Sequence record: OP352608
DNA from: Escherichia phage vB_EcoM_SP13
Reading direction: 5' to 3' (one strand)
Length of the DNA stretch: 64,000 nucleotides
Shown here: positions 1-64,000 of the stretch, piece by piece
Layout of the letters: the number at the start of each line of letters is the position of its first letter
Numbering within the stretch: position 1 is the stretch's first letter
Made by a program: the position numbers and the translations under genes
Notes under the pieces: generated by a model
The model's database searches: none
Told to the model about the DNA's origin: nothing
What the model saw: the letters and a program-made list of their open reading frames with translations, nothing else

Positions 1-131
1 ATTTTAAAAACATTTATATTAATTTTTTTCATATCCTCATACTTATGTTAATTTATATATTTAACGTATCATCCGTAAGATATAAGTAAAAACAAAGACT
101 TGCGGCAATACGGATGATACGTCATGATACG
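1..131. repeat. AT-rich tract (1-60) followed by a perfect 14-bp inverted repeat ACGTATCATCCGTA, built from the same ATCCGTATC unit as the iteron locus near 16.1 kb
   Basis: Read directly: 64-77 acgtatcatccgta and 109-122 tacggatgatacgt (exact reverse complement); 1-60 is strongly A+T rich. Confidence 0.6.
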
Positions 132-360
132 CTTCAACCAGCCAGCAGCGGCTAAGTCGTTGATTTGCATAACAAGCGGCAAAAGGGATGGATTTCTTTT
201 ATACGTATCAAACAGTACACCACGCACCACGGTCCGTTATCCATTCAGCAATATGATTTGTGTACGTTTATAGCCATAATGAACATCAATCTGCACTTGA
301 ATATAATGTCCATCCATTGTATAATTCACACTATTAATTTGCACTATGGGATTTTGCACT

Positions 361-834
361 ATGAGTCAAGATTATGTAGCGATGCCTGAAGACTTTGAAG
401 ACCCGCGATTCGCAGAGCACAATCAGGCTTTATTCGATGAGTTCATTGACCTTGTTATTCAGGGTCATGACATGCGCGCAGCTTTTGCACTAGTATTTGG
501 AATGGAAGTTGCAACGGATAACTACACTGGCCAGCGAATCCTTTGCACGCAACGCAATCCATACTACAAGATGCGCTTCAAAAAGCGTATGGAAGAGATG
601 CCACTCAAGGATTTGTGGAGCGTAAAAGGTGCAATTCACAATTTGGTTAAGCTTGTTCGTGATCCAGAAGTCGCGGCGTCAGCCAAGCTTAATGCTATTC
701 GTGAACTGAATATCATCTACGGCATCACGATGATTGATGAAAACGGCAATAGTAAAATGGGCCGTTCCATGGACGATTTCTACAAGGATTTTGGAGAGGC
801 GGCCAAAGAAGGTGAGCAATTCTCCCGCCACTAG
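361..834 (+). CDS. hypothetical protein (about 158 aa)
   Basis: ORF 346..834 trimmed to the ATG at 361; an AATTTGCACTAT box ends on the start codon; no recognisable motif. Confidence 0.6.
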   Translation: MSQDYVAMPEDFEDPRFAEHNQALFDEFIDLVIQGHDMRAAFALVFGMEVATDNYTGQRILCTQRNPYYKMRFKKRMEEMPLKDLWSVKGAIHNLVKLVRDPEVAASAKLNAIRELNIIYGITMIDENGNSKMGRSMDDFYKDFGEAAKEGEQFSRH

Positions 835-948
835 CCAATTTGCACTATAAAACGGCCCTAGAACACATTTTCTCCAATTCTAGGGCCATCGGTAATACGA
901 CGGGGAAGGTTACAAACATAAACGCGTTAGAAAGTGTATTATTATAAG

Positions 949-1212
949 TCATCTTTTAGTCACCTTACGTAACAATTTACGACCTTCAACCGTCCAATCG
1001 AACGACTCCACCAGCAGATTCGCACTATAACCTAAGACGATGCGTCCCTTCTCGTTATCGACCCGCCAACAAGTCTCGAATAGCATTCGATTTGCACTAT
1101 TAACTATTGCCGCAACTCGCGTAGGATAAGCGCAATTTGAACTATGGTCGTAAAGGGATAAGGTGCGACCACTTCCGATGGACAACGTAGCGATGAGAAT
1201 GAGCGTATTCAT
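949..1212 (-). CDS. hypothetical small protein (coding status uncertain)
   Basis: 87-aa ORF with GGTGG RBS, but three AATTTGCACTAT-type boxes lie inside it on the opposite strand. Confidence 0.3.
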   Translation of the reverse strand: MNTLILIATLSIGSGRTLSLYDHSSNCAYPTRVAAIVNSANRMLFETCWRVDNEKGRIVLGYSANLLVESFDWTVEGRKLLRKVTKR

Positions 1213-1262
1213 AAGCCACCAATTTGCACTATGAAAAGCGACCCCGAAGGGCCGCCATTCGA

Positions 1263-1889
1263 TTAGATAATCTGGAAGGTATAGGATTTGTTGCCGAACT
1301 CAAAGTTCAAGCGCCCAGCTTCCTTAAGCTTCATGCGGAAGCGAATGTGCTTGCTATCCGGCAAGCCCAGCACGGCGAACGCTACGCGGACCGATTTGAA
1401 CTCGCCTACACCCTCGACCATAACGCCGTTACGGGTGAGACGCTTTTGCGCCACTTCCTTATTATCCCAACTTTTTGCAATACCTTCGCTATTCGAACGG
1501 CGATGGGAAGGAGTTCCATTTTGCACTACGCAATTTGCACTATCGTTTAGACCGCTCTTAACGAAGGCTTCATACTCTTCGTCGGTCATCGCGTCGAGTT
1601 CTTCCTGGGTCGGCTCGGCCTTTTTAACGACCGCACGCGCCTTATGCGTTTTTACATCGCTGGACACTTCCTCGCGCGACTTCGCTTCGGGGATGGGCGA
1701 TTCGTTGGACGGCTCATCGAGCGCGTTTAAGGACTCGATTAACGCGATTACGCGAGTCTCGGCGGTACGGCGGTCCGCAAATTTCTTAATCGGCTTCGAA
1801 CCGGAATTTGCATTATAAAATGCAACGAGGTCGGCGGTCTTAGTTGCGATAACGTCGCCGCTAGTCGAGAAACGATTTAAGCTAACCAT
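1263..1889 (-). CDS. hypothetical protein (208 aa)
   Basis: ORF with AGGAG RBS 7 nt before the ATG; GC-richer codon usage than most of the window; overlapping plus-strand ORFs judged less likely. Confidence 0.55.
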   Translation of the reverse strand: MVSLNRFSTSGDVIATKTADLVAFYNANSGSKPIKKFADRRTAETRVIALIESLNALDEPSNESPIPEAKSREEVSSDVKTHKARAVVKKAEPTQEELDAMTDEEYEAFVKSGLNDSANCVVQNGTPSHRRSNSEGIAKSWDNKEVAQKRLTRNGVMVEGVGEFKSVRVAFAVLGLPDSKHIRFRMKLKEAGRLNFEFGNKSYTFQII

Positions 1890-1969
1890 AATGAACTCCT
1901 ATTTGTTAGGGCGCTAGGCGCGAAAGAATTTTATTAAAGCGCCGCGCACGACGCTCTAAAAATCCTCTC

Positions 1970-2254
1970 TTACGCTTCGACGAGGGAGAAGGTCTCAAAT
2001 TCTTCTTCGCCCATAACGAGTAAGATGTTACCGATTTCGACCGCTTCGAAGAAGTATCCGTTAACGTTTACTTCGAAGGCTTCGCGGTCCGATTCCGGTA
2101 ACGCCGCGTAAAGTTTAAAAGCCTCGGCGACCGTTACCCCACCCGCCTCGATGGTCTGGTCTACGTTCGCGGCGTAGACTTCGGATAAAATTTGTTTTAC
2201 GCCGTAGTTCTCGACGATAGCGTTACGGATGGAAGAAACGTTAAGAATAGCCAT
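1970..2254 (-). CDS. small protein, paralog of the 2889..3179 product
   Basis: AGGAG RBS; shares VY-x-NVD-x-IE and VN-x-NG-F-x-E-IG segments with the 2889..3179 protein; preceded by promoter cassette copy A. Confidence 0.7.
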   Translation of the reverse strand: MAILNVSSIRNAIVENYGVKQILSEVYAANVDQTIEAGGVTVAEAFKLYAALPESDREAFEVNVNGYFFEAVEIGNILLVMGEEEFETFSLVEA

Positions 2255-2322
2255 TTTAAACTCCTAGTTGGGAGAGGCGTTAACGACCTATTCGCTAACT
2301 CATCCCGTCCCGATATGAGTAC

Positions 2323-2350
2323 ATTATAATATAGTGTAGAAAAAAGTAAA
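2323..2350 (-). promoter_or_regulatory. sigma70-like promoter (cassette copy A) for gene 1970..2254
   Basis: On minus strand: -35 TTTACT, 16-nt spacer, -10 TATAAT, then the conserved leader ATATCGGGACGGGATGAGTTAGCGAATAGGTCG shared with copies B and C. Confidence 0.55.
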
Positions 2351-2394
2351 GCACTTTTTCGATAAAAATGCGATAAATTATTTTATCTTTTTTC

Positions 2395-2422
2395 TTTACT
2401 TCTTCGTACACTCGCGTATACT
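2395..2422 (+). promoter_or_regulatory. sigma70-like promoter (cassette copy B) for gene 2479..2781
   Basis: -35 TTTACT (2395-2400), 16-nt spacer containing GTACACT, -10 TATACT (2417-2422), followed by TTGTTTATATCGAGACGGG. Confidence 0.55.
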
Positions 2423-2478
2423 TGTTTATATCGAGACGGGCGATGGCCCTTCCTTCTACTAGCATCGGGAGCTTTATT

Positions 2479-2781
2479 ATGACTACTTTAATCTCTTCCA
2501 TCCTTACTTACGACGAAGACCGTTTAACCGTTCGCTCTCTTATCGCCGCCGTTAACGCCGAACTAGAATCTAGCGCCATTAAGGTCCGCGCGGTTGCCTT
2601 CGTCGGTCTTTCCTTCGACGATATCAAGTACGCCGAACGTAGCGCCATCCGCTTCGCGAAGACCGACGACGAAGCCGTTACCCTTATCGAGACGGTTACT
2701 CCGCGCGGCGAAACGTTAATTATCGTCGAGTATATCGACGTAGAAGGCGATAAGGCTTATAAATATTTTATCGCAAAATAA
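2479..2781 (+). CDS. hypothetical small protein (100 aa)
   Basis: ORF 2422..2781 trimmed to ATG 2479 with GGGAG RBS; no recognisable motif. Confidence 0.65.
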   Translation: MTTLISSILTYDEDRLTVRSLIAAVNAELESSAIKVRAVAFVGLSFDDIKYAERSAIRFAKTDDEAVTLIETVTPRGETLIIVEYIDVEGDKAYKYFIAK

Positions 2782-2792
2782 CGAAAAAGTGC

Positions 2793-2821
2793 TTTACTTC
2801 TTAGTACACTAAGACTATAAT
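2793..2821 (+). promoter_or_regulatory. sigma70-like promoter (cassette copy C) with structured leader for gene 2889..3179
   Basis: -35 TTTACT (2793-2798), 17-nt spacer containing GTACACT, -10 TATAAT (2816-2821); leader 2837-2869 GGGATGAGGTAGCGAATAGGTCGCTACCCTCCC can form a stem-loop. Confidence 0.6.
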
Positions 2822-2888
2822 GTTTTATATCGAGAGGGGATGAGGTAGCGAATAGGTCGCTACCCTCCCGACTAACTAGGAGAATATT

Positions 2889-3179
2889 ATGATCACTTTA
2901 TCCGCTATCCGTGCCGCTCGCGTCGAAACTTCCGAAAACTCTAACGTATTTGGCGAAACCTTAGAGAGCGTTTATCTCTCTAACGTTGACGCGATTATCG
3001 AGTCTATTTATGAGCCGATCAACTTCCTCGACCTTTACAAGTATCGCGATGAGGACATCGTGTCCTACCGCGTAACGATTAACGGCTTCGTTTATACGAT
3101 TACCGAAATCGGCGGCGAATATCTCGCTGTACCGCAACTCGGCGGCGAAGTAACTTACTTTAAAATCGTAAGCCTTTAA
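2889..3179 (+). CDS. small protein, paralog of the 1970..2254 product
   Basis: AGGAGA RBS; paralogy visible in the translation. Confidence 0.75.
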   Translation: MITLSAIRAARVETSENSNVFGETLESVYLSNVDAIIESIYEPINFLDLYKYRDEDIVSYRVTINGFVYTITEIGGEYLAVPQLGGEVTYFKIVSL

Positions 3180-3190
3180 GGAGAAGAAAA

Positions 3191-3400
3191 ATGATTAATA
3201 TGAATAACTCTCTTAACGCGCGCGCCCATCGCACCGCCGTCATCGATATGTTCCGTGAGCTTAAGGACTTATGCGATAATATGAACGCGATGTTATCCAT
3301 CGGCGGCTGGGGATACGAAGAAGAAGTTAAATATGCGGTTATGCGTCGCCGTCGCGATAACGTCCTTGGGCAAATTAAACGCGCCGGATTATTCCTTTAA
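3191..3400 (+). CDS. hypothetical small protein (69 aa)
   Basis: AAGGAGAAG RBS; followed by a terminator. Confidence 0.65.
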   Translation: MINMNNSLNARAHRTAVIDMFRELKDLCDNMNAMLSIGGWGYEEEVKYAVMRRRRDNVLGQIKRAGLFL

Positions 3401-3426
3401 TTATAATCAACCACCGTTACTAATAG

Positions 3427-3451
3427 GCCGCGCTTAGTCGCGGCTTTTCTT
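3427..3451 (+). terminator. rho-independent terminator
   Basis: GCCGCG-cttagt-CGCGGC hairpin followed by TTTTCTT. Confidence 0.7.
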
Positions 3452-3570
3452 CGTCCCTATCTCGGTGCGCTCCTACGCGAAAACTCCTTTATCCTTCCCT
3501 TCGTCGTCGCATAATCTTCGTCGATATGCGCCTTAGTTCGCATAACAGGTATTACGTTAAATGGAGAACA

Positions 3571-3832
3571 TCGCGTAAGTCCTTGTTTTATATAGACACC
3601 TATATCGGACCGTTAGGGCGGGTCGCGTAAGTCGTTGTTTTATAAAGGCGCAAAACTTTCCCTTCGTTCCGAACTAAAACGAGGAATATGCCGACCCTTC
3701 GTCCGAAAATAGTACGCATGCGAAATTACATGCATCTAGAATAATCCCCACAGATATTATCCTACACGCAATCATTCGCTTTCGAATCATTATGCTTCAT
3801 ATTATTATGCGTCGAATCATTCGCTTTCGAAT
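3571..3832. repeat. Direct repeats in a roughly 700-bp non-coding stretch
   Basis: TCGCGTAAGTC(C/G)TTGTTTTATA at 3571-3592 and 3623-3644; AATCATTCGCTTTCGAAT at 3770-3787 and 3815-3832; no convincing ORF or tRNA cloverleaf found by eye. Confidence 0.5.
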
Positions 3833-3909
3833 TGTAACGCTGGAAACTGTAACGGCGATTGATTATTGCGTTCGTGTGGTTTTTATGGCATGGGTCTTTT
3901 TGGTGCGTT

Positions 3910-3938
3910 TTGCTACTTGATGGAATTTGCGGTACACT
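3910..3938 (+). promoter_or_regulatory. promoter-like element (-35 TTGCTA, 17 nt, -10 TACACT)
   Basis: Hexamers and spacing read directly; contains AATTTGCGGTACACT, related to the AATTTGCACTAT boxes; points into a minus-strand gene block. Confidence 0.35.
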
Positions 3939-4006
3939 AATCAAAATACGACACATTTAGTCTACTAACTTTTCAAAGAAAAAGTCCTGGACAGTACCGT
4001 ACTATT

Positions 4007-4035
4007 TTGTACCCACAGGAAATTTGCAGTACACT
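4007..4035 (+). promoter_or_regulatory. promoter-like element (-35 TTGTAC, 17 nt, -10 TACACT)
   Basis: Read directly; contains AATTTGCAGTACACT; followed by a short GC hairpin CCTGC-gcgcg-GCAGG at 4036-4050. Confidence 0.35.
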
Positions 4036-4115
4036 CCTGCGCGCGGCAGGCAAAATAAAGGGCCGCACCAAGCGACCCACGATTCACGATTCACGGTTAA
4101 AGCAACATCCACCCA

Positions 4116-4496
4116 CTATTCACTCTTATGGGCATCACCAAATCCATCAGCAATCTGGCTGATCAACGACTCAATGGACACAGTTTTACCAATTGATCGA
4201 GCGGTTATGGCGAGCATATTATCAATCAAACCATGATTGACACAATACTCTGGAGATTTAGAATCATCTTCAGAACAACCAAAAAGCTGGTCGCGCAGAC
4301 TTTCAAGAGAACGCTCAATATTTTCCAACTTCTCTTCTAAATCGGATTGGCGACGTAAAACCCATGTTAAGTCTCGGTTGCCGACTTCCAACCCATCAGA
4401 ATAGCAAGGTGGAGCGTCAATTTTGATGCTGGAACCAAAAGCAGTGCCGCTGCCTTTAGTATAAGTATGGCTCATAGAATCATTTTTATTTGACAT
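4116..4496 (-). CDS. hypothetical protein (about 126 aa)
   Basis: ORF 4116..4562 trimmed to the ATG with AAAGGT RBS. Confidence 0.55.
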   Translation of the reverse strand: MSNKNDSMSHTYTKGSGTAFGSSIKIDAPPCYSDGLEVGNRDLTWVLRRQSDLEEKLENIERSLESLRDQLFGCSEDDSKSPEYCVNHGLIDNMLAITARSIGKTVSIESLISQIADGFGDAHKSE

Positions 4497-4593
4497 ATCA
4501 TTACCTTTAATATTTGGGTGATTAACAATAACTATAATAAAGCCGCATAGCGCGGCATTCAAATCGATTTATTAATTGTGACGATTGGATTCA

Positions 4594-4788
4594 TCAATCG
4601 ATACCAACTGAGCCGATGTGCTGAAAGAACTCTGAATAAACTTCCTTCCAGTACTTACGCGCTGCTTTCTGGGCTTGTCCTTTGCGCTTGAAGCTTTTGC
4701 CTTGAAAGATGAAACGGTCGCTTGTCGCGCGATACTCCACCACACCTTCCAGCCATTGTAAGAATGCTACTGATTCATTTTTATTCAT
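4594..4788 (-). CDS. hypothetical small basic protein (64 aa)
   Basis: GAGGT RBS. Confidence 0.55.
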   Translation of the reverse strand: MNKNESVAFLQWLEGVVEYRATSDRFIFQGKSFKRKGQAQKAARKYWKEVYSEFFQHIGSVGID

Positions 4789-4795
4789 TTCAACC

Positions 4796-5194
4796 TCAAT
4801 ATTTTAATAAGAAAGCACCCAACCAACTTTCCTCAACCTCGCGGCCAGTAGCCACACGGTCGGTCTTGGCTATGGGTCTGGATTCGCCGCAGGGCAACCC
4901 GTCTTGTAGTTGTGTACTATTGCCAATTCTCACCAGAACCTTTCCATCAGGGTCGATATAAGCGCGACAACCCATGATTTCGAGTCGTTGTAGACACTGG
5001 CGAATCGTTTTCAGCTTCTCACCGGACCGGATAGAGCGCGGTCGCGACCGCTGACCGTTCTTATTTACTGTACGCTTGAAGACCGGAATATCATTGGTGC
5101 GTTGCGGCTTGGGTCGGTAGTAGGCTTCTTCGCCAGGAGTCGCACCTGGCGTCAATTCGCGCTTGAGCGCCTTTTCAATATCAATGATCATAAT
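4796..5194 (-). CDS. hypothetical basic protein, possibly nucleic-acid binding
   Basis: ORF trimmed to MIIDIEK start, which overlaps the stop of the upstream peptide gene (TAATG); Arg/Lys-rich centre. Confidence 0.5.
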   Translation of the reverse strand: MMIIDIEKALKRELTPGATPGEEAYYRPKPQRTNDIPVFKRTVNKNGQRSRPRSIRSGEKLKTIRQCLQRLEIMGCRAYIDPDGKVLVRIGNSTQLQDGLPCGESRPIAKTDRVATGREVEESWLGAFLLKY

Positions 5195-5292
5195 TATGCC
5201 GCAGCAGCGTGAATTATTGCGTAAACAATTCCTAACAGGGCGACAACGCAAACAGTGCCCCAAAATGCAAAGCGTCGTGCCTCTTTATCCAT
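5194..5292 (-). CDS. 32-aa single-pass membrane peptide
   Basis: MDKEARRFAFWGTVCVVALLGIVYAIIHAAAA; start overlaps the stop of gene 5285..5572 and stop overlaps the start of gene 4796..5194 (translational coupling). Confidence 0.4.
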   Translation of the reverse strand: MDKEARRFAFWGTVCVVALLGIVYAIIHAAAA

Positions 5293-5572
5293 TGTCCACC
5301 GCCCCAATATCCATGAAATTAAAAACCAATTTCGCCATTTCATCTTGTGAAATGACATTATAGTGCTTAGGCAAATCGCTTTCTGATAATACCTTCTGGG
5401 CTTCTTCTTTTGTCTCAAAGAGAGGGATGCACCAGTTTACTGCTTCACCAGATTCATTACTGTCTACTTGCTTTAAAAAGACCAAGCGGTTATCTTCAGG
5501 ATCAATGCCGCAGATGACGTATTTTGGCAATGCTTTTGCTTTTTGAGTCTTATCAATATCTTCAAATTTCAT
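5285..5572 (-). CDS. hypothetical protein (95 aa)
   Basis: ORF trimmed to MKFEDID with GAGGTG RBS. Confidence 0.6.
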   Translation of the reverse strand: MKFEDIDKTQKAKALPKYVICGIDPEDNRLVFLKQVDSNESGEAVNWCIPLFETKEEAQKVLSESDLPKHYNVISQDEMAKLVFNFMDIGAVDNG

Positions 5573-5653
5573 AATACACCTCACTTGTTAACGTATAATG
5601 AGTATAACTTAATAGCGCATAAAGTAAAGGCGCTTTTCAGCGCCTTGAGTGAA

Positions 5654-7963
5654 TTATTTTGCTGATTTCAGCGCGGCTATCTCTGCCTTGAGTTCACCTA
5701 TCTGATCCATGAGTGCAAGAATAGCCTCGTGGTGCAATGCCGCTGCCACTCCGTAAGTGTCGACTGATTTGACATCCTTGACCACGGTCCCATCAGCCAG
5801 TTCCATATCACCTGAAACAGAAACGGCTTCTGGGAAATCAACCTCAACATCTTGAGCCACGAATCCAAAACCTACTTTCGCGCCGTCAGTTTTCAATCGC
5901 CATGACACGCCATTAATCCTTTTCATCTTGGTCAATGGGTCTTGAATCTTGACAATCTCATCCTTGATTCTGACGTCTGAAGAAGTACCCCAACCGCCAG
6001 CGCAAACAGCATTACCTGCTTGCAGGAATTGGAAATACTTGTTGGTGCCTACACCGCCAGCAGTAGTGGTCATTATGGTCACATCGCCATTACGCTCAGA
6101 ATATACCCGACCATACGTTGCTGTGTTGGCACTGTTCTTAAAATCGATGAACGATTGGTTGTTGGTGTTTCCAATGAACGTCGCTTGACCGCCGCGAGTT
6201 ATCAACTGGCCTTTTGCATCAACGTTCCCAGAGCTGGTGATCAAGTTATTTGGCACAAGCAAGTTGCCGTTGTCGACAAAATCGAATGCCTGGCTGGCGG
6301 CAGTCGTCAAATTGGTAACGGTCAATCGCATGTAATAAGCGCCACCGATAACAGCGCGAATGCGCATGCGACCTTCAGCCTCAACAGCAGTCCCCACTCG
6401 ATACTCCGACATGACGCTGCCGCCGTCAGCGGTCGTGCCTGGACCTGGCATTGCCGTATCGCCGTTTATAACAGACCATTGCGTATTCGCCGCTGTGAAT
6501 CCACCGGATGCACGAATCACCCAAACGCCTGAAAAGTTGCGCGGCAATACTTCATCTGTTGCAAGGTTGTTACGACCGTAAGCTGGGCTTGAGTTAGAAG
6601 CTCTTAGCGCAACGCTTCCCAAAGAGTTCGCACCAGAACTTAAAAGCGAAACACCTCTTACATATCGCGGAATGGTGAATCCTTCTCCATTGATGAATGC
6701 GCCGCCAGCACCTGCGACAACCGTTCCTGATGCTGGTTCACTTGCAGGGCCGGACCCGTGGAAGTTGATGTTGCCAGTGATGTTTGGCAGGAAGGATTCC
6801 ATTATCATTCCGTCATTTGACGAGTTGCCGCCATCGCCACGGGCAAAAAGTGCACGAACACTTCCTGTCTGAACGCCGTTACGGTCTGGAACACGGAATG
6901 TTGTTGTTCCGTTGCCTAAAGAATACTTTCCGCGCTTCAGCGGGTCAGCCAACCAATCTGCATCAGCAATAGGCGTAAGCATTTGCGCATAAGCCCAAAG
7001 CTCAGGCCAGTCTGCACGGTTAAGCAATTGTCCGTCGGCAACAACTTCATACGACTGAATATAGGCGCGACTGTCGCGCAGGTGAAAGTCACCAACGCCA
7101 TAGTTCATTACGCCGTTCATGCTTGGGCCAACGGTGCCAGTATTTACTAAGTTCTCAACCCAACGCTTCGTCGCGGCATCATAATCATTGACGGGGTCGC
7201 CAGCCAGTGGTGTTGAGCCTTGTGGACGAATATTCAACCATGCTTGCGCATTGTCTGCTGATCCTGTGCCGCCCATGGAAGTTGGAACGATGCTCTGATC
7301 AGCAACAGGGCCAAATCCAAAGGCATCTTTCATTCCCTGAATAGTCGTTTGACCTGTGCCGCCGTTTGCAATTGGAATTGTGCTTTGTGAACTATAAATT
7401 TGCGCCCAAGGCGACCATGAAGATGTTTCAGCATTGTACCTTCTTTGGTACAAGTTATTTGAGTTGAATGTGGTGTATCTTTGAATGCAACTTTCCAAAG
7501 ATATGGCAGTCTGCAGGACTTCCAATATCCCAGCTTCCAAGGCTACTGGATAGTTGAGGGATGTCTGCGCAGCAGCATTTGAATATTGGTAATATTGCCC
7601 AAACCAAGTTCCAGTCAAAGAGTTCAGATTTATCCCCGACGGCAAAAGTCCAAAATTCCTGACAGTATTGGTCAAAGATGCGGCAGTTGTTCGAATGGAA
7701 AGCATGTCGCCTGCCGCCCATGCGCGCGCTGCAGTTCCTTCCTGTGCACGCTGCACAGTCAGGACGTTCCCAACCACGGCTGTTACAGTGATGATTTCAA
7801 ATTGGAGGCCTGTTGCAGCGTCGACGATTGTCGCCACTACACGCTCGTTTGCACCCAAGGTCGGAAAGCCCGACCCTGAGCGGATTGTGATTGTGGTGTC
7901 TGAAGTCGTCGCTGGCTGAGCGAGCGCGACCTCAAAGTTGTTTTTGAATATTAGCCTTGGCAT
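5654..7963 (-). CDS. tail fibre/tailspike protein with C-terminal self-cleaving intramolecular chaperone domain (peptidase S74-like)
   Basis: N-terminal TITIRSGSGF...VTAVVGNVLTVQRAQEGT fibre-anchor-like segment; Gly/Ser/Thr-rich repetitive body; C-terminal GGWGTSSDVRIKDEI ... FGFVAQDVE ... LKAEIAALK pattern as in endosialidase-type chaperone domains; CGAGGA RBS. Confidence 0.75.
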   Translation of the reverse strand: MPRLIFKNNFEVALAQPATTSDTTITIRSGSGFPTLGANERVVATIVDAATGLQFEIITVTAVVGNVLTVQRAQEGTAARAWAAGDMLSIRTTAASLTNTVRNFGLLPSGINLNSLTGTWFGQYYQYSNAAAQTSLNYPVALEAGILEVLQTAISLESCIQRYTTFNSNNLYQRRYNAETSSWSPWAQIYSSQSTIPIANGGTGQTTIQGMKDAFGFGPVADQSIVPTSMGGTGSADNAQAWLNIRPQGSTPLAGDPVNDYDAATKRWVENLVNTGTVGPSMNGVMNYGVGDFHLRDSRAYIQSYEVVADGQLLNRADWPELWAYAQMLTPIADADWLADPLKRGKYSLGNGTTTFRVPDRNGVQTGSVRALFARGDGGNSSNDGMIMESFLPNITGNINFHGSGPASEPASGTVVAGAGGAFINGEGFTIPRYVRGVSLLSSGANSLGSVALRASNSSPAYGRNNLATDEVLPRNFSGVWVIRASGGFTAANTQWSVINGDTAMPGPGTTADGGSVMSEYRVGTAVEAEGRMRIRAVIGGAYYMRLTVTNLTTAASQAFDFVDNGNLLVPNNLITSSGNVDAKGQLITRGGQATFIGNTNNQSFIDFKNSANTATYGRVYSERNGDVTIMTTTAGGVGTNKYFQFLQAGNAVCAGGWGTSSDVRIKDEIVKIQDPLTKMKRINGVSWRLKTDGAKVGFGFVAQDVEVDFPEAVSVSGDMELADGTVVKDVKSVDTYGVAAALHHEAILALMDQIGELKAEIAALKSAK

Positions 7964-8001
7964 TTTACGGTCCTCGTTTTGTCGACAACCGTATTATAAC
8001 C

Positions 8002-8343
8002 TTAATTTCTTTTGAGAGGAATATGACGGTGGCTGCCATTATTTGGTTTAATAATGAGCATAAAAACGATTAGAAAGATGATGGCTGATATACTTAATTC
8101 AATCAGCGCGGCTTGAGATATAGATTGATCTTCGTGATACTGCTTTTGCATTTCTGCTTTCTTCTGAGCGCAAACTTCAGGTGATATGTAATCGCCTTTT
8201 GAGTTGCCATAATAAATTTCGCCGTTTTCAGAAATCAGTCTGCCGCAAATATCCGTTTCAGCCTTTGCACTTGACATCATAATAACGGTGCCGATAATAG
8301 CGGCGATAGTCCAGATTAACAGTTGTGATAAAGTGTTGTTCAT
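8002..8343 (-). CDS. membrane or exported protein (signal-peptide-like N-terminus and C-terminal transmembrane helix)
   Basis: ORF trimmed to MNNTLSQ with AAGAGG RBS; hydrophobic LLIWTIAAIIGTVIMMSSAKA and ISAIIFLIVFMLII segments. Confidence 0.55.
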   Translation of the reverse strand: MNNTLSQLLIWTIAAIIGTVIMMSSAKAETDICGRLISENGEIYYGNSKGDYISPEVCAQKKAEMQKQYHEDQSISQAALIELSISAIIFLIVFMLIIKPNNGSHRHIPLKRN

Positions 8344-8539
8344 GATAACCTCTTTAAATTCCCTTCCCATATCGGGAAGGGTGATAATTATTTTACGCGA
8401 AAGAATAGGCGCGTGCCACACAGCGAGTCCCAACGGCCTTCACCATCCCATACCGACCCAACGCCAGCGGTGATGACACCAGCAGAATTGGCGGCATTGG
8501 CCCAGGCGAGTCGTTTCAGCTTCCAACTACACCAACGAT

Positions 8540-8773
8540 TCACAGTTCATCTCCAGATTGCAGAACAAGTCCCGCATAGAGGATTGCCAAGGCCAAAGGT
8601 GCACCACCACCAGCCTCTCTATTCTCTTTGATTTGAAGAGTATCCTTAAGGAATTGCAGCTGAACGTTGAATTCACTTTCAATTCCAAGCACTCTAGCCA
8701 ATTCTTTTACAGAATCTGCATATGCCTTGTCTAGCACTTCTTTTGGTACTGTTAAGGTTAATTCATTTGCCAT
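8540..8773 (-). CDS. hypothetical small protein
   Basis: ATG overlapping the upstream stop; GGAGTGG RBS. Confidence 0.5.
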   Translation of the reverse strand: MANELTLTVPKEVLDKAYADSVKELARVLGIESEFNVQLQFLKDTLQIKENREAGGGAPLALAILYAGLVLQSGDEL

Positions 8774-8984
8774 TTTCTTTCCACTCCACAAATGTGTTGC
8801 CGCTTGTTTCTCTGTTTAGCAGGTATCTGCCGCGCATCCCATGAAGGCTGAACTCAACCGTCGATGGATTAGATTTTGAAAGCCATATAGGCTGCCCGTC
8901 GAATGGACCGCCTACGCATGTATATTTCGCTTTTGGCTCACTCCTTTTGGGCCGTTTTGCCCGCTCTTTGATTGATAGTCTCAT
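8763..8984 (-). CDS. hypothetical small basic protein
   Basis: ATG overlaps the stop of gene 8984..9199 (ATGA). Confidence 0.5.
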   Translation of the reverse strand: MRLSIKERAKRPKRSEPKAKYTCVGGPFDGQPIWLSKSNPSTVEFSLHGMRGRYLLNRETSGNTFVEWKENGK

Positions 8985-9199
8985 CAGTCTTCACCTTGAG
9001 ATTCCAGACAAGTAAGGACAAGCCAAGTCATCGGAAGAATCAAAACCAGAGAAATGAGGGACCAGATAGACCAGCACAGGATGACAGACTTGAATGTGTG
9101 AACGTCGCCAAACGCAGCAGTAAAACAGAATCCCATTACAAATGCAATAGCGGTGGAATGGTTGTCTATGGCTTTGATGGCACGGTCGATGAGTTTCAT
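8984..9199 (-). CDS. small membrane protein with holin-like topology
   Basis: GGAGGT RBS; 71 aa with two or three hydrophobic helices; no adjacent lysin, so a holin role is speculative. Confidence 0.5.
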   Translation of the reverse strand: MKLIDRAIKAIDNHSTAIAFVMGFCFTAAFGDVHTFKSVILCWSIWSLISLVLILPMTWLVLTCLESQGED

Positions 9200-9348
9200 A
9201 TTACCTCCGGTTTTGAGTTAATATGATTATAACGCAGAGTCTCAGAAAGGCAAACTTTTTGTGAATTTTAATCAAAAAAAATGGCCAGAAAAAAATCTGG
9301 CCGAAAGATCACCCTTTATCCACTACTAAGCTGGAATCATAATTTTAC

Positions 9349-9378
9349 TTGATATAGCTTGTACAAGCAAACTATAAT
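9349..9378 (+). promoter_or_regulatory. promoter-like element upstream of the terminase gene
   Basis: -35 TTGATA, 18-nt spacer, -10 TATAAT abutting the ATG at 9379, which would favour the in-frame ATG at 9412 as the real start. Confidence 0.4.
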
Positions 9379-10839
9379 ATGAATAAAATATTAACACATA
9401 ATTGGAAATTCATGTACCAGTTGAATCCTGCTTTAAAAGAAGTCTGGAAGACAAAAGCGCGATACAAAGTAATATACGGCGGTCGTGCATCTTCCAAATC
9501 GCACGATGCCGCTGGTTTTGCTATTTATTTGGCGGCAAACTTCAAATTAAAATTCCTTTGCGTTCGACAATTCCAGAACAAAATTTCTGAATCTGTATAT
9601 ACTCTATTAAAAGACAAAATAGAGATTTCTGATTTCAAAGATGAGTTCAATTTATTAAAGAACTCTATTGAACATAAAAGAACTAAATCTGAATTTCTAT
9701 TTTACGGTATCGCACGTAACGTTGATGAAATTAAATCAACAGAAGGTGTTGACGTCCTTTGGCTGGAAGAAGCGCACGCGCTTACTGAAGAACAGTGGGA
9801 CATTATTGAGCCGACAATCCGTAAAGAAGGGTCCGAAATATGGATCATCTTTAACCCCGATGAAGAGGCCGATTTTGTCTACCAAAACTTTGTTATGCGA
9901 CCGCCGAAGAATGCCATTGTTAAAAAGATAAACTGGCAAGACAATCCATTTTTGTCGCAAACGATGCTGGACGTTATTGCAGGCATGTACGAGCGCGACC
10001 CGAAAAAGGCAGAGCACGTTTATGGCGGCGTGCCGAAGACTGGCGGCGATAAATCTGTAATCAACCGCGCATTCGTTAAGGCCGCGCTTAATCTCCACAA
10101 ACACCCTACGCTGGGATGGAGTTTGTCAGGGTCTAACCGTATAGGCTTTGACGTAGCGGACGATGGCGACGACCTTAACGCCACTGCATTCGTTACAGGA
10201 AACGTATTGCGCGGCATCAAGACATGGGAAGGTCTGGAAGATGAATTGTTAAAATCGGCAAGCGGAGTTTGGAAAGATGCGCTTACATTTGGCGCTTCTA
10301 TAACTTATGACGCCATCGGTGTCGGCGCTTTTGCTGGTTCAAAATTTGATGAACTGAACGAGTATGCAATACATGAAAATCCATCATTTCCAAGAATCGA
10401 ATTTAATGCGTTCAATGCGCAAGGGTCTGTTGATGATCCTGATGACGTTTTTCTTGAATTACCACACGTTGAAATACTCAATAAAGACCATTTCGCAAAC
10501 ATAAAAGCGCAAAAGTGGACTGAAATTGCAGAGAGATTCAGAAAGACATACGAATATGCAACTGGGCAAGCCGTATATCCGACTGATGAGTTGATTTCAA
10601 TCGACACCGATGGCATACCAGAACTTGGAATTCCAGCTTGGACTACTGAAGAGATTGAGACGTTTCTTTTTGAGATGTCAGCGCCGCGCAAAGATACGTC
10701 TGTTCTTGGCAAGTTCAAAGTTGAATCTAAAAAGGATATGGCAAAGCGTGGAGTCAAATCACCTAACAAAGCGGACGCGGCAATCATGGCATTAATGAAA
10801 CCAATCGTTGCAGCATCCGGCTTCTTCTCTAACCTTTAA
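9379..10839 (+). CDS. terminase large subunit
   Basis: N-terminal deviant P-loop RYKVIYGGRASSKSH typical of large terminases, acidic nuclease-type C-terminal half, position upstream of the portal; alternative start at 9412. Confidence 0.85.
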   Translation: MNKILTHNWKFMYQLNPALKEVWKTKARYKVIYGGRASSKSHDAAGFAIYLAANFKLKFLCVRQFQNKISESVYTLLKDKIEISDFKDEFNLLKNSIEHKRTKSEFLFYGIARNVDEIKSTEGVDVLWLEEAHALTEEQWDIIEPTIRKEGSEIWIIFNPDEEADFVYQNFVMRPPKNAIVKKINWQDNPFLSQTMLDVIAGMYERDPKKAEHVYGGVPKTGGDKSVINRAFVKAALNLHKHPTLGWSLSGSNRIGFDVADDGDDLNATAFVTGNVLRGIKTWEGLEDELLKSASGVWKDALTFGASITYDAIGVGAFAGSKFDELNEYAIHENPSFPRIEFNAFNAQGSVDDPDDVFLELPHVEILNKDHFANIKAQKWTEIAERFRKTYEYATGQAVYPTDELISIDTDGIPELGIPAWTTEEIETFLFEMSAPRKDTSVLGKFKVESKKDMAKRGVKSPNKADAAIMALMKPIVAASGFFSNL

Positions 10840-10842
10840 CAA

Positions 10843-11082
10843 TCAAAGCATTCCGTGCTGAAGGTCTAGTTTTCTTGCAGCAAATGACCTGGCACGGAAT
10901 CGCTTACCCGCCCTTACTGCCTGCCGAATCTTCTTTTGCATACACTTACGGTCAAAATCGTTGCGGTCAACGGCTTCGAGTAAATCCCGACGCAAAGCAC
11001 CTAGTGTCGCCTTTTCGGATAATTCTACGCCCAGCGCGGCTGCAACGTCTTTCAAAACATCGAGTTCGGTTAACGTTCTCAT
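10843..11082 (-). CDS. hypothetical small protein with basic C-terminus
   Basis: 79-aa ORF on the opposite strand between terminase and portal. Confidence 0.45.
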   Translation of the reverse strand: MRTLTELDVLKDVAAALGVELSEKATLGALRRDLLEAVDRNDFDRKCMQKKIRQAVRAGKRFRARSFAARKLDLQHGML

Positions 11083-11495
11083 TTGATAATCCCCTTGATG
11101 TCTGATTCTGCCATAAAGATTGGAGTGCCGCCGCCAGGAACAATCGAGCGCGTTACTTTGTCGAACATATCGTTTTCTTCAACTTGAATACGATAAAATT
11201 TATTCTTGGATGAAGATGGGCACAATTCCATAAATTTACCAATGCCGCGAACGCATTCATCTTCAAAGTATACTGTTTCACCTTGAATGGATTCGATGTT
11301 TTCAACCGGATACACCTTGCGACCTAAAAGCCATTCATCCATGGTCGCCTGCAACACGCTTCTCGCATCCAAAATCCAAGGGTCAACTGTGGCACCTTCA
11401 TATCGCGCAGCAGTGGCTTTTGCCAGCTCTTCATATTCGCATACGTTTACTACTTCGCCTTGATGAAGGACGACAAATACAATTGTTGTGCTCAT
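11079..11495 (-). CDS. hypothetical protein (138 aa)
   Basis: ORF on the opposite strand between terminase and portal; 4-nt overlap with the downstream gene. Confidence 0.5.
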   Translation of the reverse strand: MSTTIVFVVLHQGEVVNVCEYEELAKATAARYEGATVDPWILDARSVLQATMDEWLLGRKVYPVENIESIQGETVYFEDECVRGIGKFMELCPSSSKNKFYRIQVEENDMFDKVTRSIVPGGGTPIFMAESDIKGIIK

Positions 11496-11590
11496 TTCAA
11501 TCTCCTTTCGTTTGGTTAACTAAAATATAACTCAAAATGATACAAAAGCAAAATATTTTATGAACTATTTATGATTACTATACATATCAT

Positions 11591-11619
11591 TTGCTTACAA
11601 ACACATGAATATTTATAAT
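11591..11619 (+). promoter_or_regulatory. sigma70-like promoter upstream of the portal gene
   Basis: -35 TTGCTT, 17-nt spacer, -10 TATAAT in an AT-rich divergent intergenic region. Confidence 0.5.
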
Positions 11620-11657
11620 ATAGATTGATTCCCTTTCACTGTCAGGTGGCGTTAACA

Positions 11658-14033
11658 ATGAAAATTCTTGGCATAAAACTCTGGGAGAAGACGCGACCAG
11701 AAGCCGAACCAGCGGAGATGCCGCCAGGCGACCCATTGGCACCGTTTGAACGCCTTGAAAGGCGCGGCAGCGGTCAACGCTGGGAAAAGACTGAAAGCAA
11801 TCGACCGACCTTTAAAACGGTTGATGACTTCCCTTTATATGAGCCTGATATTAACGGGGACGGTGTTGCAATCATCAAAGGTCGCTCAGTAGATTCAGCA
11901 ACCGTATCCAAAAAAGTTATGGATAATGCCTTAAAGAACATCAGTTCAGAAGGGCAGGTGAATCCATACACAGTGCCTATTCAGTTGCAAAACTGGTACT
12001 TATCGCAATCATTTATCGGATATCAAGCTTGCGCCATCATCGCGCAGCACTGGCTAGTGAACAAGGCTTGTTCCATGGTAGGCCGCGATGCGGTCCGTAA
12101 AGGCTGGGAAGTCAAATCCAGTTCTGAGTCGGAATTGTCAGTACAGGCCAGCGAACGCTTAAAGCAAATTGATAAAGAATTTAACATCAAAGAGCACTTA
12201 GTTGAAGCCGAACGATTCAAGAATATTTTTGGCATCCGCGTCATCATATTTGATGTGCGCAGTGATGACCCAGAATATTATAGCAAACCTTTTAACATCG
12301 ATGGTGTGACAAAAGGGTCTTATAAGGGAATCATTCAGGTTGACCCTTATTGGATGATGCCATTCTTGACGTCTGAAAACACTGCAGACCCTGCGTCACA
12401 GCATTTCTATGATCCAGAATACTGGGTGATCAGCGGACAGCGTTATCATCGCAGCCACCTAATCATCTTGCGCAACGATGAGCCAGCTGATATTCTCAAG
12501 CCGACTTATATCTACGGCGGCATTCCTCTGACTCAGCAGATTTATGAACGTATCTATGCCGCTGAACGTACCGCTAACGAAGCGCCATTGCTGGCGATGT
12601 CTAAGCGTACAACCACGCTTCGGACCGACGTTGACAAGGCGATTGCCAATGAGCGGTCGTTTGCCGAACGTCTGATGATGTGGATTAAGTACCGCGACAA
12701 CTATGCAGTCAAAGTGCTTGGTCAGAAAGAAGAGATGGACCAGTTCGACATCAACTTGTCAGACTTCGACAGCATCATCATGAACCAGTACCAGCTGGTG
12801 GCCGCAATCGCAAAAGTTCCGTCGACAAAACTGTTAGGGACGTCACCTAAAGGCTTTAACGCCACTGGTGAGTTCGAAATGGTCAGCTATCACGAAGAAT
12901 TGGAGACTTGTCAACAGCACGATTTGACGAAGATTCTTGACCGCCACTATAAAATCCTTTTGAAGTCTGAAGGCGTGGAAGTCGACGTTAAAGTGGCATG
13001 GGAGCCAGTTGGTTCACTTACTGCTACTCAGCTTGCAGAGATTAACGACAAACGAGCGAATACTGGCAAGACTCTCATTGATGCTGGCGTAATCTCCCCT
13101 GATGAAGAGCGCGACCGCATCAAGGACGACAAAAACAGCGGCTACAACCGTTTGCCGGAAGATGCAGCAGAAGAAACCCCAGGGATGTCTCCAGAGAATA
13201 TGGCACTGCTTGGCAAGTCTGCTGGTGAAGTTCTGCAAGGCAAGGCCGATATTGAACAGGCCAAAGCTGATGTTGTCAAGATGGGCGGCCAGTTCTATAG
13301 CGAGACTGGTATTATGCCGGAAGGTGCCGCGCGTGGTGAGTTGGCGGAAAACCCTGACAGGGCACCAGTTGAGATTAACATGGATGATACCGATGACGAA
13401 TCAAGCCATCACGTTGATGTCCTAACGCAACTGAAAGAAGGTCTGGAGGGTATTGCTGACTATTACCTTAAAGAAGGTCAGGACGTGGATTTTGACCCTC
13501 AAAAAGATGCAAGGTCGGTGCAACCGTCTACGCTTCCAAGCGTAAAAGGAAATGTCGTGAACTTGCGACACAATGTAGGGAAGATGGATGCTGCATCGCT
13601 GCCTAAGATGAAGTTGCACGGGATGATTCTTGGTATTGAGAATCCTCGCAACAGCATTCGCAGGGGTAACAGCCTTGATGGTGAATGGGCAGTTAAGATG
13701 CCGCACCATTACGGATTTATCAAAGGCACCAAGGGCGCTGATGGTGATGAAGTCGACTGCTTTGTTGGACCAAACATGAAGTCGCCTAAAGTATTCATCA
13801 TTAACCAAAATGATAATTATTCTGGCGAATTTGATGAACACAAGTGTATGCTTGGATTTGATTCAGCAGAAGAAGCGAAAGAAGCTTATCAGGCGTCATT
13901 TGGTAACGGTTGGAACGGATTTGACTCAATCCACGAATTGGATGTAAACTCATTCAAGGAGTGGTTGAAGGGTGATTGCTCTCAAGCATATGGAGCACTC
14001 AACAATCCTACTAATTCACCGAAGCAAGGTTGA
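11658..14033 (+). CDS. portal protein (with extended C-terminal region)
   Basis: ORF trimmed to ATG 11658 after AGGTGG RBS; size and position between terminase and head-morphogenesis gene; no portal motif verified. Confidence 0.65.
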   Translation: MKILGIKLWEKTRPEAEPAEMPPGDPLAPFERLERRGSGQRWEKTESNRPTFKTVDDFPLYEPDINGDGVAIIKGRSVDSATVSKKVMDNALKNISSEGQVNPYTVPIQLQNWYLSQSFIGYQACAIIAQHWLVNKACSMVGRDAVRKGWEVKSSSESELSVQASERLKQIDKEFNIKEHLVEAERFKNIFGIRVIIFDVRSDDPEYYSKPFNIDGVTKGSYKGIIQVDPYWMMPFLTSENTADPASQHFYDPEYWVISGQRYHRSHLIILRNDEPADILKPTYIYGGIPLTQQIYERIYAAERTANEAPLLAMSKRTTTLRTDVDKAIANERSFAERLMMWIKYRDNYAVKVLGQKEEMDQFDINLSDFDSIIMNQYQLVAAIAKVPSTKLLGTSPKGFNATGEFEMVSYHEELETCQQHDLTKILDRHYKILLKSEGVEVDVKVAWEPVGSLTATQLAEINDKRANTGKTLIDAGVISPDEERDRIKDDKNSGYNRLPEDAAEETPGMSPENMALLGKSAGEVLQGKADIEQAKADVVKMGGQFYSETGIMPEGAARGELAENPDRAPVEINMDDTDDESSHHVDVLTQLKEGLEGIADYYLKEGQDVDFDPQKDARSVQPSTLPSVKGNVVNLRHNVGKMDAASLPKMKLHGMILGIENPRNSIRRGNSLDGEWAVKMPHHYGFIKGTKGADGDEVDCFVGPNMKSPKVFIINQNDNYSGEFDEHKCMLGFDSAEEAKEAYQASFGNGWNGFDSIHELDVNSFKEWLKGDCSQAYGALNNPTNSPKQG

Positions 14034-14034
14034 T

Positions 14035-14886
14035 ATGGCTTTTAAAGCTTCGAAAAAACGTGAACGCCGCTCACCCGATAGAATCGGGCGCGGCAGTCCG
14101 ATAATCCCATCCAACGCAATCGCGATGGCCTATCGTCGTGAGATGAAAGGTCTTTGCTATGCGATGATTGACGACTATCAAGAAGGAATTGCTGAGTGGC
14201 TTGAAAAGAAGCAGGTGAAAAAATTCTTTGCGCAAGACTCTGCTGATTCAACTTTTCAAACCTTGATGAAGCGACTGCAACTGAAATGGGCAAAAGCTTT
14301 CGCCCGTGTCGGGTCAAAGATTGCCGCAGATTTCATCAAGTCAGTTGAAAAGGGTGCCACTTCTGCTACATTTGCAAGTCTTAAATCTGCAGGAATAGAA
14401 GCGCCAAAAGCCACATATAATAAATTCGTTGAGAACACTCTTAAAACAAGCGAGACGTTCAACACGACTTTAGTGACTAAGGTTGGCGAGGATATTCACA
14501 ACAGGGTGTACGAAGCGGTGATGCTTTCGCTGACTTCGCCAGACCCAGCGCAACAAGGCACGTCCGGTATTCAGGCGGCATTAAGGAATGTAAAACACTT
14601 CTCTGCAAAGCGCGTAGACCTTATTGCAAAAGACCAAACGAGCAAACTTTATTGCGTATTAAGTGATGAAAGGATGCGACAGAATGGAGTCGAGGAATTT
14701 GAGTGGGCGCATTCAGGAGCAGGCAAAGAGCCGCGAATATCGCATGAGCATGTCGATGGAATGAGATTCAAGCTTGATGACAAACGCTTATGGGAAGTAG
14801 GTGGAGAACTTAAGTTCAAAAAGGGTGACATCGGTCCTCCTGGATGGGCGATACACTGCAAGTGCAGGAAAATACCAATTATCTGA
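14035..14886 (+). CDS. head morphogenesis protein (Mu F / SPP1 gp7-like minor head protein)
   Basis: C-terminal HEHVDG ... HCKCR pattern as in Mu F-like proteins; immediately after the portal. Confidence 0.65.
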   Translation: MAFKASKKRERRSPDRIGRGSPIIPSNAIAMAYRREMKGLCYAMIDDYQEGIAEWLEKKQVKKFFAQDSADSTFQTLMKRLQLKWAKAFARVGSKIAADFIKSVEKGATSATFASLKSAGIEAPKATYNKFVENTLKTSETFNTTLVTKVGEDIHNRVYEAVMLSLTSPDPAQQGTSGIQAALRNVKHFSAKRVDLIAKDQTSKLYCVLSDERMRQNGVEEFEWAHSGAGKEPRISHEHVDGMRFKLDDKRLWEVGGELKFKKGDIGPPGWAIHCKCRKIPII

Positions 14887-14893
14887 GGTCATT

Positions 14894-15814
14894 ATGACGA
14901 TACCAATCAACACATTCCCTCTATCTGGACAAACTCCAGTCTTGCCTGCGGTGTATGCTAATGGCTTGGCAATTGTCTCAGAATTCACTTCTGATAAAAA
15001 CTTGATTGTTCCACTGAGCCCGCCGCTTTCATCAGGGTATAACTCAGTAGGCCAGTTCTTTATGATTGGCAATGATGGCGATTCGACCAGCAAGCCTAAT
15101 CTGACATTGTCTGTACCTAAGATGAACATCACCGACGTTCAAACTGGCTTGACTGCATCAACAATCACCATTGCTTTTGGAGAAGCAGTGATTATAGGAA
15201 TGGAGTCTGGAGGGTCCAAGAATGCTGTCGCCGTTAAGGTAGTCAAATCCAGCGACAACCAATACACTTTACCAGCTGCGACGGCTTCCGTTCTCGGCGG
15301 CGTCAAAATAGGAAGCGGAATAAGCGTCGCAGGTGACGGTACAATTAGCGTAACTCAATACTCATTGCCGATTGCGTCAGCATCTACTTTAGGCGGCGTA
15401 AAGGTCGGTACAACTCTATCAATTGATGGTTCCGGTGTGCTTAACGCAGCAGCAAGCACCGTCCAGAATGCCACGAACAGTGTTAGCAATCCTCCAACCA
15501 CTTTGGTTAATCTGGCAACCTTAAACCTTCCTGCAGGAAAGTGGCTTGTGACGGCAAGCCAATTGACCGTTGCAACTGCAGGCATTCAAGCGAATACCGG
15601 AATCACTGTAAAATTATCAACAAGCAATTCAGATATTACGGATGATGCATTTACCATGTCAGCGGGTATTCGGGCTTCAGGACGTTTTGGCGGTAACGTC
15701 CCAACAAAAATGATTACTCTTGCCGCGCCTGGTAATGTGTATCTAAACTATCAGTGCACCGATGCGTTAACATCTACCGTTTACGGACAGATCACCGCAA
15801 TTAAGCTGAACTAA
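14894..15814 (+). CDS. virion protein with phage-fibre-type repeats (head fibre or decoration candidate)
   Basis: Two copies of LP-x-A-(S/T)-AS-x-LGGVK-(I/V)-G; Ser/Thr/Gly/Asn-rich composition; GAGGT RBS. Confidence 0.5.
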   Translation: MTIPINTFPLSGQTPVLPAVYANGLAIVSEFTSDKNLIVPLSPPLSSGYNSVGQFFMIGNDGDSTSKPNLTLSVPKMNITDVQTGLTASTITIAFGEAVIIGMESGGSKNAVAVKVVKSSDNQYTLPAATASVLGGVKIGSGISVAGDGTISVTQYSLPIASASTLGGVKVGTTLSIDGSGVLNAAASTVQNATNSVSNPPTTLVNLATLNLPAGKWLVTASQLTVATAGIQANTGITVKLSTSNSDITDDAFTMSAGIRASGRFGGNVPTKMITLAAPGNVYLNYQCTDALTSTVYGQITAIKLN

Positions 15815-15824
15815 AGAGGAAGTT

Positions 15825-15962
15825 ATGCAAAAGATTATTCAGTCACGTTATGTTAAAGTGCGAAATATTAATTGCAACTCTTTGCTTTCTTGGAAATGGG
15901 CTGTTTATGACTCGATGTTGATTGGCGTTTTAGTGGCAGGAGTGCTATTTAATATTCACTGA
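15825..15962 (+). CDS. 45-aa peptide with C-terminal hydrophobic helix
   Basis: Not in the ORF track (under 60 aa); strong AAGAGGA RBS 5 nt before the ATG; MLIGVLVAGVLF segment. Confidence 0.4.
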   Translation: MQKIIQSRYVKVRNINCNSLLSWKWAVYDSMLIGVLVAGVLFNIH

Positions 15963-16004
15963 ATTCATCGGCAAAGGATTGCCGCGAGTTTTATACGTAT
16001 AATG

Positions 16005-16270
16005 ACGTATCATCCGTATCAAGTAAGTTGTTGTTTTCAAAAGAATCTTACGGATGATACGGATGATACGCGTTGCCGCCGTACTATATAGGAATTCAAA
16101 TAAATTAATTTAAAATTATATATCTAATTTAATTTTATTTTTTTATAAACTCTTATATATATGAAAAGTATCCGTATCATCCGTATCATCCGTAGCACAC
16201 CAGTGATAGCGCGGCTTATACACCGATACGGATAAAAATACGCCTCATTTTATCCGTATCATCCGTATCA
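16005..16270. repeat. Iteron cluster (9-bp unit ATCCGTATC, direct and inverted) flanking an 85-bp AT-rich tract; candidate origin of replication or other protein-binding locus
   Basis: 16005-16020 direct; 16049-16072 inverted 2.5 units; 16081-16165 almost pure A+T; 16169-16194 direct 2.8 units; 16224-16233 inverted; 16251-16270 direct 2.2 units. Confidence 0.7.
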
Positions 16271-16385
16271 CACTAATAAAGGCGCGGCTATATCGGTTGT
16301 TATACATATTCAAACCATAATTATTGTTTGCCTAAGTTTTTTTCATTAGATATAATACACAATACTTATTTGAGGGTGGATGCGA

Positions 16386-17801
16386 ATGCAAACGGCACGC
16401 GAAATTGACAAAAATGGATTCTTGACGATTATGGGTTGTCCGATTTCGTCATTTGGCATTTTTGATTATTCTGCTGGTCAAGTTGGTCTTGATGGTGATC
16501 CGAATCGCATCGTAAAAGTCTATCGCCCTGAGTCAGCGGTGAAAGACCCCGAAGCGATAGATTCATTCAAAAATATCCCTTTCATCGACAATCACGAAAT
16601 GCTTTCTGGATTTGAAGGTGATGAGGATAACACAGCACCCGAAGAGTATGGCGTTGATGGCGTTCTGACTGGCAATGTTTATTATGACAAGCCATGGATG
16701 CGCGGCGACCTTAAAGTGTTTAGCCGTCGTCTGAAGAAGGCCATTGATTCTGGAAAGGTTGACTTGTCTTTGGGCTATGACTGTGAATTCATCATACAGT
16801 CTGGAGAGTTTGACGGGCAGCCGTATGAAGTGGTGCAGACAACTCTTCGCGGCAACCACATTGCTCTCGTGGACGTTGGTCGAGTACCAGGTGCACGGGT
16901 GCTGGATGGTCGTTGCTTTGACCATCTTTGTTTGACGACTGTAACACCATCCAACGAGGATTTAGACATGCCAAAACCGTTAAAAGGTAAAGCGCGTGAT
17001 AATGCTGTTGAACAGCTGAAATCACTGATCCCTGCGCTCGAACAATTTCTGAACGAAGAGAGTACTGAAGCTGCTCATCAGGACGAAGTTGAAGTGAAAG
17101 CAGAAGAGAAGGACTCAACCGAAAATCGTGAAGAAGTAATGGTTGATCCAGAAGTCAAGGCAGAAGCAGAAGAAACCCCAGAAGGTGAAGAGAAGTTTGA
17201 AGTTGAAACTGAATCTCACGCTGGCGGCGAACTTCCGCAATTGATCAGCCAAATCGAAGCACTTATTGCAAAACTGAAAGGTGGCGCGGTAGGTGATGAA
17301 GAAGAAGTTGAAGCCGAAGTCAAAGACGAAGAAGAAGTTGAAGTCAAGGCTGAAGATGTATCACCTTGCGACAAAGCTGAAGATGTGGTTAGCGGCCTGC
17401 AAAACAGCAACGTAAAGGGGGCTTCGGTCGAAAAAGATGACAAACCGACAAAAGCGGCGAAAGCGTCGCCAGGTCCAGCAAAAGGGGAACACTCAATGGC
17501 ATCTGATTCAGCAGTTGCTGCTTTCTACGCTGATTCTGCTCGTAAGAATAGCCTCTACCAGCGCCTGTCTAAAGTTGTTGGTGCCTTTGATCATGCAACT
17601 ATGGACTCCAAGTCCGTAGCGAAATATGGCGCTAAAAAGTTAGGCTTGAAGTGCGTTGATGGTGCTGAGTTTGACGTGGTGGATAATTATCTGCGCGGCG
17701 TTGAGCACGGTCAGAAACAGCGTGTAGTCGCAAAACAAAAGGCCGCTGCGGATTCTGCAGCAACTGACGAAGCATTTGAAGCTTGGTTGAAAGGGGAATA
17801 A
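16386..17801 (+). CDS. capsid scaffolding-like protein (N-terminal domain of unknown function plus acidic coiled-coil-like region)
   Basis: Position before the capsid gene; Glu/Lys/Ala-rich central third with EEVEVK-type repeats; start moved to ATG 16386 after GAGGGTGG. Confidence 0.5.
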   Translation: MQTAREIDKNGFLTIMGCPISSFGIFDYSAGQVGLDGDPNRIVKVYRPESAVKDPEAIDSFKNIPFIDNHEMLSGFEGDEDNTAPEEYGVDGVLTGNVYYDKPWMRGDLKVFSRRLKKAIDSGKVDLSLGYDCEFIIQSGEFDGQPYEVVQTTLRGNHIALVDVGRVPGARVLDGRCFDHLCLTTVTPSNEDLDMPKPLKGKARDNAVEQLKSLIPALEQFLNEESTEAAHQDEVEVKAEEKDSTENREEVMVDPEVKAEAEETPEGEEKFEVETESHAGGELPQLISQIEALIAKLKGGAVGDEEEVEAEVKDEEEVEVKAEDVSPCDKAEDVVSGLQNSNVKGASVEKDDKPTKAAKASPGPAKGEHSMASDSAVAAFYADSARKNSLYQRLSKVVGAFDHATMDSKSVAKYGAKKLGLKCVDGAEFDVVDNYLRGVEHGQKQRVVAKQKAAADSAATDEAFEAWLKGE

Positions 17802-17803
17802 AC

Positions 17804-18421
17804 ATGACTTTCCAAACTAGTGTAGGCCGTCAATATACAACTGGCTTTCCTGGCGACATCGTTCGCGACGGCCCACAGCGTGGGAAGCCAGGCCGAATCG
17901 TTAGCGCCAACGACGGTGCAAACGTAAACGCCATCAGCCGTGTGTTTGGTTTTAAGGCTGACGTGTCATTAATGGGTACTGGCCAGACCAAAACCTTGGG
18001 CGCGCAGGACTTTGAAGTTGAACTGGGCGGCACCAATTACTATGGCATCCTTGGCAACAGCAAGCGTTACGCTCTGTATGGCAACTCTACTGGTCCTTTG
18101 GGTGCCAGCATGGTTCTGCCTCAATATAGCGAAGGCGAGTTCTACGATATGTGCACGGGCCTCGTAGTTGAAGTGTTCAACCCAAGCACCAGTCCGCAGA
18201 CGCTGAACTACGGCGACCTGCTCGCTTATGTACCTAAAGGCATTTCCAGCGGTAACAACCCGAACAACTTGCCTATCGGTGCAATTATCGCCTATACTGG
18301 CTCACTGCCAACTGGCATGGTTGCCATTCCAGGCGGTATCGTGATTGACCCGACTGCTATTGCCCTTTCCGGCCCAAGCGTCCAGTCTTCCACTTATACC
18401 ATTGTACAATTGACTCGTTAA
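17804..18421 (+). CDS. hypothetical head protein
   Basis: ORF trimmed to ATG 17804 with AAAGGGGA RBS; Gly/Thr-rich; between scaffold and major capsid genes. Confidence 0.5.
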   Translation: MTFQTSVGRQYTTGFPGDIVRDGPQRGKPGRIVSANDGANVNAISRVFGFKADVSLMGTGQTKTLGAQDFEVELGGTNYYGILGNSKRYALYGNSTGPLGASMVLPQYSEGEFYDMCTGLVVEVFNPSTSPQTLNYGDLLAYVPKGISSGNNPNNLPIGAIIAYTGSLPTGMVAIPGGIVIDPTAIALSGPSVQSSTYTIVQLTR

Positions 18422-18435
18422 TAGGCAGGTGAATA

Positions 18436-19575
18436 ATGACTCGCATTAGCCAAACACACTCTCGCCTCCCAGCGAGCAAGGTGCGCCCTTTTGATATGCA
18501 ATCTGTTACCGACGCGGCTGTTTCCCAGCTTGCTCGTATCGGTATTGTGTTTGATTCCGCGATTGTGCGTGATCAGATTGAGCACTTAAACCGTGCAGGC
18601 GCTTTCCGCGTAGGTGACGCCGCGTTCACTGCACCGCAGACTACTCCGTCAATCCCGACCCCGCTGCAGTTCCTGCAGCAGTGGCTGCCTGGCTTCGTCA
18701 AAATCATGACCGCTGCTCGTAAAATCGACGAGCTGGTTGGTATTGATACCGTTGGTCAGTGGGAAGATGCAGAAATCGTTCAGGGTATCGTTGAACCAGC
18801 TGGCACCGCAGTTGAATATGGTGATTTCACCTCTATTCCTCTGGCAAGCTGGAACGTAAACTTTGAACGTCGTTCTATCGTTCGTGGCGAAATGGGCATG
18901 GCAGTTGGTATGCTGGAAGAAGGCCGCGCGTCTGCTATGCGTCTGAACTCCGCAGAAACCAAGCGCCAGCAGGCTGCTGTATCTCTGGAAATCATGCGTA
19001 ACGCAATCGGCTTCTATGGCTGGTACAACGGGAACAACCGCACATTCGGCTTCCTGAATGATCCAAACCTGCCAGCGGCGATGACTTCCAACACCACTTC
19101 CGGCTGGGCTACTGCGACTTTCCAACAGGTAACTGCAGACATCCGTTTGATGGTTCGTCAAATTCGTGTGAACTCTCAGGACCAGATTGATCCAGAGAAA
19201 GTTGACATGACTCTGGCGCTGCCGACTAACTCTATCGATTGGCTGTCCAACACCACTGACTTCGGTATTTCTGTACGTGACTGGATCACCCAGACCTATC
19301 CGAAGATGAAGATCAAATCTGCACCGGAACTCAACGGCGCACTTGGCAGTGACCCGACTTTCTTGAACGTGGCATACCTGTACGCTGATCACATCGATTC
19401 CTCAATCGATGGTTCAAGCGATGATGGTTCCGTATTCAGTCAGCTGGTTCAAACCAAGTTCATGACTCTGGGCGTTGAAAAGCGTGCTAAGAGCTACGTT
19501 GAAGACTACGCAAACGCAACAGCAGGCGTTCTGCTCAAGCGTCCGTTCGCAGTCGTCCGTATGACTGGCATTTAA
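18436..19575 (+). CDS. major capsid protein
   Basis: 379 aa; AGGTGA RBS; codon usage biased toward CGT/CTG/GGT/AAC as in highly expressed genes; followed by a strong hairpin; no capsid motif verified. Confidence 0.7.
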
Positions 19576-19600
19576 TTGCTGTGATTACACAGTAAAACAC

Positions 19601-19630
19601 ATGGGGCGTGGTCGAAAGGCTTCGCCCCAT
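19601..19630 (+). terminator. stem-loop after the capsid gene (terminator or RNA-stability element)
   Basis: ATGGGGCG-14 nt-CGCCCCAT perfect 8-bp stem; no T-tract follows. Confidence 0.4.
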
Positions 19631-19690
19631 ATCAATAGACCTCAAGGGCTGTAGGGGCTTATCTGAGGCTTATATAAATAGGACTACAAA

Positions 19691-20155
19691 ATGTCAAAAT
19701 ACATCGTTTCAACTATGTCTATGTCAGTTAACTACACTTTCTATACGGAAGTGAAAGAAAACCCGAATGCAAAAGCTGGTTCAGGCGCTCTTCCAAATAT
19801 TCGCAAACAGATTCTAATCAAGGGCGGCGCTGGTCTTACTTCAGCAACTTCCGGCTTTGGTGAAATGGCAAAAGGCGCTGACGGTGCACCTTTGTGGACT
19901 CCTGAAGGAATCGTCACCGTTGTAAGCGATGCAGATTTTGAGCATCTGAAAGATCATCACGTGTTTAAGCAGCATCTTGAAAAAGGTTTGGTGAAAGTCG
20001 TAAATCACGACATTGTTGGCAATCACAAAGCCGTCGCTAAAGAAGTTCGCAGCATGTCAGACGACCCGTTTGCGCCTATGACGCGCGAAACTGCTGACAA
20101 GCGCATCAAGGTAAAATTGAGCGGCGACCAAGAAGATGATTTGTTCCGCGTTTAA
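19691..20155 (+). CDS. hypothetical virion protein
   Basis: ORF in the head-to-tail joining region. Confidence 0.5.
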   Translation: MSKYIVSTMSMSVNYTFYTEVKENPNAKAGSGALPNIRKQILIKGGAGLTSATSGFGEMAKGADGAPLWTPEGIVTVVSDADFEHLKDHHVFKQHLEKGLVKVVNHDIVGNHKAVAKEVRSMSDDPFAPMTRETADKRIKVKLSGDQEDDLFRV

Positions 20156-20169
20156 ATAAGGTGAATGCC

Positions 20170-20625
20170 ATGTCATTAGATTACGAAAAGTTCAGAATTA
20201 AATTTCCACAGTTTGCTGATCAGGTTAAATTCCCTGACACAACACTTCAAGTATTCTATGACATGGCATGTGAATTTATTGAATCACAAGACAGTCCTTG
20301 TCGTGTTTTAAATGGCAGTAAATTGGAGCTGGCATTGGAATATATGACGGCTCATCTTTTATGCATAGCCGCAGACCAACAAGTGTCTGTGTCTTCTGGT
20401 GACGGAGTTGAACAAGGCGGCTTCGTGACTGGCGCAACAATTGGTGACATCACAGTGAACAAAGTCGCGCCGCCTGCGAGTGATGGCTGGGAATACTGGC
20501 TATCAAGCACTCCATATGGCATGGCGCTGTGGGCGCTTCTTCAAGCACTGGCCGTTGGCGGCTTGTCATTCGGCGGTCTTCCAGAGCGTGAAGGATTCCG
20601 TAAAATTGGTGGGGTATTCTGGTGA
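20170..20625 (+). CDS. hypothetical head-tail joining protein
   Basis: ORF trimmed to ATG 20170 after AAGGTG. Confidence 0.5.
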   Translation: MSLDYEKFRIKFPQFADQVKFPDTTLQVFYDMACEFIESQDSPCRVLNGSKLELALEYMTAHLLCIAADQQVSVSSGDGVEQGGFVTGATIGDITVNKVAPPASDGWEYWLSSTPYGMALWALLQALAVGGLSFGGLPEREGFRKIGGVFW

Positions 20626-21008
20626 GGATTCCTGGCGTAAACTTATATCGAGTTGCGACAAAGGTTATCGGTCGCCAACCGATTCAATATTACATGTACA
20701 AGGGGCGCACCCTTGATAAGATGCGCAACTATGTCACTACATATGAAGAACCAATCACCTTACTTGCTTCGGTGCAGGCTGTACTTCGAAACCAATACGT
20801 TGAGCTTGGTTTAGAGCTTCAAAAGAACTATGTCAAAATCTGGGTGGACAAAGACATTGTTGACCTTGACCGCGACGCTTCCGGCGACTATTTTGTGTTT
20901 GGTGGCAAAACATACAAGATGGAAGATGAAACGACATGGTTTGACCAAGATGGTTGGACGTCTTGCCTTGCCGTGGAAGTAAAACAAAGCTTTCCAGTGT
21001 CTACTTGA
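20622..21008 (+). CDS. hypothetical head-tail joining protein
   Basis: GTG start overlapping the upstream stop (GGTGA). Confidence 0.45.
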   Translation: MRIPGVNLYRVATKVIGRQPIQYYMYKGRTLDKMRNYVTTYEEPITLLASVQAVLRNQYVELGLELQKNYVKIWVDKDIVDLDRDASGDYFVFGGKTYKMEDETTWFDQDGWTSCLAVEVKQSFPVST

Positions 21009-21015
21009 GGTGTAT

Positions 21016-21591
21016 ATGACAGATGTCGACCTGATTGACATGCTGGCAACGCGAATTGAAGAAGGTCTGGCGGCGTATAGTCGTGCAGACCTTTCTGCTG
21101 TTCCGGTCCAGAAAAAATACCAACCGACTCAACAGGGCATTCCGACTGGTGATCAGATTTGGTTTAACCTTTTATTCTCAGTCCCATTCGGTTGGTCAAT
21201 GAGAAAGAATGAATTTGTCAATGATGAATCTCAATTCGTTAATGGCAAATTTAAAGATATTGAAGATCAGATATACGCAACACGTTTTCAAATTAGCGGC
21301 TTATTTCCAGAAGTTCCTGGCAATCCAGAAAAGCCTACGGCTAATGACGTTTTGACTTATTTAGCAAGATTCATAACCCACAAGGCTAATTTGAGGGATT
21401 GGTTTAAAAGGCATCAAGCTTCAGTATATAGAGTCGACATGAACAACAATGAAAAGTTCTATGACGACATGTCTCAGTTTGAATCGTTTCCTTCTTTTGA
21501 TTTGGTAATCCTTCACAGAAACGCAATTTCAATTGACACGCCTGCTGTTGCAAGAGCTGTTAATAACGATTTAGGCGATATTCCGGTGTGA
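21016..21591 (+). CDS. hypothetical neck/tail completion protein
   Basis: GAGGTG RBS; synteny. Confidence 0.5.
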   Translation: MTDVDLIDMLATRIEEGLAAYSRADLSAVPVQKKYQPTQQGIPTGDQIWFNLLFSVPFGWSMRKNEFVNDESQFVNGKFKDIEDQIYATRFQISGLFPEVPGNPEKPTANDVLTYLARFITHKANLRDWFKRHQASVYRVDMNNNEKFYDDMSQFESFPSFDLVILHRNAISIDTPAVARAVNNDLGDIPV

Positions 21592-21592
21592 T

Positions 21593-22078
21593 ATGACAAA
21601 ATCAAAAATGATAGAAAAACAGATAAAGGCGCTTCAATCGATGAAGGGTCTTACTGTTGAAGCAGGATGGTTTGATTCTACCAGATACCCTTCAGAAACT
21701 GGTGGGGAAGGCATGTTGGTGTCAGAAGTCGCGCGACTGAATGAATTTGGTCACATAGCCGTTTTGAACTTTGGGCAAGGGCCAGTCAGGGTAGAAGTGC
21801 CACCCAGACCATTCATGAGATATGCCTATGAATTATTCGTTAGTGAGCGCAGTGAAATAGAGAATAAAATTGCTAAAAAGATTTTTTCCGGTAAAATAGA
21901 CGCTAGACAGGCATTAGGTCAGATTGGGCTTGCGATGGAAGCAAAGATTGTCGAATCAATTAAAAACGGACCTTGGCAAAGAAACGCCAGATATACCGTG
22001 CGTGTGAAAGGATTCGACAAACCTTTAATTCACAGCAGCCTTATGTGGCAATCTGTCAACAGCCAAGTCATTAAATAA
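21593..22078 (+). CDS. hypothetical virion morphogenesis/tail completion protein
   Basis: Synteny immediately upstream of the sheath gene. Confidence 0.45.
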   Translation: MTKSKMIEKQIKALQSMKGLTVEAGWFDSTRYPSETGGEGMLVSEVARLNEFGHIAVLNFGQGPVRVEVPPRPFMRYAYELFVSERSEIENKIAKKIFSGKIDARQALGQIGLAMEAKIVESIKNGPWQRNARYTVRVKGFDKPLIHSSLMWQSVNSQVIK

Positions 22079-22090
22079 GAGGACACCGAC

Positions 22091-23629
22091 GTGATCAGTC
22101 AATCTCGTTATATTAAAATTGTATCAGGGGTCGGAGCAGGCGCGGCTGTTGCAGTTCGCAAACTGTCGCTTCGCATCATGACTTCCAATACAGTTCTGCC
22201 GCCAGGCATTGTAGCAGAATTTTCAACTGCTGATGCCGTTGGATCATATTTCGGTTTTTCTTCCGAAGAATACAAGCGTGCAGCACTGTATTTCGGATTC
22301 ATCAGCAAGCAAATCAACTCGCCTGATTCAATCAGCTTTTCTCGCGTTGTATCCACGGCGATTCCTGCAATGGTTATCGGCGACACTGAGCCTAAAACGC
22401 TTGCTACTTTCCAGGCATTCACTGGCGCTATCTTAAGCATCACTTATGACGGCACAGACTACCTGACTGACGCCATCAACCTTTCAGCGGCAACAAGTCT
22501 TGCCAACGTAGCGGAACTTTTGGAAACGGCAATCAACACCAAGTTTGCAGCAGAAGGTGGCACGTCGGTGCCTGCACTTGCTGATGCAGAAGTGTATTGG
22601 AATGCCAACACCCAGCAGTTCACTTTGGAAGCCGCTCCGTCGACCGCTGGTGCTGGAAACCTTTCGATTAACGTCACAGGTCAACCGACAGACCCATCTC
22701 AGGCGCTTGGTTGGACGACTACTGGCACCGTTACGGTTGCTGGACAGGGTGTAGCAAGTCCGGTAGAAGCCATCGCGGCATCTGTGGAGATTTCCAACAA
22801 CTTTGGCTCATTCCTTTTCGCTGGAGCAGACCGAACGCTGGAAGAAATCACAGCCGTTGCAGCTTGGACTCACTCGCAGAACAACATGTACATGTATCTG
22901 TTCTCGACTGCATTCGCCAACATCGGCTCATACTATACCGCGTTGAAAGGTTACTCAGGCGTTGGTATGATGATCCGTGCAACTAACCTCGCGAATGATT
23001 ACATCGACCAGGCGCCTGCTGAAATTCTTGCGGCGACAAACTATAACACTGTAAATGCAACTCAAAACTACATGTATTATCAGTTTGAAACGCGAAATGT
23101 AACCGTATCGACTGATTCACGCGCAGATACTGCTGATCAAAACCGTGCAAACTATATCGGTGCGACTCAGCAAGCTGGTCAAACTCTCGCGTTCTTCCAG
23201 CGTGGTGTTCTGATGGGCGGGTCTACCGCAGCAGTTGACATGAACACTTATGCCAACGAGATGTGGCTTAAATCTGCTATCACTTCTCAGCTGTTCAGCA
23301 TGTTCTTGAATCTTGGTCGCGTGCCTGCAAACGAAGAAGGCAAAGCGACTGTCCAAGCCATGATTCAAGTTGCTGTTGACAATGCGAAGGTTAACGGCAC
23401 CATCTCTGTCGGTAAGGCGCTGACGGAAATTCAGAAACAGTACATCACGCAAACCTCCGGTGACAACACTGCTTGGCGGCAGGTTGAGACTATCGGTTAT
23501 TGGTTGACTGTCGATTTTGACACTGAAACCACTTCCGATAACCGCACCGAATACTATGCAACATACACGCTAATCTACTCTAAAGATGATGCTGTGCGTC
23601 GCGTTGAAGGTCGTGACGTTCTTATTTAA
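22091..23629 (+). CDS. tail sheath-like protein
   Basis: 512 aa; AAGAGGA RBS with GTG start; placed just before the tube-like genes and tape measure; Ala/Thr/Gly-rich composition. Confidence 0.55.
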   Translation: MISQSRYIKIVSGVGAGAAVAVRKLSLRIMTSNTVLPPGIVAEFSTADAVGSYFGFSSEEYKRAALYFGFISKQINSPDSISFSRVVSTAIPAMVIGDTEPKTLATFQAFTGAILSITYDGTDYLTDAINLSAATSLANVAELLETAINTKFAAEGGTSVPALADAEVYWNANTQQFTLEAAPSTAGAGNLSINVTGQPTDPSQALGWTTTGTVTVAGQGVASPVEAIAASVEISNNFGSFLFAGADRTLEEITAVAAWTHSQNNMYMYLFSTAFANIGSYYTALKGYSGVGMMIRATNLANDYIDQAPAEILAATNYNTVNATQNYMYYQFETRNVTVSTDSRADTADQNRANYIGATQQAGQTLAFFQRGVLMGGSTAAVDMNTYANEMWLKSAITSQLFSMFLNLGRVPANEEGKATVQAMIQVAVDNAKVNGTISVGKALTEIQKQYITQTSGDNTAWRQVETIGYWLTVDFDTETTSDNRTEYYATYTLIYSKDDAVRRVEGRDVLI

Positions 23630-23636
23630 ATAATTG

Positions 23637-23654
23637 CCGCCGTAAATGGCGGCC
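23637..23654 (+). terminator. stem-loop between sheath and tube genes (attenuator candidate)
   Basis: GCCGCC-gtaaat-GGCGGC; no T-tract. Confidence 0.35.
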
Positions 23655-23676
23655 ATCTCTCTGAGAGGAATCTGTA

Positions 23677-24144
23677 ATGATTAACGTTTCCGGTTTTGGC
23701 GCTTCGATTCGTTTGGTAGCATCAAACACTTTTCCGAATGGTGTGACTCTTTCTGATTTTGCAGATGATGCTGATCCGATTGACGCGCCGGACCTGCAAA
23801 TCTCTGAGGCTGCAATGGGCCTTAACGGTGACTTAGTAGTATGGAACCGTGCAAACCCGCTTGAAGTAGGTGTGAACATCATCCCTACTTCTGAAAGTGA
23901 TGTCAACTTGGACGTTCTTGCAGCTGCAAACCGCGTAGGCAAGCGTAAGAACTCTGCAAAAGACGTGATCACACTTGTGCTGACTTATCCTTCTGGAATG
24001 GTTATCACGCTAAACAAAGGCACCTTGACAACTGGTTCAGTAATTCCTGGCATCCAGTCTCAAGGTCGTGTGAAAACACGTCAATATCGCTTCAAGTTTG
24101 AGAACGTAGTCAAAACTGGCGTGAGCAACCAAGAGATTTTATAA
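23677..24144 (+). CDS. tail tube-like protein, paralog 1
   Basis: 155 aa directly after the sheath gene; N-terminus MINVSGFGASIRLVASNTFPNGV mirrors the 25095..25592 product. Confidence 0.5.
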   Translation: MINVSGFGASIRLVASNTFPNGVTLSDFADDADPIDAPDLQISEAAMGLNGDLVVWNRANPLEVGVNIIPTSESDVNLDVLAAANRVGKRKNSAKDVITLVLTYPSGMVITLNKGTLTTGSVIPGIQSQGRVKTRQYRFKFENVVKTGVSNQEIL

Positions 24145-24473
24145 TGTATCAAATACCACTTGACAGCGTACCTAACCAGAATATCAGCTTTAACGTTGAC
24201 GGTGCATATTGGCAGTTGCACATTTTTGCCGCTATCGAGCACATGTGCGCCGACGTATACCGCAACGGTGAACTTTTGATTCAAGGGGTGCGCTGTTTTG
24301 GTGGTATCCCAATGGTGCCTTATAAGTATCTCATGATTGGGTACGGTAATTTCATTTTCGACAGCGTACCTGATTATGAAAGTTTTAACTCTGGCGGCTG
24401 TAATCTATATTACATGTCAGAATCTGAGTTGGCTGAATTCCAGGCAACTGCTGAAGCGGAGTTTGCAATTTGA
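24144..24473 (+). CDS. hypothetical tail protein
   Basis: Start overlaps the upstream stop (TAATG). Confidence 0.5.
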   Translation: MYQIPLDSVPNQNISFNVDGAYWQLHIFAAIEHMCADVYRNGELLIQGVRCFGGIPMVPYKYLMIGYGNFIFDSVPDYESFNSGGCNLYYMSESELAEFQATAEAEFAI

Positions 24474-24826
24474 CAACTCTAACAATTGAAGTTAACGAAA
24501 ATAATGACCTTTTTCTGCCTGATGGAAGAAACTTAAATATTCTTTCAGGAGAAAAAGCGATGGTGCAAGTAATCAAGGCCGCGCACCAGATGCGACTTGG
24601 TGAAGACTTGTACGATATAGAAAACGGTGTCGATTATTTGGGGACCGTTTTCAAGTCGCCCGTTGACGAAGACGGTGCGCGAAAGTCGATTGCAGATGCT
24701 ATTCTGAAGAAAGCAGACGTTGCCGGAATCGACTCGTTGACTGTCACCATCCAAAACGGTATCCTTGGATTCACTGCAGAAGTGGTGACTATTTATGGCG
24801 AACGTATAAAGGTGAGTAATCAATAA
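24470..24826 (+). CDS. hypothetical tail protein
   Basis: ORF with overlapping start. Confidence 0.5.
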   Translation: MTTLTIEVNENNDLFLPDGRNLNILSGEKAMVQVIKAAHQMRLGEDLYDIENGVDYLGTVFKSPVDEDGARKSIADAILKKADVAGIDSLTVTIQNGILGFTAEVVTIYGERIKVSNQ

Positions 24827-25092
24827 TGGCACAAGTAATTCATTTTGCAAATGGCGTCATGAAATTTGGCGAAAAATTTGAAGACGCATCAGAGCTGTTT
24901 AATAAGAAGGTTGATCCTGTTGCAGAAATCAAAGAGCAGGTCGAAGAAAAATCCGTTGAACAAAAACTAGATTTTGATTCCATGAGCGTTTCAGAATTGA
25001 AGTCTTATGCTAAAGAAAATGGCATTGACATCAAGGGTCTTTCTTATAAGGATGAAATTCTTGCTGCAGTTAAATCTGCATCTGCGGAGTAA
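24826..25092 (+). CDS. small protein with C-terminal SAP/Rho-N-like helix-hairpin-helix motif
   Basis: SVSELKSYAKENGIDIKGLSYKDEILAAV resembles SAP-type motifs. Confidence 0.45.
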   Translation: MAQVIHFANGVMKFGEKFEDASELFNKKVDPVAEIKEQVEEKSVEQKLDFDSMSVSELKSYAKENGIDIKGLSYKDEILAAVKSASAE

Positions 25093-25094
25093 AC

Positions 25095-25592
25095 ATGGTC
25101 AATATTAGTGGATTTGGCACAAGCATTAGAATTGTCGCTCTTCAATCTTTTCCTGTTGGGCTGAATATCAGTTCTTTGTCTGATGACCAGGATTCGCTAA
25201 TCATTGAGGAAGTTGAATCAGTAGGTTATCAACTTACTTACGACGGCGGCATTTGCATATACGACAAAGCCGCCGTCGTTCGCGTATCCATTGCGGTCAT
25301 TCCAAACACTGAAGACGACATAAATCTTAAGCTTTTATTATCTGCCCGTAAAGGTGGATTCAAGTGGTTGCCAATTCAGGATGTGACATCGATGCTCATT
25401 ACATATCCTGACGGTGGAAGGGTGGCATTCTCTAACGGAACGATAATCAGCGGTCCGCTTGGTGACTCCATAGAGCAATCAGGCCGTCGCAAGACAAACC
25501 GATACACATTTGTGTTTGCCAGCTACGGTGGCGCACAGAGCACGTCTCAAATTGCCAAGGGCGTGGTGCAGAGCATATTGGGGTCCATTTAA
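25095..25592 (+). CDS. tail tube-like protein, paralog 2
   Basis: N-terminus MVNISGFGTSIRIVALQSFPVGL and central ITYPDGG segment parallel the 23677..24144 product. Confidence 0.45.
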   Translation: MVNISGFGTSIRIVALQSFPVGLNISSLSDDQDSLIIEEVESVGYQLTYDGGICIYDKAAVVRVSIAVIPNTEDDINLKLLLSARKGGFKWLPIQDVTSMLITYPDGGRVAFSNGTIISGPLGDSIEQSGRRKTNRYTFVFASYGGAQSTSQIAKGVVQSILGSI

Positions 25593-26125
25593 TGGCTATC
25601 GATTTACTGTCATATAGTCTATCAAACAGAAGCTTCACGATAAAGAGCTTCAACCTTGGAGAAGTATCCACGCTTGGATGGGCCATAGTCAACGTCAAAA
25701 TAAGACTCCAAGCAAAGATATTCAAAAACCAAAGGGAAGACGGCAGCTATATTGTCGATGGCAGAGTAAAGATGCCGCGAATACTCACTGTCACCGTGAT
25801 AGCTCAGACGAAAAGCGCATCAGATGCAATAGCTAAGATGTTGCAAAACAGGTCGACTATATACACAATTAATTCCCGTGGTCTAATATTCGAACGTATG
25901 GTGCTGCAAAATAACAACTTCAGCCAGGACGCTGACAATATAACGTCTCAGCCCATACAATTGGTCTTCCATGAGATATTAACACAGCAGGATGTGTCTA
26001 TTCAAACAGCGCAGGCAGGCGACTCAACAGTAATAGAGCGCGGCATTGCATACATAAAAGAAACTTCTGCCAGCGTCACCGGCGTCGCTACAAAGGTGAT
26101 GAATGGTATCAAGGGGATGTTCTGA
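25592..26125 (+). CDS. hypothetical tail protein
   Basis: ORF in the tail module. Confidence 0.5.
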   Translation: MAIDLLSYSLSNRSFTIKSFNLGEVSTLGWAIVNVKIRLQAKIFKNQREDGSYIVDGRVKMPRILTVTVIAQTKSASDAIAKMLQNRSTIYTINSRGLIFERMVLQNNNFSQDADNITSQPIQLVFHEILTQQDVSIQTAQAGDSTVIERGIAYIKETSASVTGVATKVMNGIKGMF

Positions 26126-26685
26126 TGGACTTCGTTTCGATTCTGCTTTCTGGTCAATCTTTGACCATAACGAATGAGTCAACAGGTCTTCCTGTCTGGA
26201 CAAGGCTTTCACCTGTTTCTGCAGAAATAACATCCCCAGCAGAAACAACTCAATTCCCTCTTGCTGGCACAGCCATGCAGGTTGTCGAAGTATCAAGCAC
26301 GTCATCAGTAAGCAATTTACAGGCAGCAAAGGTTGTAATGCCAGCCCATATGGCGTTAAACGTAATTTGCAATGACCAGTCTACAATTGAAAATATCATA
26401 AATTCATTTGATGATGACGAAGTCACATTTTCAATAACTTCTCGAAGCATCATTGCCAGTAAAATGTCGATGTCCGACGTTGAAATAACCCAGTCAGAAG
26501 AAAACTTGAATGGAGTCTCAATAGTAATAACTTTCGAGCAAACGTCATTTAGCATTCAAGGAAGCTTCGACCCTAAACAATCTGCAGACGAATCATCAAA
26601 TGGTGTTGCTATTAAAGAACCAGTCAGTTTGACTACAACTGTGAGTTCGTTATATAATAAAATAAAATCAACAGTAGGAATATAA
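26125..26685 (+). CDS. hypothetical tail protein (Ser/Thr-rich)
   Basis: ORF in the tail module. Confidence 0.5.
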   Translation: MDFVSILLSGQSLTITNESTGLPVWTRLSPVSAEITSPAETTQFPLAGTAMQVVEVSSTSSVSNLQAAKVVMPAHMALNVICNDQSTIENIINSFDDDEVTFSITSRSIIASKMSMSDVEITQSEENLNGVSIVITFEQTSFSIQGSFDPKQSADESSNGVAIKEPVSLTTTVSSLYNKIKSTVGI

Positions 26686-26686
26686 A

Positions 26687-27103
26687 ATGAAGATCACCAA
26701 CAAACAAACTGGTCGTACAGTAGAAATTAAAATCAGCAAAATGACTGCGATGGAAGGCTGGAATATTCAGCGTCGCTTTGTCGAATTTGCAATGTCGAAA
26801 GACCCTGCGTTTCGTTCAGAGTATACGATGGAAGTGTTGAGCTTCGCAAAAGTCGAGCTTGATGTGGGTCAAGAAATCCCATTAAGCACTGGTGCACTAA
26901 TTGACAACCATCTTGGTGACTGGGAAAACCTTAAAGAAGTCTTCGAAGCAGTCCTCATGGAGAACGGTATAAACCCAGATACTCACGCCGAGCGTGAAGG
27001 CTACTGGGAACAAGCTGGCGGCGAAATGGCTGCAGCATTCATCGGCGAATCGATGCGATTAATCGCGCCATTCCTCAGCGGCGAGACTCCAAACAAGGGG
27101 TAA
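26687..27103 (+). CDS. tail assembly chaperone candidate
   Basis: Position immediately upstream of the tape measure gene; same reading frame as the tape measure, so no frameshift product is evident. Confidence 0.4.
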   Translation: MKITNKQTGRTVEIKISKMTAMEGWNIQRRFVEFAMSKDPAFRSEYTMEVLSFAKVELDVGQEIPLSTGALIDNHLGDWENLKEVFEAVLMENGINPDTHAEREGYWEQAGGEMAAAFIGESMRLIAPFLSGETPNKG

Positions 27104-27106
27104 ACT

Positions 27107-29287
27107 GTGTCTGACTCATTAGAAAAATTTGTGCTTCAATATACGGTGGACTTGAAAGAGTCCATCAATCGTCTTGAGCAATTGCAAGATAAAGTTGATC
27201 AGACAAACAAAAAGGCGAAATCCGCTGGAAAAGATTTCTCTGGAGCATTCAAAGATGTTTTTGGCGAGCTAAAGCCGCTCACTGGTGAGCTAGGGTCAAT
27301 CGACGGAATACTTGCGCGGCTGACATATCGTTTTGCCGCGCTTGTTCCTGTGGTAGCAGGATTGGCTGTCGTTGTCAAATCCATCGTTGATGTTCGAAAA
27401 GAATACGAAGCGCAAAGAAAGCTTGGTTTTGAAGCCGGACTCTCTCCAATGGGTGTCGAACAACTACAACGACAGTTGAATGAAAGTTCAGGTGGCATCC
27501 TTGGCGCACAGGGGTCGCGCGATTTAATCAGCAAAGCTTCTAATTTGGCATTCAATGCATACACCAACCCTGATGTGATGAACAAGGACAACTTGTTGCT
27601 GAACAAGATGGGGACAAGTCCTTTCAATAGTAACGGCGGCATCAAAGACACGAATCAGCTGCTTGATGAAATTGGAACAAAGCTGAGAAGTGTTAATGAG
27701 CAAACCGCTCGTGCCATTGGTGCTCTGGCAGGATTCACGGCTGATGAAGTCCGCGCCCTTCGTGAGCGCAACCAGTCTGTGAAAGAAAGCACGCGCATAA
27801 GTGACGAAGAAACCGCGAAGCTGCAAAGACAGCAAGCTGCTCTTGAGACTATACGAAATAGTATGGGGCAAATTCAAGAAGATTGGCGGCGTATTGAACT
27901 GGTCATCGGTGAAAACGTTATGCCTGCATTCTCGACGCTTGTCAGCAAAACCGCCGATACAGTCGAAGGATTCCAGATGATGTTCCAAAGAATGTCCGAT
28001 GGGTGGTCTGAATTCGTCGACAATTTCATCGCTGACTTGAAACATCCGTTCGACAAGCAGGCCGCTGTCAACGAGCGTCACGAGCGTGCCGTTGATAGAT
28101 GGATCACGCAGATGGCAGACGGCGATGTGAAACGCCAGAGGAACCAGGAGCAAAACGCTGCTGAACAACGCTCTGCACAGGCTCTTTTTACTCGCGATAT
28201 CAACCTGTTTTCAAGTGCCGTTTCAACCTTTGCTGGCGTGATTGATGAGCGTCAAGCTTGGGCGGCATGGGCAGGTGAAATCGGGCGCAGCGCAGGGCAA
28301 TCCGCGATGCCTGGAACACCAGCATTGAATACTGGCGCGACCGTAGGGAATAATCTTGGGTCAGGGAATCCGACAGCATACGACTCAATATATGAGGAAG
28401 CTTCAAAACGCTATGGTATACCTGTTGCGATGATGAAGGCCGTAACAGAAGTCGAATCTGGATTCAACCCCAATGCCGTAAGCGGAGCAGGTGCGACCGG
28501 ACTGATGCAAATCATGCCTTCCAACTTCAAGGGTCTTGGTATCACAGACGGCAACGACCCTAGACAAAACATTATGGGCGGCGCTCAACTGTTGAAAGAG
28601 TATTTAAACGCTGCCAACGGCGATTGGAATCTTGCGCTGACGATGTATCACGGTGGCTACGACCGCAGCGGCTGGGGCAAGAATACACGCGCTTATCCTG
28701 GAAAGGTCATGGCAGCTCTCGACCGACAATCCAATGGTGAGTATGCCACGGCAGCGCCGCAAGGTGCACCAGTTACTCCAGTACTTAGCGGTAGCGGAGC
28801 GGAAGCACCAAAGGGCCGTTATGCACCAGTACAAGGTCAATCGCGCCAAACGGTGCAATACAGGCAATTGCAAGAAGCCATTGCAGGATACCTGAACGTA
28901 CCAGTTGAGCAGTTGATGCAGGGACAAGTCAACAAAGGTGATATTGACTTTGCTCAAACTTACCTTAAGCTTGGAACGCAAAGGGATTATATTAAAAACA
29001 TGCAACTGGCTTCAACTCCAGGTGTAAGACCGAACATTCAAGCCGAAGCGATGAAAAACGCTCGTCTTGCTGCATTCCAACTTGAAGCATTCCAGAAATA
29101 CGGCGGCGACCTTTCCGCGAATAGTCGACCTGGTGGGCGTGATATTACTATGGGTCAGAAAAACGTTGTCATCAACGTCAACGGCGCTCAAGACCCACGC
29201 AGCACGGCATTCGAAACGAAACGAGTGCTTGAACAAGATGATATCAACGACATAAACAACCTTACTGCTACACCTTTGAAGTGGTGA
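27107..29287 (+). CDS. tail tape measure protein with lytic transglycosylase (SLT) domain
   Basis: 726 aa; coiled-coil-like N-terminal half; AMMKAVTEVESGFNPNAVSGAGATGLMQIMPSNF matches the SLT-domain E-S ... GLMQ pattern. Confidence 0.8.
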   Translation: MSDSLEKFVLQYTVDLKESINRLEQLQDKVDQTNKKAKSAGKDFSGAFKDVFGELKPLTGELGSIDGILARLTYRFAALVPVVAGLAVVVKSIVDVRKEYEAQRKLGFEAGLSPMGVEQLQRQLNESSGGILGAQGSRDLISKASNLAFNAYTNPDVMNKDNLLLNKMGTSPFNSNGGIKDTNQLLDEIGTKLRSVNEQTARAIGALAGFTADEVRALRERNQSVKESTRISDEETAKLQRQQAALETIRNSMGQIQEDWRRIELVIGENVMPAFSTLVSKTADTVEGFQMMFQRMSDGWSEFVDNFIADLKHPFDKQAAVNERHERAVDRWITQMADGDVKRQRNQEQNAAEQRSAQALFTRDINLFSSAVSTFAGVIDERQAWAAWAGEIGRSAGQSAMPGTPALNTGATVGNNLGSGNPTAYDSIYEEASKRYGIPVAMMKAVTEVESGFNPNAVSGAGATGLMQIMPSNFKGLGITDGNDPRQNIMGGAQLLKEYLNAANGDWNLALTMYHGGYDRSGWGKNTRAYPGKVMAALDRQSNGEYATAAPQGAPVTPVLSGSGAEAPKGRYAPVQGQSRQTVQYRQLQEAIAGYLNVPVEQLMQGQVNKGDIDFAQTYLKLGTQRDYIKNMQLASTPGVRPNIQAEAMKNARLAAFQLEAFQKYGGDLSANSRPGGRDITMGQKNVVINVNGAQDPRSTAFETKRVLEQDDINDINNLTATPLKW

Positions 29288-29291
29288 TAAT

Positions 29292-30164
29292 TTGAAAAAG
29301 AGAATCCTTAAAGTCACCTTATCTATGCCGGATGGCACAAGCCAAGTGCTTGATGAAGGATTGATGCTTAGATGCCGAATCAAAAAGGCAGCACTTTCCG
29401 TGCAAAATAAGGCCACAATCGAAGTCGCAGGATTGACAGGGTACTTGAGAGAGTACCTGCTTTCCAACTTCACCGCATTCAACAAACGTCTGCGTGATCA
29501 AGGTCAATTGGCGGCGAATTATGTCAACGTAACAATTGAAGCTGGATATAGAGAAGGCAACGTTGTTAGTAGCAACTTAGTCTACAAGGGGCAAGTCACA
29601 ACGGTCGAGATAACAGCGCCGCCGCCGAACATCGTCATACGCATCACTTGCTACACCAACCAGATAAACAGGACTAAGTTTATCACTCAAGCTGCACCGT
29701 CAAACCCAACATTCAAAGAGTTTGTGGAGTGGTCGGCAAAGCAAATGGATATTGATACTGTTATATGCGATACTTCGATTAACAATCAGCGCCTTGTTAA
29801 CCCAGGCCGCACAACATATGTTGCAGCCGCCTTGTTGCTTGAGATTCAGAACTATCAAAGGAACTCTATTGCGGCATATATCGATGATGATACGCTCATC
29901 GTCAAGGATAAAGACAAAATTCTGAATCCAGAACAGATAACGGTGATTGAGGAATTTGTCGGAATACCGATGTGGAACGAGTGGGGCGCTGACTTCACTT
30001 GCATGTATAACGCGGATTTGAAGCTTGCCCAAGGTGTGAAATTCAAATCAGTCTTAAACCCAAGCTTGAACGACACCACATTCGTCATCATGCAACTTGA
30101 ATATGATTTAGCAAGTCGTGATGACATATTTACGGTGACGGGCGGCGTTGCACCATCGGCCTAA
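29292..30164 (+). CDS. baseplate/distal tail protein candidate
   Basis: Synteny after the tape measure; TTG start as in the ORF track, alternative ATG at 29324. Confidence 0.45.
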   Translation: MKKRILKVTLSMPDGTSQVLDEGLMLRCRIKKAALSVQNKATIEVAGLTGYLREYLLSNFTAFNKRLRDQGQLAANYVNVTIEAGYREGNVVSSNLVYKGQVTTVEITAPPPNIVIRITCYTNQINRTKFITQAAPSNPTFKEFVEWSAKQMDIDTVICDTSINNQRLVNPGRTTYVAAALLLEIQNYQRNSIAAYIDDDTLIVKDKDKILNPEQITVIEEFVGIPMWNEWGADFTCMYNADLKLAQGVKFKSVLNPSLNDTTFVIMQLEYDLASRDDIFTVTGGVAPSA

Positions 30165-30166
30165 AT

Positions 30167-30688
30167 ATGAGAAAGAATAAAGTAATTGATTTGTTTGGAG
30201 TTACTTATGAAATACATCAATTCAGCGCAATAGATGCGTTTGAAATGGTTGATGCGATAAGCATATTAACTCCACTTGAATTATTAAGTGAATGTCATGT
30301 TATTAAATATGACGGAACTAAAGTCAGATTAAATTCTGAGAAGGCCATCAGTGAAGAAGTGAAAAGTGTGCCAAATCACTTGCCGCCCAACCTTGTATTG
30401 AAAGTTCTAATGGAAGCGGTAAAGAAGCACAATTTTGGATTCCTCAGTGATTGGAAAGGCACTAAGATTCCAAATAGATTCTTGGCTGACGTTCCGACCG
30501 TGGAGCCTAATTATCTTGAGCCGATGGTTGCAAGCCTAATAAACAATGGTCTTGCTTCGTTAAAAGAATTGGAAGAATATTATTCATTGCGTGATGCATT
30601 CGCTATGTTTGATGGACTAATAGCAAAATCACTTAATGAAGCCTACTCAAACGAAGCTGCCATTAAAGAATCAAAGTCAAATCGCTAA
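30167..30688 (+). CDS. hypothetical tail protein
   Basis: ORF; lower GC than its neighbours. Confidence 0.45.
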   Translation: MRKNKVIDLFGVTYEIHQFSAIDAFEMVDAISILTPLELLSECHVIKYDGTKVRLNSEKAISEEVKSVPNHLPPNLVLKVLMEAVKKHNFGFLSDWKGTKIPNRFLADVPTVEPNYLEPMVASLINNGLASLKELEEYYSLRDAFAMFDGLIAKSLNEAYSNEAAIKESKSNR

Positions 30689-30745
30689 AATATTGCTTAT
30701 AGACTCCTTATAGATTATAATTTGTTGATCAGATATAAGGAGTCT

Positions 30746-31474
30746 ATGATGGCAGAAAAGTTAACCCAACTTACAAGCCCCAACCAAACTGACAAATCAA
30801 GTATGTTTGCCGCGCTGCAGGGAATGCTGGACCGTGGCAAGTATACCACTGACGGCATGATTCCTGCACAAGTAATATCTTATGACCGCAAACAGAATTT
30901 AGCAGTCATAAAGCCTGTTATTCATTTCGTAAGTCTTGATGATAAACCAGTGGAGCGTCAACCCCTGGTGTCAATTCCTGTGTTGGCAATCGGCGGCGGC
31001 GGCTTTGTAATCAACTTTCCTCTGAAAGAGGGTGATTTGGGCTGGATATTCGCTGGCGACCGCGAGTTGTCGACATTCCTTGAAGAATTGAAGCCGACCG
31101 CGCCTACCAATGGTCGCGCGAAAACTTTCGCTGATGGACTGTTCATACCGGATGTATTTCGAAAATACACCATAAGCGGAGAGGATGCAGGCTCAATGGT
31201 AATCCAGTCACTCAGCGGCGCTGTCCGCATTGCATTAAGTGATGACTCGATAAACATAACTGCATCCGCTGGAGTAAATGTGAAAACACCAATAACCACT
31301 ATCGACCAACAATTGATAGTTAATGGAAAGGCAACGTTCAATGGTGGTATAGAAGGGAAAGAAGGAACGACGGCAACGCTTCCGACTGGCACAACAATCG
31401 GCGGCATAAATGTATCCACTCACGGTCACATAGGTAACGGACCTGGAAACAGAACTGGGGATATGATAGAATGA
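30746..31474 (+). CDS. baseplate central spike/hub protein candidate (gpV / gp138-N-like)
   Basis: ORF trimmed to MMAEK after AAGGAG RBS; synteny before the baseplate J-like gene. Confidence 0.45.
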   Translation: MMAEKLTQLTSPNQTDKSSMFAALQGMLDRGKYTTDGMIPAQVISYDRKQNLAVIKPVIHFVSLDDKPVERQPLVSIPVLAIGGGGFVINFPLKEGDLGWIFAGDRELSTFLEELKPTAPTNGRAKTFADGLFIPDVFRKYTISGEDAGSMVIQSLSGAVRIALSDDSINITASAGVNVKTPITTIDQQLIVNGKATFNGGIEGKEGTTATLPTGTTIGGINVSTHGHIGNGPGNRTGDMIE

Positions 31475-32742
31475 GTGCACAATATTCTTACATAGTAAGC
31501 ACTGGTGTAATAACCATCGACACAGCCGATTTGCTGGCTGACGTTCAAAGTGAATGGATTGAGTCATTAGGGGTCGGGCTTGACGTTGATGCATCGACAC
31601 CGCAAGGCACCCTAATCGCGACAGAGACTTTGGCAAGAACTTCAGTCATGAAGAACAACGCCGAGCTGGGAAGTCTCATCAACCCTAATTATTCATATGG
31701 CGTATACCTTGATGCCATCGCGGCATTGCTTGGTATTGAGCGAACGAAAAACATCAGCACGATGTTGAAAGGAATTACCGCAGAAGGAACGCCGCTGTTG
31801 GAAATTCCTGCTGGAAGTTTGCTGACGGATTCAAACGGCACATACTGGTATGTTCTTGAAGACGTTCAAATCACTTCGACTGGCAAGACAAGCAACATGA
31901 CTCTTGCATCAAAAGATTATGGCTCATTTACTGTTGCCCCTGATGAAGAGTTTACAGTGGTGCAAGGATATGACGTCATCGGATGGTCAAGAACGTATTC
32001 AACATCAGCAACGACGACCGTACCAGGTACGCAATACATGGGCGACGGAGCGTTAAAGGCCGCTCGCGTAAAGCGCCTTTACCAGCAGGGAATTGCATCG
32101 CTTGGTGCTATTCGCGCTCGCGCCATGTCGGTCGACGGCGTGGAATCGGTGATGGTCGTGGAGAACGACACGGGATTGCCTGGAACGGTGCGCGGCATCA
32201 CCTTTTCAACGCCTAACGGTGTCTGGGTGTGCGCAAGCGGAACGTTCGATAAGCAAGTTTTTGCTGAGACTATTTTCAAGGCAAAGATGGGCGGCCAGCC
32301 GTGGGACTTTGGTGCTACCAACCAGGGTGATCCAGTCAACTCGCCTGATGGAATAGAAGTTGTCGACGAAGAATCGCAACTGTCTTATTTCGTAAAGTTC
32401 AACACTGCTGTCATATATGACTTGTATGTCGATATTACTGTTGTAAGAGGCACCGCAACCGCCGATGCCGAATCTATTATTGCCGCTGTGTTGAATTACG
32501 GTAATGGAAATTTTAACGGCGAGCAAGGATATGCAGTGGGCCAATCTCAATCTTCTTTTGAGATTGCTTCAGCAGTGTCTTGCGAGTATCCAGGTCTGTA
32601 CATTAAAGATTGCAAAATTGCAGCAGTAAAAAGCGGACAGGCAGCGCCAAATTATCCATCCGATTACGGCAGCGAGTGGATTGCCAATCCTTGGGATAAG
32701 GCTAATACTATGCGCGGCTTCATCAACGTTAAATTTGTGTGA
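31471..32742 (+). CDS. baseplate J-like wedge protein
   Basis: 423 aa; synteny; N-terminal region pattern resembles baseplate J family proteins (unverified). Confidence 0.5.
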   Translation: MSAQYSYIVSTGVITIDTADLLADVQSEWIESLGVGLDVDASTPQGTLIATETLARTSVMKNNAELGSLINPNYSYGVYLDAIAALLGIERTKNISTMLKGITAEGTPLLEIPAGSLLTDSNGTYWYVLEDVQITSTGKTSNMTLASKDYGSFTVAPDEEFTVVQGYDVIGWSRTYSTSATTTVPGTQYMGDGALKAARVKRLYQQGIASLGAIRARAMSVDGVESVMVVENDTGLPGTVRGITFSTPNGVWVCASGTFDKQVFAETIFKAKMGGQPWDFGATNQGDPVNSPDGIEVVDEESQLSYFVKFNTAVIYDLYVDITVVRGTATADAESIIAAVLNYGNGNFNGEQGYAVGQSQSSFEIASAVSCEYPGLYIKDCKIAAVKSGQAAPNYPSDYGSEWIANPWDKANTMRGFINVKFV

Positions 32743-32748
32743 GGAACT

Positions 32749-35487
32749 ATGCAAAAGTTTGACACAAACCTGTTGCAAAACCTTAAGTGGATGCAGAACA
32801 ATGCGCCAAACATTACATCTTTGGTGCAAAAGAAAAGTGACTGGTATGAAAGATACCAAGATCAGTTTTGGACTGACTGGTACAATAACATTTTTAACAT
32901 TGACACTTGTGATGCAATGGGCATTTATATTTGGTGCGACATTCTTTGCATACCAAGAGACTTTGTGGACTTAAGCAATTATGAGCACAACTGGGCGTTT
33001 GGACCGACGCGCGACAACTTTGAAGGTGCGGACAACATCGGCGGCAACTTCTTTGGTGCTGGCGGGAAGGTTGTAAAGAATATCGAAGAAGCGCGCATAC
33101 TTCTTAAGCTTCGTTATCTGACGCTTACAAGTGATGGCCGCATCGAAAGTATCAATCGCATGCTTAAGTGGATTTTCAACCGTGGAGAGGCTTGGGATTA
33201 CTCTTCATCACGCTACGCATATGTGACCGACAATACTCAAGGCGCAGTGTCTTCGTCTGAATCAACCAATGGCTCATTCCTTCTGTACGACTGGCAAGGG
33301 TCAACTGAGATTCAGCACGATTATAAGCAGATACTTTTAAGCCATGGCAACAACGCCGGACTGACCATCAGCGGAGTATCAGGCACCGTGTCACGGATGG
33401 CGCATCCAGATTGGTACTCATGGGGGAATGGCTCCGGCACAGGTCTTGTCGGCGGCGACACCAGACAGTATGGCGGCCCTGATTACTATGGACAGTTGTG
33501 TGGTGATTACCCAGGCGAGGCCATAGAGAATTTTGCCAACGCAGTAAGGGTAGTCAAGACTGCTTCAAGCGGTGAGCCTGTGTATTCTTTGGCAGATAAT
33601 CCAAGCGCCCAATCCATTGCGCTTCCTTCGCAGGCTGGCGTTAACGTTTGTTATAGCTTCTACATAAAGGTGCTTTCTGAAAATGTCGCTTCTGTTTCGG
33701 TTACAGAGAATAGTGATGCATCTAGTAATGGAAAGTTGTTTGACCCAGTCACTGGGCAGTTCAACTTGGACCCGTATTTGAGCTATTTCATCACAGGCAA
33801 ATTCGATGGAGTAAGAAGGGAATCAAGCCGTGGTGGCATCAAAGCAATCGGCGGCGATTGGTATCGAATCTGGATTGTAGAGCAGACGGCAACCGCTGCG
33901 TCTGGAGTAAGTACCAGCTTTTCAATAGAGTTGAAGGCGACTGCCGCTGGATCAACTCAAACTCGTGAATTGCCTGAAGGGTCTGATGCACTTCTTTTTG
34001 GATACTCGATTTGCGTCTGCGACCCTGTTCAGAATCCAAATGGACCTGAGCCTTATTTTTATGGAACGCAAAACCCTCCTTCTGACGGAACAGCAATACT
34101 GTCTGTAACGGCGGGAACGCTCAACAACATCTCCTGTGCAAACGGACCGCTGACGACAAGAAACGGTGTGGTTGGCGAGTCATTCATGCAACCTGGCTCA
34201 TCACTTGCATACTCTGGCTCAATCGGCGGCTACCCGTACCCAGGGAACGCCACATTGATTGCAGAGACTGACGGCATCAGACGCTCATGGAACGTTAGCA
34301 GGCTTGATGGAGTACCGCCGCCGCCGACCGCTGACTATTACATGGAATACGTCATCGGACCTTATTTCGCCAACAACCTGTCAGACAACTTTAAGACGCT
34401 AGTTGGCGACAGGGATGAAGGATTCTTGCCAGCAAATGCCGGAATACGCTGGCAGCTTTACCAAGAAGTCGCAGACTTATCTGATATTGATTTGACTGTC
34501 AGCAACATAACAGACACGCGAGTAGGATTTGAAACGGAAGGTGTTGCTTGGATTAACACTGACGGTATCATCAGAGTTGGCGGCATTAACGAGTGGCCGC
34601 TGAACAACTTCAACGGTGTGATACGCCAGCTTGAATCTTTGAAAGGTGTAAACCAGGTCATCGACGGCGCGCTTGTCAACGACTATTCAATCTCAAAAGC
34701 ATCAAGAGATGACTTTGGTCGTGAAATCCCACGTGCCGCAATCACTAACTACTGGAGATACACACAGCCCAATGACGGCACATCTTTTGGCAATATCATT
34801 GAGGATGGCGCAAACACGGTCACAGCGACGCCAATCAGCGGTGTACCCAACCAGTTCCCATCATTCAAGCTTTCCGCTACAATAGGGACTGTGCCAGCGT
34901 CCGGTTATGCACGCGCTGTACTTGCTACTAAATACACTGGCACCCTGACTGGTCCTTTATCATTCATTGCGGTAGTCAAAAACAACACGGTTAACGGTCA
35001 AAAACTTTTTGTAACTGTACCGGATGGGATGGGTGGCTATATCCCTAAATTCTACAACATAGGCGCAGGTGATTTGCAACGTATCGAAATTGACCTTGCC
35101 GCTGAGATTGTTGAAGGCGCTACCTGGGATGGATCAACAGGCGGCATCAGCATCGGTTTGATATCAGGGAAAGACTTGCCGACCGAAGTTGGTACGACTC
35201 TTGAACTTGATATTTTAAGCTTGATGCTTGTGTCTGGTAATACGATGAATGCGCTTGCAATTTCAACAAGCGAAGATTTCGCAAAGAAGACTGCGACTTC
35301 TATATACATCAAAAACCCAGGATCACTTGCCACTGGAGTTCAATTGATTGCTTCTAATGGTGATGTTGTAGCAACAGTAAACTTTCCGAGAAGTGCTGCT
35401 GGTGGTTATGTTTCAAGCATGAACATAACTGACTTAACTGGTGATTGGGCATCAACCCTTTTATCAAAAATTAAATACATCGTGTAG
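32749..35487 (+). CDS. tail fibre / baseplate wedge protein
   Basis: 912 aa; Gly/Ser/Thr/Asn-rich; GAGGAA RBS; synteny. Confidence 0.55.
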   Translation: MQKFDTNLLQNLKWMQNNAPNITSLVQKKSDWYERYQDQFWTDWYNNIFNIDTCDAMGIYIWCDILCIPRDFVDLSNYEHNWAFGPTRDNFEGADNIGGNFFGAGGKVVKNIEEARILLKLRYLTLTSDGRIESINRMLKWIFNRGEAWDYSSSRYAYVTDNTQGAVSSSESTNGSFLLYDWQGSTEIQHDYKQILLSHGNNAGLTISGVSGTVSRMAHPDWYSWGNGSGTGLVGGDTRQYGGPDYYGQLCGDYPGEAIENFANAVRVVKTASSGEPVYSLADNPSAQSIALPSQAGVNVCYSFYIKVLSENVASVSVTENSDASSNGKLFDPVTGQFNLDPYLSYFITGKFDGVRRESSRGGIKAIGGDWYRIWIVEQTATAASGVSTSFSIELKATAAGSTQTRELPEGSDALLFGYSICVCDPVQNPNGPEPYFYGTQNPPSDGTAILSVTAGTLNNISCANGPLTTRNGVVGESFMQPGSSLAYSGSIGGYPYPGNATLIAETDGIRRSWNVSRLDGVPPPPTADYYMEYVIGPYFANNLSDNFKTLVGDRDEGFLPANAGIRWQLYQEVADLSDIDLTVSNITDTRVGFETEGVAWINTDGIIRVGGINEWPLNNFNGVIRQLESLKGVNQVIDGALVNDYSISKASRDDFGREIPRAAITNYWRYTQPNDGTSFGNIIEDGANTVTATPISGVPNQFPSFKLSATIGTVPASGYARAVLATKYTGTLTGPLSFIAVVKNNTVNGQKLFVTVPDGMGGYIPKFYNIGAGDLQRIEIDLAAEIVEGATWDGSTGGISIGLISGKDLPTEVGTTLELDILSLMLVSGNTMNALAISTSEDFAKKTATSIYIKNPGSLATGVQLIASNGDVVATVNFPRSAAGGYVSSMNITDLTGDWASTLLSKIKYIV

Positions 35488-35497
35488 AGGAACGGCA

Positions 35498-37282
35498 ATG
35501 CCAACACTTATTAACAGACCTTTCGCGCAAAGCGGTGATGTATCCGTGGTGCCGGATGCAAGTCCAAGCGGTTATGTGAACTTCCAGCGCGGCTACACCC
35601 CTGACTATGCACTTGCGCTGGAAGCCGGAAACGTCGCCGCGAAAGCAGTTGAACGTGAGTCGATGAACTGGTTGCTGAATCTGATCACCGACAACCTTAT
35701 GTTCATCCAGGACCACGGCGCTCAACAGTATTTCTCGTCTGACTTGAAGCCAGATGGATACCCGAAAAATGCCATCGTTGTCAGCAACTCTGGCACCCCT
35801 TCAGCGCCTGAATGGCGCATTTTCCAGAGTGTGGTAGACGGCAACACCAGCGCAGTCCCAGCTAACGGCGAAACGGAATCTTGGCAGGAATTGACGCTGC
35901 CTAGCGAAGCGAGAAAATATATTCCTATGCCTGCTGGCGGCGATGCGCAAAACCCGTATTTTGTTCGCGGACTGATTTCAAACTTTGTGGACTTTGATAA
36001 TATCACGACTTCCACAACTATTGTCATTCAATCTGATGCCGTTGCCGCTCTCTGCTCTAACATCCCGAACGCGGTTGGTGCGACGAAGGTTGCAGGTCGT
36101 CTCCAGGTTTGCGCTTGGCAGGTTGATGCGCAGACTTTCGCCCTGCAACAATACACGTCAATGAACGGATATGTTTTCACCCGCTCTTATACTTCTGGTG
36201 CTTGGAGTGCTTGGATTCAAAATGCAACTGTTCAAGACGTGCAAATCGGCACGCCGAATCTTGCATCAGGTAAAGGCGCACAAGATATAATCCTTACCGT
36301 TCCGGCAGGTTATGCATGGCCGCCGTCAGCAGGTAGTCGCCTGACAATTGTCAATGATGTAACGACTACCGGACCTGTTACCGTGACCATTGGTGCAAAC
36401 AAAGTTGCAGTCCTTGGATTCGACGGCGGCGAGCTGCCAGCAGGGTCCATCGTCGGTCTTCTTCCTTTTACTATTATTTATGACGGCACCGTTTGGCGTC
36501 TTCTTCAAGCATTCGGCGCGGCGCAAATCGGTGTCGATGCTAGTGAGCCGCAACAGTTTGTTACAAAGCGCCAACTCGATGCTTTGGCTGCGAAATTGAT
36601 AACTATGGGTGATGTATTCGAAGTCGGTGAGACTCGATTCTTGACTAATGGCACTAACCCAAATACTAAACTGGGCGCTTATGGACAGGTTTGGACCAGA
36701 TTGCCTGACAACATGGTCATCAGGACATCTGGCACAGCAAGAAACGGCCTTGCCACTGGCGGCGCGGACTCTGTTACTCTTACCGCCGCCATGCTTCCTC
36801 TGCACAATCACAGCGTGAACATAACTACGCGACAGAGCGGTCCATGGTCCAATACCACTGGAGGCGCAGGCAACCATAACCACACAGGCGATACCAGTCA
36901 AAACGGCGCTCACGTGCACGGAATGGATGCTGCTGGTAATCATCATCACGACAGTGGCTGGGGTGAGGCTTATGCAGACCAGGCTAGATACGGGGTGTAT
37001 GATGGCACGCACAATAACCTTGGAAGTGCAAGGTCTGATTATGACAACTACAAATACAACACCTCGACTAACGGTAGCCACGTCCACAATATTCAATCTT
37101 CTGGGTCACACACCCATGGGTTGAATATAAATTTCGCTGGCAATCACAGCCATAGCTATACCCTTCCCGCTCACACTCACGATGTGGTCGGTAACACTGG
37201 CAATGCAGGGCAGTCCGTCCCAACGGCTGTTTCAACTCTGCCGCGATATGTCGTCTTGAACGGCTGGTACAGAAGCGCATAA
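35498..37282 (+). CDS. tail fibre protein with His-x-His repeat-rich C-terminal tip
   Basis: ORF trimmed to MPTLINRP after GAGGAACGG; C-terminal 150 aa carry many HNH / HxH triplets, reminiscent of metal-binding HxH tips of T4-type fibres. Confidence 0.7.
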   Translation: MPTLINRPFAQSGDVSVVPDASPSGYVNFQRGYTPDYALALEAGNVAAKAVERESMNWLLNLITDNLMFIQDHGAQQYFSSDLKPDGYPKNAIVVSNSGTPSAPEWRIFQSVVDGNTSAVPANGETESWQELTLPSEARKYIPMPAGGDAQNPYFVRGLISNFVDFDNITTSTTIVIQSDAVAALCSNIPNAVGATKVAGRLQVCAWQVDAQTFALQQYTSMNGYVFTRSYTSGAWSAWIQNATVQDVQIGTPNLASGKGAQDIILTVPAGYAWPPSAGSRLTIVNDVTTTGPVTVTIGANKVAVLGFDGGELPAGSIVGLLPFTIIYDGTVWRLLQAFGAAQIGVDASEPQQFVTKRQLDALAAKLITMGDVFEVGETRFLTNGTNPNTKLGAYGQVWTRLPDNMVIRTSGTARNGLATGGADSVTLTAAMLPLHNHSVNITTRQSGPWSNTTGGAGNHNHTGDTSQNGAHVHGMDAAGNHHHDSGWGEAYADQARYGVYDGTHNNLGSARSDYDNYKYNTSTNGSHVHNIQSSGSHTHGLNINFAGNHSHSYTLPAHTHDVVGNTGNAGQSVPTAVSTLPRYVVLNGWYRSA

Positions 37283-37290
37283 GGTGATTT

Positions 37291-37935
37291 ATGATTAATG
37301 CAAACGTAATATCTAAAGGGACCGGATGCAGCATGGATGTTGCTGAAAAATGGGTCGACCCCTTCAAGCAGGCTTGTGAGCACTACGGAATCAAAAGCAA
37401 GAATGCCATCGCGGCGTTGCTTGCAAACGTAGGAGTAGAAACAGGCAGTATGAAGACTTTTGTGGAGAACTTGAATTACTCCGCTCAAGGTCTTGCGAAT
37501 ACATGGCCTAGCCGTTACAGCGCCAGCGGTCGTTTCGGTGGCGCACCAAACTCCTTGGCATTGTCTATTGCCCGTAAACCAATGGAAATCGCCAATAATA
37601 CATATGCAAACCGAATGGGCAATGGTTCGGTAGCATCTGGCGACGGTTGGAAGTACCGTGGCCGTGGTGCCATTCAGCTGACTGGAAAGGCTAACTATGC
37701 AGAGTATTCAAAGCAATCAGGGTATGATGCATTGAATAACCCTGACATTTTGACTGAGCCGAAACACATCGCTGACAGCGCGGCATGGTTCTTCAAGAAC
37801 AGCGGTTGCATCCCACTTGCTGATGCTGGCGCATTTGATTCGACTGTGAAGCGGATTAACGGGGCCGCGCCGAATACGGCTAACCATGGAGATTTGCGAC
37901 GGAAGCGTTACAAGGATGCACTAGCAGTTATGTAA
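37291..37935 (+). CDS. endolysin, glycoside hydrolase family 19 (chitinase-like)
   Basis: AALLANVGVETGS and KYRGRGAIQLTGKANY match the two conserved GH19 catalytic-region segments; no transmembrane segment. Confidence 0.85.
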   Translation: MINANVISKGTGCSMDVAEKWVDPFKQACEHYGIKSKNAIAALLANVGVETGSMKTFVENLNYSAQGLANTWPSRYSASGRFGGAPNSLALSIARKPMEIANNTYANRMGNGSVASGDGWKYRGRGAIQLTGKANYAEYSKQSGYDALNNPDILTEPKHIADSAAWFFKNSGCIPLADAGAFDSTVKRINGAAPNTANHGDLRRKRYKDALAVM

Positions 37936-37937
37936 GA

Positions 37938-37967
37938 AAAAGGCCCATATGGGCCTTTGTTTATTTT
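37938..37967. terminator. bidirectional rho-independent terminator
   Basis: AAAGGCCCATATGGGCCTTT perfect hairpin followed by GTTTATTTTA; lies between convergent genes. Confidence 0.8.
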
Positions 37968-38173
37968 ACGGCTTCAACCTGGACGGGCGGCGCGGAACTT
38001 GTATCAATGTCTGGCAAGTCGAAGTAATACCCCGCCATGCCAATCACGCCAACAATCGCGGCCCGTGCCACCTTGTTGCTGATTGACTCCCCAATAAGCT
38101 TTACCAACAGGGACAAGATTTGAGACGTCAAAGCCTTTTTCAGCCTTTTGTTTTCTTCCAAATCTTTCTGCAT
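37961..38173 (-). CDS. small membrane protein (single transmembrane helix)
   Basis: ORF trimmed to MQKDLEEN after GGTGG; hydrophobic AIVGVIGMAGYYF segment. Confidence 0.5.
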   Translation of the reverse strand: MQKDLEENKRLKKALTSQILSLLVKLIGESISNKVARAAIVGVIGMAGYYFDLPDIDTSSAPPVQVEAVK

Positions 38174-38187
38174 AACTACCACCCATG

Positions 38188-38730
38188 TCAACGCACTTCC
38201 TGTGTCTTAACATTACCTGAAGCATCTCTTAAGGGCAGTGGATAGTAGGCCATTTGGTAGTCTGATACGCCTTCAACATGATAAAACACGATTACGTCTT
38301 TGCTGTTGATGAGCATGTTAACGACATCTGATTTATCTTCTGGAGTGAGTATGAGTGCGCCGCCTGTCCTGCTGTCTACTGCAACAGGGTATGTCTTATC
38401 GACAAGGCCGCTGTCCAATGTATTATACCTGACAACGATTTCAGGGGCATCAACTTTTGCAATTGACATTCCGAACACAAACGACACGACTTGGCGACCG
38501 CGATCATTCATTACGCACATCTTTTCCTTATCAAACCTTTCCTTTATCACATCATATTTGTTCCAACAAAATTCGAACGATTGGCCGTTGTTAAAATATC
38601 TCGTTAATACTTTTGCATTGCTGTTTGGCGGCGTAAACATACTTTCAGCCGCTGCACTTTTGGTGAAGAACAAAACTGTCAGCATAGCCATGATGATGAT
38701 CAAAACAATCTTTAAGTTTTTCGATTTCAT
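38188..38730 (-). CDS. secreted/periplasmic protein with N-terminal signal peptide
   Basis: AAAGGTG RBS; MKSKNLKIVLIIIMAMLTVLFFTKSAAAE signal-peptide-like N-terminus. Confidence 0.6.
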   Translation of the reverse strand: MKSKNLKIVLIIIMAMLTVLFFTKSAAAESMFTPPNSNAKVLTRYFNNGQSFEFCWNKYDVIKERFDKEKMCVMNDRGRQVVSFVFGMSIAKVDAPEIVVRYNTLDSGLVDKTYPVAVDSRTGGALILTPEDKSDVVNMLINSKDVIVFYHVEGVSDYQMAYYPLPLRDASGNVKTQEVR

Positions 38731-38813
38731 TATAATTCACCTTTTGATTACGAATATTAATAGTATAGGCCGAAGGTTTTGAAAGTAAATAAGGCGAAAG
38801 GTAAATAAAAGAA

Positions 38814-38833
38814 AAGCCGGAGATTTCCGGCTT
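38814..38833 (-). terminator. rho-independent terminator for the minus-strand unit ending with the ligase gene
   Basis: AAGCCGGAGATTTCCGGCTT hairpin; on the minus strand it is followed by a T-rich run. Confidence 0.65.
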
Positions 38834-38906
38834 TATGTATACACTGTATATTAAATTCTATAAAACGACGAGATAGATTATCCGCACCAATTATTTATCT
38901 AGTGTC

Positions 38907-39884
38907 TTAGAAATACTCCATATCGGTAATATCACGGAAGCATTTATACAAAGCAGAGCGCGGCACGTCAACGATGCCAAAGTTAAAGAATTTATACGTA
39001 AGGTATTTATCGCGATAGTTTTCGCGATTCTCCCAAAGCATTTTACGCTCTGCCATAGGCATTGAACCAGCGGAGACGCGGAAAGGAATCATTTCACCTT
39101 TCTCATCCACATATTTTGGATTGACGACTACGAATGAGCCAAGGTATCCTTTCGCAACTAAACCTTCAGCCTCTTTTGAACGCTTGGTGCGACCCAATTC
39201 GTCAATGAATGCTTCGTTGTTGTTCTCCATCATCTCAACGAAGTCTATGATCAATCCTTCTTCATCGGTCCACGGCTTGTCCTTCCACACATCACGTGAC
39301 TTCGGCGTCGCGCGGCCATGCTTGTATTTGCCCGTCCAAGACTTGCCATACAAGCCTTCATATCCAAGCTGGTCCGCTTCGATTTGCATCGCCGCGTACT
39401 GTTCCATATTTTCGATGTTTCGATATTCGAGAGCGCGAAGGAATGGGCGTCGACCATGGTTGATGAGATGTTGATTAACTTCAGCAACTCTAGCTCGATA
39501 GTTCGCATAACGCTTTTCAAAAGGCAAATCAGGGTCGCTGAAGTCATCAAACACCCACCATGTAAAGTTAGTGATTGCATCAGTATTCATGCACGCAGTA
39601 TAGGCCTGTTGCATGACGTTCTTGTCATTTGGATTGCCGTCGATTAGCTCTCCATCAAGTCCGTGAATTAGTTCACCCAAAAAGAGGAATTCTTTTTTGA
39701 TTTGAACGTTTCTCAGCGCCATGCCGGACGTGCCCATTGGCAAGTTGTCATACGCCATTGCGCGTATTCCATCGACCTTGAATGACAATCCGCAAGGCAG
39801 CGGCACGTCTTCGCCGCGCTCGATTATTTGCTTACGCTGGCAACCCTTCATTGGTTTTAATGCTTTGATTTCTCCTGCCATCAC
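38907..39884 (-). CDS. ATP-dependent DNA ligase
   Basis: Nucleotidyltransferase motif I FKVDGIR (KxDGxR) and motif IV-like EGLVAK; start overlaps the upstream stop. Confidence 0.8.
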   Translation of the reverse strand: MMAGEIKALKPMKGCQRKQIIERGEDVPLPCGLSFKVDGIRAMAYDNLPMGTSGMALRNVQIKKEFLFLGELIHGLDGELIDGNPNDKNVMQQAYTACMNTDAITNFTWWVFDDFSDPDLPFEKRYANYRARVAEVNQHLINHGRRPFLRALEYRNIENMEQYAAMQIEADQLGYEGLYGKSWTGKYKHGRATPKSRDVWKDKPWTDEEGLIIDFVEMMENNNEAFIDELGRTKRSKEAEGLVAKGYLGSFVVVNPKYVDEKGEMIPFRVSAGSMPMAERKMLWENRENYRDKYLTYKFFNFGIVDVPRSALYKCFRDITDMEYF

Positions 39885-40474
39885 TCAAACTCCTTATTCA
39901 TCACTTGTTCCAGCGCATAGGCGTAAGCCTGATCAGTAGATTTGATGAACGTTCCGTTGTACATGACACCTTTGCGGTCCTTGATGTCTTCGTAGGCCGC
40001 TTGCGCACAGTCGGATAAGCGAAGGCCATAATCATGAGCTACGCCGGAAAGGTAATCGACTGCGGCCATGATGGTGACGTCAATATCCATGGTCTGATTC
40101 TTAGCAATAGCATCACCAAGCCGTCCAAGGGTCTTTGCCAGGCGAAGGATGAATGAATGAGGGTGAGCGCCTTTATCAGCACAACCGCCGCCATTAATGT
40201 TTTCGATTTCAGTACCGTTTTGCGCCGCCAGGATGGTCAACACAACAAGACAATCGCCAATGTCGTCCTTGATTGCAGCTTGCAAGTCACAGATGGCCTG
40301 CTCTGTATATCCAATTTCAGGGTCGAAGAACACAAGGTCATGGAGTTGATCAACGTGGTCGGTTAACTCCCCAAACTCGCTGATAAGCTTCGGGTATTGG
40401 TCCTTAAGGTCGCAACCTTGGATGATGTTACGGTCAGAAGCCCACTGGCGAATGTTTGCATAAATCTGTTTCAT
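39881..40474 (-). CDS. MazG-like nucleoside triphosphate pyrophosphohydrolase candidate
   Basis: 197 aa acidic helical protein with EFGEL-type segment; assignment tentative. Confidence 0.35.
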   Translation of the reverse strand: MKQIYANIRQWASDRNIIQGCDLKDQYPKLISEFGELTDHVDQLHDLVFFDPEIGYTEQAICDLQAAIKDDIGDCLVVLTILAAQNGTEIENINGGGCADKGAHPHSFILRLAKTLGRLGDAIAKNQTMDIDVTIMAAVDYLSGVAHDYGLRLSDCAQAAYEDIKDRKGVMYNGTFIKSTDQAYAYALEQVMNKEFE

Positions 40475-40990
40475 TTATTTTTCCTTTGATGCATTGAATT
40501 GATCGATTTTTATTTTAGCCTGATTATAAGTATCAATCAAGCTATTAACTTTCTCTTTTAATCGATTTGTTTCTGCGGCGAACTGAACAAGAAATCTGAC
40601 ATCCTCTTCTGATAGTCCACAGTTTCCTTCTGGGATAGAGAGGCGTCCAGTGGTCGCAGAGTCGGGCACACTCCTGAGTAACTCACGGGAGCAGCTGAGT
40701 TGCTCGCGCAACTTGACATTCCCAGACTTGTAACGAGCAATAGTGTCATCAGCAACCAGTTGCGCTTCCTGGCGACCCTTCTCATATGCCGATGCCGATT
40801 CAACCTGTAAAGTTGCAATTTGCTCTTCGAGTGCATTTATCTTGTCCTTACGCTCATTAAGCGATGTCAGATATTGATTATCCTTGGCCAGTGATGCGTT
40901 GGTTTGCTGCAGGTCTTCAACGTATGATCCAGCGGCAAACGCGCCAACAAGGGCCAGAATCTTCAGGAGCGGTACAATTCTTTCTATCAT
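40475..40990 (-). CDS. i-spanin (Rz-like)
   Basis: N-terminal transmembrane helix IVPLLKILALVGAFAAGSYV followed by coiled-coil-like region; contains an embedded lipoprotein ORF in another frame. Confidence 0.55.
   Translation of the reverse strand: MIERIVPLLKILALVGAFAAGSYVEDLQQTNASLAKDNQYLTSLNERKDKINALEEQIATLQVESASAYEKGRQEAQLVADDTIARYKSGNVKLREQLSCSRELLRSVPDSATTGRLSIPEGNCGLSEEDVRFLVQFAAETNRLKEKVNSLIDTYNQAKIKIDQFNASKEK
40558..40785 (-). CDS. o-spanin (Rz1-like outer-membrane lipoprotein) embedded within the i-spanin gene
   Basis: MRRVARKRNWLLMTLLLVTSLGMSSC: basic n-region, hydrophobic core, lipobox-like MSSC; short Pro-containing mature part with a second Cys. Confidence 0.55.
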   Translation of the reverse strand: MRRVARKRNWLLMTLLLVTSLGMSSCASNSAAPVSYSGVCPTLRPLDASLSQKETVDYQKRMSDFLFSSPQKQID

Positions 40991-41000
40991 GATGCACCAG

Positions 41001-41030
41001 ATAAATAAAAGGCCGCCAATCGGCAGCCTT
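41001..41030 (-). terminator. rho-independent terminator
   Basis: AAGGCCGCC-aatc-GGCAGCCTT hairpin (one mismatch); T-rich on the minus strand after it. Confidence 0.6.
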
Positions 41031-41047
41031 GTTGATTTGATTGTCGA

Positions 41048-41908
41048 TTAAAACTCTTCTGCGTCGGTCGGAGTTTCATTGACAGGGCCAGCGGCACCGC
41101 TTGCTTCTTCCTGCTTGCTGCGGTCAATGTTAACGTTGCCGCCAACTACGTCGTTGTGGAATGCCTTGGCGACTTCGTACAGACCTTTGTCCTGCACCAG
41201 ACCTTCCAGCTCAAACTTCAGAACTGACCATGTATTGCCGTCTTTGGACTGGGATGCAGTGCCCATGCGAACGATGTTCATAAAGGTCGGCGGCGTTTTC
41301 AGACCCTGCGGAGTCTGAACTTTCTTCTGCTGCAGAGCTGTCATCAGCATGCGAGACGGCTTGATCATGGAAGAAGTCAGAGACAGCATTGCGCTACCAA
41401 ATTCACCAGTTTCTTCGTTCAACAGAATTACGAAGTGGTTACGTGTATCTGCGTAGTAAGGCGATTTCTTCTCGTGCACCTTGCCGTTTTCGTCCGGCAC
41501 AAACACTTTACCGTTGATCTCAACAGCGCGCCCTGCCGCGACTTCTGCATCAACGTGCTCTTTGGTGAATTCACCTTTAAAGCCTTTATCGTCGGACTCG
41601 CGACCGCCCCAAAGGATGAAGGTGCGTTTGAATGCACAAGGGATGATCTGCACGCCTTTCTTGCCGTCATACAACTCACCAGTGACGGTGTTGTAAAGCA
41701 TGCCAGCTTTTGCGCCAGGAACGTGTTTCGGATCATCTTCGTCGACCATAGGTGACATCTTCTGCAGGACGACGATAAAAGGAATGGCATACGCATCGGC
41801 ATCGGCACCTTCAAAACCAGCGCCAAAATCGGTCATGTCGACAAAATCGGCCATAGCGGACATCTGGGTGTTTTTCACTGCAACTTCGGTGGTTTCTTTC
41901 TTAGACAT
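41048..41908 (-). CDS. ssDNA-binding protein candidate (T7 gp2.5-like acidic C-terminal tail)
   Basis: C-terminus NETPTDAEEF is acidic and ends in Phe, the hallmark of gp2.5-type SSB tails; otherwise unverified. Confidence 0.35.
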   Translation of the reverse strand: MSKKETTEVAVKNTQMSAMADFVDMTDFGAGFEGADADAYAIPFIVVLQKMSPMVDEDDPKHVPGAKAGMLYNTVTGELYDGKKGVQIIPCAFKRTFILWGGRESDDKGFKGEFTKEHVDAEVAAGRAVEINGKVFVPDENGKVHEKKSPYYADTRNHFVILLNEETGEFGSAMLSLTSSMIKPSRMLMTALQQKKVQTPQGLKTPPTFMNIVRMGTASQSKDGNTWSVLKFELEGLVQDKGLYEVAKAFHNDVVGGNVNIDRSKQEEASGAAGPVNETPTDAEEF

Positions 41909-41967
41909 TTGATATTTTCCTATAGTATCAAGTTTCGTGGCAACCTGATTTCAAGATAAAGGTTAAA

Positions 41968-42525
41968 TTACTTTTTGCTTTTAGGCAAGGTTATTTTAGC
42001 TTCTTTGTATTCAAAAACGCTAATATCTTCACTAACTGGATTGCCTGCTTCCAGCTGTTCTTTTACAAATGACTTCAGTGTAGCAGAATGAACGCCTTGT
42101 TTCAATGTGGCTTCAACGCCATCTTCACGCAGCGCGGCAACAATCTCTTGCGCCTGTTCGATTTCTTCGCGACCGAACTCAGCCGTGACGCTGGACTTGA
42201 TCAAGCCGCCGTAACCGTTGTTGACAAGCCAATCGAAAACTTTTAATTCGTTTTCTTTCTTGATTGAAGCATTCACCTTGGACTCGACCTTGATTTTGGT
42301 CTTGTCCTCAAGCTTGATTTCAGACACACCAAGCTCATCCATTACGCCAGGAAGCAAAACAGTTTTGATTTCACTGATGCGCTGCTTTTGCATATCAGCT
42401 TCATCTTCAAGCTCTGTCAAAGCTTCTTGACGTTCTGCAAGTTCAGATACTAAGCGCGCAAGGCGCTCTTGAATGCTCTCAGGAGCGACCTGCGGCAAAT
42501 CATCTTCCCAATTAATATTGCTCAT
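41968..42525 (-). CDS. hypothetical acidic coiled-coil protein
   Basis: ORF in the replication module. Confidence 0.55.
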   Translation of the reverse strand: MSNINWEDDLPQVAPESIQERLARLVSELAERQEALTELEDEADMQKQRISEIKTVLLPGVMDELGVSEIKLEDKTKIKVESKVNASIKKENELKVFDWLVNNGYGGLIKSSVTAEFGREEIEQAQEIVAALREDGVEATLKQGVHSATLKSFVKEQLEAGNPVSEDISVFEYKEAKITLPKSKK

Positions 42526-42785
42526 ATTTTACCTTCTTGCATTAGCCCTTCAACACGGGTCATTTGATAACGTTCAGGTTTCCAAGCCGCCAAAGCCTTC
42601 TCAGCGCCTTTTAAGGTTTTATATGCCTTGATGCCAGGCACAATAACGGTATTCACCCCAGCGCCGTTGCCATAATCAAACTCTTTAACAACGCGGAACA
42701 TCCCGTCAATTTCTTTGACCAAAAGACGTTTGAAAGCGATTGCGCCAGTAGCTTCATTTTTGTAACGTTCAAGGATGCGTACCAT
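42522..42785 (-). CDS. hypothetical small protein
   Basis: AGAGGA RBS; conserved upstream element at 42805-42830. Confidence 0.55.
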   Translation of the reverse strand: MVRILERYKNEATGAIAFKRLLVKEIDGMFRVVKEFDYGNGAGVNTVIVPGIKAYKTLKGAEKALAAWKPERYQMTRVEGLMQEGKI

Positions 42786-42804
42786 TTTGTGTTCCTCTGT
42801 TTCG

Positions 42805-42830
42805 TTTCGATGAAGTAATTATGACTCATC
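42805..42830 (-). promoter_or_regulatory. conserved element TTTCGATGA(A/G)GTAA(A/T)TAT(A/G)ACTCATC, copy 1
   Basis: Near-identical to the element at 49636-49669; both sit just upstream of a minus-strand gene start. Confidence 0.4.
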
Positions 42831-42859
42831 TTCCATGACAAGTCAAATTATTTTTGATA

Positions 42860-44383
42860 TTAATTCATCTTTTTGCCGTCGAGGATGTGATCAGCAAGCA
42901 TAGATTTCATGCTCAGTGAACGCTGAATTTCTTCATCGATGGTATCAACACCAATAAAATCAACATACAACACACTTGATTTGGTGCCGATGCGGTGATT
43001 TCGGTCTTCGGATTGCTTGCGCAGCTCGTTGTCATAGTTGCAAGAATAATAGATTGCCAAGTCGGCGGCGGTAAGCGTGATTCCGATGCCTGCCGCTGCA
43101 GCGTGGCAAACCAAAACTTGTGTTCCACCGTTCTCGACTGTGTTTTTCTGGAAGTCATCAATCAAGAACTCTCGCTGCTCTTTCGACGTTTCACCGTTGT
43201 ATACACCAGTGACCACGCCTTCAGACTCAAGCCAATCCTTAATCTGGTTCATCTCTTCCTTAAAGATGGCCCACACAATGAATTTGCGCTCTGGGTCGTC
43301 TTCCAGCACCCCTTCCACATAGTCCTTAAAGGCCGTGAATCGTGGGTTGTCTTCCATGTAGACCATCTCATCATACACCTTAACAAAGCCTGATGTCACC
43401 TGCTTCATCTTGGTGCGAGATGCGATCATCTCAAACTTAACGTTTTCTTCTTCGCCTTTGTACTCCATCAGATAGTTGTACTCATTCTTGAGTTCATCAT
43501 ATACATCGCGCTGCTTAGGCGACAACTCGAAGTCGATAAACTTGTACACCTTCTCTGGAAGGTCCGGCAAGTATTCCGCTTTTGTCGCGCGGAAATAGTG
43601 CGGTTCCATCAGCCGGATAAGCTTGTCAAGGTTCTTGTACATCGGTCGGCCAAACTGGTCTTTGCGAGGCACTTGCGGAATGCCATAACCGTTGCCGCCG
43701 ATTTTCTTGAGAATGGCCTGCATCTCTGGGTCGTGCGCTTCAAGCAGGACTGTAAATTCAGAGTTGAATGCACGGAACGATTTGGTGCCAAGCAAGCCAG
43801 CTTCAAGGAAGTGATATTGCATGTAAATATCAGCAGGCGAGCGCGGCAGCGGCGTACCGGAAAGGATTCGACGGGCCTTTGCCAGCCGTCCCAATTCCAC
43901 AACCTTGATGGAGCGTTTGGCTGTGTTATTTTTGATACGCGTCGATTCATCAATGATCATCAAACAGCGGTATTTCTTCAAGACCGACTCAATGTGTTGA
44001 TAACCGACTGGTGTGTTGACGGTATCAATGTTGAATGAGAAGATGCGCGCAGGCACTTCGCCTTCAGGGTAGTGATCAGCAAACATCTTCTCCCAAATCG
44101 CCTTGCCCTTTTTAGTCTTCATCTTGTCATTGCCGCGCCAGTAATGCCCAATCCACTTGATGGAAAGGTGTTCTGGTGCTTCACGACGAATCCAGTTTGA
44201 GTGCACACCGTTAGGAGCGATGACAACCATGGCATCAAATGCGCCAGCGGCGAAGTGTTTTTCAAACTCTGCCAAAGCAGTCCAGGTTTTGCCAAGACCC
44301 TGCTCCATAAAATAAGCAAAGTATTTTCTGCGGCCTGCTTTATCAAGCGCCAATAATTGGTGGCGCATTCCTTGTGTTTTCAT
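42860..44383 (-). CDS. SNF2-family DNA helicase/translocase
   Basis: Motif I MEQGLGKTW and motif II IIDESTRIKN, with C-terminal helicase domain. Confidence 0.8.
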   Translation of the reverse strand: MKTQGMRHQLLALDKAGRRKYFAYFMEQGLGKTWTALAEFEKHFAAGAFDAMVVIAPNGVHSNWIRREAPEHLSIKWIGHYWRGNDKMKTKKGKAIWEKMFADHYPEGEVPARIFSFNIDTVNTPVGYQHIESVLKKYRCLMIIDESTRIKNNTAKRSIKVVELGRLAKARRILSGTPLPRSPADIYMQYHFLEAGLLGTKSFRAFNSEFTVLLEAHDPEMQAILKKIGGNGYGIPQVPRKDQFGRPMYKNLDKLIRLMEPHYFRATKAEYLPDLPEKVYKFIDFELSPKQRDVYDELKNEYNYLMEYKGEEENVKFEMIASRTKMKQVTSGFVKVYDEMVYMEDNPRFTAFKDYVEGVLEDDPERKFIVWAIFKEEMNQIKDWLESEGVVTGVYNGETSKEQREFLIDDFQKNTVENGGTQVLVCHAAAAGIGITLTAADLAIYYSCNYDNELRKQSEDRNHRIGTKSSVLYVDFIGVDTIDEEIQRSLSMKSMLADHILDGKKMN

Positions 44384-44802
44384 GACAATTCCTCTAAATA
44401 CTTGATGATGTGATGAATAGTTCCCTTCACGATTATCTCACGTTGAACGTCTGCAGTATTATAACGCTTTAATTCAATAGAAGGGTGGACTAAATAAAAC
44501 ATCTTCTCAGAATCAACCTTAAGCAGAACAAATGATGGGTATTTCCAATCATTCCACGAAGAAAGAAAGCTGCATTGGCCTTTCTCAAATGCATTTCTGA
44601 AAGGTGCAGTGGTGGCCCTTGCAGGCCACGATTCAAAGAACTTCATTTCAAGCCAAAAGCCGCGCCCTTTCCGGTTGGTGCCGATTACGTCCGGCACGCC
44701 ATCACCAGTCATCGACTCGATTCGTTGAAGCTTCAATACCGATTCTGAATGCTTCTTCAAAGGCACGAATATGTATTTCTGCTCACGGTTATTTGTTGCC
44801 AT
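44380..44802 (-). CDS. VRR-NUC-type PD-(D/E)xK nuclease
   Basis: GVPDVIG ... FWLEMKF fits the PD ... E-x-K signature; typical partner of SNF2 helicases in phages. Confidence 0.6.
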   Translation of the reverse strand: MATNNREQKYIFVPLKKHSESVLKLQRIESMTGDGVPDVIGTNRKGRGFWLEMKFFESWPARATTAPFRNAFEKGQCSFLSSWNDWKYPSFVLLKVDSEKMFYLVHPSIELKRYNTADVQREIIVKGTIHHIIKYLEELS

Positions 44803-47686
44803 CTGGATACACCTGTTTGATCACGTCAACGATGAACATGTCAATGCCTTCAAGCTTACGACCTTTCATCAGGAAGAATGCGCCGTTCCCGACGTTTTCA
44901 GCGATGTACTTCCCGTACTTCTGGAATTTCTCTGGACGAATCCTGAAGCGCATTGGCGAGTCGGTCGAGTCATCCTTGCACATAAGGTCGATGAACTGAG
45001 TCTCAAGCTTGTTCCCGTACTGGTCAAACTCTGCGTAGCGGCCATCAGCTTGAAGACCCTTTTTAAGCTTGCCGTGCTTTGTATAGATGCCGCGCTCAAG
45101 TCGTTTACGGATGCGTGTTGCTTCGTTCTCGTCCGCAAGCACTTTCTTTGTCAACTTGCCGATTACTATTGCGCGCTCGTCATCACCGACTTCCTTCATC
45201 TGGCGTATTGAAGCGCCGGACGTCACGCCAATCAGATAAGGGTCATTATATGCCCATCCGAACTTTGTGTGCATCTCTGTCAGGTCGCCATATTTAACTT
45301 CAGCATTGGCCAATGCATCCTTCTGCTTTTGCGTTAAGGTTCCGGCTTCACGCGCTTCGATATATTTCATCGCCTTCACCATGCCGTACCCTTTCGCGTT
45401 CATGATGCCGCCGATTAGCTTTCCGTTCGCGATGGTCCAGTTCATTGAAGAGTGATCAGGGTCGATTGGCACATAATCCACGCCTTCCTTCGCAAGTTCA
45501 CGTAATATCGCAATCGTCTGGTCTTCGTCCTTAGCAGCGCGTAAGCAGGCTGCGGCAAATTCCAACGGGTAGTGTCGCTTAAGCCACAAGGTCCAGTAGG
45601 TCACGACCGCGTATGACACGGAGTGTGACTTGTTAAAGCCCCATGACCCGAACGTGGCCATCGCTTGCCAAAGCTTTCTTGCATCCGCTTCCGGTACGCC
45701 ATTATTTATTGCGCCTGCAACAAAGTCCTCTCCAAGCTTGTTAAAGTATTCTTCACCCTTACGGCCTGACATTGCCTTACGTACAGCGGATGTTTTCGCC
45801 CAGTCGAATGAACCAATCTCTTTAACCACGGCCATGATTTGCTCTTGGTAAAGAAACACGCCGTAAGTCTCTTTTAGGTACGGCTCAATCTGCGGCACGT
45901 CGTACTCAATCGGCGCACGCCCTGCCGCGCGTTCAATGTATTTCTGGGCCATACCGGATGACAACGGGCCAGGTCGACCCAAAGCCGTCAGGTTGTCGAT
46001 TTTGTTAAAGTTATCGACGTGCACAAAGTTTGTTACTGAGCGTACAGCGTCGCCTTCAAACTGGAAGATGCCTGACATCTTGTTTTCGTTAAGAATGTCA
46101 AGGACGCTTTGATCATCAAGCTTGATGCCGTAGAGCGTTTCAGCATCAATAACGCCTGTATCAGAAATAATTCCGAGAGTACGAAGGCCCAACGCATCAA
46201 GCTTCAAAAGGTTAAGGTATTCGCTGTCAGGCTTATCAATTTGTGCAATCCCTTCTGCAGTTACAGTACAGTAATCAGAGATTGGGTCATTACACACAAT
46301 GATTCCCGCTGCGTGAACACCTGTGTGGGACGGGTGAATCTCAAGGTCGCCCATGCAACGCGCGGCATCAGGATATTTGGCCACGAACTCTTGACCCGTG
46401 GTTGTTGTTGCAAAGGTATCCTCCAGGCCGTGACCATAACGGGCGTCACCGGATGAGTATTCAAGCAGTGCGTTTTTAATGTTGGCCGTTTCGTGGTATC
46501 CAATGTTGAACTTCTTACCAACCTGCGCCATTACTGAGTTGGCCTTAAGCGTGTTGATGTTGCCAAGCTTTGCAACGTTCATTTCGCCGTATTTCTCTTT
46601 AAGGTAATCAAACACCATGTAGCGTTTGGTATCTTCAAAGTCGATGTCGATGTCAGGAAGGTCGGCGCGGCTTACGTCGATGAATCGGGCAAACAGCAGC
46701 TTATACGGGATTGGGTCCACTTCCGTGATGCCAAGGCAATAGCAAACAAGTGAACCAGCCGATGAGCCGCGAGCAGGACCGACGAGCATTTTTGTTTTTG
46801 CGAATCGTACAAGGTCCGCTACTACCAGAAAGTATGAGTCGAAATCTTTCAGCTGAATCTGGTGAATTTCTTCGTTGAAGCGGTCCTCATATTCCTGAGT
46901 CCATTCTTTGATGTGACCTGCTTTGAGACGGTACTCCATCCCCTCACGCGCAAGCTTTACCATATCACCAGCAAGGTGAATAATCGGTGCCTTGCGTAAT
47001 TTCAGGTCAAGTCCGACTATGCCGTTTGCTATGTCAACAGCATTGGCCGTTGCCTGATTCAGCTCATCTTCCGTCAAGATGCCTTTAAGCTGTTTGCGCA
47101 AGTCTTCCGCGTCAACGATGCAGTGCGGCTTGACCGTGTCGCGCACTTCCCAAGCATAAGCAAAGTCAACGTGCTCAGGTGAAGGCATGTGGTTGTATCC
47201 GGTTAAAACCAGCGGCCTTCCGTTGCTGCGGTGAGCCAACACCTGGCGCTTAGCCAAAAGGAACGATGATGGGTTGACGTCTATATAATCGTAGTCCTCT
47301 GGCCGCAGCAACTCCACGGCACCGCCACAGAATTTAACGACGCCATCGAGCGCACCGAACTCTGCACGGGTAAGCCCGCCGCGCTGCGTTGAAAGTGTTG
47401 TAGCGTTGTAAAAAGATTTTAAGTCAAGGGCCAATATCCAAGCCTTCGGTTTGAATCCCTTTTTCGGGTCCGCATCAGGGTCGATGATTGGAATCTCCAT
47501 CCCAAACATAGGCTTAATATCATTTTTCTGGCATTCCTTTTCCCAGCGAACGTGACCCCATGTATTGTTATCAACTAATGCCGCGACTTCGCAGCCCAAC
47601 TCTTTGAGCCGTGCTATAATTTCAGGATGCCGTCCATAAACTTCTTTGAACGTGTAACCGCTGCGAACTCTCAATTGTGGAAACAT
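44789..47686 (-). CDS. DNA polymerase III alpha-like (DnaE/C-family) replicative polymerase
   Basis: 965 aa; catalytic ADLPDIDIDFE segment matching the DnaE PDxDxDF active site; N-terminal PHP-like domain with degenerate histidines (QLRVRSGYTF). Confidence 0.85.
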   Translation of the reverse strand: MFPQLRVRSGYTFKEVYGRHPEIIARLKELGCEVAALVDNNTWGHVRWEKECQKNDIKPMFGMEIPIIDPDADPKKGFKPKAWILALDLKSFYNATTLSTQRGGLTRAEFGALDGVVKFCGGAVELLRPEDYDYIDVNPSSFLLAKRQVLAHRSNGRPLVLTGYNHMPSPEHVDFAYAWEVRDTVKPHCIVDAEDLRKQLKGILTEDELNQATANAVDIANGIVGLDLKLRKAPIIHLAGDMVKLAREGMEYRLKAGHIKEWTQEYEDRFNEEIHQIQLKDFDSYFLVVADLVRFAKTKMLVGPARGSSAGSLVCYCLGITEVDPIPYKLLFARFIDVSRADLPDIDIDFEDTKRYMVFDYLKEKYGEMNVAKLGNINTLKANSVMAQVGKKFNIGYHETANIKNALLEYSSGDARYGHGLEDTFATTTTGQEFVAKYPDAARCMGDLEIHPSHTGVHAAGIIVCNDPISDYCTVTAEGIAQIDKPDSEYLNLLKLDALGLRTLGIISDTGVIDAETLYGIKLDDQSVLDILNENKMSGIFQFEGDAVRSVTNFVHVDNFNKIDNLTALGRPGPLSSGMAQKYIERAAGRAPIEYDVPQIEPYLKETYGVFLYQEQIMAVVKEIGSFDWAKTSAVRKAMSGRKGEEYFNKLGEDFVAGAINNGVPEADARKLWQAMATFGSWGFNKSHSVSYAVVTYWTLWLKRHYPLEFAAACLRAAKDEDQTIAILRELAKEGVDYVPIDPDHSSMNWTIANGKLIGGIMNAKGYGMVKAMKYIEAREAGTLTQKQKDALANAEVKYGDLTEMHTKFGWAYNDPYLIGVTSGASIRQMKEVGDDERAIVIGKLTKKVLADENEATRIRKRLERGIYTKHGKLKKGLQADGRYAEFDQYGNKLETQFIDLMCKDDSTDSPMRFRIRPEKFQKYGKYIAENVGNGAFFLMKGRKLEGIDMFIVDVIKQVYPDGNK

Positions 47687-48228
47687 TATTTACTCCAGAT
47701 GTCATATACGCCAATTTGTTGGCAGACTTTGTGCAGTAATATTACGTCGTCTAATGCACGGTGCTTCTGTTCATATTTTCCGAAATATAATTCATACAAC
47801 TCTTGAAGCTTAACTCTTCGGCCAAAAATAGGCAAGGTTTGCTCAACTGTACATATGTTTATTTCTGGAAAATTAACATCATCAAGCGTAAGTCCTTCGC
47901 GCTGTAGTGCATAATCAAGAATGTTTTTATCGAACGCATGGTTGTGCGCGATAGTTGCATCAGTCTTCTTGAAGATTTCTTTTAGCTGCGGGACGAAATT
48001 GATGAACGGTGGATTGCACTCAAGGTCTTCATTTGTTAATCCGGTAATCTTTGTGATGATTTCTTCGATCACAATTTCAGGATTAATTATGAATTCAAAA
48101 GTTTCAAGAATCTCTTTGCCGTCTGTCAACAGACCTGCAAATTCAATAGGGCGCGGCTGCATCCCAAGCGGCGCTTTCGGGTGCACTGTCAATCCGGTTG
48201 TTTCGAAGTCATAAGGGAGAAATAACAC
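47686..48228 (-). CDS. DnaQ-like 3'-5' proofreading exonuclease (DEDD family)
   Basis: Exo I YDFETTG, Exo II HNHAFD, Exo III HRALDD; AGGAGG RBS. Confidence 0.85.
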   Translation of the reverse strand: MLFLPYDFETTGLTVHPKAPLGMQPRPIEFAGLLTDGKEILETFEFIINPEIVIEEIITKITGLTNEDLECNPPFINFVPQLKEIFKKTDATIAHNHAFDKNILDYALQREGLTLDDVNFPEINICTVEQTLPIFGRRVKLQELYELYFGKYEQKHRALDDVILLHKVCQQIGVYDIWSK

Positions 48229-48240
48229 ATTAGCCTCCTA

Positions 48241-48268
48241 CAAAAAGGCCGCCCATTAGGACGGCCAC
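48241..48268 (-). terminator. rho-independent terminator closing the flavoenzyme operon
   Basis: GGCCGCCC-atta-GGACGGCC hairpin (one mismatch); TTTTTG on the minus strand after it. Confidence 0.65.
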
Positions 48269-48282
48269 AGATTCACGATTCG

Positions 48283-48834
48283 TTATACAGTGTACGGAGT
48301 ACCGTCTTGATTCAAGCGCACGATAAACTTCAAATCAACGCCGATGATTTCACGCGTATCAAAGATCACATAGTTGTAACGACGTTGACCAGCAATGTTC
48401 GGGTTGGTATGAGAGTCAGTTACAACTTCCTGTGCAACCTGAATACCTTCTTCTTTAAAGAACTTACGCCATTCAGCAAGTTCAGCGGCAGTCACGTGCA
48501 TGCCAAGGTGGCTGACCTGATTGTCATGCGCATCGATATATTCGATGTTTTCGTTAATCCAGTTGCAGCCCATTGTGTAGTCAAGGATTTCAAGCTCAAG
48601 AGGCTTACCAGCGCCGCCATCAGTACCGTTGCCAGCCTGATAGTTGAAGCGCAAGTCAGCTTCATTGGTGCAATCGTCGCGACGACCTTTAAAGTCATCA
48701 GCTTCAAATACGCGACCAGTAGCAACAACATGATCATGGAACCATTCTGTCAGGCCGATTTTAGCCAAGAAATCCTGTGCGCGCTGAGCATCTGGAATTG
48801 ACAGGGCGATTTGTTCAATTTTAAAATGTGGCAT
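48283..48834 (-). CDS. VOC-family (glyoxalase/dioxygenase-like) protein candidate
   Basis: Two beta-alpha-beta-type modules starting IEQIALSIPDAQRAQDFLAKIGL and VSHLGMHVTAAELAEWRKFFKEEG resemble VOC repeats; tentative. Confidence 0.35.
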   Translation of the reverse strand: MPHFKIEQIALSIPDAQRAQDFLAKIGLTEWFHDHVVATGRVFEADDFKGRRDDCTNEADLRFNYQAGNGTDGGAGKPLELEILDYTMGCNWINENIEYIDAHDNQVSHLGMHVTAAELAEWRKFFKEEGIQVAQEVVTDSHTNPNIAGQRRYNYVIFDTREIIGVDLKFIVRLNQDGTPYTV

Positions 48835-48930
48835 TTTGTTTCCTTAATTAAATATTATTGATTAATTACTGCGTTGTCTTCGTCCTGTTTCTTTTCAGGA
48901 GCGGGTGTGACAACTTCAAGTGTTCGTGAT

Positions 48931-49614
48931 TTATTTACCAAATGGAATATCAGTGCCAGACATAAAGCGCCATGCGCCCGTAATTAAGATATGGCGAATG
49001 AAGTCAGCAATTACTTGCGGCTCAGTCTCCAATCCATTCATCAGTGCCTTTTTCTGGTATTCAGCGGCGTATTCAGGAGTCCAGCCGCGAGTCGCGCAAA
49101 CGGCATCTTCAATCTGTTTAGACATGCCAGTGCCGCGCAACTTGTTAGGACTAATAGAGAATACCGTGATGCCGTACTTAGGCGTAAGTTCGTGAGCCAT
49201 CTGCTTGCTGATCATAAGCGCAGCGGCCTTGGATGCATTATAACACAAGCTGGACGTCATAGGAATATGCGCAGCATTTGAAACGATGTTGATCACAAAA
49301 CCTTTGTTTTCGATAAGACCTTTCAGCGCGGCCTGAGTCGTGTTAACGAAAGAGAATGCATTGGTGTGCATAACGCGGTTAAACTCTTCATAGTTTACAT
49401 CTTCAAACCAATTGTTAGAGTTGACACCAGCACAGTTGATCAAGCCTTCAACATCATATGGGCTTAAAATTTCTTTCATCTGTTTAGCATCGCGGACGTC
49501 ATATCCGTATGCTGAATCGATGCCAAGCACGTTATGACCGTAAGCGCCAAGGGTGTCAAAAATAGATTTACCAAGACCGGAATTGGAACCTGTTACAACA
49601 ATTACTTTTTTCAT
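48931..49614 (-). CDS. short-chain dehydrogenase/reductase (classical SDR)
   Basis: Cofactor motif VTGSNSGLGKS (TGxxxGxG), NAAH, catalytic YNASK (YxxxK). Confidence 0.8.
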   Translation of the reverse strand: MKKVIVVTGSNSGLGKSIFDTLGAYGHNVLGIDSAYGYDVRDAKQMKEILSPYDVEGLINCAGVNSNNWFEDVNYEEFNRVMHTNAFSFVNTTQAALKGLIENKGFVINIVSNAAHIPMTSSLCYNASKAAALMISKQMAHELTPKYGITVFSISPNKLRGTGMSKQIEDAVCATRGWTPEYAAEYQKKALMNGLETEPQVIADFIRHILITGAWRFMSGTDIPFGK

Positions 49615-49635
49615 TTATTTATCCTTTTTGGACTT

Positions 49636-49669
49636 CGTTTCGATGAGGTAAATATAACTCATCGAAACG
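49636..49669 (-). promoter_or_regulatory. perfect 12-bp palindrome CGTTTCGATGAG-10 nt-CTCATCGAAACG, copy 2 of the conserved element
   Basis: Read directly; lies between the HAD and SDR genes. Confidence 0.45.
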
Positions 49670-49679
49670 AACAAGTAAA

Positions 49680-50552
49680 CTATTTATTGAAATTAATATT
49701 ATGGGTGTTTACAAGACGTTCACACATGGCGCTATAAACACCATCGTCGTGTATTGAGTCTTCGTGCTTCAGGCCGCTGATTGCGAAGCGTGTAAGCTTG
49801 ACAATCTTAAGCTCGAACAGATGCCACATGTGGTAGTCTTCCGGCGTTTTCAACGTTACGCCATTAGGGAAAAGCACCTGCATAACCTGACCTACCATCA
49901 CAGCGTTATCGCCATAGACAGCGTTGCGCTCACGGAAGGTCGCTGCCATTGCATCAAGAATATCGGCGGCAGTTGCCGGAGATTGTTCAACTTCCACAGC
50001 CTTAGTCTCTTCTTGCCCTGTTGCGCTTGGATCAATTGCTAATTGTTGCACCACTTCACCTGCTTTGCAAAGATTAAATGTAAAAGCGATTTTATTTTGA
50101 GCAACGGAGTTATAATACAATGCTTCATCTTGCATCCGCGCGAGTACGTCTTGTCGGTCGTCGAATACATTGATGATTCGATAATCGCCGTGCCGCAAAG
50201 CGTGCGATAGCCATGCAGATTTCATAATAGTTGATGGACGTTTGTCGCCATAGTCTCTCATCTTGATTGTAAATTCATCAAAAGGGAAAACATTGTCCAG
50301 ACGTTCAAAAGTCACTTGTCTGTATTTTTCTGGCCTTGCAGTCCAATATTCAACCGCCTCACCGCGAAGAGATGCCGACTCTACTGCTGATGCAATGTGA
50401 GGATAGAACTGATCATAACCAATACCGCTGTGATAGTCATCATAGTCTGACAACGGACCTGCCACCTTGATGCGGTCTAAGCGCCAACGGTCATCAAACA
50501 GAGTTCCGTCAAGGTCGAATACGTTTAAGATTTGGTTATTTTTGATACTCAT
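49680..50552 (-). CDS. HAD-superfamily phosphatase
   Basis: Motif I FDLDGTLFDD (DxDGT) and a downstream VFDDRQD (DD) motif; no kinase P-loop. Confidence 0.55.
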   Translation of the reverse strand: MSIKNNQILNVFDLDGTLFDDRWRLDRIKVAGPLSDYDDYHSGIGYDQFYPHIASAVESASLRGEAVEYWTARPEKYRQVTFERLDNVFPFDEFTIKMRDYGDKRPSTIMKSAWLSHALRHGDYRIINVFDDRQDVLARMQDEALYYNSVAQNKIAFTFNLCKAGEVVQQLAIDPSATGQEETKAVEVEQSPATAADILDAMAATFRERNAVYGDNAVMVGQVMQVLFPNGVTLKTPEDYHMWHLFELKIVKLTRFAISGLKHEDSIHDDGVYSAMCERLVNTHNINFNK

Positions 50553-51352
50553 CCTTTTGATACTCCATCTTTGGCAACCGGATTATTGGTGATTGGCATC
50601 GCATCCCAAAACTGGATGCGCAACTCTTCTTGCTGTGCAGTGGTATCCATCCAATCACGATACCAAGGGCAATGGGCCTTGCCATGGCGAGGGAATGCGC
50701 ACTTGCCCATACCGATGCATTGCGGCTGTAGTAAAGGATTAGCCCACGGGTGCACCTTGAGGACTTCCGCTACCATCGCACGGAAAACTTCCTGATACTC
50801 GCCTTGAGTACGCGTGCACAAGCGGTTAGAGGCCATTTGTTGTAGAGTGCGCAAGTTGAACTTTGCCATGATATGCGTTTGCATATTAGAAGGCAACACG
50901 GCACGTGCATCTTGAATCTCTGCGCCAGCCGCGCGAAGTTCTTGGTATAGGGCGTCAATGGTTGCCATTGCATCATCCCATTTCTCTGCCAGTTCAGCAG
51001 CCTTCTCGTCATGACGAGTCCATCCCTTTGGATCATCCTCTGGGTAAGTGAATTTGGCAGGACGAATCGCATCAAACGCTGACGACTCCTGAGCGCGGCT
51101 TGTTCGTTCTTGATATGCACCTGTTCGTGTGCGCACCATCTGATGAGTCATATTCTTTGATACATCAGTGATGTCAAAGATATAGTCAACAAAGTCGAAA
51201 GGTGACTTTATGGTGTCAAGCATGTAGCGCCAGTGCTCTTGCTTCTCTGATTCTGTCATCTCAGAGACTGGCTTACCAGCCATGCGCGTATTCTTTGTTT
51301 CCAGCAGAAGGTCAAGTGCATCTTGGGTGTATCGAATTAATTCAACTTTCAT
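50549..51352 (-). CDS. ThyX-family flavin-dependent thymidylate-synthase-like protein with divergent signature motif
   Basis: SPFDFVDYIF ... RTRTGAYQERTSR aligns by eye to the ThyX HETPFEH ... RHR-x7-S region but with His->Thr and Ser->Thr; downstream QDARAVLPSN ... NLRTL retains ThyX-like segments; Cys/His-rich C-terminal extension. Confidence 0.7.
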   Translation of the reverse strand: MKVELIRYTQDALDLLLETKNTRMAGKPVSEMTESEKQEHWRYMLDTIKSPFDFVDYIFDITDVSKNMTHQMVRTRTGAYQERTSRAQESSAFDAIRPAKFTYPEDDPKGWTRHDEKAAELAEKWDDAMATIDALYQELRAAGAEIQDARAVLPSNMQTHIMAKFNLRTLQQMASNRLCTRTQGEYQEVFRAMVAEVLKVHPWANPLLQPQCIGMGKCAFPRHGKAHCPWYRDWMDTTAQQEELRIQFWDAMPITNNPVAKDGVSKG

Positions 51353-51365
51353 TTTAATTATCCTA

Positions 51366-51812
51366 TTAACGGTAGTTAACTAGTTGCTGATCACCAGAGA
51401 AGGTGCAATGATAAACGAATTGTGCGTTATAAAGCAACTGAAAACTTTTCTTTGGTTCATTATTAGAACTCATTGATGTAAAGATTTCTGCACCAGAACG
51501 GTTTTCACCAATCAGGTTGATAAAGCCGCCAGTTGAACGAGGCTGAACGAAAGTGAAACGTTGCATCCACGGAGTGCGGTTGGCACCTTTCCCTGTGAAT
51601 CCTTGAATCTGAATATTCAGGCCTTCTTGCTCGTTCACACCGATGTAAGTGGTAATTGTTGCGCCAGTCGTTGCTGCAGTCTTGCCGTCCATCGCTTCGC
51701 AATCGTAAACAGCGATTGAATCGGAAGTACGGACAGCGGCTTCAGTCGCTTCCATATACATGGTTCCGAGAATAGCAGTTGCGGCAAGCGCGATTCCAGT
51801 GATTCGTTTCAT
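51366..51812 (-). CDS. exported protein of unknown function (signal peptide)
   Basis: MKRITGIALAATAILGTMYMEATEA signal-peptide-like N-terminus. Confidence 0.55.
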   Translation of the reverse strand: MKRITGIALAATAILGTMYMEATEAAVRTSDSIAVYDCEAMDGKTAATTGATITTYIGVNEQEGLNIQIQGFTGKGANRTPWMQRFTFVQPRSTGGFINLIGENRSGAEIFTSMSSNNEPKKSFQLLYNAQFVYHCTFSGDQQLVNYR

Positions 51813-51832
51813 TTTCGTTTCCTCTATGAGTT

Positions 51833-51869
51833 CTGCTTCAATGATTAAAGTATACGCCCATTGAAGCAG
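51833..51869 (-). promoter_or_regulatory. intercistronic stem-loop (10-bp perfect stem, 17-nt loop)
   Basis: CTGCTTCAAT ... ATTGAAGCAG; no T-tract, so more likely a processing or stability element than a terminator. Confidence 0.3.
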
Positions 51870-51877
51870 AAAGCAAA

Positions 51878-52873
51878 TTATTTATTAGCAATATAAGCAA
51901 ATTTTTGATAGTTATTTGCTTTGATGAGTTTTTCAACTTCAACAAGGTCATGAGCAACGTCATCAAGCAAAATGTTTCGCCAAGTAGCAAAGCGACCGAC
52001 ACTAAATACGTTCAAATCCATGGTCAGCTGTAGGAGTAGAGCGTGTCGCAAGTCTTTCGGAATGTCGACAATCTTGCCATACTTCTGGTCGACCTTTTCA
52101 ACTTCTTCGAGATCGATGTCACTCCATGATAGGCCAAAGGCTGTCAATACTTCGTCAACTTCTGCACGCAACTTAATGTCACGGTAACGAGTAATGCCGC
52201 CAGCGGCTTCAACTGCGGCTTCACTTACGCTAACCAAAGGAATTGTTTCAATGATCAGTGTGTCACCAGTGATTGATGCGCGGTAAGTTCTGACGGAGTA
52301 GTCAGGAAAGTAAATGGTTTGATACAGTGCACACTTGCGCTTAATCTTAAAGCGGTAAACACGAATGTTTGCCTTATCGAATGAGAAATCAATCTTTTGA
52401 TCAATCCCAGCAAGCTTCATCATGACTGGCAGCGGCGACGTGTTGATGATTGGCGTCTCGCTATAGCCGCAAAGAGTATCAACAGGAGTATTAAAGAATA
52501 TGCGGTCACCCAGTTTGTCGACAAGCTGATCATAAAAGTCATCAGGCGCAATATAACGCGTTGCAGTTTTAAGCTTCATGATTGAGCGGCTACCGAATTG
52601 ATTAGTGACCTTCATGGAATACATATTGGCAAGGTTGATTGGGCAATGGTCGTGGTAGTAGTTGCCGCGAAAATACACAGCCTTGTCAACTGTCACGGCC
52701 TTAAAAGGGATTCCGGTAATACGGCTTACTTCTTCGCCGCGAAATCGTAGCAAAGCCTTGTGCTGTGGCGCTCGTTCCCCTGCTTCGTACACAATGGAGT
52801 TCGGGAAGTGACACGCGGTAATAAGTCCTGCCAAACCGCCGCCGATAATCATTACAGGTTGTTTCATGTTCAT
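51878..52873 (-). CDS. FAD/NAD(P)-binding oxidoreductase (UDP-galactopyranose-mutase-like flavoenzyme candidate)
   Basis: N-terminal dinucleotide-binding VMIIGGGLAGL; C-terminal FSVGRFATWRNILLDDVAHD resembles the G-R-x-A-x-Y ... D segment of the UGM/amine-oxidase superfamily; subfamily tentative. Confidence 0.55.
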   Translation of the reverse strand: MNMKQPVMIIGGGLAGLITACHFPNSIVYEAGERAPQHKALLRFRGEEVSRITGIPFKAVTVDKAVYFRGNYYHDHCPINLANMYSMKVTNQFGSRSIMKLKTATRYIAPDDFYDQLVDKLGDRIFFNTPVDTLCGYSETPIINTSPLPVMMKLAGIDQKIDFSFDKANIRVYRFKIKRKCALYQTIYFPDYSVRTYRASITGDTLIIETIPLVSVSEAAVEAAGGITRYRDIKLRAEVDEVLTAFGLSWSDIDLEEVEKVDQKYGKIVDIPKDLRHALLLQLTMDLNVFSVGRFATWRNILLDDVAHDLVEVEKLIKANNYQKFAYIANK

Positions 52874-52897
52874 TTGTCCTTTGTGGGTGATATGAGA

Positions 52898-52926
52898 AGT
52901 ATAATAGCTAAATTATTTTACAGCAA
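52898..52926 (-). promoter_or_regulatory. sigma70-like promoter for the flavoenzyme operon
   Basis: On the minus strand: -35 TTGCTG, 17-nt spacer, -10 TATACT, about 25 nt before the ATG at 52873. Confidence 0.5.
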
Positions 52927-52950
52927 CAAGTCATTTCTATTTAGTACAGA

Positions 52951-52978
52951 CGAAAAAGACCCACAACAAGTGTGGGTC
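52951..52978 (-). terminator. rho-independent terminator after the Lys/Ala/Glu-rich gene
   Basis: GACCCACA-acaag-TGTGGGTC perfect hairpin followed on the minus strand by TTTTTCG. Confidence 0.75.
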
Positions 52979-53006
52979 AATTACCGCTATATAACCGTCC
53001 TACAGG

Positions 53007-53852
53007 TTATTCCGCTTGATCACCGTCTTCGGCATTGTCGTTGGATTCAACATCGACAAACTCGATGTGGCCCATCTCTTCCAGCTTGCTCAGGTAGGAG
53101 CGAACGGAAGCGCCAAACAGTTGATCTTTAACTTTTTCGCCCAGCTCATCGATAGACTGCGCCACGCCAACTTCGCCTTCTTTGATCGCCGCCAGAACGC
53201 GTCCACGGGTGGAATGCTCTTGCGGCTGGCTCAGGCCATTGCCGGTGTAGATGAAGTGAGTGGCTTTTGCACGACGCTGACCGTTTGCCTTTTTAGCAGC
53301 CTTGCGCTCTGCGATGGCTTTGCGACGTTCTTCAGCTTCTTTCTTACGCTGTTCTTTCTGCTGTTCTGCAGCTTCTTTAGCCGCAATCTTAGCAGCTTCA
53401 CGCTCTGCCTTGCGTTTCGCTTTAGCTTCTTCTTTGGCCTTCTCTTTTTCGGCCTTCGCTGCAGCACGGGCTTGATCACGCTCTGCTTTCTTGGCCGCAG
53501 CCTGCTCAGCTTTCAGGCGCTTGGCTTCTTCTTTAGCCTTTGCCTTTTCGATTTCTTTTGCTGCTTTAGCGGCTTCACGCTCTGCTTTCTTAGCAGCAGC
53601 CTTTTCTGCACGCTCTTTAGCTTTCTTAGCTGCTTCTTCAGCACGCTTCTGCGCCTTCTCATCAGCAGCCTGCTTGCGTTTCAGCGCAGCTTCTTCACGC
53701 TTGGCTTGTTTTTCCTGCTCACGCTTCTGGCGCTTCTCTTCGGCTTCTTTCTTTTTAGCCAGGCGTTTTTCTTCAGCCACGCGACGACGTTCTGCTGCGG
53801 CTGCTTGTTTTTCTTCTTTAGATAATACTTTGATTGCTTCGGCCATATTCAC
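53007..53852 (-). CDS. Lys/Ala/Glu-rich low-complexity protein with a globular C-terminal domain
   Basis: About 200 aa of KAEEAAKKAKERAEK-type repeats (TolA-, histone-H1- or IF2-like composition) followed by an 80-aa non-repetitive tail. Confidence 0.6.
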   Translation of the reverse strand: MNMAEAIKVLSKEEKQAAAAERRRVAEEKRLAKKKEAEEKRQKREQEKQAKREEAALKRKQAADEKAQKRAEEAAKKAKERAEKAAAKKAEREAAKAAKEIEKAKAKEEAKRLKAEQAAAKKAERDQARAAAKAEKEKAKEEAKAKRKAEREAAKIAAKEAAEQQKEQRKKEAEERRKAIAERKAAKKANGQRRAKATHFIYTGNGLSQPQEHSTRGRVLAAIKEGEVGVAQSIDELGEKVKDQLFGASVRSYLSKLEEMGHIEFVDVESNDNAEDGDQAE

Positions 53853-54005
53853 AGTCCTTAAATAAATTAGTTTATTTTATATTCCCCGTTTGGGATAACT
53901 TAATTATGCCTTCAGTTGCCGCCAGTAGCAACTAAAAACTATGGCGGCAATGCCACTTTAATTAAACTGATTTTCAGTTTTATTTTTCGTAAATTTACGT
54001 CAACA

Positions 54006-55190
54006 TTAACGCGCTTTCAAATCACGGTACACGGTCAGATTCTTCTTAGCACGGGTGATAGCGGTGTACATCATCTTGGAGTACGGAACGCCGCGCAAGA
54101 TTTCTTCCAGCACGCACACATTATCCCACTCGCTGCCTTGCGATTTGTGCACCGTGATGACATAGCCATAGTCCATCCCGCCAACAGCGCGTTGCGCTTC
54201 TTTGCGCACTTCCTGATCAGTAGAGAAGGAAAGAGGATTGATCTTCACCTTTATATCTTTACCATCAGTTAATGAACGCAAGTTGACATACATTATTTCA
54301 TTCGACTCATCTTCATCCCTTTCAAAGTCCGGCACTGGCTCATAGCTAATAACAATCCCTTGCTCGCCATTACAGAATCCTGGACCGTGTTGGTTGAATG
54401 TGCAAATAACCTTCTCGCCGATTCCTGGCATTGGCGTTATACGTCCGCTCACTTGCCGTAATAATGAATTCCATTTATCTTTGGTGCTATTATAGGAGCA
54501 AATAATTTGATCATCTTCGCCCATGAATTTCTTCAATGCAGTAACGCGCGGCGATTCTGCCAATACTTTGACGTCATCGTATTCACGCGGGGGAAGGCGG
54601 TTGCCTTGGCGCACGAAGAAGGAGGCGCGGATTATATTGGACTCTTTCCCTTGCCGCATGATTTCGGTTAACAGCACGTCAACGGCATCTTCAGTAAAGT
54701 AGGCGGCGGCTTTTACCGGAGGGACTTGTCCAATGTCGCCTAATGCCAGGACAGGGATGCGGTGATCAAGAAGGCGCTCTGTGTCCCACTCGCCAACCAT
54801 CGACGCTTCATCGAGTACAACAAGGTGCGGCCTTTCATCCAGCTTTGACTTTCTCGAAAAGATTGGCTCATTGTCGTCATTTACGCCGCGCACGTTATAG
54901 ATGAACTGGTGAAGGGTCTTAGCGCCACGACAGCCTTTTTGCTTTAATCGGCTTGCAGCCTTTCCGGTCGGCGCAATATAGATAGCTCCATACTCACCGA
55001 CACAACGGCGCACAATCTCGCGAGCAATAGAGGTTTTACCAGTCCCTGCATAGCCAGCGATGAAAAACACGCGCTTCGTCGTTTTACCGTCCTGCAATCG
55101 CTTGTACCATGCAACGGCTTTCTCGATGGCGTCGATTTGTTGCGCGTTAAACTGAATCACTGGCTCATCATTAAATTCTGGAATGTTCAT
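54006..55190 (-). CDS. Dda/RecD-like SF1 DNA helicase
   Basis: Walker A AGYAGTGKTS, Walker B VVLDEASMV, and the C-terminal VITVHKSQGSEWDNV motif typical of RecD/Dda/Pif1 helicases. Confidence 0.8.
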   Translation of the reverse strand: MNIPEFNDEPVIQFNAQQIDAIEKAVAWYKRLQDGKTTKRVFFIAGYAGTGKTSIAREIVRRCVGEYGAIYIAPTGKAASRLKQKGCRGAKTLHQFIYNVRGVNDDNEPIFSRKSKLDERPHLVVLDEASMVGEWDTERLLDHRIPVLALGDIGQVPPVKAAAYFTEDAVDVLLTEIMRQGKESNIIRASFFVRQGNRLPPREYDDVKVLAESPRVTALKKFMGEDDQIICSYNSTKDKWNSLLRQVSGRITPMPGIGEKVICTFNQHGPGFCNGEQGIVISYEPVPDFERDEDESNEIMYVNLRSLTDGKDIKVKINPLSFSTDQEVRKEAQRAVGGMDYGYVITVHKSQGSEWDNVCVLEEILRGVPYSKMMYTAITRAKKNLTVYRDLKAR

Positions 55191-55516
55191 TATAACTCCA
55201 CTACGCTTTCAAGGTCCAGATATACTGGAATAAAATGGCAATCTTCTTTTCGTTCAAACATCTCACCATCAACATGGCTGAAGAAAACAGTTGTGTTTGG
55301 TATCTTCCATCCTTTCTCGTCGCGCACTAAGTACGCCATGGATTCAACAGGGATGTACAGCGATACCGGATTTGCGGCAAAAATAAATTTGATTCTGTCT
55401 GGTTGGCCCAGAAATCGCATGATTGTTAGGCTTGAATTCAATCTTGTATTAAGGAAGGACTCAACGATTCCGACGTGTGTTGCACGTTCGCGTTGCTTCG
55501 TCTCTTTTTCGTTCAT
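55190..55516 (-). CDS. hypothetical protein (108 aa), first gene of the minus-strand unit
   Basis: ORF; 1-nt overlap with the helicase gene. Confidence 0.55.
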   Translation of the reverse strand: MNEKETKQRERATHVGIVESFLNTRLNSSLTIMRFLGQPDRIKFIFAANPVSLYIPVESMAYLVRDEKGWKIPNTTVFFSHVDGEMFERKEDCHFIPVYLDLESVVEL

Positions 55517-55554
55517 TTCAGGCGACCTTTGTTAGTGCGGAAATATTTTCTGAT

Positions 55555-55583
55555 AGTATAATTGCAGATATAGTATAAAGCAA
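55555..55583 (-). promoter_or_regulatory. sigma70-like promoter for the minus-strand replication unit
   Basis: On the minus strand: -35 TTGCTT, 17 nt, -10 TATACT; divergent from the primase promoter. Confidence 0.45.
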
Positions 55584-55619
55584 AGTAAATCGAAATTGTG
55601 AACTAAATGGTAAATATTG

Positions 55620-55647
55620 TTGACTTTGTATCACTCAATATTATACT
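55620..55647 (+). promoter_or_regulatory. sigma70-like promoter for the primase unit
   Basis: -35 TTGACT, 16-nt spacer, -10 TATACT, then AAAGGAAAGAAAG RBS and ATG 55677. Confidence 0.55.
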
Positions 55648-55676
55648 GCAGGTATTGATCACCAAAGGAAAGAAAG

Positions 55677-56759
55677 ATGGCTAGTTTAAGAGAAGAAGCA
55701 AAAATAATTGAAGAGTTTTTAACAGAACTCCAGAGAGGCATCCCAGAAGATGAGCGCGTCATGACGGTGTTTGCTCCTGAAGCAACGGTGCAGACTGACG
55801 AGCGCGGAAAGAAGATTAACAGCAGCTTCTGGCCTAAGCCTTGGAAGTTGGGCAAGCCGCTCATGCAGCACCAAAACGGCTATGCTTGCATCAGTTCAAT
55901 GCGTAAGTCTCCCAACCCAAAGACGGGTGAGATGCGATACTGGCGTACAGAGTCGGCCTTTGGTCACGGTATGGCGATGATGGTCGACGACATCGGTCAC
56001 GGTAAAGGGTCCAAAGGCGATTTAGATTTGGAATTCTTTTTTGAGCGACTGAAGCCGACTGTCATCGTCGAGACTTCACCGAACAACCACCAGCTTTGGT
56101 ACTTCTTTAAAGAACCGATTGACCATCTTATTCAGTTCAAAGCGTTCCTTGGGTCTTTCGTTAACATGGTACTCAAGAAGGGCGGCGACAACACGATTAA
56201 AGACGTAACGCGCGTGGGCCGTGTTCCTGGGTGCATCAATAACAAGCGTGTGACTCACGACGGCCCCTATAAATATGTCGATGAGAACGGCGACCCGTTC
56301 CGCTGCCGACTTGTCCATGCAGACTACTCCTTGCGCTACACCATCGAAGACATTTGTCACGCATTTGGCTTTCACGTCGTCATGCCGCAAAAGCGTGAGA
56401 TTCAAATTGACGTCGATGAATACAAGTATGATGCCGTTTGGTATAAAATAGCCCAGCAGATTCTGGCGCGCAACAAGATGGGTGAAGGGTCTGATGGCGA
56501 CGTCATCGAGAATATGTCAGGCAAGTGCCGCATAATCTGTCCTTGGGGTGAAGAGCACACCAACGGCGACCCGTATGGCGCGTACTTTCGCGGCCCTATC
56601 CCTGGTGCAGAACATGAATTTGTGTTCGGTTGCGCCCACGACTGTCACCGGAAAGGGGAAGGCAAGAAAGGTTGGACTGCTTTTGTTGAAGCAATCGTCA
56701 TGCCTTATATTGAGAATCAACTTGACATGATAAATCGTCGTGCAGGTGGCATAAAATAG
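55677..56759 (+). CDS. DNA primase, archaeo-eukaryotic (AEP / prim-pol) type, with C-terminal zinc-binding region
   Basis: AMMVDDIGHG, ETSPNNHQLWYFF (S-x-x-H-x-W motif) and VGRVPGCINNK segments resemble AEP motifs I-III; C-terminal CPWGEEH ... CAHDCH. Confidence 0.6.
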   Translation: MASLREEAKIIEEFLTELQRGIPEDERVMTVFAPEATVQTDERGKKINSSFWPKPWKLGKPLMQHQNGYACISSMRKSPNPKTGEMRYWRTESAFGHGMAMMVDDIGHGKGSKGDLDLEFFFERLKPTVIVETSPNNHQLWYFFKEPIDHLIQFKAFLGSFVNMVLKKGGDNTIKDVTRVGRVPGCINNKRVTHDGPYKYVDENGDPFRCRLVHADYSLRYTIEDICHAFGFHVVMPQKREIQIDVDEYKYDAVWYKIAQQILARNKMGEGSDGDVIENMSGKCRIICPWGEEHTNGDPYGAYFRGPIPGAEHEFVFGCAHDCHRKGEGKKGWTAFVEAIVMPYIENQLDMINRRAGGIK

Positions 56760-56817
56760 TTTGCTTTTATTTTCATAGCAACTATAATCATTTTATGAAC
56801 TGAAGCAGAGGTGATTT

Positions 56818-56964
56818 ATGCAAAGCGAAGAATTGAACATCGAGGTTGAAGGACTGTTAAAGTCGTTAGAACCTAAACCAGTAGAGCTTCCGACCCTTCA
56901 AGGCGTCATGGCTCACCATCAATCGGCTGCGGCCCAACACTACTCTGAATTTGTTAAGGAATAA
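56818..56964 (+). CDS. 48-aa hypothetical protein
   Basis: Not in the ORF track; GCAGAGGTGA RBS 6 nt before the ATG. Confidence 0.4.
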   Translation: MQSEELNIEVEGLLKSLEPKPVELPTLQGVMAHHQSAAAQHYSEFVKE

Positions 56965-56966
56965 AA

Positions 56967-57257
56967 ATGAACGAACCAAAAATGATGACCGTTGAAGAAG
57001 CACAAAAGCTTCGTGTTGAAAACGAGCTTAAGCTTGTCAACCAGATTCTTCCTTTGTTTGCAGGCTACGCAGTGGAGGAAGTTGTTGGGGCAATCCTTAA
57101 CGTATCCACGCATGTCGCTATGAATCTTCAGGCCGAGCGATTCAACACACTGCTGACTATTAAAGACCTTACCGTCAGCGCAACGTTCACTGTTGAGCCA
57201 GTCAATTTTGACGAAGCTTCAGCCGCGATTCAACAGCAAAGAGATCAAGAGGTGTAG
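56967..57257 (+). CDS. hypothetical protein (96 aa)
   Basis: ORF with AAGGAA RBS. Confidence 0.55.
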   Translation: MNEPKMMTVEEAQKLRVENELKLVNQILPLFAGYAVEEVVGAILNVSTHVAMNLQAERFNTLLTIKDLTVSATFTVEPVNFDEASAAIQQQRDQEV

Positions 57258-57258
57258 C

Positions 57259-57522
57259 ATGGGCGCTTTCCGTAACGAGTTCACCTGGAACGTTACCAGC
57301 AATCTCTCGACTTGTCCTAACTGTGCAAGCGATGTTATCAAGGTGCGGCAGCATCGCAACGCGGAGGAAGGTGCCTGGGAAGATGGCGACCTTGTAGAGT
57401 GCCAGTGCTGCTCTCATGAAGGTGTTGTTGAGCTTCAAGCTGGTGAAGGTTGCCCACCAGCAGAGCGCACAGCACGCGTTGAATGGGATGCAACAGACTC
57501 CATTGGTGATCCTCAACAGTAA
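57259..57522 (+). CDS. small zinc-ribbon protein
   Basis: ORF 57193..57522 trimmed to ATG 57259 after AAGAGGTG; CPNCAS and CQCCSHEG cysteine clusters. Confidence 0.5.
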   Translation: MGAFRNEFTWNVTSNLSTCPNCASDVIKVRQHRNAEEGAWEDGDLVECQCCSHEGVVELQAGEGCPPAERTARVEWDATDSIGDPQQ

Positions 57523-57540
57523 ATTTAGGTATAGATACTT

Positions 57541-57645
57541 ATGAAAGCCGTAAAGAAATACACATTAATCATTTCCCTTGTCATCATCCTGGGGCTATTA
57601 TATGTATTGGATATGGCATATTATTTGGCAGGGGTGAGTGGATGA
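57541..57645 (+). CDS. 34-aa hydrophobic membrane peptide
   Basis: MKAVKKYTLIISLVIILGLLYVLDMAYYLAGVSG; stop overlaps the start of the next gene (ATGA). Confidence 0.35.
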   Translation: MKAVKKYTLIISLVIILGLLYVLDMAYYLAGVSG

Positions 57646-57932
57646 ATATTGTAATTCTTTATGGTGAAAATATCAGCGATGACGACATCGAAGTTGCCGT
57701 TGATGTTTACGGTATCGATGAGGTGAAACGTGTTGAAGAAATTAGTGGCGCAAATCTCAATGAGATTGTCAAAGAAGCTTGCTGCCCTTCGGAAGAGATT
57801 CTGGTGGTTACTAACGATGACCTGTCTTCTATGGATCATTTGCGCCGCATCTTCACCGATTGCCAATACCTTCATGCTGTTCAATCAGTAAACAAATTGA
57901 GAAAGGCATACGCCAACCAATTTCCTTGCTGA
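57642..57932 (+). CDS. hypothetical acidic protein (96 aa)
   Basis: ORF. Confidence 0.5.
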   Translation: MNIVILYGENISDDDIEVAVDVYGIDEVKRVEEISGANLNEIVKEACCPSEEILVVTNDDLSSMDHLRRIFTDCQYLHAVQSVNKLRKAYANQFPC

Positions 57933-58068
57933 TAGTTCACCAGTTATATTGCTTTAAATTGAGTTTTACTATATTAATATACAACGCCAGATTTCTGGCG
58001 TTTATTTACCGCACCCTGAAAGGATATATCCATGCAACAATATAACAAAGCCGTATCAGGAGGATTAA

Positions 58069-59739
58069 ATGTCAATTAATAATGACAATCTTCCAGAGGA
58101 TACAGGTGATGAATTTGGTGCAATCTTTGACGAAATTCAAGATGCAGGCGTTTCGGAAGAAATGCAGGCAGCAGAGCAGCAAGGCACCAGAGCTAAAATC
58201 AGCCTTCAACATAAAGCCGTTGAAAAAGATTCAGAGCGCATGGAATGCTACGGTGAAGAAGACTTGGTTGAAAGAGCACGCTTGCTCGCCTCACTTCAGG
58301 TAATCAAGTTCCCTCACTACAAGCCGACCAAAGATGACTTCGTTCTACAGGCAGACCGGACGAGTGACATGAACCGTTATGCGGTTTTCGACGCGTTGTT
58401 TGATAAGGGAAGTGGCGTTGTTCCATTCCCTCACAAAGATACTTTTCGTGGGCGCTTAGTCGACCATCGCGGCGAAACATTCACCGACCGTACTTTGGAA
58501 GTCACAGAGATAGTTGCCGCTGTCGACGCAGCAGGATTGTCCAACCCAAACTCACGTCAGGTCGCTCAATCCTATAAGGAATGGGCCATGCGTTATCAGC
58601 GCGACGACCTGATGGACTTCTTCTACAAGAAGCTGCCTGAATGGGACGGTACTGCGCGCATCGAGAAATACCTTATCGAGCTATTCCGACCGTTCGATAC
58701 AGAGTTAAACCGACAAATCGGTGTGTATTTTTGGCTATCGCTCTACAACCGCCTGACCAACCCTGGCTGTCAAGCGCCAATTTCTATCGCGCTCATCGGC
58801 GGCCAGAACGCAGGGAAGAGTTATTTTAGCAAGCTGCTTTGCGAAGCTATTATGAACGACCGCCACGCAACACCGATTCCGTTGAACTTAGCCGCGCAAA
58901 ACTTCAACCCGTTCTTGCGAGCTATTACGGGTCGCTCAATTATCGCGAACGTTGGCGAGATGACAGGCTTTAAAAAGGCCGACATCGAAAACATGAAAGC
59001 ATTCCTGACTAAGACGGAAGATGACCTGGACTTCAAATTTGAAGATACGCAGGTTAAACCACGCCAGTGGATTGCGATAATGGACGGCAACGAATACGCA
59101 GGTATGCAGCGTGATGACACGGGCAACCGTCGTGTGTATCCTATCTTTGTTGGCCAACTCGCCGACAAGGACGGGCAACCGAACTGGTCGAAAGACTTCC
59201 AAGCTGACCTTTCCACTTTGAAAGAAGACGTTTGGCAATTGATGGCTGAGTGCGCTGCTTGGATGGAGAAGCACGGCGAAGCAGGTTACAACGCGTTTGT
59301 TGGTGAAACATCTCGCATGCTCACTGAGTTTAGTAAGAACGAAATGGAACGTGCACGCGGCGTTATTCGTGATGAGATGGTTGACAACGACCTTGTTGAA
59401 GTCGTCATTACCGCGCCTTATGACCGACATCACAGCGGACGCTGGCACATAACCAGTGGTGCTATTGCTATGGGATTCAGAGCGAAGTGCGGCAAGTCGC
59501 CTTTCTCTCGTACCCTTGCGCCGCACATGTCGAAGCTTGGTTTTGAGCCTGCAACCTATCGCAACCAGCGCGGTTACTTTACGCCGCTGATTAAGAATGA
59601 AGCAGGAGAATACATTTCTGATTTGATGACCATCTTAGCGTATCTTATCCGCGATGAGTCTGACCCTGAAGATATTGAATTCTTGAAGAAGGTTATTGAG
59701 CGTAAACGTTCTTTGGGAAGAGATAAGGATGAATTCTGA
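58069..59739 (+). CDS. P-loop NTPase, VirE/D5-like primase-associated helicase candidate
   Basis: Walker A IALIGGQNAGKSYFSKLL; strong AGGAGG RBS; synteny with the AEP primase. Confidence 0.55.
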   Translation: MSINNDNLPEDTGDEFGAIFDEIQDAGVSEEMQAAEQQGTRAKISLQHKAVEKDSERMECYGEEDLVERARLLASLQVIKFPHYKPTKDDFVLQADRTSDMNRYAVFDALFDKGSGVVPFPHKDTFRGRLVDHRGETFTDRTLEVTEIVAAVDAAGLSNPNSRQVAQSYKEWAMRYQRDDLMDFFYKKLPEWDGTARIEKYLIELFRPFDTELNRQIGVYFWLSLYNRLTNPGCQAPISIALIGGQNAGKSYFSKLLCEAIMNDRHATPIPLNLAAQNFNPFLRAITGRSIIANVGEMTGFKKADIENMKAFLTKTEDDLDFKFEDTQVKPRQWIAIMDGNEYAGMQRDDTGNRRVYPIFVGQLADKDGQPNWSKDFQADLSTLKEDVWQLMAECAAWMEKHGEAGYNAFVGETSRMLTEFSKNEMERARGVIRDEMVDNDLVEVVITAPYDRHHSGRWHITSGAIAMGFRAKCGKSPFSRTLAPHMSKLGFEPATYRNQRGYFTPLIKNEAGEYISDLMTILAYLIRDESDPEDIEFLKKVIERKRSLGRDKDEF

Positions 59740-60386
59740 TGAATAAAGCAATCAACATCGCTAAATTCTTTCAACATCTTGGTGAACTGAACAAAGAAAG
59801 TGACGTTCACGGCGAAGAAATGAACCGGATGATTTCAACCGTGTTGCGTGGCTTTGGTTATGATAAGGACTCCATCACTTGCAAGCGTACAAAACTTGTC
59901 GATGAGTCTTATCTTTACTACGTAGAGCTGCGCATTGGTAAAGATGTAATGATTATTGACCCTAAACTGGAAGGGGCGCACTGTTTTGGCGCTCATCCTC
60001 GTGCGAGTGAATTCAAGGGTCGCGGTCGCAACCGAATCCAGAAGCTTGATGACGCAGGCGACTTGAACATTGCCATGTTCCTCAAAGAGTTCCTTGCGCT
60101 ACCGAAGGTTGCATCATCCACTGGCCGTGATGACCCTTGCAAGATTGGATTCAGAACTAAAGATTTGCGCAATGCGCTACGCAAGAAGGGATTTGTGCCT
60201 TCTTATGACAACGTCGCCGCGCTGATGGCTTCAATGGAGGAAGCTGAAGCGATGGACAAGGTGCGCGGCTATTTCCTGAATACAGGCTTCACCATGTATG
60301 AATGGCACACGAAGGGATTGACTGTCGCCGACTTCATCTATTCATTAGAGCAGAAGTATGTACGCAATATGCAGGCCACAGGATAA
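59739..60386 (+). CDS. hypothetical protein (215 aa)
   Basis: Start overlaps the upstream stop (TGATG). Confidence 0.55.
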   Translation: MNKAINIAKFFQHLGELNKESDVHGEEMNRMISTVLRGFGYDKDSITCKRTKLVDESYLYYVELRIGKDVMIIDPKLEGAHCFGAHPRASEFKGRGRNRIQKLDDAGDLNIAMFLKEFLALPKVASSTGRDDPCKIGFRTKDLRNALRKKGFVPSYDNVAALMASMEEAEAMDKVRGYFLNTGFTMYEWHTKGLTVADFIYSLEQKYVRNMQATG

Positions 60387-60425
60387 TTATCATCAAAATA
60401 TTTGCTTTTCTGACGAGGTGATATT

Positions 60426-60650
60426 ATGATTAATTTAGACAGGATTGAGTTAGCACTTAGTACCTTAATCAAATATTACCAGTTTGCTTTTAAGGCTAGT
60501 TTGTTTGGCTTGTTCAATCCTCATCAAGCAGCAAAGGCGAGAAGCAATGCCAACCGCCTGCGCTGCACTGGTATAGTTATCCACGACCGGATATTGACAG
60601 AGGGTAGATTCAGCCATGAATACACAGGGGAGAATAACAAATCAACGTAG
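60426..60650 (+). CDS. hypothetical small protein
   Basis: GAGGTGA RBS. Confidence 0.45.
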   Translation: MINLDRIELALSTLIKYYQFAFKASLFGLFNPHQAAKARSNANRLRCTGIVIHDRILTEGRFSHEYTGENNKST

Positions 60651-60825
60651 GGCTTTACAAGTCCTCATCCACTACCTGTCACGCCTTTATCCAACGGCGC
60701 ACGAGCAGAATCCAGCGACTGGTAATCTGTTTAAGCGCCGTAACCTTTCGTTAAAAACATTCGCTTTAATCCAATATGACCGCTACCTGGACGGGCGCTA
60801 CTGCGGCCCGAAGGATTCTCTATGA
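60616..60825 (+). CDS. hypothetical small basic protein
   Basis: ORF overlapping the previous one by 35 nt; either may be the real gene. Confidence 0.35.
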   Translation: MNTQGRITNQRRALQVLIHYLSRLYPTAHEQNPATGNLFKRRNLSLKTFALIQYDRYLDGRYCGPKDSL

Positions 60826-61100
60826 TTACTACATACAAAGTATTCTTTGTCAAGTGCACATCATCTATTGATGACCAATTTACTGCTGGCAAGAATTATC
60901 CCGTGATTTCTGAGTCAAAGCTAGATATAATCTTGAACGATCATGAAATCTATGAGCCGATGCCAGCGACTGCGTTTGATGTTATCGGTCACGTTCGGAT
61001 CAAGACGAATGTTGAGACGATGCATGACCCGTTGTTCAAGAAGCAAATCAAGAATGCCATGCAAGACTTTTGCGCGGCCATGTTTAAATATTATAAGTGA
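60822..61100 (+). CDS. hypothetical protein (92 aa)
   Basis: ORF with overlapping start. Confidence 0.5.
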   Translation: MITTYKVFFVKCTSSIDDQFTAGKNYPVISESKLDIILNDHEIYEPMPATAFDVIGHVRIKTNVETMHDPLFKKQIKNAMQDFCAAMFKYYK

Positions 61101-61107
61101 GTTGAAG

Positions 61108-61329
61108 ATGAGCAAGAAAACCCTTAAGGCTGGCGACCGTATCCGTTGGATGTCAGGACAGAATATGCGCGCAGGCACCATCCTTGAGCTGGACCAGTAC
61201 CTTACCGATTCACGCGGTCGCAATCATTACCGCGTTCGAATCGATACAGTAAAAGAAGATGACAAGTCACTGGTTGGTGAAGTCGTCATCGTAACTCCAC
61301 GTCAAATCAAGGCGGCTTGTGAAGCGTGA
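61108..61329 (+). CDS. hypothetical small protein (73 aa)
   Basis: ORF 60943..61329 trimmed to the ATG at 61108 after GAGTTGAAG. Confidence 0.5.
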   Translation: MSKKTLKAGDRIRWMSGQNMRAGTILELDQYLTDSRGRNHYRVRIDTVKEDDKSLVGEVVIVTPRQIKAACEA

Positions 61330-61481
61330 ATAAATATCAATTTAACGATAATAAAATCAGTAAGGCAGACGCAATCAAGCAGCTTCGTCGCGTACTTGAA
61401 GCCAGCGGTCACACGAAAGAGCGTGCACGCGTCCTGGCCAAAGAGCATTATAAACGTTTTGTGTCACAAATCAGAGGTTAA
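61326..61481 (+). CDS. 51-aa hypothetical protein (GTG start)
   Basis: Not in the ORF track; GTG overlapping the upstream stop fills the gap to the next gene. Confidence 0.3.
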   Translation: MNKYQFNDNKISKADAIKQLRRVLEASGHTKERARVLAKEHYKRFVSQIRG

Positions 61482-61483
61482 TT

Positions 61484-61966
61484 ATGATCATCCATCGCCC
61501 TTTAATGTTAAGTAAAACAGAAGCAGCAATTATTTTAGCGGCAGCAAGTCAATGTAACGTTCCAATTCCATTAAGGATGAAAATAAATAAATTCATCGAC
61601 AGCGAGTTTGCAGATGTTGAGTCATTCGATATTTTACCGCCAACCAAAAGGCATGTTGAAAGACTTGTACATCACCAATCACGTTGCGCAAAAGTTCCTA
61701 TTCAAACTTATGTTGATAAAAAGCCGCGCCTTAAACCTGTTCCGGCTGATAAGATAGAAGTTGGTGACGTTATTGTTTGCGTATATTACGGCAGTCAGAT
61801 TTTCAATGCTGTTGTAGTAAGGCGATACAGCATGAACGGTTGCCAATACATGGAAGTGACGAACGCAAAGAAAGAACCTGGCAGCTTGAACGTGGCTTAC
61901 GCATTAAGGGAATTCAGCAGTCCTTCTTGCACTCTTTATAAGGTACTCGACCATGGCTCATGTTAA
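61484..61966 (+). CDS. hypothetical protein (160 aa)
   Basis: CAGAGGT RBS. Confidence 0.55.
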   Translation: MIIHRPLMLSKTEAAIILAAASQCNVPIPLRMKINKFIDSEFADVESFDILPPTKRHVERLVHHQSRCAKVPIQTYVDKKPRLKPVPADKIEVGDVIVCVYYGSQIFNAVVVRRYSMNGCQYMEVTNAKKEPGSLNVAYALREFSSPSCTLYKVLDHGSC

Positions 61967-62300
61967 AGACGAAGTGTTGTTTGGCGCAGAGATTAAGAAA
62001 CGTGTCAGAGAAATGGCAGGAGAAGAAAGAGTGAAGTCGCTGCGAAAAGGTTTTGATCACATCAATGGTGTATCCGGCACGAAGGAGATGGGCGTGTTGG
62101 TAAAAGACATTCGCATTGGCGATGTCATGGTCATCGACCGACAAGCACGAGTCGTTATCCAGGTGCAACCGAACGATGATGAAGGATGTGTCCTATTGAA
62201 GCTGAAGAAGCTTTCATCCAGCCCAGCAAAAGCCGTCATCAAGAAGGTCTGGCCCGAAGGATTACGCAAACTCATTCGTCGACCCGTGGAGAATGTATAA
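61953..62300 (+). CDS. hypothetical protein (115 aa)
   Basis: ORF with overlapping start. Confidence 0.5.
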   Translation: MAHVKDEVLFGAEIKKRVREMAGEERVKSLRKGFDHINGVSGTKEMGVLVKDIRIGDVMVIDRQARVVIQVQPNDDEGCVLLKLKKLSSSPAKAVIKKVWPEGLRKLIRRPVENV

Positions 62301-62536
62301 TGGAAGATTATATCAATGCGATGTACATGGCATTCTATGTCGTGCAACTTCCCAATGGCGCGGTATTTTATGGCGAGTATACCTTTGACGTTCAATATGA
62401 CGTTTCAGAGCGTACAGTGTTAACAAGGGAGTTGATTGCGGACCTTAAGGACGACATAAAACGCGTCGCGCGGCAGCAGTTCAATTTGGATGACACCGTC
62501 ATCGTTCGAATTACCGGAATAACAGAGGTGCAGTGA
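62300..62536 (+). CDS. hypothetical small protein (78 aa)
   Basis: ORF 62186..62536 trimmed to the ATG overlapping the upstream stop (TAATG). Confidence 0.45.
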   Translation: MEDYINAMYMAFYVVQLPNGAVFYGEYTFDVQYDVSERTVLTRELIADLKDDIKRVARQQFNLDDTVIVRITGITEVQ

Positions 62537-62865
62537 TGACCCGTGATCAGATACTCGCCGCGCATGAGCGTGAGAAGGTGAAAGAGATTTGTAAAAGGCA
62601 CGCATTATTTGCTGACTCTTATGTGTTCTTAAAGTCTTGCATCAAACAAAACGCAAGGATGGATAACACTGTATTGACATTCAACCTTTTGTCTAACGGA
62701 GCAAAGCTTGATGCAATATGCGGGTGCAGAATTGCCAGCATGACGTTTGAACGAGGTGCTCACAAAGACTCTTTCTTCTATCAATTCTCCCACCGGACGG
62801 GTGATACAAAGATAACAAGGACAAGGCACGAGATAGAGATTGACCTACTCCACTATGTAAAATGA
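62533..62865 (+). CDS. hypothetical protein (110 aa)
   Basis: ORF with overlapping start. Confidence 0.5.
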   Translation: MMTRDQILAAHEREKVKEICKRHALFADSYVFLKSCIKQNARMDNTVLTFNLLSNGAKLDAICGCRIASMTFERGAHKDSFFYQFSHRTGDTKITRTRHEIEIDLLHYVK

Positions 62866-62881
62866 ATGTCAAAGGTGATTT

Positions 62882-63076
62882 ATGAGTGTTAAACTAGACA
62901 TACAGAAAACTCTTGATAAGGCCGCTGCAATAAAGAACTTCATGGATTGTTATGCCAGTTGCACGCTTTATGGAAGCGTGCCAAACGGCGACGTAAGGCC
63001 GGAAAGCATGCTTGAGTGGCTTGTTGAACATCGTTACATCATCGACATAGTTGATGAATACATAAAGCAGAAATGA
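62882..63076 (+). CDS. hypothetical small protein (64 aa)
   Basis: AAAGGTGA RBS. Confidence 0.5.
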   Translation: MSVKLDIQKTLDKAAAIKNFMDCYASCTLYGSVPNGDVRPESMLEWLVEHRYIIDIVDEYIKQK

Positions 63077-63160
63077 ATATCAAAAAGGTGAGCTAAATGC
63101 TTGCCTTTTCTTTTATCAATACTTATACTCTTTTCATCAAGACGAAAAGTGAGGTGAATT

Positions 63161-63478
63161 ATGATTTACTTAGGCATCGACAAGGAACAAGACGAGCGGT
63201 TAGGAAGCGTGTTAAACGTAGACTTGAACACAGCTGTACACATCAAGCCTTGGCCAGATGGCCACCCCGACGTAGTTGTACCCGTTGCGCCTTGGACGCG
63301 TTACGTTGCCATTGACAATAACGGCCTTGTTCATTGTTATTCAGAAAGGCCAACGTATTTCGAGATGTACCGCGAATGGCTCATGACTGGATGGGCAAAG
63401 GTGCGCTGTTGCGGCGAAGTCGGTCTGGATGGCTGGAGCTTCGAGGCTAGTGAATCGTGTGTCGAGGTGCAATTATGA
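63161..63478 (+). CDS. hypothetical protein (105 aa)
   Basis: GTGAGGTGA RBS. Confidence 0.55.
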   Translation: MIYLGIDKEQDERLGSVLNVDLNTAVHIKPWPDGHPDVVVPVAPWTRYVAIDNNGLVHCYSERPTYFEMYREWLMTGWAKVRCCGEVGLDGWSFEASESCVEVQL

Positions 63479-63693
63479 ATGGCGCGCTGGGTAAGTTGTC
63501 TTTCAACAAGCGTAATGAGCTGCGCATGGTGTCGCGCTTTCAGTTTGTATTGAACGCAATGTCGAATATTGCCATCACGATGCTTCGCGCTGATTGCCCT
63601 GCTGAAAAGCGTGAGACTTTATTTGAACGTCACAACCAATTACGAAAGGCTGCTTATAAGCTGCAGCAATATGCTATGGAGTATGCAAAATGA
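63475..63693 (+). CDS. hypothetical small protein (72 aa)
   Basis: ORF 63457..63693 trimmed to the ATG overlapping the upstream stop. Confidence 0.45.
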   Translation: MNGALGKLSFNKRNELRMVSRFQFVLNAMSNIAITMLRADCPAEKRETLFERHNQLRKAAYKLQQYAMEYAK

Positions 63694-64000
63694 GAATGAA
63701 GCGTTGCCCTTACTGCCACGATGTGATGCACCTTCCACACGAAGAGTTTGTGCAGCACATGACTAACTGTGATAAGAATCCTAATAGCGAAAGCCAGCTT
63801 GAAGAAAGAATGTTCTTGGTGTCATTCAAAGCTTCTGCTTATGAAGTGCAACGTTCTTACGGCGCACCAAGTACGATTTACTGTCCAACAACATTGAGAA
63901 GTGATATCGACTCAATTCAGCTTGCTGCCTGGATTAACGTTAAGGAAGGAATCACGCCGCACTTTATTGCGCGCATCCAATCTCAGATTCTACAAATGAA
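63690..64000 (+). CDS. zinc-ribbon-containing protein, 3'-truncated by the window edge
   Basis: ATG overlapping the upstream stop (ATGA); N-terminal CPYCHD ... H ... C cluster; frame stays open to position 64000. Confidence 0.4.
   Translation, partial: MRMKRCPYCHDVMHLPHEEFVQHMTNCDKNPNSESQLEERMFLVSFKASAYEVQRSYGAPSTIYCPTTLRSDIDSIQLAAWINVKEGITPHFIARIQSQILQM

Follow-up and report, generated by a model that had tools for sequence, protein, structure and literature searches.

The first base of the 64,000-nucleotide stretch of Escherichia phage vB_EcoM_SP13 analysed here (hereafter the window) is the left boundary of a direct terminal repeat, and falls within a bipartite element of oppositely oriented iterons and AT-rich DNA which, as judged from shared sequence blocks, has a paralogue 16 kb further into the genome. 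We read the two loci as origin-type iteron/AT-rich elements, of which the terS-proximal copy would double as the terminase cut site, and give this interpretation about an even chance of being correct. The window belongs to Wifcevirus, as 28 phage records match it at 90–100% identity. Wifcevirus phages are virulent myoviruses of E. coli and Shigella, and are kin of the PB1-like phages.

The records of four independent Wifcevirus phages (Mansfield, WFC, WFH and ECP_WGS_SA1) start at exactly the base with which the window starts. The Mansfield record carries an annotated direct terminal repeat of 3,673 bp (1–3673) predicted with PhageTerm, and the Mansfield paper states that the genome was opened at the PhageTerm repeat boundary, while in WFC the repeat is present at both ends of the record (3,784 bp, right copy beginning at 68,689); Korf et al. 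give a length of about 3.7 kb for the Wifcevirus repeat, and overall the repeat is approximately 3.7–4.0 kb. Together, the shared record starts, the Mansfield PhageTerm repeat and the WFC repeat at both ends place the left physical end of the virion DNA at the window edge, which bears out one of two options raised by an earlier sequence-only reading of the window, namely that its start was close to a genome end or terminal repeat. This terminus evidence was taken from public records and papers and not from analysed reads, and with identical sequence at both virion ends and a defined boundary the region can be classed as a direct terminal repeat. The right boundary falls in a zone at 3888–3981, with the Mansfield boundary (3,673 in its own record) at the homologous position of about 3899 and that of WFC at 3981, and this discrepancy of approximately 82 bp makes the precision of the right end uncertain: either the end itself is imprecise, or it was called differently in the Mansfield and WFC studies. 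There were no iterons at this right boundary (3888–3981). It is bracketed (taking position 3981 by homology with WFC) by two copies of GGAA(A)TTTGCrGTACACT at 3922–3938 and 4018–4035, which both have AATTTGC in common with the TTGCACTAT motif discussed below and may be part of a right-end signal, and the non-coding part of the terminal repeat also contains a direct repeat, GCGTAAGTCnTTGTTTTATA, at 3573–3592 and 3625–3644.

The sequence-only reading had described a perfect 14-bp inverted repeat near the window start, preceded by an AT-rich tract and using the same repeat unit as a locus at 16 kb, and all of this was recovered. The sequence ACGTATCATCCGTA is present without mismatches at 64–77 (+ strand) and 109–122 (− strand), and the inverted repeat does not extend past 14 bp. 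When up to two mismatches are allowed there are nine matches in the window versus 0.23 expected (0/100 shuffles reached nine), with the remaining seven all located within 15637–16267, and the motif scan found none between 123 and 15636. Similarly, the 9-mer TATCATCCG has eight copies in the window versus about 0.5 expected, all confined to the junction and 16-kb loci. The junction repeat is real and far above chance. Its right arm runs on as a second degenerate unit (TACGGATGA-TACGTCATGA-TACG, 109–131), and an additional CGTATCA is found at 204–210, as part of an isolated degenerate iteron (ACGTATCAA, 203–211, + strand). Bases 1–63 have an AT content of 88.9% versus 53.8% for the window as a whole, and 63-nt windows with at least this AT content start only at 1–2 and 16080–16111, so that the AT level of the window start is matched elsewhere only at 16080–16173. 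Two features of an iteron-type origin are seen in the sequence of these putative elements: clusters of iterons, with at least five units in the junction element when its upstream half is counted and at least nine in the 16-kb copy, and in both cases an adjoining AT-rich spacer that could act as the unwinding region.

As the sequence-only reading had noted, the window edge hides the full element, and the window holds only its right half. The missing half was obtained from F13, a permuted assembly which is 100% identical to window positions 1–2889 and shows the concatemer sequence preceding base 1. This upstream sequence, which had been proposed as a check, is not ordinary coding DNA; it is non-coding and contains further motif copies in the opposite orientation (TACGGATGATACGGAT, TTATCCGTATCA and TACGTCATGATACGTCATG). 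The complete element is approximately 270 bp long, non-coding, and straddles the left boundary of the terminal repeat, with an iteron (+), approximately 35 nt and an iteron (−) on the left, a 114-nt spacer of approximately 89% AT in the middle, and an iteron (+), 31 nt and an iteron (−) on the right, the last of these pairs being the repeat seen at 64–122. At its core is a 27-nt inverted repeat with arms that are 85% complementary and 114 nt apart (5924–5950 and 6065–6091 in the F13 locus, L002), and the genome end (6000/6001 in L002) lies only 7 nt from the centre of the AT-rich spacer. In window coordinates, the right half of the spacer extends from 1 to 63, with position 1 being the left physical end, and is followed by the inner right iteron ACGTATCATCCGTA (64–77, + strand), which is within the 27-nt right arm of the large inverted repeat (65–91), by the 31-nt spacer of the right iteron pair (78–108) with a GC box, TTGCGGCAA, at 100–108, and by the outer right iterons TACGGATGATACG and TCATGATACG, two units in the opposite orientation (109–131, − strand). 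The cut lies in AATTAACTCC|ATTTTAAAAAC, the left part of which is upstream of the window, and the surrounding AATTAACTCC|ATTTTrAAAAC is unchanged in all junction copies, including that of a metagenomic relative in which the helicase is only 75% identical and the iterons have drifted to CGTATCAy. As single-stranded DNA each iteron pair could form a strong hairpin (z = −3.6 to −6.1), with a 14-bp hairpin for 55–131 (z = −4.6).

In roughly half of the Wifcevirus phages, homology to F13 sets in precisely at the left inner arm (approximately 5934–5938 in L002, some 65 bp ahead of base 1), which indicates that the element is conserved and its left flank mosaic, and Mansfield, with a different left flank, retains TACGGATGATACGGATGATACG at the left inner arm. 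To the right, two overlapping σ70-like promoters (280–325, + strand; 6280–6325 in L002), which are consensus matches only, with 10 of 12 positions matching in each, precede the gene for the small terminase subunit TerS (361–834, + strand). The latter assignment is based on the Mansfield annotation and on homology to the E217 TerS decamer (PDB 7UXE, E = 7e-34; the entry has 10 identical chains), and the TerS relatives in IMG/VR are all from close Wifcevirus phages. Rfam covariance models gave no match at the gathering threshold in the 14.9-kb F13 locus spanning the whole junction element, and we therefore rejected a known structured RNA. DnaA boxes were also rejected, since the nearest form, TTATCCGTA (for example at approximately 16248–16256, and at approximately 5887 in L002), deviates at positions 7–8 from the 9-mer consensus TTATCCACA.

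The second locus is situated between a small ORF and the gene for the head-maturation protease (16380–17801, based on the Bas99 annotation), with a σ70-like promoter (TTGCCT-17-TATAAT, 16328–16356, + strand) in front of the latter. It consists of outer left iterons (ACGTATCATCCGTATCAA, 16005–16022, + strand), a 22-nt inner left array (TACGGATGATACGGATGATACG, 16049–16070, − strand) which is 100% complementary to 16173–16194, a GC box and AT-rich spacer (16071–16171) with 102 nt between the arms, an inner right array of tandem 9-bp units (CCGTATCATCCGTATCATCCGTA, 16172–16194, + strand), and outer right iterons in both orientations (TACGGATAAAAATACG on the − strand and CCGTATCATCCGTATCAC on the + strand, 16227–16271). 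Collinear blocks common to the junction and 16-kb elements (TCTTACGGATGATACGGAT, TATA, AATTAA, a T-run, CGTATyATCCGTA and GATACGGAT) identify the 16-kb locus as a paralogue of the junction element, and as paralogous arrays of one motif the two loci are most simply read as two candidate binding arrays for one protein, in line with the other option of the sequence-only reading. While the iterons are common to both copies, the cut-site sequence AATTAACTCC|ATTTT is found in the junction copies and is absent from the 16-kb copy, the spacer of which lacks AACTCC, and this would explain why only one of the copies is cut. The 16-kb element is 95.8–100% identical in 28/28 Wifcevirus records, placing it among the best-conserved non-coding DNA of the genus, although it is annotated in only one of the 28, where a hypothetical protein underlies it. 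A search of the phage collection with this element matched the 28 Wifcevirus records only, and there was no similarity to plasmids in PLSDB, based on which plasmid iterons were rejected.

The two-locus system is not confined to Wifcevirus. Pbunavirus and Myosmarvirus encode TerS homologues (41% and 36% identity, respectively), and the genes for these also have a long non-coding region upstream. Pbunavirus PB1 has the two-locus layout with a GGTAATTTGG-type motif: its terS-upstream and protease-upstream regions are 73% identical to each other, and in both of them inverted CCTACTGCCGC/GCGGCAGTAGG boxes and tandem GGTAATTTGG units lie on either side of an AT island. Serratia phage Spe5P4 (Myosmarvirus) has two paralogous loci with an AAGTAA-type motif, AAAGTAAnAAGTAACCCAATATA. 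In all three genera one element is directly upstream of terS, and in PB1 and Spe5P4 this copy is also directly 3' of the VapE-like helicase gene. The motifs differ between the genera and agree within each genome, at the same two syntenic positions, so that the system must be old, and such a change of motif with lineage is the pattern to be expected if the site co-evolves with a binding protein encoded by the phage. Not all lineages have it: in a fourth one, that of Xylella phage MATE2, the region upstream of terS has no AT island and no paralogy, and lacks the element. It is very improbable that both copies are left over from a small mobile or recombination-prone repeat element bounded by terminal inverted repeats, or resemble each other by chance, and have no present function. 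The element does have dyad symmetry and aligns to itself in reverse, and the mosaic breakpoint between Wifcevirus subgroups is exactly at its left edge, but occupation of the same two syntenic positions in three genera by motifs that differ between genera and match within a genome, a motif count far above chance and the strong conservation of the 16-kb copy all speak against such a remnant.

In Wifcevirus, PB1 and Spe5P4 alike, the iteron arrays are bordered by GC boxes (TTGCCGCG/GCGGCAA/GCGCGGCT) in inverted GCCGC/GCGGC orientation, while the iterons themselves differ; the boxes are located at 100–108, 16073–16080, 16209–16216 and 16282–16289 in the window, at 1805–1815 and 1990–2000 in the PB1 locus L012, and in the Spe5P4 locus L017, and may be the site of a conserved enzyme, for example primase or terminase. 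In addition, L017 contains downstream of terS (1827–1945) three copies of AAAATAAGCATGCTTTGTA, with the palindrome AAGCATGCTT inside, which are 63 and 29 bp apart.

With regard to the packaging start, 36 of 161 long reads of Pbunavirus JG024 start at 59,376, for which Ipoutcha et al. proposed a pac site (PMC10913387). This position maps to ...GCGAAAAT|CGATTGC... in the AT island upstream of terS, and is base 1 of the Pa193 record; the SCUT-S1 record starts at a position different from the predicted pac site and adds no terminus datum. By homology, the terS-proximal copy marks the packaging start both in the headful Pbunavirus and in the terminal-repeat Wifcevirus phages. A virion end or packaging start inside the site, and the small-terminase gene adjoining it (terS starts at 361), are two of the features of a pac or cos site.

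The other candidate partners of the iterons are the replication proteins. The window encodes a VapE-like (SF3-type) helicase of 556 aa (58069–59739, + strand; PF05272, E = 1.6e-28), whose C-terminus was confidently assigned a winged-helix fold in fold searches and which is a candidate iteron-binding initiator, and a RepB'-type, RSF1010-like primase (55677–56759, + strand; PF16793, E = 4e-36), which is candidate origin machinery. We scanned IMG/VR for exact 16-mer matches with TACGGATGATACGGAT, and this returned the Wifcevirus loci plus three unrelated GC-rich viral contigs (L024, L045 and L040) with clusters of the core. The ATCCGTA-core iterons are at 5136–5414 in L024, 10461–10744 in L045 and 3377–3460 in L040. 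The layout in L024 and L045 is lambdoid-type: the array directly follows a Prim-Pol plus VapE-like gene, and an HNH-like ORF and a P27-type TerS (both by-eye readings of translations) come 2.3 kb later. The array architecture is that of Wifcevirus, with GTTACrGATGwTACGGAT (−), a spacer of approximately 100 nt and ATCATCCGTATCA (+). The L040 array directly adjoins the 3' end of a Prim-Pol plus D5_N plus Pox_D5 gene of the P4-alpha type. The VapE-like helicase is the only protein that L024 and L045 have in common with the window, while L040 shares none, and profile alignment extends the helicase homology across the C-terminal winged helix (hhalign, probability 99.35%; ...SPADGRRLATVMGTLGF versus ...SPFSRTLAPHMSKLGF). 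The helicase–iteron link is a co-occurrence in two independent contig families, and the presence of ATCCGTA-core iterons next to primase-helicase genes suggests a horizontally shared helicase-origin module.

Several results count against an origin role or qualify it. A control scan with the PB1 motif GGTAATTTGGTAATTTGG found palindromic arrays in structural modules of unrelated contigs, and not next to replication genes, showing that association with a helicase is not general for any such motif; in these GC-rich phages from IMG/VR the arrays of 8-bp units, (GGTAATTT)n/(AAATTACC)n, are located between structural genes (L053, 10095–10200; L058, 3500–3600). These control arrays, the absence of the element upstream of terS in MATE2, and the published GC-skew minima of Pbunavirus, which are in replication genes away from both loci (PMC12390725) and are confounded by gene orientation, all weigh against reading the loci as origins. 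It is also awkward for a model of one domain and one motif that the helicase C-terminal domain in L040 is Pox_D5 and yet the iteron is the same, and the Wifcevirus element stays with terS, approximately 8 kb from the helicase gene. Comparison of the recognition helices in the helicase C-termini of five lineages gave an uninformative MAFFT alignment, and fold searches with the helicase C-terminus did not recover the P4 alpha origin-binding domain.

The main rival explanation, which we consider rather unlikely, is that the iterons are recognition sites for TerS, in the form of an E217-type ring, and that the junction is a pac/cos-like site at which the arrays on either side of the cut position TerL. 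In phage P1 pac, hexamer repeats lie on both sides of the cut, and SPP1 has pacL-pacC-pacR next to its terS gene; here too the repeats flank a central cut, the site is next to terS and packaging goes through terS, and in Pbunavirus the homologous site has been reported to be where headful packaging from a pac site starts. Unlike P1 and SPP1, which have permuted headful ends, Wifcevirus virions have a direct terminal repeat of approximately 3.7–4.0 kb, the phage motif is duplicated at a second locus, and TerS binding is putative. This explanation accounts for a genome end at the spacer centre between the arrays, for an element that is directly upstream of terS in three genera and in Wifcevirus stays with terS and not with the helicase gene, and for the reported packaging start at the homologous JG024 site; moreover, the protein is homologous to the decameric TerS of E217, and the tandem unit of 8–9 bp is, as a rough estimate, near the DNA length expected per ring subunit. 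What it does not account for is the conserved internal copy, which would be an uncut TerS locus with, for example, a regulatory or architectural role: it is hard to see what a second complete recognition site, located 16 kb into the genome and retained in three genera, would do, and no terminus has been reported at this position. Neither does it account for the helicase-linked arrays elsewhere, since the contigs with iterons next to primase-helicase genes have a TerS of a seemingly different family (P27-type, 2.3 kb away in L024, assigned by eye) and only the VapE-like helicase in common with the phage. Finally, another repeat around terS, TTGCACTA, with eight copies on the + strand only (339–1542), could equally be the TerS array.

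This TTGCACTA repeat is present in eight exact copies (six for TTGCACTAT) at 338–1543 (also at 1808), always on the + strand whatever the orientation of the genes. Within the terminal repeat the copies are confined to 1.2 kb; the start codon of terS is overlapped by two or three of them, and the array is conserved in a divergent relative (L061, 15100–15220). The array could serve as a cosB-like binding site for TerS, or be a phage-specific promoter motif.

An alternative that we regard as improbable casts the arrays as operators at which a phage transcription factor would switch the σ70-like promoters of two late operons (terS, and protease-scaffold-capsid), with the AT tracts being promoter or UP-element DNA and the terminus being there for unrelated reasons. 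Both elements do lie between a terminator-like hairpin and a σ70-like promoter facing late genes, and Garbe et al. (2010, PMC3008698) predicted a σ70 promoter in the AT island of the JG024 protease-upstream locus, and further described AT-rich boxes as well as intergenic motifs that are conserved and whose function is unclear. There are however only two such sites, with none at the other late operons (terL, portal, tail), and the iterons flank a spacer of approximately 100 nt at distances of 58–200 bp from the promoter hexamers, which is unusual for an operator. Regulation of late promoters also leaves unexplained why these arrays are found after primase-helicase genes in contigs unrelated to the phage, and why terminus and spacer centre coincide in two genera.

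We favour origin-type iterons flanking an unwinding spacer because of the combination of architecture, duplication, lineage-specific motifs and recurrent association with SF3-type primase-helicases, while the terminus data make the terS-proximal copy also the site of the terminase left end. A close parallel is satellite phage P4, in which ori and crr are served by the alpha protein, consisting of a primase, an SF3 helicase and a C-terminal origin-binding winged helix. As in P4 ori and crr, short direct and inverted iterons are found at two separate loci of one genome which also encodes an SF3-type helicase with a C-terminal winged helix, and in L040 and L024 the primase-helicase gene has the iterons directly adjoining it, an arrangement typical of P4-like replicons. 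In contrast to P4, the phage primase is a separate protein of the RepB' type and the helicase domain is VapE-like and not D5/alpha, the loci are 16 kb and not 4.5 kb apart, and one of them is also the genome end; the P4 alpha origin-binding domain was not recovered in the fold searches, and iteron binding in the phage is putative. Two origins bound by one protein are also known from SPP1 (oriL and oriR). In the IncQ plasmid RSF1010, oriV combines iterons and an AT-rich segment with the oppositely oriented ssiA and ssiB hairpins, which are primed by RepB'. The phage similarly has a RepB'-family primase and an element composed of iterons, an AT-rich tract and oppositely placed hairpin-forming repeats; unlike RSF1010, no RepC-type initiator was found in the phage, the iterons are 9 bp versus 20 bp, and there is no plasmid sequence similarity. 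An ssi function of the phage hairpins would be pure conjecture.

In the proposed mechanism, the CGTATCAT(CCG) repeats would be iterons for one phage-encoded protein, for which we infer the C-terminal winged helix of the VapE-like SF3 helicase, acting with the RepB'-type primase, to be the likeliest binder. Binding of this protein to the arrays in their opposite orientations would open the AT-rich spacer, so that replication could start at both loci as origin-type elements. At the terS-adjacent copy, cutting would depend on the element, with terminase cleaving inside the opened spacer at AATTAACTCC|ATTTT, after which packaging would proceed rightwards through terS and the left end of the terminal repeat would be created. 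At the T7 concatemer junction the terminal repeat is accompanied by repeat arrays, and processing requires a secondary origin/promoter (phiOR) close by. In the Wifcevirus concatemer, the origin-like element is likewise found at the left boundary of the repeat or immediately to the left of it, a position from which initiation could be coupled to repeat duplication. The two differ in that the T7 repeat is only 160 bp and the T7 origins are RNA polymerase promoters, whereas the phage has an iteron/AT-rich element, a repeat of approximately 3.7–4.0 kb and no RNA polymerase of its own.

Parts of this picture have been published before, namely the Wifcevirus terminal repeat, the putative AT-rich pac site of Pbunavirus and the 'AT-rich boxes' in intergenic regions of PB1-like phages. 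In the searchable literature we did not find the bipartite iteron element with the genome end at its centre, its protease-upstream paralogue, the conserved occurrence of the pair in three genera, each with its own motif, or the link with VapE-type helicases. Published statements on the genome ends of Pbunavirus are mutually contradictory (PMC12390725).

More broadly, and only tentatively, PB1-like myoviruses (Wifcevirus, Pbunavirus and Myosmarvirus) may possess a conserved pair of iteron/AT-rich origins read by a VapE-like helicase, where the melted terS-proximal spacer would be the cutting site of the terminase. This would physically couple initiation, repeat duplication and packaging start at one element, and the shift from headful packaging (Pbunavirus) to a fixed repeat of 3.7–4 kb (Wifcevirus) would have taken place on the same site. 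Wifcevirus phages are poorly studied and have been reported to be very fast replicators, and the related Pbunavirus includes some of the most widely used therapeutic Pseudomonas phages. An element which marks the packaging start, and probably the origins, offers a target for end-aware assembly, rebooting and engineering, a basis for prediction of transduction risk, and a direct test of the coupling between origin firing and terminase cutting.

Follow-up and report, generated by a model that had tools for sequence, protein, structure and literature searches.

The analysed sequence, referred to here as the window, is a stretch of 64,000 nucleotides from Escherichia phage vB_EcoM_SP13 (OP352608). 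The first 6 kb of the window are 100% identical to Escherichia phage F13 and 92 to 95% identical to 27 other Wifcevirus records. The Wifcevirus are myoviruses of approximately 68 kb, and their direct terminal repeats measure approximately 3.7 kb (PMC6563267). Position 1 of the window is also position 1 in the records of phages Mansfield, WFC, WFH, and Ro157lw. The direct terminal repeat is annotated by PhageTerm as 1 to 3673 in Mansfield, and the two ends of the WFC record are identical to each other over 3784 bp. Position 1 of the window is the physical left genome end. This left boundary is itself within an AT-rich palindrome, about 300 bp to the left of the array described below. The two published estimates of the right boundary are about 80 bp apart, and no convincing sequence match was found between this boundary and the left one.

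The terS gene within the repeat encodes a small terminase, residues 3 to 147 of which match the small terminase decamer solved for Pseudomonas phage E217 (PDB 7UXE; phmmer, E=7.2e-34). In most records this product is labelled only as a hypothetical protein. TerS has homologues at 43% identity in Pantoea phage Kyle and at approximately 41% in Pbunavirus, and others in phages of Serratia, Xanthomonas, Burkholderia, and Aeromonas; the Kyle protein has 41.8% identity to the TerS of Pbunavirus, compared to its 43% identity to that of Wifcevirus. A conserved 208 aa early protein is encoded nearby. Its LPDSKHIRFR helix is invariant in all 18 homologues from the box-carrying clade described below, and its C-terminal domain has a confident structure model of the helix-helix-wing type, for which there were no significant fold matches. 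This domain was considered as a feature specific to that clade on the basis of BLASTP, which gave an N-terminal match only; however, tblastn and alignment place it in box-less relatives as well. No phage RNA polymerase was found among the products of the large open reading frames, which include a DnaE-like polymerase, helicases, a primase of the RepB type, and a VapE-like helicase. Known RNA families were absent from positions 1 to 4500 at E values up to 0.1. GC skew, considered as an origin marker, tracks gene orientation only.

The left end of the repeat contains a dense family of short boxes. The original prediction had described such a family, all in one direction, and this is borne out by a weight matrix made from 87 sites, all of them from other phage lineages, which identifies 9 strong and 2 weaker boxes between 336 and 1816, every one on the + strand. 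Those scoring at least 14 bits start at 336, 351, 482, 837, 1017, 1089, 1221, 1518, and 1532, and there is no other site of this strength on either strand of the 64 kb window. Lowering the cut-off to 11 bits adds those at 1134 and 1805, one site at 4021, and two sites on the - strand elsewhere. No copies are present in the remaining F13 DNA (record positions 1 to 6552), and the structural (late) genes are devoid of the box. The motif is clearly above chance, as had also been claimed. With one mismatch or fewer there are 8 copies of AATTTGCACTAT, against 0.68 expected, a number reached in none of 100 shuffles of the window, and all 8 are on the + strand within the span of the array. Likewise, there are 8 copies of TTGCACTA on the + strand (339 to 1535), none on the - strand, and none in the rest of the 64 kb. 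The hexamer GCACTA occurs 9 times on the + strand and never on the - strand of the first 2000 bp, while both strands of the remaining 62 kb together have only 10.

Features at the left end of the window and around the right boundary of the terminal repeat
Feature	Position	Strand	Remarks
Direct terminal repeat	1..3900		Right boundary approximately 3900 (homology to the Mansfield PhageTerm call) or 3981 (WFC record)
Repeat family CGTATCA/TGATACG (ATCCGTA), right half	64..212		Straddles the left genome end; both orientations
Two overlapping sigma70-like promoters	280..325	+	TGAACA-16-TATAAT and TTGAAT-17-TATAAT; upstream of terS
Box AATTTGCACTAT	336..347	+	19.7 bits; first of tandem pair; identical in 13/13 Wifcevirus genomes
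Box ATTTTGCACTAT	351..362	+	18.3 bits; overlaps terS start codon at 361
terS, small terminase	361..834	+	Embedded in the array; phrog_4783
Box CTTTTGCACTAG	482..493	+	14.6 bits; within terS, codons A-F-A-L-V; identical in 13/13 genomes
Box AATTTGCACTAT	837..848	+	3 nt past terS stop
Box GATTCGCACTAT	1017..1028	+	Within - strand gene 949-1212
Box GATTTGCACTAT	1089..1100	+	Within - strand gene 949-1212
Degenerate box AATTTGAACTAT	1134..1145	+	12 bits; within - strand gene 949-1212; perfect in 12/13 sister genomes
Box AATTTGCACTAT	1221..1232	+	In gap between - strand genes 949-1212 and 1263-1889; identical in 13/13 genomes
Conserved 208 aa early protein	1263..1889	-	Distal array edge; candidate alternative box reader
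Box ATTTTGCACTAC	1518..1529	+	Within - strand gene 1263-1889; first of tandem pair
Box AATTTGCACTAT	1532..1543	+	Within - strand gene 1263-1889; second of tandem pair
Box AATTTGCATTAT	1805..1816	+	12 bits; weak, poorly conserved, doubtful member; within - strand gene 1263-1889
Sigma70-like promoter, strong	2350-2323	-	Part of divergent early pair, mid-repeat
Sigma70-like promoters	2395-2422, 2793-2821	+	Divergent early pair with 2350-2323 (-), centre of repeat
AATTTGCGGTACACTAATCA, distinct element, not a box	3924..3943	+	Approximately 23 nt beyond right repeat boundary
Second copy of GAAATTTGCAGTACACT element	4021..4035	+	Box score only 11.8 bits

Since position 1 is the left end, the array occupies the left third of the approximately 3.9 kb terminal repeat. 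In the Mansfield, WFC, and Kyle records it starts 288 to 336 bp from the left end. The boxes are on the + strand irrespective of the local coding strand, being found within the + strand gene terS and within two - strand genes; 6 of the 11, more than half, are inside open reading frames and most of these are antisense to the local gene. There are two tandem pairs, with the boxes 15 bp apart at 336/351 and 14 bp apart at 1518/1532. Two boxes overlap start codons, the second of the first pair running into the ATG of terS at 361 and the first into an in-frame upstream ATG at 346. Sequences related to Chi adjoin two of the boxes: 828 to 835, upstream of the box at 837, is the complement of the Chi-like octamer GCTAGTGG, and the Chi complement CCACCAGC at 1008 to 1015 directly precedes the box at 1017. 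No mention of the array was found in the Wifcevirus papers that were searched.

The two sites at 3924 and 4021 had been regarded as related versions of the box in promoter-like contexts. They are instead copies of a separate conserved element, GAAATT..GTACACT(AATCA), which is also found in the Pantoea phages Kyle and PA1, and which is 23 nt past the right boundary of the repeat in both Mansfield and Kyle. The element has a sigma70-like layout of TTGCTA or TTGTAC, 17 nt, and TACACT.

Intermediate relatives were found in public assemblies through their TerS and the neighbouring 208 aa protein. Arrays are present in ten lineages, these being Wifcevirus, L024, L025, L026, L027, Kyle, PA1, L036, L038, and L039, and the TerS identity of the nine lineages other than Wifcevirus is only 41 to 67%. 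In each, [TC]GCACTA occurs 6 to 13 times on the terS strand and at most once on the other, giving a total of 96 sites on the terS strand versus 3 on the opposite strand. The logo of the 96 sites is R-A-T-Y-Y-G-C-A-C-T-A-Y, with a core that is identical in all ten lineages. In every lineage the array extends from approximately the start of terS to approximately the 3' end of the 208 aa gene. The positions of the boxes turn over between lineages, while their number, density, and direction have been kept, although the flanking DNA has diverged. For the box at 482 there is a box at the same terS offset in L024 and CGCACTA at the homologous A-L codons in Kyle. The boxes are encoded in differing reading frames; in the tail of the Kyle TerS the codons D-S-H-Y-P-P-A make up a box that is directly followed by a Chi complement. 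Within the genus the boxes are well preserved, and those at 1017 and 1134 are perfect in most of the sister genomes. Variable sites account for 23 of the 132 box positions and for 209 of the 1468 non-box positions, a comparison that says little in a genus so young, which is about 93% identical and in which the segment containing 1518/1532 has been replaced with divergent DNA in 3 of 13 genomes.

It is clear that the box array is genuine, conserved across the clade, strictly one-directional, and tied to both the left repeat end and terS. Its conservation is the main evidence that it is functional. No comparable array was found in Pbunavirus PS44, MyoSmar, XcP1, Maja, or Gekk3-15 using repeat finding and the enrichment of oriented k-mers, both exact and with mismatches; the top 6-mers in these relatives (ATTTCT, TAAATC) have random flanks. 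The box phages that have been isolated infect Escherichia, Shigella, or Pantoea, and box-less relatives are found on Pseudomonas, Xanthomonas, Burkholderia, and Aeromonas. The genome end is also straddled by repeats that differ by lineage, with CGTATCA/ATCCGTA in Wifcevirus and L024, TATCCGTA in L025 and L027, TTATCCGCAAGA in L038, and ATAACC(GTT) in Kyle, PA1, and L036.

The clustering and orientation bias of the boxes were taken in the original prediction as signs of function, and in this it is supported, the natural reading being that they are, very probably, protein-binding signals for the handling of the left DNA end. The version of this in which the boxes are phage middle or late promoters lacking a -35 is not supported. 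It is true that every box points to the right from the left end, as do the early promoters of T7, so that rightward transcription from an entering DNA end could be imagined, and that the box segment TTTGCACTA is like the MotA box of T4, TTTGCTTTA, at 7 of 9 positions. However, in an alignment of the 96 sites from the ten lineages the information is confined to the 12 bp box (positions -4 to +7), with none otherwise between -45 and +54. There is no -35, no activator box geometry at -30, and no conserved -10; TAnnnT at the MotA distance is present at 6 of the 96 sites, below the 9.6 of control windows. The final base is C in about a third of the boxes, making their last six bases CACTAC, which is without the T needed at position 6 of a -10. 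The boxes do not combine a -10-like hexamer, with A at position 2 and T at position 6, with a partner at fixed spacing. They follow neither gene starts nor gene orientation and do not lie upstream of same-strand genes of one temporal class. The region is already served by ordinary sigma70-like promoters, and the related Pbunavirus 14-1 has sigma70-like promoters plus a CTGGG motif (PMC10914365). Because they have no partner element, are frequently antisense within genes, and are absent elsewhere in the genome, and because no phage RNA polymerase was found and there are sigma70-like promoters nearby, it is very improbable that the boxes are promoters.

The reading preferred here, which is put forward tentatively, is that the array is a candidate directional packaging platform similar to cosB or pac, read by TerS. 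Binding of the boxes by a protein is inferred here, as are the identity of that protein as TerS and the role in packaging. The boxes would mark the terS-proximal end of the 3.9 kb direct terminal repeat, with the array covering terS and the next 1 to 1.4 kb. At the concatemer junction, the same-direction boxes would be loaded with rings of E217-type TerS, itself encoded within the array, and the loaded TerS would both give the terminase its direction and place it for the cut that makes the left end. In lambda the order is cosN-cosB-Nu1, and the pac sites of P22, SPP1, and Sf6 are in or beside terS. The array follows the lambda order, from the end to the sites to terS, and as would be expected of a terminase site it adjoins the genome end and is located in and near terS. 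That ten lineages have kept same-direction arrays at this location despite their diverged flanks is also consistent with packaging. A ring of identical helix-turn-helix units should favour direct repeats (TerS review, PMC9611059). In addition, the residues immediately before the conserved NPYY motif of TerS (Q64 and R65 in the window protein) separate the box-carrying from the box-less phages: in 10 of 10 of the former they are [QKR]-R, polar or basic, and in the 5 relatives without boxes they are E-[SFA] or D-A.

Several observations go against a packaging platform. Homologous TerS are present in Pbunavirus, MyoSmar, XcP1, Maja, and Gekk3-15, which have no array, and the boxes neither co-occur nor co-vary with the TerS family. 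The box is invariant, whereas the helix after G35, the putative recognition helix, varies widely among box-carrying TerS (MRAAFALVF, MASCMRLTF, VNVAFKMVF, ETTALRVVF). The TATCCGYA-like lineage-specific repeats that flank the cut site are at least an equal candidate for the terminase site, and their being specific to lineages suits a co-evolving site better than do the boxes. The array, at 1.2 to 1.5 kb with irregular and unphased spacing, far exceeds known pac and cosB sites. Appreciable DNA binding was not seen in vitro for the TerS of E217 (PMC9611059).

Another protein or another process may account for the array. The 208 aa protein is encoded at the array edge and would be expressed from the 2350-2323 promoter; if it binds the boxes, it could cover the repeat unidirectionally at its terS end and serve as a directional roadblock or for end protection, regulate terS, or assist in recombination or packaging as a cofactor. 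Its invariant helix and modelled domain are in keeping with such a role, but the same protein is present in the box-less relatives and its fold matches are not significant. It is a rather unlikely reader. Alternatively, the boxes may be a directional signal that is read, as Chi is, by a conserved machine of the enterobacterial host, which might be a translocase, a nuclease, or a helicase that enters at the left end, with the phages accumulating the signal at their processed end. This would explain a box that is invariant across lineages in which the proteins and other repeats have diverged, and that always faces the same way with respect to the DNA end, with positions that turn over at a kept density; one orientation to the end and invariance across phages of related hosts are what would be expected of a Chi-like signal, and the box phages are restricted to enterobacterial hosts. 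In Kyle, PA1, L025, L027, and L036 to L039 the boxes are interleaved over the same 1.2 to 2 kb with arrays of the Chi complement, which has 5 to 9 copies on the box strand; with MyoSmar included the range is 4 to 9 copies, and none of these phages has a forward Chi there. The Chi complement in this orientation is active for RecBCD entering from the left end. However, the Chi-complement array is absent from Wifcevirus and L024, and Serratia phage MyoSmar has Chi arrays and no boxes. To our knowledge RATTTGCACTAY corresponds to none of Chi, KOPS, Ter, the DnaA box, and dif, to neither a sigma54 nor a MotA-type element, and to no other host site, and no E. coli factor is known to read it. A host reader of this kind is on balance unlikely, and its narrower form, in which RATTTGCACTAY is a second Chi-like signal that is stacked at the exposed genome end, interleaved with Chi, and read by a conserved end-processing or translocating machine of the Enterobacterales with which no sequence has so far been connected, is distinctly so. 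A host factor as the reader would make the box a previously undescribed directional signal of the host.

A role in replication has also to be weighed, in which the boxes are iteron-like loading sites or strand-specific priming sites for the RepB-type primase and the VapE/D5-type helicase, with priming occurring as replication leaves the genome end region. Short repeats in the same direction are typical of iterons, strand specificity fits a primase recognition site, and the phage encodes both a RepB-type primase and a VapE-like helicase, the genes for which are directly upstream of the genome end and terS in relatives. In Wifcevirus, however, these genes are about 9 kb from the array, and the box-less relatives carry the same replication genes. 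The same 12-mer forms a 22 to 23 bp iteron in lambda-O/DnaD-like initiator genes of unrelated viral contigs, although this resemblance comes from a scan of IMG/VR that was seeded with the motif and most of the hits were coding repeats. That scan, considered as a source of box arrays in unrelated phages, gave over 120 loci. In the majority these are tandem repeats within coding sequence whose period is a multiple of 3, and the remainder are the 22 to 23 bp iterons. There is no O/DnaD-like initiator homologue in the window. The spacing of the boxes, from 12 to 355 bp, is irregular and without helical phasing, and they are spread over 1.5 kb of coding DNA; the array does not have the regular or phased period, adjacent AT-rich element, and initiator gene of an iteron origin. 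A replication function is quite improbable. The weight that is left after these readings falls to some other reading or to there being no function.

The recognition, cutting, and duplication of ends is little understood in myoviruses with direct terminal repeats of kilobase length, a group that includes Pbunavirus relatives in wide therapeutic use. We know of no DNA target for the solved E217-type small terminase. The array provides a tangible candidate for such a signal, conserved and directional, beside the cut site, and together the boxes, the lineage-specific end repeats, and the oriented Chi arrays divide the left repeat end into modules that can be tested. Wifcevirus genomes have been assembled in vitro and rebooted (PMC11074155), thus recoding or inversion of the boxes is feasible.

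The array can be compared with four kinds of known element. With origin iterons, such as those of the lambda origin in gene O and the TGCAnnTTTTGCACTACC iterons of the O/DnaD-like genes from IMG/VR, it shares same-direction repeats inside a gene of the machinery and an identical 12-mer, but it has no regular period or adjacent initiator and spans several genes; the identity of the 12-mer is probably coincidental. The likeness to arrays of Chi (GCTGGTGG) is in the single orientation to the end, the invariance, the kept density, and the interleaving in most of the sister lineages. The box sequence is unrelated to Chi, however, and the Wifcevirus repeat has boxes with only one Chi complement. Short repeat families beside or inside a direct terminal repeat are also known from T7 (SRL/SRR) and from the left terminal repeat of T5, where they may have roles in concatemer processing or DNA entry; sequences, phage groups, and copy layout all differ from those here, and no homology is implied. 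The lambda cosB site, where gpNu1 binds at R1 to R3, and the pac sites of SPP1, P1, and P22 resemble the array in being short repeated sites just inside the cut, in or beside the small-terminase gene. While those have 3 to 7 copies over 100 to 300 bp, the array has 9 to 13 over 1.2 to 1.5 kb, and its boxes, which are candidate sites only, all point one way, are in a long direct terminal repeat, and are invariant in spite of the variation in TerS.

At the centre of the direct terminal repeat of vB_EcoM_SP13 there are strong divergent sigma70-like promoters, with a leftward and a rightward operon under their control. This arrangement suggests that the terminal repeat holds an early gene module, which both genome ends would then have, as in SPO1 and T5. 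Two strong early promoters have GTACACT in their spacers. Just beyond the right repeat boundary is a conserved GAAATT..GTACACT pair, with GTACACT as the -10-like part. These elements are directed into minus-strand genes, and therefore may be antisense promoters or operators. The final ~150 nt of the terminal repeat are filled with AATCATT/GAATCATTCGCTTTCGAAT repeats, in Wifcevirus and in Pantoea phage Kyle alike.

The left genome boundary is within an AT-rich palindrome. Nine copies of a second repeat family, CGTATCA/TGATACG (ATCCGTA), lie across this end in both orientations, and there is no copy elsewhere within 19 kb. Every sister lineage has a related, lineage-specific version. The family is a candidate for a terminase cut site or an origin element.

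Pantoea phages Kyle and PA1, Serratia phage MyoSmar, and several metagenomic relatives have arrays of the Chi complement, CCACCAGC, within the left part of their terminal repeats. Each array contains 4 to 9 copies, all on the strand of terS and the 12-bp boxes, from which forward Chi is absent. Given the polarity of Chi, this orientation is the active one for RecBCD that enters from the left end. At most one copy is present in Wifcevirus and in L024, a relative from a public assembly.

Locations of the features (+, plus strand).
Feature	Sequence	Positions	Strand or orientation
Divergent promoters	window	2323-2422, 2793-2821	
Leftward operon	window	1970-2254, 1263-1889, 949-1212	
Rightward operon	window	2479-2781, 2889-3179, 3191-3400	
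GTACACT	window	2406, 2804, 3932, 4029	+
GTACACT	L005 (Kyle)	184, 2320, 3636, 3975	+
GTACACT	L035 (PA1)	6689, 7674, 8135	+
AATCATT/GAATCATTCGCTTTCGAAT	window	3754-3841	
AATCATT/GAATCATTCGCTTTCGAAT	L005	3464-3585	
CGTATCA/TGATACG	window	64-77, 109-131, 197-212	both
CGTATCA/TGATACG	L002 (F13 record)	6324-6511, left of boundary	both
Chi-complement array	L005	255-1972	box/terS
Chi-complement array	L035	3861-5433	box/terS
Chi-complement array	L025 (public assembly)	323-1824	box/terS
Chi-complement array	L027 (public assembly)	411-1836	box/terS
Chi-complement array	L036-L039 (public assemblies, reverse-complemented)		box/terS
Chi-complement array	L007 (MyoSmar)	2107-2447	box/terS
Single Chi complement	window	1008-1015	box/terS
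TGCAnnTTTTGCACTACC iterons	L080 (IMG/VR)	7456-7546	
TGCAnnTTTTGCACTACC iterons	L065 (IMG/VR)	3457-3524	
TGCAnnTTTTGCACTACC iterons	L118 (IMG/VR)		

The product of terS (window 361-834) matches the solved TerS of Pseudomonas phage E217. Nearly all records for Wifcevirus, Kylevirus, and Pbunavirus give the small terminase no label beyond 'hypothetical protein'. In physical-end coordinates, the distance between terS and the left end is 360 to 620 bp for Wifcevirus, for Kyle, and for several records of Pbunavirus.

In many public assemblies the terminal-repeat region is a separate contig of ~3.2-4.1 kb (e.g. L026, 3983 nt), as expected if the repeat assembles alone through doubled coverage. Window positions 1-6000 match 6553-12854 of the Escherichia phage F13 record (OP745617) with 100% identity in two pieces, 6302 record bases against 6000 window bases, so that an indel of ~302 bp separates the two. 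The window ends at approximately F13 position 2068 and therefore crosses the start of that record.

The 12-mer is also found in unrelated IMG/VR contigs, as 4 to 5 iterons of TGCAnnTTTTGCACTACC with a period of 22-23 bp and an AT-rich stretch alongside. These sit within a lambda-O/DnaD-like initiator gene, after which comes a DnaC-like loader gene. The locus is a classical origin within an initiator gene, whose 12-mer happens to be identical to the phage box.

Follow-up and report, generated by a model that had tools for sequence, protein, structure and literature searches.

Three copies of a promoter cassette (A, B and C), each followed by a leader with a 5' hairpin, are clustered in both orientations inside the ~3.7-kb direct terminal repeat of Escherichia phage vB_EcoM_SP13 (record OP352608), a Wifcevirus, that is, a myovirus of E. 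coli. The whole stretch of this DNA that was analysed, 64,000 nucleotides, is called the window here. It is considered probable that the cassettes combine sigma-70 immediate-early promoters with a self-contained stabilising or insulating leader, and that they drive genes engaged in an arms race with the host.

Three copies of one promoter

A first-pass annotation of this DNA had described a module in three copies, at 2281-2375, 2395-2470 and 2781-2885, and exact pattern matches bear this out. The pattern CTTTACTT-N-TACACT-N-TATAAT/TATACT-N7-ATCG(A/G)GA(G/C)GGG is present three times, at promoters A, B and C of Table 1, and exact matches to the pattern CTTTACTTNTTNNTACACT lie at 2333-2351 (minus strand), 2394-2412 (plus strand) and 2792-2810 (plus strand). 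When up to three mismatches to CTTTACTTNTTNNTACACT were allowed, the 64 kb gave one additional match only, a poor one, and shuffled controls gave a mean of 0.59 matches, with at least four in 0 of 100 shuffles. No further cassette copy, and no further promoter of this class, was found in the 64-kb window. The limits of copy A are corrected to those of the promoter and leader in Table 1. The (G/C)GGG element is exact in B and C (ATATCGAGA(G/C)GGG) but has one mismatch in A (ATATCGGGACGGG). The sequence TAGCGAATAGGTCG is present in A and C only.

Promoters A, B and C share the -35 hexamer TTTACT and a spacer of 16-17 bp, with a -10 hexamer of TATAAT in A and C and TATACT in B. Promoters A and C (TTTACT-16/17-TATAAT) match the sigma-70 consensus at 10 of 12 positions and B (TTTACT-16-TATACT) at 9 of 12. 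A AAAAAGTG tract lies directly upstream of the -35 in A and C, and the tract upstream of promoter B is T-rich, with no A-tract. The hexamers and spacers support the earlier claim of autonomous sigma-70-like promoters, and the cassettes are probably strong promoters for the host sigma-70 RNA polymerase. No RNA polymerase gene was found in the 50 kb of Bas99 that are annotated.

A scan of IMG/VR with the promoter pattern returned 63 stretches, and the genuine ones lie only in Wifcevirus contigs; all the others are of ordinary composition and are without the -10/ATCG context. Matches to TAWAAT-N7-ATCGAGAGGG were found at about the number expected by chance, except for clusters in Wifcevirus and Asteriusvirus.

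Table 1. Features of the cassette cluster and its surroundings (positions in the window)
Feature	Position	Strand	Description
87-aa ORF	949..1212	-	final gene of leftward unit
208-aa protein	1263..1889	-	phrog_4730; second gene of leftward unit
Compositional island	1400..3700	.	CA/TG observed/expected 0.16-0.46 over ~2.3 kb; remaining genome 1.19
gpA	1970..2254	-	94 aa, pI 4.05; gpC paralog; AF2 pLDDT 90
Leader A	2255..2314	-	predicted start A at 2314 (ATCGGGACGGG); free AGGAG; start codon at 2254
Promoter A	2323..2360	-	A-tract GAAAAAGTG; -35 TTTACT 2350-2345; 16-bp spacer with CTACACT; -10 TATAAT 2328-2323
Promoter B	2386..2422	+	-35 TTTACT 2395-2400; spacer with GTACACT; -10 TATACT 2417-2422
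Leader B	2430..2478	+	predicted start A at 2430 (ATCGAGACGGG); GGGAG ribosome-binding site
gpB	2479..2781	+	100 aa, pI 4.7
Promoter C	2783..2821	+	GAAAAAGTG; -35 TTTACT 2793-2798; 17-bp spacer with GTACACT; -10 TATAAT 2816-2821
Leader C	2829..2888	+	predicted start A at 2829 (ATCGAGAGGG); free AGGAG 2878-2882
gpC	2889..3179	+	96 aa, pI 4.2; gpA paralog
gpD	3191..3400	+	69 aa, basic; phrog_10377 ('transcriptional regulator')
Terminator-like hairpin + T-run	3425..3456	+	closes rightward unit

Structured leaders

The starts of the cassette transcripts were inferred from promoter A1 of phage T7, for which the start is annotated at position 498. The T7 A1 sequence from +1 to +10 is ATCGAGAGGG, and the predicted start of copy C is identical to it, with both lying 7 nt after the -10; copy B has one mismatch (ATCGAGACGG) and copy A two (ATCGGGACGG). 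By this comparison, transcription would begin at the A of ATCG, as in T7 A1, and the first ~45 nt would fold into a stable 5'-proximal hairpin that is followed by an unpaired Shine-Dalgarno sequence.

Leaders A and C have a 13-bp hairpin in common (13-14 pairs) with compensatory changes, and B forms 6-7 pairs. The stem-loop of leader C (2833-2873) consists of a perfect 8-bp upper stem (2844-2851/2857-2864) and five more pairs, with a folding energy of -20.1 kcal/mol and z = -3.3. A stem-loop of 12 bp had been placed here before, just upstream of the ribosome-binding site. The hairpin of leader A (2270-2311) has the upper stem GUUAGCGA/UCGUUAAC, which includes one G.U pair. Leader B has a short 5' hairpin of its own (2435-2452, GGGC-GAUG-GCCC), the sequence of which exists in three versions in three phages and differs in Mansfield and ECO71P1. 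The description of a common structured leader holds for A and C.

Comparison across related phages, which had been proposed as a check on the fold, shows that the stem is kept by compensatory changes and that the cassettes are conserved. Pairing in the upper stem reaches 95% within Wifcevirus, and both sides have changed in 3 of 8 pairs (G-C/U-A, U-A/A-U and G-C/G.U/A-U), in a small set of 5 distinct stems for which the observed covariation score was reached by 11 of 500 shuffles. The pairs were counted from a stem-only alignment, a full-leader MAFFT alignment having had a misplaced gap. The sequence of the apical loop, AAUAG(G), does not vary.

The hairpin may act as a self-contained leader that shields the 5' end of the mRNA, or it may stop the ribosome-binding site from pairing with the downstream coding sequence. 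Wifcevirus hairpins begin at nt 4-9 and leave 3-8 unpaired 5' nucleotides, as counted from the predicted starts. By what is required of the ompA 5' hairpin and by RppH, this may exceed the limit for classic 5'-end protection. An intrinsic terminator or attenuator was considered for the hairpin and rejected: there is no U-run, the stems are followed by CCCUCCCGAC in C and GCCUCUCCC in A, and the stem-loop, at +5 to +45 of its own transcript, is absent from the list of terminator-like sites.

Genes behind the cassettes

The repeat that contains the cluster has counterparts in relatives. Terminal repeats of ~3.7 kb have been described for WFC and WFH (PMC6563267), and the repeat of Mansfield extends from 1 to 3673 (PhageTerm). 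Back-to-back promoters in a direct terminal repeat mean that each virion genome carries two sets of them. The promoters most likely fire immediately after infection. Promoter A would then drive a leftward unit of gpA, the 208-aa protein and the 87-aa protein, and promoters B and C a rightward unit of gpB, gpC and gpD that ends at the terminator. The infection cycle of Wifceviruses has been reported to be unusually short, and no transcript data for any Wifcevirus were found in the searchable literature.

The cassettes are better conserved than the genes that they precede. Between the window and WFC the cassettes are 97-99% identical, in contrast to 50% for the gpA slot and 71% for gpC. Genomes that are otherwise 95-99% identical have swapped or highly diverged genes behind cassettes A and C, and the gene replacements adjoin the cassettes. 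Three distinct gene arrangements are present behind cassette A among the genomes compared; gpA itself was found in just 11 of 28 related records, and in ECML-117 and RCIP0319 cassette A is fused directly to the gene for the 208-aa protein. In the WFC/WFH group, gpC is only 62% identical behind a cassette C of 98% identity, and gpD is missing from Mansfield and other genomes. An insulating leader could make the genes behind one cassette interchangeable, and the cassettes probably also mark conserved limits within which genes are replaced. Neither minicircles nor rearrangements between repeats were seen; the F13 record has a duplication of 303 bp, the only one seen, and cassette repeats do not flank it.

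The genes that follow cassettes A and C had been taken for divergently transcribed paralogs of 94 and 96 amino acids. They are indeed paralogs, distant ones, as judged by 28% identity (E 1e-5), by a profile that recovers both proteins and a third family member, and by a match (E 4.6e-6) between the AF2 model of gpA and the structure predicted for the WFH protein in the gpC position. The family consists of acidic ORFans of ~95 aa with pI values of 4.0-4.2, and no relation in sequence between gpB and either gpA or gpC was detected. Searches of Pfam, PHROGs and PDB sequences gave no significant match for gpA, gpB or gpC, no known fold was matched by the gpA/gpC family, and a profile search of 1.8 billion proteins returned family members only. 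Weak summed profile matches to Big_13 Ig-like repeats are not regarded as homology.

The proposal that these are host-takeover or anti-defence genes is plausible given their location in the terminal repeat, their high acidity, their ORFan status and their replacement or divergence between genomes. No sequence or fold similarity was found to the known anti-restriction DNA mimics Ocr and ArdA; gpA does not resemble Ocr, an all-helical protein. Wifceviruses are resistant to most of the restriction-modification systems that have been tried against them, and no mechanism for this protection is known (BASEL preprint, 10.1101/2024.09.12.612763). The members of the gpA/gpC family, like an acidic 104-aa protein of WFC that is unrelated to them, are fast-evolving, presumably early proteins and probably act against host defences or in host takeover.

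Related promoters in other phages

The likeness to T7 A1 extends beyond the start. Both have GCGAATAG a few nucleotides further on, an AAAAAG-GT tract upstream of the -35 and a predicted 5' hairpin in the leader, and T7 also has clustered strong promoters, A1-A3, near the genome end upstream of ocr, before a small and very acidic first gene. The T7 A1 hexamers, however, are TTGACT/GATACT, and the T7 promoters are unidirectional and lie outside any long terminal repeat; in addition, T7 mRNA is processed by RNase III. The blocks shared with T7 A1 are short (10 nt, 8 nt and the A-tract) and BLAST with the cassettes does not reach T7, and the likeness could have arisen as two lineages converged on an optimal E. 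coli promoter, instead of by shared ancestry. A literature search for the ATCGAGAGGG motif outside T7 A1 templates gave nothing relevant.

Asteriusvirus jumbo phages carry the same design of promoter, hairpin and ribosome-binding site in dozens of copies in a 21.5-kb terminal repeat (OQ718158 and IMG/VR contigs). The shared sequence, AAAAAGT(A/G)CTT...TATAAT-GTTTTA(C/T)-ATCGAGAGGGG, is identical to cassette C at up to 25 of 25 positions, and there too a 5' hairpin is followed by a ribosome-binding site and one small ORF per cassette within a direct terminal repeat. The Asteriusvirus cassettes differ in a -35 of CTTGCA, in a single orientation of their dozens of copies, in short hairpins (6-13 bp) and in CA/TG that is not depleted. 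In the Asteriusvirus repeat, 37 distinct leaders follow TATAAT-N7-AT(C/A/G)..., and 35 of them fold with z < -2; the hairpins begin at nt 1-7 and have 32 different sequences, with G.U in 25 of 321 pairs. A tblastn search with gpA and gpC gave matches from Wifcevirus records only and none in Asteriusvirus, and no description of Asteriusvirus early-promoter arrays was found in the searchable papers.

The Pantoea phage PA1, a Kylevirus, has promoters of the A/B/C class with a TATCGA... start and the same layout, one leftward and two rightward, and a metagenomic relative has a divergent pair of such promoters. The Kylevirus leaders are short and two are without a hairpin, which indicates that the hairpin is not obligatory for the promoter class. 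Distant relatives that encode the 208-aa protein, including IMG/VR contigs of ~68-72 kb, have neither the promoter class nor the compositional island described below.

The arrangement also resembles the terminal redundancy of SPO1 and the first-step-transfer DNA of T5, where small early genes with strong host-polymerase promoters lie in a long terminal repeat. Both SPO1 and T5 carry host-takeover or pre-early modules in their terminal repeats.

Alternative roles for the repeats and the hairpin

Readings of the hairpin as a terminator, an operator, an RNase III site or a riboswitch are all judged unlikely. The PeSLs of T4-type phages (PMC2839356, PMC4122927) are repeated units of sigma-70 early promoter, stem-loop and Shine-Dalgarno sequence that directly precede small ORFans where the genome is most plastic, and there too conservation is higher in the cassette than in the genes. 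As equivalents of PeSLs, which mediate modular exchange (PMC2839356), the cassettes would have a stem-loop that ends or attenuates incoming transcription and repeats that act mainly as recombination sites for gene shuffling, and the replaced or diverged gene slots behind conserved cassettes A and C fit such a role. The PeSL stem-loop, however, is a terminator located within or upstream of the promoter, whereas the Wifcevirus stem-loop is in the transcribed leader, without a U-tract and with RNA-type covariation, and there are three copies only. A terminating stem-loop downstream of the cassette's own predicted start would also cut short the transcript of that cassette, no gene lies upstream of copy A, and the F13 duplication does not end at cassette repeats; equivalence to PeSLs is judged unlikely.

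Cleavage of the hairpin by RNase III or a similar enzyme, which would part the gpB and gpC messages and give defined, stable 5' ends, is somewhat less plausible. Early T7 transcripts from A1-A3 are cut at hairpins, the genes on either side of cassette C belong to a single transcription unit, and the stem is perfect in its upper half and bulged below. With 13-14 pairs, however, the stem is below the typical RNase III substrate of ~20 bp, copy A has no upstream gene to separate, and the hairpins of copy B and Asteriusvirus are just 6-10 bp.

That the leader is a regulatory RNA switch, or is bound by a translational repressor, is improbable to a like degree. The paralogs' leaders are ~80% identical in nucleotides against 28% amino-acid identity of the proteins, and the constancy of the apical loop also speaks for such a role. 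The post-transcriptional control that the first-pass annotation had suggested is nevertheless not supported, and the hairpin does not look like a switch: neither the Shine-Dalgarno sequence nor the start codon is paired in any minimum-free-energy fold, no alternative pairing was found in the leader folds, and Rfam gave no match in the cassettes (1800-3800, E <= 10). The leader is also just ~60 nt long, and related promoters carry unrelated hairpins or none.

That the inverted repeat at +16 to +36 (GGTAGCGA-N5-TCGCTACC) is instead a DNA operator for a dimeric regulator such as the co-transcribed gpD, for early shut-off or autoregulation, is very unlikely. In its favour, copy C has a perfect 8-bp palindrome, its arms 5 bp apart, shortly downstream of the start, and gpD matches phrog_10377, annotated as a transcription regulator. 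Against it are a G.U pair in the copy A stem that is a mismatch at the DNA level, compensatory differences on both arms between paralogs and strains, copy B hairpins of unrelated sequence between phages, the variety of hairpin sequences among Asteriusvirus leaders, and retention of the hairpin in Mansfield and other genomes that lack gpD.

A CA/TG-depleted island

The immediate-early promoters proposed here lie in an island of unusual composition (Table 1), in which CG is at about 2.0 and TA at about 1.2 of expectation. CA/TG depletion in the window is strongest beside the promoters and fades with distance, and CAG/CTG is 12-fold rarer in the island than in the remaining genome. A CA/TG-poor island also surrounds the homologous promoters of Kylevirus and of two other lineages. 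The metagenomic relative has 7 CA/TG in 1150 bp, a stretch that spans two whole genes and the beginning of another; three of the 7 are the start ATGs of these genes, three are in promoter elements and one is just upstream of the first promoter. Its island proteins are without His, Gln, Cys, Trp and internal Met. A search of the literature for CA/TG depletion in phages gave nothing relevant.

It is tentatively suggested that an early module, with the promoter cluster as its core, is actively purged of CA/TG on both strands. Selection may act on the first-expressed DNA, or on its RNA, to evade some agent, and candidates would be a host or phage nuclease, primase or modification enzyme acting at very short CA/TG sites. 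Alternatively, selection might keep NTG start codons exclusive to true gene starts.

Significance

The analysis pins down the probable immediate-early promoters of Wifcevirus, with their predicted starts, and a handful of fast-evolving acidic proteins that would be the first to be expressed and are obvious candidates for anti-defence activity. One promoter-leader design with a T7 A1 start is common to three unrelated coliphage groups, which suggests a compact and portable expression module. As a phage early-expression module the cluster is of a familiar kind; its CA/TG-poor surroundings are unexpected. The purge of CA/TG is a clean anomaly, and it may indicate an unrecognised constraint on the first-expressed DNA of the phage.

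Promoter copies and transcript start

The first-pass annotation described three copies of a module made of a promoter and a structured leader, and these copies are real. CTTTACTTNTTNNTACACT occurs as an exact match three times in the window; shuffled sequences return a mean of 0.59 matches even with three mismatches permitted. A promoter scan gave eight hits that include all three copies (TTTACT-16-TATAAT, TTTACT-17-TATAAT and TTTACT-16-TATACT), and a two-block scan designed for promoters of this type found these three sites only in 64 kb, compared to 0.05 hits in shuffled sequence. Copies A and C carry GAAAAAGTG immediately 5' of the -35 and can be aligned across the entire leader as far as the start codon. 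Copy B has the promoter and ATATCGAGACGGG in common with them and is divergent thereafter.

The nearest sequence relative of the cassette is the A1 promoter of T7. ATCGAGAGGG, which starts 7 nt past the -10 of copy C, is identical to +1 to +10 of A1, the start of which is annotated in the T7 record at 498, the A of atcgagagggacacggcgaatagcc. Both promoters have GCGAATAG a few bases further on and AAAAAG-GT 5' of the -35, and a three-tier 5' hairpin is predicted for the A1 leader as well. The transcript starts in the table are predictions made by analogy with A1.

Other sites were observed. In the gap separating divergent promoters A and B, the sequence GCGATAAATTATTT is similar to TCGATAAATT, the high-affinity H-NS motif. 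A short tandem repeat lies 3' of position 16133, where the promoter pattern is weakly matched. A promoter-like GCTTGCC...TTATACT-N7-TCAAGACGAAAAG precedes an ORF near the end of the window, and its start region is a weak match to the ATCGAAACGAA starts of Kylevirus promoters. In the GenBank record of phage F13, 303 bp comprising the 3' part of gpB and cassette C are duplicated in tandem, which yields a fourth promoter copy; the window does not have this duplication, which could be real or an assembly artefact.

Features of the cassette region and of related loci (window positions unless a record is named)
Feature	Position	Strand	Detail
Promoter A	2323-2360	-	CTTTACTTNTTNNTACACT at 2333-2351; predicted start 2314
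Promoter B	2386-2422	+	CTTTACTTNTTNNTACACT at 2394-2412; predicted start 2430
Promoter C	2783-2821	+	CTTTACTTNTTNNTACACT at 2792-2810; predicted start 2829
Upper stem, leader C	2844-2851/2857-2864		8 bp, perfect
H-NS-like sequence	2369-2383		GCGATAAATTATTT
Small terminase subunit gene	361-834		Mansfield annotation
208-aa gene	1263-1889	-
gpA	1970-2254	-	94 aa
gpB	2479-2781	+
gpC	2889-3179	+	96 aa
gpD	3191-3400	+
Direct repeats	3571-3595/3623-3647		TCGCGTAAGTC(C/G)TTGTTTTATA(T/A)AG; spacing 52 bp
Direct repeats	3660-3681/3695-3716		CCCTTCGT(T)CCGAA...ACG; spacing 35 bp
Tandem repeat	about 16170-16200		ATCCGTATC, three times
Promoter-like site	63094-63160	+
F13 duplication	L066:3384-3790		equals window 2590-2888
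Asteriusvirus arrays	L068 (vB_Ec-M-J):4495-16527; L073, L078, L081, L086, L098
CA/TG-depleted islands	L100:3000-4500; L105 (metagenomic relative):2500-4100; L112:500-2000

Related cassettes in other phages

A sensitive BLAST search with cassette C matched every Wifcevirus record, the Pantoea phage PA1 and many jumbo Asteriusvirus phages, the last with up to 25 of 25 identities over TATAATGTTTTATATCGAGAGGGGA and at up to 14 places per genome. In Asteriusvirus vB_Ec-M-J the matches fall within an annotated 21.5-kb direct terminal repeat that is dense with small ORFs, and a 12-kb stretch has 11 matches to TAWAAT-N7-ATCGAGAGGG with up to three mismatches, compared to 0.26 expected. In PA1, a Kylevirus, the layout is again one promoter to the left and two to the right, and all three are of the Wifcevirus type, AAAGTGCTTTACTT...TACAC...TATAAT...TCGAAA. 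A divergent pair of such promoters is present on a metagenomic contig, which also encodes a third gpA/gpC family member.

The terminal repeats of Asteriusvirus records contain arrays of dozens of near-identical units, in each of which one small ORF is preceded by a promoter, a 5' hairpin and a ribosome-binding site, and hairpin covariation is abundant across them. No description of these arrays was found in the searchable literature.

Structure of the leaders

Leader C folds with its perfect upper stem atop a bulged lower stem of five pairs (-20.1 kcal/mol, z = -3.3), and leader A adopts the same fold. Comparison of A, C and their variants from other genomes shows that three of the upper stem's eight pairs are altered on both sides or via G.U (G-C/U-A, U-A/A-U, G-C/G.U/A-U). 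Upper-stem cells are paired in 95% of cases, versus 20-52% when the partner is shifted by one to three columns, in a sample of only five distinct stems, which is why 11 of 500 shuffles equal the observed value. A 5' hairpin is present in leader B too, with a sequence that depends on the phage: GGGC-GAUG-GCCC in the window, GAGAGGC...GCCUCU in Mansfield and GGGAG-GCGUU-CUCCC in ECO71P1. For Asteriusvirus, 35 of 37 distinct leaders have z < -2 (mean -4.1), and their hairpins start at nt 1-7, with 32 different sequences and G.U at 25 of 321 pairs. The G.U pairs and the changes on both sides favour a structure formed by the transcript over a palindrome bound by a protein. In PA1, two of the three leaders are short and lack structure; therefore, promoters of this class commonly have a hairpin but do not require one.

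Every fold leaves the Shine-Dalgarno sequence and start codon unpaired, no U-tract follows the leader stems, and an Rfam search matched the leaders to no family. The interpretation in the first-pass annotation is supported in part; post-transcriptional control by the stem-loop is not supported.

Genes framed by the cassettes

Over bases 900-3800 the window has 100% identity to Escherichia phage F13 and 92-97% identity to 27 further Wifcevirus records; the matched records, 67-72 kb in length, come from myoviruses of E. coli and Shigella. The window shares its coordinates with Mansfield and WFC, and the records of both begin at the physical left end. A direct terminal repeat at 1-3673 is annotated for Mansfield from a PhageTerm prediction, and repeats of about 3.7 kb have been reported for WFC and WFH (PMC6563267). 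Therefore, the cassette cluster lies inside the terminal repeat, such that each virion genome has two copies of it. Two pairs of direct repeats lie near the Mansfield repeat end and may be connected with end formation.

The proteins gpA and gpC are 28% identical (E 1e-5). A profile built from both found only Wifcevirus proteins, one 103-aa relative and weak repeat hits, which were discounted. gpD, absent in several genomes, matches a PHROG that carries the annotation transcriptional regulator. gpA is found in 11 of 28 records; its slot in WFC holds an unrelated acidic protein of 104 aa, and in ECML-117 and RCIP0319 cassette A directly adjoins the 208-aa gene, with no small gene between. Identity between the window and WFC is 97-99% in the cassettes, 50% in the gpA slot and 71% in gpC. 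The cassettes thus form conserved frames around genes that are rapidly replaced or diversifying, as expected of arms-race genes.

Strong acidity (pI 4.0-4.7) is common to gpA, gpB, gpC and the WFC protein. Wifceviruses are reported to resist every restriction-modification system tested but EcoP1I, with no known genome protection, and to be inhibited by K-12 cryptic prophages (BASEL, 10.1101/2024.09.12.612763). Therefore, the acidic proteins, putatively the first expressed, are reasonable candidates for anti-defence proteins.

A CA/TG-depleted island

The cassettes lie midway in a compositional island at about 1400-3700, where CA/TG has an overall strand-symmetric observed/expected ratio of 0.46, versus 1.19 in the remaining genome; in the equivalent stretch of Mansfield it is 0.16-0.31 in 500-bp windows. 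CG and TA are raised, to about 2.0 and about 1.2, CAG/CTG occurs at 0.08 of its frequency elsewhere in the genome, CATG is absent and CTAG is enriched seven-fold. The depletion is found on the sense strand of genes in either orientation and in intergenic DNA, and it weakens away from the promoters in both arms. Proteins encoded in the island are nearly without His, Gln, Cys and Trp. The adjoining small terminase subunit gene, within the terminal repeat, has normal composition, unlike the island.

Islands also surround the homologous promoters of PA1, Mansfield, WFC, ECML-117, the metagenomic relative and one more IMG/VR genome, and none is present in the Asteriusvirus repeat or in more distant relatives with the 208-aa protein. 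In the metagenomic relative, a 1150-bp stretch that covers two entire genes and the beginning of another has only seven CA/TG: one in each of the three start ATGs, one in the conserved TACAC promoter element, two in a CTGCAA -35-like element and one at an upstream site. No description of such an island was found in the searchable literature. The island might be explained by selection against a short DNA motif that a nuclease, primase or modifying enzyme recognises, by a need to keep NTG start codons unique, or by a local context-specific mutational process.

Relation to known elements

The nearest described concept is the promoter-early stem-loop (PeSL) cassette of T4-type phages (PMC2839356), which is similar in its early promoter, its stem-loop, its place before ORFans and its tie to plasticity. 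However, the stem-loop of a PeSL is located within or ahead of its promoter and serves as a terminator, and neither is true of the Wifcevirus cassette. The cassette is filed, as a new form, under a known kind: strong early promoters for the host polymerase that have a structured leader. In short, the element is of an ordinary kind, though its new form is instructive, and the CA/TG-purged module around the cassettes is the part that merits follow-up.
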